A DNA stretch of 21,637 nucleotides, taken from IMG/VR virus record IMGVR_UViG_3300037558_003019; one strand, 5' to 3'. The DNA is from a virus. Below are positions 1 through 21,637 of this stretch, one piece after another (position 1 is the stretch's first letter; each line of letters opens with the position of its first letter). The translations under genes and the position numbers were made by a program. The notes under the pieces are model-generated. The model ran no database searches. It was not told where the DNA came from and saw only the letters and a program-made list of their open reading frames with translations.

Positions 1-186
1 ATGAAACAGGTTATTGCAACAAGAATGATCGAAGGAGATGACGATATAGACGATGTGATTGTTAATCTTACATTCGAGGAGACTTGTATAACGCTTCACT
101 ACAACGAAACTACGCTTGTTTTCGACGCAAAAGAGCTCATAAATGCGATAGTAAATGCGATCTTGGAGGAGGCTGATGAGCAATGA
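1..186 (+). CDS. Hypothetical protein (61 aa, acidic)
   Basis: ORF overlapping the next gene by ATGA (183-186), same orientation as the operon. No recognisable motif. Confidence 0.6.
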   Translation: MKQVIATRMIEGDDDIDDVIVNLTFEETCITLHYNETTLVFDAKELINAIVNAILEEADEQ

Positions 187-731
187 GCAGGTGGGAAGAT
201 CTCGCAAAAACTCATATCAACAGAGATCCAAATGAATACGACACAGAGTTCATCGTGAAAGTTCAATACGATTCAAAAACGTACAATATACCCATCTCTC
301 GAGCTGAAATTCAGGACACCAGATCTGCAATGTTAGAAGATTTCAAGGAAATTCGTGCTCTCGTGGGCGGAGAATTCTCAGAACTGAGCGATACAGAACT
401 CAGAGCTCTACTTGAATCACTTTCTTTCACAATCTCAGATTACATCGAAAGATATGCGTGGCATAAAGCAAAGCTCATTCACGATATAACTTTGAAATCG
501 AAGATCAGAGAAAATAAAAAACCGAGTGAGAAAAAAGCGGTTAAGAGCGAGAATCTGAAATGCGAGTTTTGTGGTTCCAAGATTTCAAAGAGAGTGATGA
601 ATTACTGTAACGAACATAAAAGCGATTTCGACGGTAAGATTCTCTGCTTTGATTGTCAGAAAACCTATAAAGCGAATAAAGAACCGCTACCAGCGAATGA
701 TGATGATTTTGAAATCCTCAGGGTGGGATGA
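183..731 (+). CDS. Hypothetical protein with C-terminal zinc finger
   Basis: CEFC...LCFDCQK motif near the C-terminus and an acidic tail (DDDFE). Coupled to neighbours and directly upstream of PCNA. Confidence 0.6.
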   Translation: MSRWEDLAKTHINRDPNEYDTEFIVKVQYDSKTYNIPISRAEIQDTRSAMLEDFKEIRALVGGEFSELSDTELRALLESLSFTISDYIERYAWHKAKLIHDITLKSKIRENKKPSEKKAVKSENLKCEFCGSKISKRVMNYCNEHKSDFDGKILCFDCQKTYKANKEPLPANDDDFEILRVG

Positions 732-734
732 GCG

Positions 735-1433
735 ATGCTCATCTCTTCAAATTTTTTCAAACGTCTTGTTAGAGCTGTTTTCAATGCTGGAGTGTATGAG
801 GCGAAAGTCATAATTGCTTCATGGTTTTCAGTTACTGCAGTCAATTCTTCAAATACGATGCTCGTTCATGCAAGAGTTCCGGTTGAGGATAACGATGAGC
901 ATATTGAAGTCGTTCTCGATTTTGGACAGCTTTATGATATTCTTAACGTGTTGAAAAGCGAGAAAATCTCAATTGATATCGAAGACGAGAAGCTTGTTTT
1001 AAGATCAAACAGACTAACATACAGAGTAAAGACTCTCTCTGAAGAATGGAGTAAAGTGAAAAAATATCCAGAGCTCGATTACACCGCAGAGGTAAAGATC
1101 TCTTTTGAGGATTTCAGAGATGCAATTAAATTTTGCGATAAAATAGGAGATCATGTAATTTTCGAGGTTGATAACAAGATATTCAGGATAATCTGCGAAA
1201 GTTATTATCTCGCAGGGGATGGGAAAGCTGAGTTTGAGTTTGAGGGAGGAACTGGAAAAGCATCAGCGAAATACGGGCTCGATTTTCTCAGTAATATTCT
1301 CAGAGGAGGGAAAACTGGAGACGAGATAATCATCAGATTTTCAAGCGATAAACCAGCCGAGTTCGAGTTTATCAGCGACGATTACTTCGAGCTGAGATAC
1401 ATTCTCGCTCCTCGGATTGACACGGAGGTGTGA
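735..1433 (+). CDS. pcn: PCNA-like DNA sliding clamp
   Basis: 232 aa with PCNA hallmarks: TAVNSSNTMLVH, linker YPELDYTAEVKI, SAKYGLDFL, FSSDKP and terminal YILAPRI. Confidence 0.92.
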   Translation: MLISSNFFKRLVRAVFNAGVYEAKVIIASWFSVTAVNSSNTMLVHARVPVEDNDEHIEVVLDFGQLYDILNVLKSEKISIDIEDEKLVLRSNRLTYRVKTLSEEWSKVKKYPELDYTAEVKISFEDFRDAIKFCDKIGDHVIFEVDNKIFRIICESYYLAGDGKAEFEFEGGTGKASAKYGLDFLSNILRGGKTGDEIIIRFSSDKPAEFEFISDDYFELRYILAPRIDTEV

Positions 1434-1436
1434 GCG

Positions 1437-1715
1437 ATGGAAATCCCAGAGCGTCTGAGAATCATATTGGAGATCATCGAAGAACATGGTTATGTCTCTG
1501 GATCCGAAGCTCTGAGAGAGTTTAGAGCAAGAACGATCTATGGAATGGGTAGTCAGAAATTTTACGGTTACCTCGAAGGGTTGGCTGATGCTGGGATCAT
1601 CAAATTAAAGCGAATCGGACAGACGAAAGTCATCTCATTTCCAGATAATGAAGCGAAAGTGAGATTTTCTGAAATTCTGGAGATGGTGAGAAATGGGAAA
1701 AATCTCAAAATTTGA
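1437..1715 (+). CDS. Winged helix-turn-helix DNA-binding protein
   Basis: ILEIIEEHG...GYLEGLADAGIIKLKRIGQTKVI fits the wHTH recognition helix plus wing pattern. Confidence 0.7.
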   Translation: MEIPERLRIILEIIEEHGYVSGSEALREFRARTIYGMGSQKFYGYLEGLADAGIIKLKRIGQTKVISFPDNEAKVRFSEILEMVRNGKNLKI

Positions 1716-1899
1716 TGCTCTTGAATGGGTCCACAGTGTGAAAGAGCACTGCGGATCAACTTTTTATTTCGATGAATTACCTGAAGAGCTCAGAAATAAG
1801 GCGGCACTGATAAAAGCAAGACATATCGGAGCGATAAAGGTGATTGATCGAAGATACATCAGAAGAACTCTGAAAAAACGCTGGAGGATTGTGATATGA
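1693..1899 (+). CDS. Small basic hypothetical protein
   Basis: Overlaps both neighbours. Basic, possibly nucleic-acid binding. Confidence 0.55.
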   Translation: MGKISKFDALEWVHSVKEHCGSTFYFDELPEELRNKAALIKARHIGAIKVIDRRYIRRTLKKRWRIVI

Positions 1900-2465
1900 A
1901 ATCCATTGCACTTTCTGCACCGATCTCAGCACAGATGATCAGTGATGCAAGAGAGAGAGCTCAGAAGCTCGTGAAGATCACAGAGGACTGCACTCCGAGA
2001 TTTCAGACTGATGAGCTCACGAACAAGATGGTCGGGATCATCGGGGAGATGTTCTTTGAGCTCTTCTTGGAAGAGCACGGAGTTCCGTATGAGAAAGATG
2101 ATTTTGAAGATCGTGAGAATCCCAAAAATCCCGATAAATTTGATTTCATGATTGCAGGGAAGAAGATCGATGTGAAGACTGGGCTTTTCAGGCGTGGCGT
2201 TGATATAGTTCTGCATCAGGACTCTGTTGGATTGCTTATTCCGGCGGATCAGTTTGAAGAGAAAGACATTGACATTTACGTTTTTGTTGCAATTGATCAA
2301 AGCGATCTCATTGCACATGTTATTGGCTGGATCCGGAAGCCTCTCGTTCCACTTTACGGATATCTAAGAGAGGATACGAACGTCCTATCGTGGTGCGTTC
2401 CGATCGCTCGCTTGAAGAGGATGGATGAATTTCTGCAATACGTTTCGCTGAGGTGTATGAGATGA
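1896..2465 (+). CDS. PD-(D/E)xK restriction-endonuclease-fold protein
   Basis: GIIGE...DKFDF...IDVKT matches the E...PD...(D/E)xK active-site arrangement. Confidence 0.7.
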   Translation: MKSIALSAPISAQMISDARERAQKLVKITEDCTPRFQTDELTNKMVGIIGEMFFELFLEEHGVPYEKDDFEDRENPKNPDKFDFMIAGKKIDVKTGLFRRGVDIVLHQDSVGLLIPADQFEEKDIDIYVFVAIDQSDLIAHVIGWIRKPLVPLYGYLREDTNVLSWCVPIARLKRMDEFLQYVSLRCMR

Positions 2466-2872
2466 TGAGTGTTTGGGAAAGGGAGATTGAGTTGGAGAAG
2501 AAGTGGATCTTAGAAAATCAGAAATATCATAAAAACGAGAATCCAGCTTTAATTCTCCTCAACGAAACTACAGAGATTTTCAAAGAGTGTATAGAGATTT
2601 TGAAAAAGAAAAATCATGATTACAGACCAAACGAGGATCCATTTGGTAACTTCCGACTCTGTGAGGTCCTCGGGGTCTGTGAAGTAGAAATTGGGATTTA
2701 CACACGTATGCTCGATAAGATGACGAGGATTGCTGCAATCCTCAAGAAAAAAGACACTGCAGTACGAGATGAGACAATTGAAGATACATTAAAAGACCTG
2801 ATAAACTACTCAGCAATTTTACTGTCTTATATCAGGATAAAAACGAGGAAAGGGGACGAGTGGGAGAAATGA
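2453..2872 (+). CDS. DUF1599 / nucleotide-modification-associated domain 1 (MazG-like all-alpha) protein
   Basis: KKNHDY...FGNF...RMLDKMTRI...DETIEDTLKDLINYS is the typical pattern of this family. Confidence 0.75.
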   Translation: MYEMMSVWEREIELEKKWILENQKYHKNENPALILLNETTEIFKECIEILKKKNHDYRPNEDPFGNFRLCEVLGVCEVEIGIYTRMLDKMTRIAAILKKKDTAVRDETIEDTLKDLINYSAILLSYIRIKTRKGDEWEK

Positions 2873-3135
2873 GTTACAATAAGGTACAGATTAATGTCGC
2901 AAAAGAGATTGCTCCAAGACCAAGCTCAAGGGACCTCATAAGGAACTTACTCGAGGAAAAATGTAAAGGTGCAGATTTAATTGTGTTGGATTTCAGTGGT
3001 GTACAATTTGTTTCAAGATCATTCGCTCACGAGCTTCTAATGTACATCAAAAAGAATCCTGATAAAAAACTGTTGTTGTTAAGGATGAATGAGGATGTTA
3101 AAAAGATGGTAGAGCTCGTGAGGAGACAGATATGA
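2869..3135 (+). CDS. STAS-like (DUF4325-type) protein
   Basis: IVLDFSGVQFVSRSFAHEL motif. ATG at 2869 overlaps the upstream stop (the ORF track starts at GTG 2860). Confidence 0.75.
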   Translation: MSYNKVQINVAKEIAPRPSSRDLIRNLLEEKCKGADLIVLDFSGVQFVSRSFAHELLMYIKKNPDKKLLLLRMNEDVKKMVELVRRQI

Positions 3136-3326
3136 GAAATAACTTCATTTCTTTTATTTTTTATCAGCTCTGGGGCTTCGGGGTAACAGCAAGCTTCGGA
3201 TCCGTGCTCATGTTACTCAGGAAGCTGAATCTATCATGGATCCAAGCCGGAATAATTGCATGTTTCACGATCAATTGCATAGGATGGTACCTGTTTGTGA
3301 GGAGGAAGATTGAGGATGAATCCTGA
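3132..3326 (+). CDS. Small membrane protein
   Basis: Two hydrophobic segments in 64 aa. ATGA-coupled to the upstream gene. Confidence 0.55.
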   Translation: MRNNFISFIFYQLWGFGVTASFGSVLMLLRKLNLSWIQAGIIACFTINCIGWYLFVRRKIEDES

Positions 3327-4179
3327 TAAGTTGGTCACAAATTCTCAAAATTTTGTGACCAATTCAGAGATATATAGAGAGATATTGAAGTTGGTCACTC
3401 ACTCACGTGACCAACTGACCAACTTAGATAATAATCTAAATCTATCTGAATTGGTCACAGAACTTCAAAAAATTGTGACCAACTTAAGAGTTGTAAAAAA
3501 CAAAACAAAAGCTGGGATCATCTTCACTCTTCTTCTTACAAAGACGTGTTATTATAGGGCATTCTCTAAAATCTTAAACGCTCATCCAGAACTTCTCAGA
3601 AGATCCATTAACGATCTCCTCAATGTGGAAATCATAGAAGAAGTTCCTCCAAATGAAATGCTCAAAGAGAAAGAAGTCTTCAAAACAGTCATCAGGAAGA
3701 AAACGAAAGCAGGAGAATATCATACAAAGAAAGCAAAGTTTTACCGTCTCACTCCGTTTTACGAGGAGATTTTTTCACGGTTTATAGAGGATCTCTCTTC
3801 AAGTTTAGATGATGAAACTCTTGAAAGAATCTACAACTTCCAGAAGATCATAAGATTGACTCATAAACAAATCGAGAAACAACAGAGGAACAGGAGCGAT
3901 TTATTAGAGAAGAGAATTGAAGATGCAAAGCTGAGAATTCAGAACGCTCTGAAATTATTTAGAGAGCTGAAAACCGATGGGGAGGTTATAGCTGACGGAG
4001 AGCTCAGAAGTCTTCATACTGATGATCTATCACTCTCAATCGTCGGAGTTCTGAATGTCAGAGGAATCTGTTCTGCATGCGGGAGAAGAATTGAAGAGGG
4101 AGAGAAGATCTACTTCTACTTTACACCGCTTGAGGATAAAAAGCTCGTCTTATGTTCAAATTGTTTCGAGGAGGGTTGA
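3316..4179 (+). CDS. wHTH protein with C-terminal zinc finger (candidate replication initiator or regulator)
   Basis: wHTH-like segment (GIIFTLL...LRRSINDLLNVEIIE), coiled coil, and CSAC...LCSNC. The N-terminal LVT repeats are encoded by DNA palindromes. ATG at 3316 (the track uses TTG 3310). Confidence 0.6.
   Translation: MNPDKLVTNSQNFVTNSEIYREILKLVTHSRDQLTNLDNNLNLSELVTELQKIVTNLRVVKNKTKAGIIFTLLLTKTCYYRAFSKILNAHPELLRRSINDLLNVEIIEEVPPNEMLKEKEVFKTVIRKKTKAGEYHTKKAKFYRLTPFYEEIFSRFIEDLSSSLDDETLERIYNFQKIIRLTHKQIEKQQRNRSDLLEKRIEDAKLRIQNALKLFRELKTDGEVIADGELRSLHTDDLSLSIVGVLNVRGICSACGRRIEEGEKIYFYFTPLEDKKLVLCSNCFEEG
3331..3482. repeat. Array of TTGGTCAC / GTGACCAA inverted half-sites with 60-bp period
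   Basis: TTGGTCAC at 3331, 3391 and 3451; GTGACCAA at 3355, 3407 and 3475; an extra TGACCAA at 3416; AT-rich spacers. Confidence 0.9.
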
Positions 4180-4185
4180 TGAGGA

Positions 4186-4377
4186 ATGTCTGATGAAAAA
4201 ATAGAAATCGAGATTGAGAAGCTTCGATTAATTTCAGAATACTACGAATTTCCATTCGCCGTTTTCTTCTTACCGCTGGGAGAACTGAGAAAACTCAAGG
4301 GAAGAACAAGAATGAAAGATCTTCAGAAAGAGTTCGAAAAACTGGATAAAATTAGAGAGATATTGGAGGAGAGCTAA
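4186..4377 (+). CDS. Small hypothetical protein
   Basis: GAGGA RBS and coupling to the ASCH gene. LRLISEYYEFPFAVFF resembles the C-terminal part of Xre-type HTH proteins (weak). Confidence 0.55.
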   Translation: MSDEKIEIEIEKLRLISEYYEFPFAVFFLPLGELRKLKGRTRMKDLQKEFEKLDKIREILEES

Positions 4378-4700
4378 TGACCCTGCTTTTTAAACCCGAA
4401 CACGTGCAACCGATCCTGAACGGAATAAAAACCCAAACCCGGAGAGTGTGGAAAAAACCACGAGTAAAGGTTGGCGGAATCTACAAAGCCAAGACGAAGC
4501 TTTTCAGTAAAGATTACTTCACCATGTTGAAAGTTACAGGGCTCAGAAAAGAGAGGTTAGGAGACATCTCCGAAGAAGATGCATGGGCTGAAGGCGGCTA
4601 TACCGTCGAGGAATTCAGGAAAGTGTGGGAGCGAATAAATGGTAGATGGGATCCTGAGCAAGAGATCTGGGTGGTTGAGTTCGAGGTGATGATGAGGTAA
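4377..4700 (+). CDS. ASCH domain protein
   Basis: GIKTQTRR (GxKxxTxR) motif and LGDISEEDAWAEG. Confidence 0.85.
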   Translation: MTLLFKPEHVQPILNGIKTQTRRVWKKPRVKVGGIYKAKTKLFSKDYFTMLKVTGLRKERLGDISEEDAWAEGGYTVEEFRKVWERINGRWDPEQEIWVVEFEVMMR

Positions 4701-4746
4701 CAAGCGAAATTTTTAAAATTTATAATGTACAATGATTAAGTGTATT

Positions 4747-4974
4747 ATGTTTTCAATAAAGATTGAGGGAATTGCTGGAGTTGCTGCGGCTATAATTATC
4801 GTATTTGCAATATTATGGGCTGTTTTGAAATTCTTTGTCGCTCCACAACTACCATCAGAATTACAATATTTCACATATCAGTTAGCAGGAGCTTTCTTTT
4901 GGATTTGGGCCATCCCATTTATAATCGTGGTAATAATTCTTGTAATTATTAGTCTTCTCCATACTAATTACTGA
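4747..4974 (+). CDS. AT-rich accessory membrane protein (2 TM)
   Basis: Two hydrophobic helices. A TTTTAAAA TATA-like box at 4711-4718 favours ATG 4747 over 4732. Confidence 0.6.
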   Translation: MFSIKIEGIAGVAAAIIIVFAILWAVLKFFVAPQLPSELQYFTYQLAGAFFWIWAIPFIIVVIILVIISLLHTNY

Positions 4975-4985
4975 GGAAAAATCAT

Positions 4986-5909
4986 TTATTTCTCTGTTGA
5001 TAACTCGGAAATATATTTTAATACGGTAGATAAAGTGTAGAATGCATATTCGGCATCAGATCTTAGAGGGTTCTCCATAAGTTTTCCTGTATCTTCTTTG
5101 ACAAACTTATGAAGATGCTGTAGAAGACTGTGTATGGTTTTACCAAGAGCTTTAAGCACATCTTCGTATAGATCTCTCTGGCTCTCTGGAGCTCTGCTAA
5201 TAATATAATCGATTATATCTTCTCTCAGGTTCTCTCTATTTTCTCTCTTCGTGAGGTAATTCATTATTATATTCCTACAGGTCTGCAACACATTTGGATA
5301 ATCTCCTTGTATTAATAACTCTCTTGCTGCTCTCAGCTCTTCAACGCTCTTAACTATATTCTCCTGAGCAATATTTTCGGCTTCAAGAGGGAATGGAATC
5401 TCAACTCTAATTACATCGGTGTATTTAAGATCTCTCATTAGAAGATCCACTTCATCTGAAGTAAAAACAACTAACCCCTCAGTTCGTCCGTATACAGATT
5501 TATAGACAGGTATGTTCGCTCTTGGTATAGCCTGAAGTTTTAAGTCTTTGTAATATATGATATCTGAGTTTACTTCAATCTCCAAAGCAGGTAGCTTATC
5601 TTGGCTCCTGAGTTCGTTGAATATATTGATCAGCTCTTGTGAAACAGGTATCTCAATATGTGTTTTAACTGGAATTTTTGGATCATATACCACTACATTT
5701 GGTCCGATAATGTAGTCAATAAAACCTCTCGGACGCCTCGATCTTAGATCTTTAGAGACTTCATAAAGTGTAACCCTGTATTCCGGAATCACTAAAAATG
5801 GACCCTCCTCAAAAGAATCCCCACTAAAATCTATTTTAATTTCCATCTGTAATATAGGACTTGCACCTACTCTGTGATGAACTTTGTAAGACGCATAATC
5901 GCATTTCAT
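4986..5909 (-). CDS. Accessory (moron-like) protein with a possible HEPN-like helical C-terminal domain
   Basis: Long ORF antisense to its flanks, AT-rich. The C-terminus (ELRAARELL..GDYPNVLQTCR...DAEYAFY) resembles HEPN/Abi-type bundles, but there is no canonical Rx4-6H. Confidence 0.55.
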   Translation of the reverse strand: MKCDYASYKVHHRVGASPILQMEIKIDFSGDSFEEGPFLVIPEYRVTLYEVSKDLRSRRPRGFIDYIIGPNVVVYDPKIPVKTHIEIPVSQELINIFNELRSQDKLPALEIEVNSDIIYYKDLKLQAIPRANIPVYKSVYGRTEGLVVFTSDEVDLLMRDLKYTDVIRVEIPFPLEAENIAQENIVKSVEELRAARELLIQGDYPNVLQTCRNIIMNYLTKRENRENLREDIIDYIISRAPESQRDLYEDVLKALGKTIHSLLQHLHKFVKEDTGKLMENPLRSDAEYAFYTLSTVLKYISELSTEK

Positions 5910-5985
5910 TGCTAATCTTTAGTTTGGGGCTACAAGTGGTATTTATTTTTTCCTCCCAGCTCTTCAGAGAGGTAAAACTAATTGC

Positions 5986-6001
5986 TTTTCGGTATTATAT
6001 A
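5986..6001 (+). promoter_or_regulatory. Putative late promoter, copy 1 (TTTTCGGTATTATATA)
   Basis: Contains TTATATA and ends 24 nt before the terS ATG. The same motif recurs at 10192, 13168 and 19888. Confidence 0.75.
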
Positions 6002-6011
6002 TTCGAATGAA

Positions 6012-6025
6012 TTAATTCGAATTAA
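6012..6025. promoter_or_regulatory. 14-bp perfect palindrome TTAATTCGAATTAA (candidate operator)
   Basis: Lies between the TATA box and the terS ATG. The 12-bp core recurs at 13152-13163. Confidence 0.5.
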
Positions 6026-6448
6026 ATGGCGATAAATCGAATTATCAAGCTCGGCCTCGAAGAAGAGGCACATCGCTTAAAATCCCAGGGCCTCTCTGAT
6101 TATGAGATTGCAAGAAGATTATCAGAACTCTGTGGACAGAAGATCACTCAATCCTCAGTTTGGAGATATTTTAACCAGAACAGAGATGTGGTCCTGAGGA
6201 GAGTTAAACATCGAGAGGAGATCGTTCAGAAAGCGATCAATGGACGGATTGACACCGTAAGACAGCTCCTCGAGATCAATGCTGCAACTCTCGCAATTCT
6301 TGAGGAAGCGAAGAACTCTGGAGATCTGAGAACTGCACTCAGAGCAATCGAGAGAATAGAAAAGCAACTTGAACTTCAAGCGAAGCTCCTCGGGGACATT
6401 CAGGAGGCTCAGACCATAGTCATCAACGTTATGAGGGTGGAATCATGA
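6026..6448 (+). CDS. terS: Terminase small subunit (N-terminal HTH plus helical oligomerisation region)
   Basis: HTH GLSDYEIARRL...VWRY and helical LRAIERIEKQLELQAKLLG. Overlaps terL by ATGA. Confidence 0.8.
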   Translation: MAINRIIKLGLEEEAHRLKSQGLSDYEIARRLSELCGQKITQSSVWRYFNQNRDVVLRRVKHREEIVQKAINGRIDTVRQLLEINAATLAILEEAKNSGDLRTALRAIERIEKQLELQAKLLGDIQEAQTIVINVMRVES

Positions 6449-7644
6449 TCCTTGACTGGAAGCTCACGGATCCACAGTGGAAATTTTTCACGAATGAAAG
6501 CAAATTCAAAGCGTTCATCAGTGGAATAGGTGCGGGGAAAACCACTGTTGGCTGGATGCACGCAATAAAAGAGGCGATAGAGCAACCCAGATCCATCGGT
6601 CTGATTGTTGCTCCAACCTACCCGCTCATCAGAGATGTCATCTGGAGAGAGATGGACCGCTGGGTCCCACAAGAGATCATCTCAAATTTCAACGAGACGA
6701 AGAAGATTCTCAAACTCAAAAACGGTTCTGAGATCCTCTTCCGATCTGCGGACAATCCAAGGCACATTGAACGTTTGAGAGGTCTCTCTATCGCATGGTT
6801 CTGGATTGACGAGTGCACCTTACTTCCTAAACTCGTCTGGGATATCTTGATAGGTAGATTGAGGCAGCCTAGCTATAACTACAGGGCATGGATCACAGGA
6901 ACTCCAAAGGGATTCAACTGGGTGTATGATCTCTTTATTGCGGATCCGATTCCGGAGAGCTTCATCCTCTACAACATTCCAACCGAATCAAACATCTTCC
7001 TCCCAGCTGAATACATCAGATCTCTCAGAGAGCAGTATCAGGGCCAATTTGCACTTCAGGAGCTCGAAGGAAAGTTCGTGAAGTTTGAGGGCCTTGTGTA
7101 TCCCTCATTTAATGTTTCAAAACACGTCACAGCTGAAGTTCCCAAGGAGTTTGACAGGATCCTCTACGGTGTGGATTGGGGTTTCAGAAACCCTGCGTGC
7201 ATCCTCGCACTCGGGATCAAAGGCGAGGAGGTCTTCGTGCTTCAGGAGTATTATGCACCAAAGACAACAGATGATGAGCTTATTGAAATTGCAGATCAGA
7301 TGCAGAAAAAATGGGGGGTGGGAACTTTCTTCTGCGATCCCTCTGAACCCGCATCAATCGAGAAATTCAGGAGGGCTGGGCTGGATGCTGTGAAAGCAAA
7401 CAACGAGATCACTCCTGGGATCAAGGAGGTGACATCTCTCCTTGAGAGCGAGAAACTGAAAGTTCACTTCTCATGCCAGAACCTAATCAACGAGTTCCAG
7501 ATGTATCGCTACGATGAGAACGACAAGGAGGTTCCATTAAAGATCAACGATCATGCGATGGACGCTCTCAGATATGCTGTGATGGGACTCCGCTCATCGA
7601 TTACCCCATTCAAACCAATCGTTCTTGGAGGAAAAATACACTAA
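6445..7644 (+). CDS. terL: Terminase large subunit
   Basis: Walker A GIGAGKT, Walker B WFWIDE, coupling motif GTP, RNase H-like GVDWG and DHAMDALRY. Confidence 0.97.
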   Translation: MILDWKLTDPQWKFFTNESKFKAFISGIGAGKTTVGWMHAIKEAIEQPRSIGLIVAPTYPLIRDVIWREMDRWVPQEIISNFNETKKILKLKNGSEILFRSADNPRHIERLRGLSIAWFWIDECTLLPKLVWDILIGRLRQPSYNYRAWITGTPKGFNWVYDLFIADPIPESFILYNIPTESNIFLPAEYIRSLREQYQGQFALQELEGKFVKFEGLVYPSFNVSKHVTAEVPKEFDRILYGVDWGFRNPACILALGIKGEEVFVLQEYYAPKTTDDELIEIADQMQKKWGVGTFFCDPSEPASIEKFRRAGLDAVKANNEITPGIKEVTSLLESEKLKVHFSCQNLINEFQMYRYDENDKEVPLKINDHAMDALRYAVMGLRSSITPFKPIVLGGKIH

Positions 7645-7678
7645 AAACCTAAATACTTTCAGAACTGTCTAATAAGTC

Positions 7679-7686
7679 TTTTAAAT
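7679..7686 (+). promoter_or_regulatory. TATA-like box upstream of the ORF/tRNA insert
   Basis: TTTTAAAT 26-29 nt upstream of ATG 7705/7708, consistent with a leaderless start. Confidence 0.5.
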
Positions 7687-7704
7687 TCATAATCAAAGAA
7701 ATTT

Positions 7705-7962
7705 ATGATGTCATTCACGATATGTGGAGAGCTCGAAAGAGCAGTTGAAGAGATGACTCGTATTATCAGAGATTTTTCAGAACCCCATCCGAGAGACTCT
7801 CCTGAAGCTCTCATGATTCTCGTTTACCGTGATCCAGAGAGCAACCATAAATTCGTTCTCAAATTTCAGATTCTTTGGAACATTCCGGAGAGCTACAAGA
7901 TGAAGAATAAAGCTTCGGATTTCATGAAGATCTTTCGGGAGTTGTGGCATAGTGCAAATTGA
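7705..7962 (+). CDS. Hypothetical protein
   Basis: ORF with an upstream TATA box, overlapping the next ORF. No motif recognised. Confidence 0.55.
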   Translation: MMSFTICGELERAVEEMTRIIRDFSEPHPRDSPEALMILVYRDPESNHKFVLKFQILWNIPESYKMKNKASDFMKIFRELWHSAN

Positions 7963-8173
7963 TATTGATGAATTTCGGGTCTATCTCTGGAAGAAATACA
8001 ATCCTGTGAAAGCTGCAGACATCATACGTGCGTATAAAACCCTCATGAGACACTTCAAAGAGCTCCCAAGCGAGGAAGAGATCGATCAGAAATTCAAAAC
8101 AATCGCCTTGAGAAACAGATACAAGAGAGTCTTGAAAGAGATCGAGGAATATTTGAGGAGCCCCGTAGTGTAG
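7952..8173 (+). CDS. Small helical protein resembling the tyrosine-integrase N-terminal SAM-like domain
   Basis: IDEFRVYL...IRAYKTL..HF...EEEI...RNRYKRVLK..EEYL pattern. No catalytic domain. The last 15 nt overlap tRNA-Gln. Confidence 0.45.
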   Translation: MQIDIDEFRVYLWKKYNPVKAADIIRAYKTLMRHFKELPSEEEIDQKFKTIALRNRYKRVLKEIEEYLRSPVV

Positions 8174-8353
8174 GCCGGTCAATCATTCTGGGCTTTGGGC
8201 ATCTACGGAGGGGATGTACCGTTGACCCTGTAACACAAATTGTTCCGGTACCCAACTGTGGTTTCGGGCGTATGCCCGTTGCCATAGCTGCCTCCTGTCC
8301 CCTCCGTGGATGGAGGAGACCCAGAAACCTCGGTTCGAATCCGGGCGGGGCTA
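8159..8353 (+). tRNA. trnQ: tRNA-Gln(UUG) with a 120-nt intron at 37/38
   Basis: Acceptor AGCCCCG/CGGGGCT (A1-U72, typical of archaeal tRNA-Gln), discriminator A, anticodon stem CTGGG/CCCAG, loop CT-TTG-G|A, T-arm CTCGG-TTCGAAT-CCGGG. No encoded CCA. Confidence 0.93.
8199..8318 (+). ncRNA. Bulge-helix-bulge tRNA intron, 120 nt, predicted three-way junction
   Basis: BHB: bulge GGG (8197-8199), 4-bp helix CUUU/GAGG, bulge AGA (8317-8319), 16-bp outer stem 8200-8215/8297-8312, and two internal hairpins. Confidence 0.88.
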
Positions 8354-8437
8354 TCCGATGCATCGGAGCGTGCCGTGGTGAGGCGGTCCCGAGGTATCGA
8401 TGAAGGAGGGTGGAGGTCGGGGCACGCCAATCCCTTA
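8354..8437 (+). ncRNA. Inter-tRNA structured RNA 1 (14-bp palindrome plus predicted kink-loop hairpin)
   Basis: TCCGATGCATCGGA palindrome 8354-8367; stems GCGTG/CACGC, CCGT/GCGG and TCCCGA/TCGGGG; K-turn-like C-GAT-GA ... G-GA-G. Confidence 0.55.
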
Positions 8438-8513
8438 GCCGGTGTAGCATAGTCTGGTTGAATGCGGGGGATTTGTAATCCCCAGATCGTCGGTTCAAAT
8501 CCGACCACCGGCT
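8438..8513 (+). tRNA. trnT: tRNA-Thr(UGU)
   Basis: Acceptor GCCGGTG/CACCGGC, discriminator T, D-stem GCAT/ATGC, anticodon stem GGGGA/TCCCC with loop TT-TGT-AA, T-arm GTCGG-TTCAAAT-CCGAC. No encoded CCA. Confidence 0.95.
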
Positions 8514-8585
8514 TTCGGGTGGTAAGTCCCGCTGAAACGATGACAGCTCCGTAAGAGTGGGGGAGGAGTAAGCGGGGTCACCCGA
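8514..8585 (+). ncRNA. Post-tRNA structured RNA 2 (predicted kink-turn hairpin)
   Basis: Stems TCGGGTGG/TCACCCGA and TCCCGCT/AGCGGGG; K-turn-like AC-GAT-GA-C / G-GA-GT; apical C-GTAA-G GNRA loop. Confidence 0.55.
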
Positions 8586-8588
8586 TTA

Positions 8589-8635
8589 AGCTGGGTGCAA
8601 TAAGACCTCTCTGCATAAGAACTCTGCACCCAGCT
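8589..8635. repeat. 11-bp perfect inverted repeat AGCTGGGTGCA/TGCACCCAGCT closing the RNA cluster
   Basis: Arms at 8589-8599 and 8625-8635, with a 25-nt loop containing two ATAAGA copies. Confidence 0.8.
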
Positions 8636-8668
8636 ATTTCAAAAATACTCGAGGAGGATTAAGAAAAA

Positions 8669-9286
8669 ATGAGAGTGGTCTGGATCCTAAAAAATGCGTT
8701 CGGGAAGCACATCATGAAAAAGCATGTTGATGCTATTTTAAAAACTCTCGAAGAACTCAAAGATGGGGATGAACTCATCATGAACTTTGATGGTGTCATC
8801 TCGGTTGATACGGTAGTTGCTCGTGAAATTGCGAGGTTCATGAGGATACACGAGGAGATTGATTTTGATATTATCAACGCAAAAGAAACAATTATGAATC
8901 TAATTGAAAAAGAGCTCGAAGTGAGTGAAAATCCGAGAGCTGAAGAGCTCTGCGGGAGACGTCCTTACGGTACAGCACTTTACGAGCCATGGGAACTCGG
9001 TTATGCATGTCCGATTTGTGGAGCAGACGAGCGACTTCATTGGAGTGAATACAACTTTTTCCTATGGTGTGAAAACTGCAATATCGATATTCCATCAGTT
9101 CTCTGCGTGAAATACGGGAGGCCAAGACTTGATGATGAGCCTCTGGATCCAGAAACGAGGGTAAAGATTCAAACTGAGATTTTTCTCGACTGCATTGAAG
9201 ATGTAAAAAAAACAGGTCCAGAGCAGTCAAAAGTTTCCAAAATAATCCTACAACCACCCGAGAAATCCGAGGAGTATGCTGTATAA
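8669..9286 (+). CDS. STAS-like N-terminal domain fused to a zinc-binding domain
   Basis: LIMNFDGVISVD resembles the 2869 STAS-like motif. The C-terminal half has CPIC...WCENC. GAGGAGG RBS. Confidence 0.6.
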   Translation: MRVVWILKNAFGKHIMKKHVDAILKTLEELKDGDELIMNFDGVISVDTVVAREIARFMRIHEEIDFDIINAKETIMNLIEKELEVSENPRAEELCGRRPYGTALYEPWELGYACPICGADERLHWSEYNFFLWCENCNIDIPSVLCVKYGRPRLDDEPLDPETRVKIQTEIFLDCIEDVKKTGPEQSKVSKIILQPPEKSEEYAV

Positions 9287-9387
9287 TGGGTCCACGATGC
9301 AATATTTTTCTGGATATTTATATAAGATTGACGAAAAGATAGGCGTGGAGAGCCAAAAATTTATAATTTTCCATCCAACCATTATTT

Positions 9388-9828
9388 ATGAAGTTCAATT
9401 CTTGTATTTTCGGGGAAATAGAGAGAATAGTTGGAGAGGATTACAGATATGAGCTCGAAAGAATAATCAATAAAGAGACTGAGAGAACATTCACAGAGCT
9501 CGAATGTACAGCGTCTAAATTAAAAATGAGTGAAAATGTTATGGAATTAGCAGATTACCTGAATTACGTCTCAGCTGTATATTCACTAACACAGAGAAAA
9601 ATTACTGATAAAATTTGGAAAAGATTCTGGGGAACTCTAATACGACATGGGATCAGAAAAATAGACTTATCCGAATATGTCGGGTTTTTTCTTAGAGGGA
9701 AGTTGAGAGATAAATTAAATGAAATTGTAGAAGAGGCTAAACAAACTGCCAGACACTTCGGAGTAGAGTCTATAACAGTCTCTATTGGTTTAACTGGGGT
9801 TACATTTTCATTTACTATCAAGATCTAA
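9388..9828 (+). CDS. AT-rich accessory hypothetical protein
   Basis: Has its own canonical promoter (CAAAAA-TTTATAAT, about 9354-9367). Codon usage is visibly different from the structural genes. Confidence 0.6.
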   Translation: MKFNSCIFGEIERIVGEDYRYELERIINKETERTFTELECTASKLKMSENVMELADYLNYVSAVYSLTQRKITDKIWKRFWGTLIRHGIRKIDLSEYVGFFLRGKLRDKLNEIVEEAKQTARHFGVESITVSIGLTGVTFSFTIKI

Positions 9829-9850
9829 CAGTTTTTGGTATTATGTAGGT

Positions 9851-9872
9851 ACTCAGAGACCTCGGTTCGAAT
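9851..9872 (+). repeat. Partial copy of the tRNA-Gln 3' half (20/22 identity to 8319-8340)
   Basis: ACTCAGAGACCTCGGTTCGAAT versus ACCCAGAAACCTCGGTTCGAAT. Confidence 0.8.
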
Positions 9873-9891
9873 ACACTTACTATTTAAAAAA

Positions 9892-10098
9892 TTAAATTGA
9901 TTTACGAGATGCAAGAGTTGCACCAATCCCTATAATAACCATGGTAATGAGGAAGATTGTCCAGAGATTAGATTTGAATTCAGGTGGAACTGTTACAGCT
10001 GCAGGGGAATTAAAAATCATTGCAAGTATAATCGCTGTAAATAGAATCAACAGAACTCCAGCGATAACCCCCGCAGGACTATCCCTCACAGCTCTCAC
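9892..10098 (-). CDS. Small two-TM membrane protein
   Basis: Two hydrophobic helices around a Pro-containing loop. A GGTGA RBS suggests the true start may be the GTG at 10089. Confidence 0.6.
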   Translation of the reverse strand: MRAVRDSPAGVIAGVLLILFTAIILAMIFNSPAAVTVPPEFKSNLWTIFLITMVIIGIGATLASRKSI

Positions 10099-10191
10099 CT
10101 ATAAATATCCATCTTTTAGCATGATAATAAATGTTCTGCTCTTTACACTGATTTTGGAATATTACACGGTGGGTGTGGAAATCAGAACGGT

Positions 10192-10207
10192 TTTTCGGCA
10201 TTATATA
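10192..10207 (+). promoter_or_regulatory. Putative late promoter, copy 2 (TTTTCGGCATTATATA)
   Basis: Ends 23 nt before the portal ATG. Confidence 0.75.
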
Positions 10208-10230
10208 TGAGGATAACGACATAATAATAC

Positions 10231-11616
10231 ATGTCAAGACCGTTAAAAGTTGAACAACTTGGGATAGGAGAAAGAGTTCAAGAACTCGCTGCTTCTGGAA
10301 AATCTCCTCATGAGATTGCTGCAATTCTGAAAGATGACGGATATGATGTCTCATCAAATGCGGTTTCTCGTTATCTTGCGAATGCTCGTTCTGAAGTCTT
10401 CGCAGCCATTTCAGGAGTTCCACGGAGCAGGATATTCTCAAACAAGAATTACGTGTGGTTCGGAGATAAACAGATTGATGTATCCAACCGTTATGCCTAC
10501 TTTGAGCAGCTCGAAAACATCGACTCTACTGTTTCGATGAGCATCCTCTCAACCGCCCTCTTACTTGCTAAGGGATTCGAAACATACATCGACAAACCAG
10601 AAGATGAGATCACAGCTGAAGACAGAAGAGTAAAAGAGGAAATTGATGAGTGGGCTGCAGAGCTGAACCTCGATGAGGCCATCGTACATATCGCTCAGCT
10701 CCTCCTGCGTGATGGAACGGTTCCAGTTTACAAGTTCATCGATCGTGGATCCATCGAGGCTCTCGAATTTCTCCCCATGAGGAGCGTGACTCTTCTTCCA
10801 GAGGGAGTTAAACCCGGAGATCGTCCTCCATTCGTTCTCAAGGGATCAATTGAAACAATCTGCGTGAATGAGAGCTCTCAGAACGACCTCATAAAATACG
10901 AGAGAGATGAGGTTGCTCTCTTCAGATTCATGTATCGTGGAAGATTCGAAGAAGACATCCTCGGGAGGATGACCTACGGGATCTACGGAAAACCAATTCT
11001 AAAAAGCGTTGAGCTCCTCATCAAAATGAAGTGGGATCTTCTGGATTCTTTTGCGAGAATGATGCGTCGCTATGGCTACGCTCGTCTGTTCATCAACTAC
11101 TATTCACTCGAGGACCTCCTGAAAGAGAAGAGATACAAGGAAGTATATGAGATCATCCAGAAAGCGGCTGAGGATCAAGCACAGCTTGAGGAAAATCAGG
11201 ACATCATCGGAACAGGATTTGACATCAAACCCCTTACTACTGAAACTTCTGTGGATGTCACTGAAATCGTTGATATGATCGACAAATACATCGCAATCGG
11301 TCTGCTTCAGACTGAGCCGGCTTCAGGAAGAACAAAGGGAAGCACATACGCTTCAGCATATGTTACTGAAGAAAGAAACCTCAGAATTCTACAATCGCTT
11401 CAGCGTCAGATACGCAGAACAATGGAAAAAGAGATTATAGGGCATCAGCTGAAGCTCATGGGTGTTGAAACTCCAATCAAAATCAGATTCGATCCTCTTG
11501 CAGAACCGGAGTATTCACTGAGAGATCTCTCAGAACTCTACGTGAACGGAATCATCACTCTGGAAGAAGTAAGAGTGAGAGCAGGTTTTCCTCCTGAGAT
11601 TCCAAAGCTGGGATAA
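10231..11616 (+). CDS. Portal protein with an N-terminal TerS-like HTH extension
   Basis: Portal motifs LLRDG, GIYGKPIL and GIITLEEVRVRAGFPP, in the position before MuF. Residues ~1-53 align with the TerS HTH. Confidence 0.88.
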   Translation: MSRPLKVEQLGIGERVQELAASGKSPHEIAAILKDDGYDVSSNAVSRYLANARSEVFAAISGVPRSRIFSNKNYVWFGDKQIDVSNRYAYFEQLENIDSTVSMSILSTALLLAKGFETYIDKPEDEITAEDRRVKEEIDEWAAELNLDEAIVHIAQLLLRDGTVPVYKFIDRGSIEALEFLPMRSVTLLPEGVKPGDRPPFVLKGSIETICVNESSQNDLIKYERDEVALFRFMYRGRFEEDILGRMTYGIYGKPILKSVELLIKMKWDLLDSFARMMRRYGYARLFINYYSLEDLLKEKRYKEVYEIIQKAAEDQAQLEENQDIIGTGFDIKPLTTETSVDVTEIVDMIDKYIAIGLLQTEPASGRTKGSTYASAYVTEERNLRILQSLQRQIRRTMEKEIIGHQLKLMGVETPIKIRFDPLAEPEYSLRDLSELYVNGIITLEEVRVRAGFPPEIPKLG

Positions 11617-11619
11617 GCG

Positions 11620-12993
11620 ATGGTGGATGAAAGAGCGGTGAGGATCAGGGAGATCAAAGCAATCCGCACAATCGAGGGTATTTTTGATGAGATAGTTGCA
11701 AGGATCCGCAGAGATTTTCCAGAGCACGAAAACATCTTTGATGTCGTTGAGTATCACTTCAGCGAGATTGATAGACCTCTCACATACCAGAAGATCTTCA
11801 AACTCATCAAAGAGATTTACACTCTCTCTTTTCAGCAAGCTCTCGAATATCTGAAGAGACGGGGGAAACTGAAAGCGGAGATCTCCGCAGCAGAGATTCC
11901 GAGTGATTATCCCATCCACACCCTCACAAGACGCACACTCGAACACATGTCTTACATTTCAGATGACATCAAACGAAAGCTCAAGGACTCGCTAACAGAT
12001 GGATATCTGAAAGGAGAGAGCATTGAAGAGCTCTCAAGACGAGTGCAGATAATATGGGAAGTTGAAAGACATAGAGCGACAAGACTCGCAAGGACAATCA
12101 CAAATGAGGTTTACAATCAGGGCCATCTCGAGGCTTACAGCTTCTCAGGAGTAGTGAAAAAAGTTGAATATATTGCTGCTCTCGATAAAAGAACATCTGA
12201 AATCTGCAGACGAATGCATGGATCAGTCTGGGAAATTTCGGATCCAAGCATCTTGAAACCTCCTCTGCATTTCAACTGTCGATCTCGTTTAGTTCCGTAT
12301 TTTGGGAGAAAGAAATCGGCAGCGAAGCTTCCAATAAAGTTGATGAAGCAAGTGGCAAGATTCAGAACAGAGTTTGCAGATGAGGGTAAGAAATTTGAGA
12401 GGATCCTCGGGAGAGAGGTGAAGAAAAGAGCAAAGAAAACGGTGAAGACATCTCTTAAAGATCTCAGCGAGAGGAACAGGGATAAGATCATCGCAGAGGA
12501 GTTATGGGAGAAGAGTGAGAGAACTAACAGAGAGTTTGCAGCAATTGTAACAGAGAGAGGGGAAATTTTCAGAATACGTGGAGGTAGAAGATCTGTAAAT
12601 ATATGGAATGTTGCTTCAAAACTTGAAGAAGCTGGAATAAAATACGAGGGTTATCATACACATCCCAATGATGTATGTGCACCAAGTTTTGAGGATATTT
12701 TCGCATTTCTCTTCAGAGAGAATCAGACTAAGACAAAAATAGTTACACGGAAAAAGATTTTCATAATTGAGAGAACGAAAGACACTCCTTTACTTGAAGA
12801 TCTCAACTGGATCGCAAATTTTTCAGCGATTAAAAAAGAATACGTTGATTTAGCGTTTAATTATGCTCGGGAACTTGAAAAATCAGGAATGGAACTACTC
12901 GAAGCACATGAAATTGGATACAGGAAAGCTTTAAAAGATCTTAACAAAAAATACAATTTGAATCTGAAATTCGAAGAGGTGTTAATAAAATGA
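11620..12993 (+). CDS. Head morphogenesis protein (SPP1 gp7/MuF) with a C-terminal JAB/JAMM metalloprotease domain
   Basis: MuF motifs RLARTI, DKRTSEIC and PPLHFNCRS. The C-terminal part has E(12532)...HTHPNDVCAPSFED = HxHx7Sx2D. Confidence 0.9.
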   Translation: MVDERAVRIREIKAIRTIEGIFDEIVARIRRDFPEHENIFDVVEYHFSEIDRPLTYQKIFKLIKEIYTLSFQQALEYLKRRGKLKAEISAAEIPSDYPIHTLTRRTLEHMSYISDDIKRKLKDSLTDGYLKGESIEELSRRVQIIWEVERHRATRLARTITNEVYNQGHLEAYSFSGVVKKVEYIAALDKRTSEICRRMHGSVWEISDPSILKPPLHFNCRSRLVPYFGRKKSAAKLPIKLMKQVARFRTEFADEGKKFERILGREVKKRAKKTVKTSLKDLSERNRDKIIAEELWEKSERTNREFAAIVTERGEIFRIRGGRRSVNIWNVASKLEEAGIKYEGYHTHPNDVCAPSFEDIFAFLFRENQTKTKIVTRKKIFIIERTKDTPLLEDLNWIANFSAIKKEYVDLAFNYARELEKSGMELLEAHEIGYRKALKDLNKKYNLNLKFEEVLIK

Positions 12994-13154
12994 GTGAAAT
13001 ACCATTTGAGGATGATACAGAGTTCTTTGAACAAATCGAAGCCTTAACTTTACGTTCTAAAATTGAGAATAAAGAGATCTCAATATCAAATCTTTCAAGC
13101 AATAAACTCAAACTCCTCAAAAAATACTTTCCAGAGCTTCTAAAATCCGAATAA
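12990..13154 (+). CDS. 54-aa ORF coupled to MuF-JAB (candidate immunity/partner protein)
   Basis: Absent from the ORF track. ATG overlaps the MuF stop (ATGA). Translates as MSEIPFEDDTEFFEQIEALTLRSKIENKEISISNLSSNKLKLLKKYFPELLKSE. Confidence 0.6.
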   Translation: MSEIPFEDDTEFFEQIEALTLRSKIENKEISISNLSSNKLKLLKKYFPELLKSE

Positions 13155-13167
13155 TTCGAATTACTCT

Positions 13168-13183
13168 TTTTCGGTATTAAATA
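13168..13183 (+). promoter_or_regulatory. Putative late promoter, copy 3 (TTTTCGGTATTAAATA)
   Basis: Ends 25 nt before the protease ATG. Preceded by the TAATTCGAATTA palindrome (13152-13163). Confidence 0.75.
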
Positions 13184-13208
13184 ATAGAAGAAAACACATA
13201 TATTCTTA

Positions 13209-14513
13209 ATGCGGGAGATTCCAGAGCATGCTCTGAAGATAGTTGGAACTGTTCTCACAGTTGGGAAGCTTAATAAAAACGGATGGGCAATTCCGGAGGA
13301 GGAAGTGCCAAATGTTCTCTCTTCTCTGAGAAATGCAGTTATTCGTATTTGCAATGTTCCTCCCGGAGCTTCTGAACATGTATGCGACAGAACCGGAGAT
13401 CGCTTCTCAGAAATTGGGTTCTTCGTTGATGCATACAGAGAGGGAGACGAGATCAAAGCTGTCGGATATATCACGGATAGAGAAGCAATCAGGAAGATCA
13501 GGGACGGAACGTGGTCAAGAACGTGGAGCCTCTACGGCAACGGTGAGATTGGGGAGGATGGCTTCGCAAGGAGCGTCAGGATCCATTCAGTCACTCTTGT
13601 GAGAAATCCGGCTTATGAGGAGGCTCGTTTTGATATAGCTTCTGCTGAATCTCTCGGAAGAATCTGGAGGGGGGAGTATCAGGTGATTGAAGCTGGAGCT
13701 GTTCCAAAACACACGACCCCACTCTCGAAGAAGACTTCATGGGATGCTGACGCAGCGGTGAGGAGAATCAGAAAGTGGGCAAGTTCTGATGGATCTGGAG
13801 ACAAGGAGAAGATCAACTGGAAGAAATACCGTGAGGCTTTTGCTTGGTATGATGCTTCAGATCCAGAGAATTTTGGATCCTACAAGCTTCCACATCATGA
13901 TGTGGAGGATGGAAAACTCGTAGTCGTCTGGAGAGGAGTTGTTGCAGCCATGGCAGCTCTCATGGGTGCGAGAGGTGGGGTTGACATTCCTGATTCTGAT
14001 AGAAAAGCGGTTTACAATCATCTCGCTGCTCATTACGAGCAGTTCGAGAAAGAAGCTCCCGAATTTAAGGGGGAGATGAACGTGGAAGAGGAAAGAAAAG
14101 AAAATACGGAAGAAGTGGCAGCAGCGGAGGCTCAGGAGACTGAGACCAGTCCTGAGTCTCACGTGGACATCATTCCGGTTGCGGCTGCGAAGAAAGAAGA
14201 GATTGACATTGAAGCAATCAAAGCGGCTGTGAAAGAGGAGCTGAAGAAAGAAGCTCTTGTGGATGAGATCATCGAGACGCTCAGAGCATGTGAGCTCCTT
14301 GCTGATGAGGAGGTTGAAGTAAAGAGAGCGTCGCTCATGGCATCCTCGATTGAAGAGCTTGAGGCAGAGAAGAAGAGAGTGGAGAAGATCAAAACGAAGC
14401 TCTCCGCATCTGTGAACAAATTCTCTGAGACAAAGCTCGTTACTGATACGCTCGAGGCTTCTGGTCTCACGGTCGGATACTGGGATCCGGTCGAGAAAAG
14501 ATGGAAACCGTGA
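13209..14513 (+). CDS. Prohead protease / scaffold protein
   Basis: N-terminal herpes/HK97-type protease pattern (NKNGWAIP...H...WSLYG...VTLVRNPAYEEA), an extra helical domain, an acidic linker and a coiled-coil C-terminus. Located between MuF and capsid. Confidence 0.8.
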   Translation: MREIPEHALKIVGTVLTVGKLNKNGWAIPEEEVPNVLSSLRNAVIRICNVPPGASEHVCDRTGDRFSEIGFFVDAYREGDEIKAVGYITDREAIRKIRDGTWSRTWSLYGNGEIGEDGFARSVRIHSVTLVRNPAYEEARFDIASAESLGRIWRGEYQVIEAGAVPKHTTPLSKKTSWDADAAVRRIRKWASSDGSGDKEKINWKKYREAFAWYDASDPENFGSYKLPHHDVEDGKLVVVWRGVVAAMAALMGARGGVDIPDSDRKAVYNHLAAHYEQFEKEAPEFKGEMNVEEERKENTEEVAAAEAQETETSPESHVDIIPVAAAKKEEIDIEAIKAAVKEELKKEALVDEIIETLRACELLADEEVEVKRASLMASSIEELEAEKKRVEKIKTKLSASVNKFSETKLVTDTLEASGLTVGYWDPVEKRWKP

Positions 14514-14527
14514 GGAGGGAATGAAAG

Positions 14528-15043
14528 ATGGTGACAAAACCAAATAACAAGATTGTTGTTCAGGGAGAACCTCTCGTTGAGGAGTGCAAGGTAGAGAGTG
14601 CAACAAACATGTATCCTGGGAGGCTCGTGAAGAAAGGATCCAGCGATTCTCAGATTGTTGTTTGCGGAGCAACAGACATGCCAGTTGGATGGCTCGGTTA
14701 TGAGCAGGCTGCAGGTCCATATAAACCATCCGACGTTGATACAGCTTATTCTGCAAACGATTTCGCTCCAGTTCTGTATGGCGGAAAATTTGTGATCGTT
14801 GGGAGACTCGCAAGCGGAGAGGTTGTAAACAAGGGAGATCTACTCGTTCCAGCTGCAAATGGAGAGCTCAAGAAAGCTGAAACTCTGCAGATTGCATCTG
14901 GAGCAACATCTGTGACATCTACTGCTGCAAACGGAGATATCATCACAGGACACTATGGAGATGCTCCAATTGTTGCAAAAGCTCTCGAGAGTGTTGATGC
15001 TTCTGGAGGAGCACAGGATATTCTCGTTTTGAGCCTGATTTAA
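14528..15043 (+). CDS. Capsid decoration/cement protein
   Basis: Gly/Ala-rich beta protein (PGRLV...GDLLVPAANG...IVAKALE) immediately upstream of the major capsid gene. Confidence 0.7.
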   Translation: MVTKPNNKIVVQGEPLVEECKVESATNMYPGRLVKKGSSDSQIVVCGATDMPVGWLGYEQAAGPYKPSDVDTAYSANDFAPVLYGGKFVIVGRLASGEVVNKGDLLVPAANGELKKAETLQIASGATSVTSTAANGDIITGHYGDAPIVAKALESVDASGGAQDILVLSLI

Positions 15044-15056
15044 GGAGGTGTGAAAG

Positions 15057-15887
15057 ATGGCAATCCCGTCTGAATGGTATAAGCAAATTAAAGAGGACGT
15101 TGTGGTTCCCGCAAGAGAGCAGAACATCGCAAGGAAGATCGCTGCAGTGAGAGGACCACTCGGTCTTGGGGTGCAGCAATATGACTTTGACACACTTTCT
15201 GAGATGAGTGCTGCAGAGCTCACATATGCGTTCGTTACTGGCTCTGAGGATGCTCTGAACTTCACTCGCTCATCTGTGAAGATTCCAGTGCTTCACAAGG
15301 ATTTCAGAATCGATAGAAGAGATCTCGCATCTGCTGAGAGATTCGGACTGCCTCTGAAGACTGAGGCCGCTCAGGCAGCCGCATATCAGGTCACATACAA
15401 AGAGAATCAGCTCGTGATCATCGGAGACTCTTCAGCTGGAATCAACGGACTCTATAACGCAGCAGGAAATTCTGAGAGCACAGCACTCGATTTCGGTACA
15501 TACGGAAATGCTATCAAAAAGATCAGAGCTGCGATGTCTTTACTAATGGCGGACAAGATTTATCCACCATATAACCTGCTTCTTCATCCAACTCAATTCT
15601 CTGAGCTCTATGGATCCATTGACACAGCAAGCGGAGGATCGGTTGATGAGGCTGCAAGAGTGAAAGCGATGATCGGAGGAGACATCATCGTCTGTCCGTA
15701 TCTCACAGATGGTACTGGTCTGCTTCTTGCAACTCCAAGTCAGAGGAAATTCGAGATAATCATTGCACAGGATCTCACAGTTGAGGCTGATTTCGACAGA
15801 AACAAGAATGTCGTTGGTAAGGTTTTCGAGTGTCTTGTTCCAGTTGTCTATGACTCGAATGCGATCTGCAAGCTGACGAACATCTGA
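15057..15887 (+). CDS. Major capsid protein, HK97 fold, encapsulin/Linocin-M18-like
   Basis: IPVLHKDFRIDRRDL, ENQLVIIG, GINGLYN and PYNLLLHP in 276 aa. GGAGGTG RBS. Confidence 0.88.
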   Translation: MAIPSEWYKQIKEDVVVPAREQNIARKIAAVRGPLGLGVQQYDFDTLSEMSAAELTYAFVTGSEDALNFTRSSVKIPVLHKDFRIDRRDLASAERFGLPLKTEAAQAAAYQVTYKENQLVIIGDSSAGINGLYNAAGNSESTALDFGTYGNAIKKIRAAMSLLMADKIYPPYNLLLHPTQFSELYGSIDTASGGSVDEAARVKAMIGGDIIVCPYLTDGTGLLLATPSQRKFEIIIAQDLTVEADFDRNKNVVGKVFECLVPVVYDSNAICKLTNI

Positions 15888-15926
15888 TCGTGAATCGTGA
15901 TCTTTTGTTCACGGCTGGTGAACAAG

Positions 15927-16100
15927 ATGGCTGAGGAAGTCAAGAGAGATGAGAAGAAGAAAAAGAAAGTGAAAGTCAGGGTCACAGTTGGAACTCTGGG
16001 GCTCGATGGGAAAGCACATGAGAGGGGCACGATCATAGAGCTGGATCCAAAGCTTGCGGAGATGCTCATCCGTGAGGGAGATGTCGAAAAAGTAGGATGA
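15927..16100 (+). CDS. Small capsid-adjacent virion protein
   Basis: GGTGA RBS before ATG 15927. The RGTIIELDPKLAEMLIREG pattern is common in small post-capsid genes. Confidence 0.6.
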   Translation: MAEEVKRDEKKKKKVKVRVTVGTLGLDGKAHERGTIIELDPKLAEMLIREGDVEKVG

Positions 16101-16116
16101 AATGGGGGGAGCATAA

Positions 16117-16515
16117 ATGGCTTACTGTACAGCAGCGGATGTGGTTGCTCTGACTGGCTCCCCCCTCCCCACATCCACAATCGAATCAATCATCGCAATC
16201 GCTGATGATGAAATCGACATGGAACTTCAGAGAGCTGGGCTCTCGGTTCCAGCTCAGGTCCCAACGACGATTGAGCTCGCATCATTACATCTCTCAGCTG
16301 CGAAAGTTCTCGAAAGACAGAAGATTGATGGAACCTCTCCTGAAAGAGCTGATCTCGGGGATTTCTCAATCACAAACAAGCTCGATGAACAGATCAAAGC
16401 ATTCAAGGAGAAAGCAAAGAACTACATTGACGATTACATCAGATCCCAGCTTGGTGTTGATTATCTGTGTGTTTTTTCGAGAGTTAGAGATGTGACGAAT
16501 CTGGGAGATGAATGA
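16117..16515 (+). CDS. Head-tail adaptor (HK97 gp6 / SPP1 gp15-like)
   Basis: MAYCTAADV start, helical content and position. Confidence 0.8.
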   Translation: MAYCTAADVVALTGSPLPTSTIESIIAIADDEIDMELQRAGLSVPAQVPTTIELASLHLSAAKVLERQKIDGTSPERADLGDFSITNKLDEQIKAFKEKAKNYIDDYIRSQLGVDYLCVFSRVRDVTNLGDE

Positions 16516-16712
16516 AGATGAATGATCACGATCTACTCATCGAGCTGAGAGCAGATGTGAAGCATATACGCAAGAAACTCGATGACATCTGTGAGGAAAT
16601 AGGGAATCATGAACGAAGAATCGGTGAGCTCGAAAGATTTAAAGCGAAAATTATTGGGGCAGTTTCAGTTCTTTCAGTTCTTGCTGGCTATCTGACTTTC
16701 TGGAGGCACTGA
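16512..16712 (+). CDS. Coiled-coil plus C-terminal TM protein (XhlA/holin-like architecture)
   Basis: ELRADVKHI...HERRIGELE followed by a single TM segment. Confidence 0.55.
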   Translation: MKMNDHDLLIELRADVKHIRKKLDDICEEIGNHERRIGELERFKAKIIGAVSVLSVLAGYLTFWRH

Positions 16713-16713
16713 A

Positions 16714-17082
16714 ATGCCTATTGAAAACTATCTTCAGCTTCTGGATCCAACACTTATTCTTGTTATCCTCGGTCTCTCGAGCGGACTCGTTCTCGGGAGA
16801 TCATTCAAAAAGATCGATTTTGAGATCAAAAAGACACAAAAATTCATGAAAAGTTCAAAATTCAAGCAGTATTTGATTTCTGCTGCTCTCAACAGCATTC
16901 ATCACTTCCAATTTGGTCTTGCACTCATGTATTTTGCATATCGCTTCCACGGATCCATTGGAGATGATGGATTCACGTTGATGTATTCTTTTGGCTTTGG
17001 ACTTGTTGTCGATGACGCTCCCGATCTCCCAAGACGCTTCAGGAAATATTTCTCGTATCTTATAGAATCGGAAAAAAACTGA
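16714..17082 (+). CDS. Multi-TM membrane protein
   Basis: About three hydrophobic segments, with HHFQFG and GLVVDD polar motifs. Confidence 0.6.
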   Translation: MPIENYLQLLDPTLILVILGLSSGLVLGRSFKKIDFEIKKTQKFMKSSKFKQYLISAALNSIHHFQFGLALMYFAYRFHGSIGDDGFTLMYSFGFGLVVDDAPDLPRRFRKYFSYLIESEKN

Positions 17083-17129
17083 GGATCCATACAGGATACG
17101 AAGCATGCAAATTCAGGAGATGGGCTCAA

Positions 17130-17216
17130 ATGGGTTATATCTGCGAGAGAGATGGATTAAGATGTTCAGGCGAAGATCTCAAAATCTGTAAATCTGGGAG
17201 GGATTACTGGAGATGA
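17130..17216 (+). CDS. 28-aa Cys-containing micro-ORF
   Basis: AGGAGA upstream. MGYICERDGLRCSGEDLKICKSGRDYWR. The stop overlaps the next ATG (ATGA), and the ORF fills most of the intergenic gap. Confidence 0.4.
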   Translation: MGYICERDGLRCSGEDLKICKSGRDYWR

Positions 17217-17545
17217 ATGTTGATAATTTCATTGAAAATTTCGGAACTGATGTCACGCTGAAGAGTAGAAGCACAATTGTGGAAGACGATCTTTATGGGA
17301 CTGTTTCAGAGAGCTTTACAGAAAGTACAATTAAAGCAATCATCTCTCTCGTGAAAAAAGAAAAGAAGCTCGATAAACCCGGAGAAATTCCTGACTACGA
17401 TGCTGTTGCTTATGTGAAGAGTTCTGTTTCAGTATCTCCGAATGATGCAATCGTTTACGGATCTGATGAATTCAGAATTGTTGAGGTTGAGGAGGATAGT
17501 TTCAGGGGGGAGATCAAATTCAAGAAATTGAAGTTGAAGCGATAG
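17213..17545 (+). CDS. Head closure / head-tail joining protein (SPP1 gp16-like)
   Basis: FGTDVTL...DDLYG...NDAIVYGSDEFRIVEV beta-rich pattern and position. Confidence 0.75.
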   Translation: MNVDNFIENFGTDVTLKSRSTIVEDDLYGTVSESFTESTIKAIISLVKKEKKLDKPGEIPDYDAVAYVKSSVSVSPNDAIVYGSDEFRIVEVEEDSFRGEIKFKKLKLKR

Positions 17546-17559
17546 AGAGATGCGTTTAC

Positions 17560-17832
17560 TTGAAGAAAAGAGATGGAGTTCATTTTGAGATAGCCTACAT
17601 TCCATCTTTTCTTCATGATTCTGGGAAGATCTATCAGGGTGTTTTGAGGTTTTACATGAAAAAAGATCAATCTGATGAAGATCCTCCACATTTTGACATT
17701 CGAATTGAAGAGCTTCCATATCTCATCGAAGTTCTGAAAAGAGTTCTCAAACTCGATTTTGATGTTGTAGATGAAATTATTTCGAATTTTTACGTTTCAA
17801 AAGCAATTCCTGATCCAGAGGGTTATTTATGA
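17560..17832 (+). CDS. Hypothetical protein (start uncertain)
   Basis: TTG start, coupled to the downstream gene. No firm motif. Confidence 0.5.
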   Translation: MKKRDGVHFEIAYIPSFLHDSGKIYQGVLRFYMKKDQSDEDPPHFDIRIEELPYLIEVLKRVLKLDFDVVDEIISNFYVSKAIPDPEGYL

Positions 17833-18872
17833 GCGTTAAATACAGCTTCACGAAGGAGGAGCTCGAGGAAGCCTATCGTGAAGCTGGAAGTGTGAGAGGT
17901 GCAGCTGAACTATTAGGCATTCATCACGTAACTTTTCTCAGACATGCTAAGAAACATGGAATTAAGATTCGAAAAATCAGAAATCAGCACGAGAGAGAAA
18001 GACAAAAACAGTTCTTTAAGGTTATCGATCGGAATATCGGAGAACTGGATTTTGATGAGATGTTTGAGGCAATCATCAGAGTACAGAAGATGCTCGATAA
18101 ACACGACATCATGCAGGAGAGAGCAACCGTAAACGTAAATACAGACTCTCCGGTTCTCCTCATTCCAATTGGCGACATTCACATAGGAAATCGTTATGTG
18201 GATTATGAGGCTCTTAAGAGACACATCGAGATTCTATCAAAAGCTGAAAACGTTTTGATCATCCTGAACGGCGATCTCGTTGACAACTACAACACGTATT
18301 CCCACGACGGAGGAAGTCATGAAGCTGTGATGCCTCTACACATGCAGAAAGAGTTCACACGCAAGTGCATCGATAAGATCAAAGATAAGATTGTAGCGAT
18401 GGTCCATGGGTGTCACGAAGCGTGGAGCTGGAATTCTGATAACTTTGATTTCATTGATTATCTCGCAAGGGAGGGGAATGCTGTTTATCTCGGTCATGGA
18501 GGAGTTCTTCGGCTTAATATTGGAGGAGTAGAATACAAAGTTGTTGTGAGACATAAATATCGCTACAATTCGAGCTTTAACATGACTCATACATGTAAAA
18601 GACTCCTCGAGCAATACGAAGATGGGGATATTGCAATCGTCGGACATAATCATTCATATGCAATCGAACTCACGAAGATCAGAGGAGAGGAGAAAGTACT
18701 CATCAGGCTTGGATCATACAAGATTCATGACTGGTACACGATGAAGTGGGGATACAGAGATGCAGATCCAGTGATGCCAGCAGTGCTTCTGGATCATCAC
18801 GAGAAAAAGATGATGATCTTCAGAGATTTCGAGCAAGGAATCGAGTATATGAGGAGATTTAAAGATGAGTGA
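17829..18872 (+). CDS. HTH plus calcineurin-like metallophosphoesterase
   Basis: N-terminal GSVRGAAELLGIHHVTF HTH; GDIH, GDLVD, GCHE (GNHE variant), RH and GHNH motifs. Confidence 0.88.
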   Translation: MSVKYSFTKEELEEAYREAGSVRGAAELLGIHHVTFLRHAKKHGIKIRKIRNQHERERQKQFFKVIDRNIGELDFDEMFEAIIRVQKMLDKHDIMQERATVNVNTDSPVLLIPIGDIHIGNRYVDYEALKRHIEILSKAENVLIILNGDLVDNYNTYSHDGGSHEAVMPLHMQKEFTRKCIDKIKDKIVAMVHGCHEAWSWNSDNFDFIDYLAREGNAVYLGHGGVLRLNIGGVEYKVVVRHKYRYNSSFNMTHTCKRLLEQYEDGDIAIVGHNHSYAIELTKIRGEEKVLIRLGSYKIHDWYTMKWGYRDADPVMPAVLLDHHEKKMMIFRDFEQGIEYMRRFKDE

Positions 18873-19548
18873 AATCAAACTTTACCTCTCACATGGAATG
18901 GGTGTTAATTCTACTGCACTAATGTTAATGCTCGAAGATTTCGGGATAAAATACGAAGCCGTTTTCGTCGATACGGGTTGTGAGCATCCTGAAACTTATG
19001 AATACTTGAACTATCTCAGAGAACAGGGATATGAGATAACGGTTCTGAAGCCAGATGTGGGGGGGTTTGACAACCTCTACGGCTACTGTAAGCATTACCG
19101 CATAGTCCCAGGGCAATTCACGAGATGGTGCACATATAAATTCAAGATCAAAACGTTAAAGAATTACATCGAATCACCAGCTGTGATGTTCGTAGGAATT
19201 GCATATGATGAAAAACATAGAGCGTTCACAAAACCAGTAAAAAACGGTGTGATAAACGCATATCCTCTTGTGAACTACAGAGTTACACGGGAAGAATGTA
19301 TAAAGATTATAAAAGAACATGGGTTGAAAATTCCGAGGAAGAGCGGTTGCTGGTTATGTCCGTTTGCAAAAAAAGAAGAAGTCAGAGAGCTCTACTTGAA
19401 ACATAGAGAGCTATACGAGAAAAGAAAAGAGATAGAACGGTTGGCTTCAGAACGAGCAGAGAGGGAGATATACCTTAACTGGAAGAAAAAGACGGAAGAA
19501 CTCGCACATGAAGACGTTATAGACATCACAGTATTTTTAGAGGGGTGA
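18865..19548 (+). CDS. PAPS-reductase-like PP-loop protein (viral type)
   Basis: SHGMGVNST PP-loop variant, DTGCEHPETY, RWCT, GIAYDE, YPLV and SGCWLCPF. Confidence 0.85.
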   Translation: MSEIKLYLSHGMGVNSTALMLMLEDFGIKYEAVFVDTGCEHPETYEYLNYLREQGYEITVLKPDVGGFDNLYGYCKHYRIVPGQFTRWCTYKFKIKTLKNYIESPAVMFVGIAYDEKHRAFTKPVKNGVINAYPLVNYRVTREECIKIIKEHGLKIPRKSGCWLCPFAKKEEVRELYLKHRELYEKRKEIERLASERAEREIYLNWKKKTEELAHEDVIDITVFLEG

Positions 19549-19883
19549 AAATGAAAATTGAAGTGATTGGAACGGATGAAACAGTTGAATTTCTTGAGAT
19601 CAAACTTCGTGAGATCCCAGAAACTCTTGATAATCTTCTAGCAGAGGAAGTCTATTCGCTCGAGGCTGAAATTGTGAGGACTTCACCTGTAAGAACAGGA
19701 AGATACAGAAATGCATGGAGAACAATCAGAAGAAAGCTCGATTATATTGTTTACAACGATGTGAAATATGCAAAATTTTTGATTTTCGGAACTTCAAAGA
19801 TGCCTGTTAAACATAATGTGAGAGGAATTATTCATTCTTGGAAATTACGTCTTAAAACAAGACTCTCTTTCCTCTTCAGATAG
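19545..19883 (+). CDS. HK97 gp10-like tail/neck protein
   Basis: SPVRTGRYRNAW...YAKFLIFGTSKM motif. Confidence 0.85.
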   Translation: MKMKIEVIGTDETVEFLEIKLREIPETLDNLLAEEVYSLEAEIVRTSPVRTGRYRNAWRTIRRKLDYIVYNDVKYAKFLIFGTSKMPVKHNVRGIIHSWKLRLKTRLSFLFR

Positions 19884-19887
19884 TTCT

Positions 19888-19903
19888 TTTTCGGTATTAA
19901 ATA
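19888..19903 (+). promoter_or_regulatory. Putative late promoter, copy 4 (TTTTCGGTATTAAATA)
   Basis: Identical to copy 3. Predicts a start near 19927, ahead of the tail genes. Confidence 0.75.
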
Positions 19904-19926
19904 CCTCCAAGTGTTATTTTTCTTAA

Positions 19927-19959
19927 GGACCCAAGAGGGGCTTCTGGATCCAAGAGGGG
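19927..19959 (+). repeat. Tandem 14-nt repeat GGAYCCAAGAGGGG x2 in the predicted 5' UTR
   Basis: 19927-19940 and 19946-19959, one mismatch. Confidence 0.7.
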
Positions 19960-19964
19960 AGATT

Positions 19965-20381
19965 ATGGGAGAACTTGATCTCGAGAATGTGAAGAAAGAA
20001 ATCATCAGTGCATTACGGAGTAATATCACAGAATTTCAAAACAGAGTTTATCATGACTATCCAAGGACGGATCTCAGCGATTCATCTTTTCCAAGAGCAA
20101 CAGTTGATGTCATAGGAATGAGATTTGAAAGCTCAGCCCTTGGAGGCACGAAATTTTCGAATCTTCTTTTGAGTATCACGGTTTACGGATTAACGGCGCT
20201 TCAGGTGGATCAACTGATCTCAAAAGTGGATAAAGTAATGTTATCTACTGAATTCTCAAACTTCATCATCGTTTCTCCTGCGAACATCTCTCCAATTATC
20301 AAGGATCCAGAAAGAGATCGTAGATGGCAGAGATCGATTGATTATGAGCTCCTCAGGGTCTATAATCCGGAGGTGGTTTGA
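19965..20381 (+). CDS. Tail terminator / completion protein (SPP1 gp17-like)
   Basis: RVYHDYP...FPRATV...LSITVYG pattern. GAGGGGAG RBS before ATG 19965 (the track start at 19911 overlaps the promoter region). Confidence 0.75.
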   Translation: MGELDLENVKKEIISALRSNITEFQNRVYHDYPRTDLSDSSFPRATVDVIGMRFESSALGGTKFSNLLLSITVYGLTALQVDQLISKVDKVMLSTEFSNFIIVSPANISPIIKDPERDRRWQRSIDYELLRVYNPEVV

Positions 20382-21266
20382 TTGGTGCTTATTGGAAATC
20401 AGGTTGTTGAGTATGTTGAAGAAACCAATTTCGGAGAACTTCCATCAGATCCAGCGATGCAGTGGCTCGGTCTCGTGGAATCCTTCGAGGCGGGGATATC
20501 TGGAACCTATGAGACGATTAGACATCTTGCATCAAATGCTTCAACAGATAAACTTGCGGAAATCGTTGAGCAGAAAGTTGGTGAAAATCTCAGCATCTCA
20601 ATAGGCATGAGGCCTCAGGATCTCACATTCTGGTCTAAATACTGCCTTGGATCCGCAAGCGGAACTGCTGAAGCACTGAAGAGCATCTCGATTGGAAGAA
20701 TTACAGATGTTGGAGGCACGGATTACTTCGATGTGTTCAAAGGATGCGTTGTCAGGAGAGCATCTCTGAAATTCGAGCATCAGAAAGTTGCAACGCTTGA
20801 TGTTGAACTTCTTTCAGCAGATTATACAGAGCCGGGAACGAGTGATTACGTTGGCCTTGGATCTCATGCGACAAAATCCACATCTGCACCGCTGAAGTTT
20901 GATGACATCTCTGCCGCAACACTTGGAGGAGCAGACATCACTGATTACGTGAAAGCAGTTGAAATCAATGTTGAGTATGAGCTGAAAACAGTTCCAGATA
21001 TCGGAGCGAACACAAGTACAAAGATTGTTGCAATCATTCCAACCTCAAGAACGATTAAAACATTGCTCACGATGGACTTCGAAGATCTCAGCATGATTTC
21101 TGCTGTGAGGAATGGAACGAAACAGGATCTCGTTCTCACAATTGGGGCAAACACCGTGACGGTAAAAGATGTCGTGTTCCCCAAGGTGACATTCCCGCTG
21201 AAAGCTGATGATCTCATTGAAGAAACGATTGAGAGTGGAGTATGCACAGCAATAACGGTGGCATGA
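20382..21266 (+). CDS. Major tail tube protein
   Basis: YVEETNFGELPSDP N-terminus, beta-rich, GGAGGTGG RBS, located between terminator and chaperone. Confidence 0.8.
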   Translation: MVLIGNQVVEYVEETNFGELPSDPAMQWLGLVESFEAGISGTYETIRHLASNASTDKLAEIVEQKVGENLSISIGMRPQDLTFWSKYCLGSASGTAEALKSISIGRITDVGGTDYFDVFKGCVVRRASLKFEHQKVATLDVELLSADYTEPGTSDYVGLGSHATKSTSAPLKFDDISAATLGGADITDYVKAVEINVEYELKTVPDIGANTSTKIVAIIPTSRTIKTLLTMDFEDLSMISAVRNGTKQDLVLTIGANTVTVKDVVFPKVTFPLKADDLIEETIESGVCTAITVA

Positions 21267-21637
21267 GGATGAAGTTCAGAAGTAAGCCTCTACACAGAGA
21301 TGTGAAGAGAGTTAGAGAAGAGCAGCTGAAGATATTAATGAGGTATATTTCGAGAGAGGCACTTCAGAAGCATGGAGTAGACACAAAACTTGAAGATGTT
21401 CTCAGTGAGGAGCTCAAGGATCCAGAGAAGCTTGCATCATTCGCAGCTGATATGGAGAATTTCAATTTCGTTGCAACGATCATGCTCGCAACTGGAATGA
21501 GCAGAGAGGAAATTGAAGAGCTTGATGAGGATACGTTCTGGGATCTTTACGAGAAATCGAAAGAGGCAATCGGAGGAGATGTGAATCATTTTTTCGAGAG
21601 ATACACAGGCGTTTCTACGTCGATGAAAGTGAAGTGA
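21263..21637 (+). CDS. Tail assembly chaperone
   Basis: Follows the tail tube gene with ATGA overlap. Acidic helical C-terminus (MSREEIEELD) and a slippery heptamer near the end. Confidence 0.7.
   Translation: MRMKFRSKPLHRDVKRVREEQLKILMRYISREALQKHGVDTKLEDVLSEELKDPEKLASFAADMENFNFVATIMLATGMSREEIEELDEDTFWDLYEKSKEAIGGDVNHFFERYTGVSTSMKVK
21589..21595 (+). other. Candidate -1 ribosomal frameshift site T TTT TTC
   Basis: In-frame X XXY YYZ heptamer. The -1 frame (REIHRRFYVDESEV) stays open to the window end. Confidence 0.55.

Follow-up and report, generated by a model that had tools for sequence, protein, structure and literature searches.

The DNA analysed here, which we call the window, is a stretch of 21,637 nucleotides from a virus (IMG/VR record IMGVR_UViG_3300037558_003019). 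At positions 8159-8353 of its plus strand lies a tRNA-Gln(UUG) gene that is split after position 37, and this gene heads a cluster of RNA genes with a tRNA-Thr and a DUF3800-X RNA (Table 1). The segment from 8159 to 8584 is the sole sustained GC island in the window. It falls in the interval between the TerL and portal genes (7645-10230), an accessory hot spot that measures 2.6 kb here and contains small ORFs, the RNA cluster and an ORF at 8669-9286, whose product has Cys-rich motifs and gave no Pfam or PHROG match. In relatives the portal gene follows directly after TerL (L058), or a DNA methyltransferase gene occupies the interval (L063).

Table 1. Features of the tRNA-Gln gene and its RNA cluster (positions in the window)
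Feature	Position	Strand	Evidence or remark
73-aa ORF	7952-8173	+	last 15 nt overlap the start of tRNA-Gln
tRNA-Gln(UUG) 5' exon, positions 1-37, anticodon UUG at 8195-8197	8159-8198	+	sequence reading; ARAGORN on joined exons
BHB 5' half: anticodon stem 8188-8192, central helix 8193-8196, 3-nt bulge 8197-8199	8188-8199	+	
120-nt intron at canonical position 37/38	8199-8318	+	sequence reading, fold z -6.0, GC 57.5%
Outer (closing) stem, 5' arm	8200-8215	+	fold
Inner hairpin 1, 6-bp base, large loop	8216-8251	+	z -0.5 alone, not significant
Inner hairpin 2: 7 bp, 2x2 internal loop, 5 bp, GUAU loop	8253-8290	+	z -4.7, 0/200 shuffles as good
Outer (closing) stem, 3' arm	8297-8312	+	fold
BHB 3' half: central helix 8313-8316, 3-nt bulge 8317-8319, anticodon stem 8320-8324	8313-8324	+	
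tRNA-Gln(UUG) 3' exon, position 38 to discriminator A	8319-8353	+	sequence reading; ARAGORN on joined exons
Spacer between the two tRNAs, 83 nt, GC-rich	8354-8436	+	insertion relative to L022
tRNA-Thr(UGU), second gene of the RNA cluster	8437-8514	+	ARAGORN; Rfam 69.4 bits
DUF3800-X RNA	8516-8584	+	RF02984, 49.3 bits against a gathering score of 38.2

The junctions between exons and intron form a BHB of strict geometry at the canonical site 37/38, as an earlier note made from the letters of this DNA had claimed. The 3-4-3 register was read by hand from the sequence: between the two bulges the central helix has 4 bp (C-G, U.G, U-A and U.G), and the predicted cuts, between 8198 and 8199 and between 8318 and 8319, come after the second base of each 3-nt bulge. 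Moving the cuts by 1-2 nt leaves the sequence of the mature tRNA-Gln identical. The MFE structure computed at 37 C places the central helix two bases out of register, and the one computed at 75 C has 3-nt bulges on both strands and three of the four central pairs formed. The 16-bp outer stem (14 Watson-Crick pairs and two G.U pairs) and the hairpins at 8216-8251 and 8253-8290, the latter with its 5-bp top and GUAU loop, were likewise found as claimed. Given the joined exons, ARAGORN reports tRNA-Gln(ttg) and a normal cloverleaf. The pair A1-U72 is present, T-arm and anticodon stem show no defect, and the sole irregularity is a U.U at 13:22. Because of the intron, the gene as it stands goes undetected by ARAGORN, with or without its intron mode, and by the Rfam tRNA model. 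These features are best explained if the virus carries a functional tRNA-Gln(UUG) gene that is interrupted by a genuine BHB intron of the archaeal kind, and real splicing of 8199-8318 is in our judgement very probable.

The IMG/VR contig L041 (= L022), whose TerL is 87 % identical, is the closest relative that carries the RNA cluster and the only close one. The 73-aa ORF and tRNA-Gln overlap, which leaves no space for a promoter of the tRNA's own and suggests that the two are co-transcribed. The ORF can be aligned with L041 up to 8100, and its 3' end diverges exactly where a non-homologous segment starts (8101). The spacer that follows tRNA-Gln is 65 % GC (top 0.07 % of genome windows), is absent from L041 and, with 7 nt deleted, is also present in a contig from run X10; its fold is no better than that of its shuffles (z -0.5). 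The DUF3800-X RNA begins 1-2 nt after tRNA-Thr, so that RNase Z-type 3' processing of the tRNA would free it, and it is conserved in L022 at 61 bits. No DUF3800 protein gene lies near the viral copy at 8516-8584. The host has a stand-alone DUF3800-X of its own (G000:C10:37155-37248, 67 bits) and a single DUF3800 protein gene on another contig (G000:C9:231694-232314). The viral copy could mimic the RNA of the host or serve as its decoy.

The window corresponds to G000:C10:153276-174912 (minus strand) within a 1.5-Mb archaeal assembly of 41 % GC. The provirus that encloses it is 34.6 kb long, encodes TerL, portal, MuF, an HK97-type capsid protein and a tail tube, and ends in a perfect 55-bp direct repeat (att) at G000:C10:142100-142154 and 176627-176681, both outside the window. 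One att copy covers the host tRNA-Leu(UAG) gene C10:142068-142150 from the anticodon loop to the 3' end. This gene content and the 55-bp att agree with the description of the tRNA-Gln gene as viral. Host CRISPR spacers gave no match to the provirus. Because the assembly contains no 16S rRNA gene, we infer the placement of the host, an archaeon of the heat-vent type, from relatives of the virus in MAGs labelled Geoglobus or Archaeoglobales and from the relatives of its EndA, which point to Archaeoglobi.

The splicing machinery that such an intron calls for is encoded by the host, where genes for both enzymes named in the earlier note, EndA and RtcB, were found. EndA is a single ORF of 344 aa (L047:751-1785) in which PF01974 occurs twice, and the PDB entries closest to it are the dimeric A. 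fulgidus enzymes 1R0V and 2GJW (305-313 aa); it is a two-domain enzyme of the Archaeoglobus type and is probably dimeric as well. Enzymes of this type are known to accept only strict BHB motifs, which fits the textbook geometry of the viral intron. RtcB (608 bits) is encoded on the same contig as EndA. The host's own tRNA-Gln(UUG) is intronless. Its tRNA-Trp gene (G000:C7:15176-15325) has an intron of ~75 nt with box C and CUGA motifs, the next-longest tRNA intron in the host; this gene was missed by both tRNA finders and was recovered solely with a custom acceptor/T-arm script.

Codon usage gives little reason for the virus to bring its own tRNA-Gln. CAA accounts for 31 % of Gln codons in the provirus against 40 % in the host, and we reject codon compensation as the role of the gene, since CAA is not favoured by the provirus. 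The same figures bear on the proposal that the intron makes the supply of viral tRNA-Gln dependent on, or timed by, host splicing capacity. The one point for such regulated supply is that maturation must go through EndA and RtcB; the codon figures make the need for the tRNA itself doubtful, the sequence has no regulatory sign, and the swapping of inserts between relatives described below would go unexplained. We regard regulated supply as very improbable.

The intron itself stands out in structure and composition. Fold z-scores are -6.0 for the intron alone, -4.9 for the pre-tRNA and -4.7 for the hairpin at 8252-8296, and in each case none of 200 shuffles folded as well. Much of the score of the intron is due to its closing stem, and such a stem is required in every long BHB intron. 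The intron has a GC content of 57.5 % against 42 % for the genome (top 0.3 % of 120-nt genome windows), and the interior without the stem still has 54 % (top 1.5 %). High GC in an AT-rich genome is reportedly, after Klein, Misulovin and Eddy in 2002, a classic mark of structural RNA in thermophiles. As modelled, the insert 8199-8318 would be an orphan, GC-rich RNA with a three-way junction. Reading 8199-8318 through reveals neither box C (RUGAUGA) nor box D (CUGA), in line with the earlier claim that C/D boxes are lacking. The claim of unusual length also stands: the intron has 120 nt, while archaeal tRNA introns range from 11 to 129 nt with medians of 12-25 nt (PMC4090602) and the host's tRNA-Trp intron reaches ~75 nt.

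Searches for relatives of this intron were uniformly negative. The Rfam search that the earlier note proposed gave no credible match in the intron at E up to 10, the DUF3800-X model included; the tRNA that the intron interrupts had escaped the Rfam tRNA model too. By BLAST no homologue was found in 61 relatives, in the whole class (96 genomes), in 401 genomes of the phylum or in a phage collection; the strongest hit from the phylum (G418, E 2.9e-4 per genome) falls in coding-like DNA and is about what chance gives in 401 genomes. The intron is single copy, with no second copy in the host genome, and neither exact nor degenerate pattern scans found it in IMG/VR. A match from one metagenome scan was dismissed as a chance match within a coding region. 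The contigs compared from DNA runs are identical to the window or begin exactly at the 3' exon and are uninformative on the intron. A similarity to DUF3800-X (a shared 10-mer and some 7-8-mers) was rejected because 19 % of shuffles score as well, and the host CRISPR repeats bear no resemblance to the intron. The collections searched, holding no homologue of the intron, offered no homologues with compensatory base changes either. Exon-anchored scans for further tRNA-Gln copies of this virus group returned L041 only, and homologues of ORF 8669-9286 or of TerL led to none.

The comparison of the window with L041 is therefore the most direct view of how the intron evolves. The two are collinear with 75-88 % nucleotide identity, intergenic stretches of 130-230 nt included. 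The spliced tRNA-Gln is 90.7 % identical between them and ~80 % identical to cellular copies, and the tRNA-Thr and DUF3800-X parts are 90-99 % identical. The L041 gene has an intron of 128 nt at the same site, closed by a 12-bp stem and with its BHB intact, which cannot be aligned with the window intron at all; its interior is unstructured (z +0.2) and not enriched in GC. Introns that are unalignable at a background divergence of about 20 % indicate that the interior has been replaced rather than having drifted. Conservation of the intron, for which the earlier note had proposed covariation as a check, was not borne out: the orthologous L041 intron is unrelated and no homologue turned up elsewhere. 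Free variation of homologous introns in inner sequence and structure, which it had named as evidence against its proposal, was found in the form of wholesale replacement, and since replacement is not drift, this variation does not settle the question of function.

Some further differences between the two genomes deserve mention. The tRNA-Gln of the relative (L022:1718-1919) has a C for the near-universal U at position 33, and this C33 is matched by an A-to-G change in the pairing intron strand of the central BHB helix. Its acceptor stem contains a C4.A69 mismatch. The splice motif thus seems to have been kept in L022 though the tRNA body is odd. Two blocks of the window, 9215-10190 and 18864-19538, are missing from the otherwise collinear L041; they hold the ORFs 9388-9828, 9941-10210 and 18865-19548.

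A second swap at the same site was found in another group of tailed proviruses from the same class. At G043:C1:19782-19959 a proviral tRNA-Gln(UUG) has an intron of 106 nt with 3-4-3 geometry, and this intron is a complete DUF3800-X RNA (Rfam, 57 bits) whose basal stem serves as the outer BHB helix. Its fold (z -4.1) is less extreme than that of the window intron (z -6.0). The provirus is distant from the present one, with 24 % identity in TerL and 31 % in MuF. It is syntenic with a provirus in G019: the tRNA-Gln 5' exons are 97 % identical, and the G019 3' exon and downstream flank align with those of G043. In G019, however, the gene (G019:C48:20340-20551) holds an unrelated intron of 140 nt with perfect BHB geometry. 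The G019 gene and its immediate flanks recur identically in two IMG/VR contigs (L097 and L101, the intron being L101:1450-1589). This 140-nt intron has no Rfam match and no homologue, and its structure is weak (z -1.6); its length exceeds the upper limit of 129 nt quoted for archaeal tRNA introns (PMC4090602).

Across the two virus groups, sampled with two to three independent genomes each, there are thus four inserts (106, 120, 128 and 140 nt) that are mutually unrelated, and the BHB and the closing stem are the sole features kept in all of them. The cellular tRNA-Gln genes of class relatives are without exception intronless 73-mers (29 of 29; 28 UUG and one CUG). Intronless viral copies exist as well (L044, L100, L102 and L134). 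The DUF3800-X RNA was found 29 times in the 96 class genomes, and 27 copies lie apart from any tRNA, most of them behind an AT-rich, promoter-like stretch; the two copies linked to a tRNA are both proviral, one inside the G043 intron and the other directly after tRNA-Thr in the window. A tRNA-Gln-like sequence at L098:2976-3040 (IMGVR_UViG_3300002220_006617) has its 5' part joined directly to the T-arm and acceptor end, with no anticodon arm; either a decayed gene or a hybrid att site may lie behind it. Taken at the level of sequence, position 37/38 of tRNA-Gln in tailed viruses of Archaeoglobus-like archaea appears to behave as an exchangeable slot.

An insert of 120 bp with 16-bp inverted ends could in principle also be a MITE-like mobile element that killed the tRNA gene, the BHB being coincidental. 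Such an element would be expected neither as a single copy in the host genome and absent from the 96 class genomes, nor exactly at 37/38 with an exact 3-4-3 geometry that recurs with three other inserts, nor in a gene whose exons still form an intact cloverleaf. We consider this the least probable of the readings, and hardly credible.

Splitting a gene might instead serve at the level of DNA. On the tRNA-intron protection hypothesis (Randau and Soll, reviewed in PMC4090602), the interrupted gene would block integrative elements or recombination with the host tRNA-Gln. The provirus's own att spans a tRNA-Leu from the anticodon loop to the 3' end, the type of target that an insert at 37/38 splits, and protection predicts arbitrary, unrelated inserts such as those observed. 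A short intron would suffice for this purpose, however, and host tRNA-Gln genes that are equally exposed carry none; lengths above 100 nt, the GC excess, the stability and the DUF3800-X payload would all be left unexplained. We therefore hold DNA-level protection to be unlikely.

A stronger competitor is an intron that is spliced and whose insert is passive or selfish, a functionless filler with a stem that only brings the splice sites together at high temperature, its turnover being the result of recombination, or of careless gain and loss at a position where inserts are tolerated. Four mutually unrelated inserts that share nothing beyond the BHB and closing stem, two of them without clear structure or GC excess, are what such filler would look like, as is the lack of any homologue of the window intron; the position-33 change of L022, matched in its intron partner, indicates selection on the splice motif. 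Against this, all four inserts exceed 100 nt where 12-25 nt is typical (PMC4090602), the cellular tRNA-Gln genes of the class do without an intron, and one insert is a complete conserved ncRNA. The window interior without its stem is still 54 % GC (top 1.5 %) and contains a hairpin with z -4.7, and drift cannot yield unalignable introns in genomes that are ~80 % identical. A functionless filler is thus a real possibility, held with distinctly less than even confidence.

The reading to which we give most weight, though it too falls somewhat short of an even chance, is that the spliced intron is an exchangeable payload slot and that the insert is set free as a small, stable RNA of use to the virus. 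That the virus exploits host splicing to make a stable RNA is indirectly supported by the GC content and stability of the intron and by the presence of DUF3800-X at the same site elsewhere. The unstructured L041 interior (z +0.2, no GC excess) and the weak 140-nt intron (z -1.6) count against a payload, for they mean that at least two of the four inserts (those of 128 and 140 nt) do not look like structural RNAs. Further points against it are the lack of any homologue of the window intron in the collections searched, the large share of its z-score owed to the closing stem, and the intronless tRNA-Gln copies of other viruses.

If the insert is such a payload, its release can be outlined as follows. 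The tRNA-Gln, the spacer, the tRNA-Thr and the DUF3800-X RNA would be transcribed as a cluster, probably together with the upstream ORF. The dimeric two-domain EndA of the host would cut the transcript at the two predicted sites, and RtcB would join the exons to a normal tRNA-Gln. RtcB can circularise excised archaeal introns, and it could likewise close the excised 120-nt piece into a circle. Held by the 16-bp stem and the stable hairpin, the excised piece would be likely to persist as a small viral RNA, while the DUF3800-X RNA would be freed by 3' processing of tRNA-Thr. The cluster would then act as a cassette from which several RNAs are released by borrowed tRNA-processing enzymes of the host. 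As to what the released insert does, our guess is a decoy or a regulator.

A more far-reaching version of this idea is that unrelated RNAs, copies of the host DUF3800-X among them, are swapped as payloads into the 37/38 slot, excised and circularised by EndA and RtcB, and then work for the virus as stable effectors, for instance by serving as decoys that draw off RNA-binding host proteins of defence or regulation, with the intron 8199-8318 as the first of a new class of viral ncRNA. We regard this plug-in cassette as doubtful.

Each element of the system has known counterparts. With canonical archaeal BHB introns the viral intron shares the 37/38 site, the strict helix-bulge-helix-bulge-helix, exons that join to a normal tRNA and a host that encodes a dimeric two-domain EndA and RtcB; it differs in its 120 nt, its place in a virus gene and an interior that is swapped between orthologues. 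The box C/D intron in tRNA-Trp of Haloferax, other Euryarchaeota and the present host is likewise a long tRNA intron, and there it is a small-RNA gene released by splicing. The viral intron, in contrast, lacks C/D boxes and conservation, no guide can be recognised in it, and while the tRNA-Trp payload is conserved across species, the payload of the viral slot changes between close relatives. The halovirus HGTV-1 (PMC13532342; PMC8651126) is also a tailed archaeal virus that has a tRNA gene with an intron, but the HGTV-1 paper states only that one viral tRNA gene has an intron and describes no long structured payload or swapping. The tRNA-Gln(UUG) of G043 agrees with that of the window in tRNA identity, splice site, bulge geometry, tailed provirus and host class; there the payload belongs to an Rfam family, whereas here the intron is an orphan RNA and the DUF3800-X sits after tRNA-Thr. 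Metazoan tricRNAs (PMC4536317) are similar in being long, stem-closed tRNA introns that are excised by an endonuclease, circularised by RtcB and able to accept foreign payloads; they are eukaryotic and cellular, and circularisation, which has been demonstrated for them, is a prediction for the viral intron.

Thus BHB introns, the payload introns of tRNA-Trp, circular tRNA introns and a haloviral tRNA intron were already known (PMC4090602, PMC4536317, PMC13532342). In the literature we came across no account of one tRNA with an intron slot that is long, swappable and specific to viruses. The link between the two virus groups and the swap pattern emerged from this analysis, and the window intron is an orphan member of the set.

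The usual view of BHB introns is that they are short and interrupt a gene passively; the one classic exception is the box C/D guide carried by tRNA-Trp. The introns of the viral tRNA-Gln copies described here measure 106-140 nt and are swapped as a whole between close relatives, and one of them is a conserved ncRNA. Standard tRNA finders missed the gene in the window entirely, so such cassettes are probably under-counted. The system also offers a handle on the unexplained DUF3800-X RNA, which these viruses carry without the protein gene and embedded in contexts of tRNA processing. If the inserts are payloads, they would constitute a natural counterpart, in viruses of prokaryotes, of the tricRNA expression trick, and archaeal viruses would be making stable, possibly circular RNAs without promoters or processing enzymes of their own.
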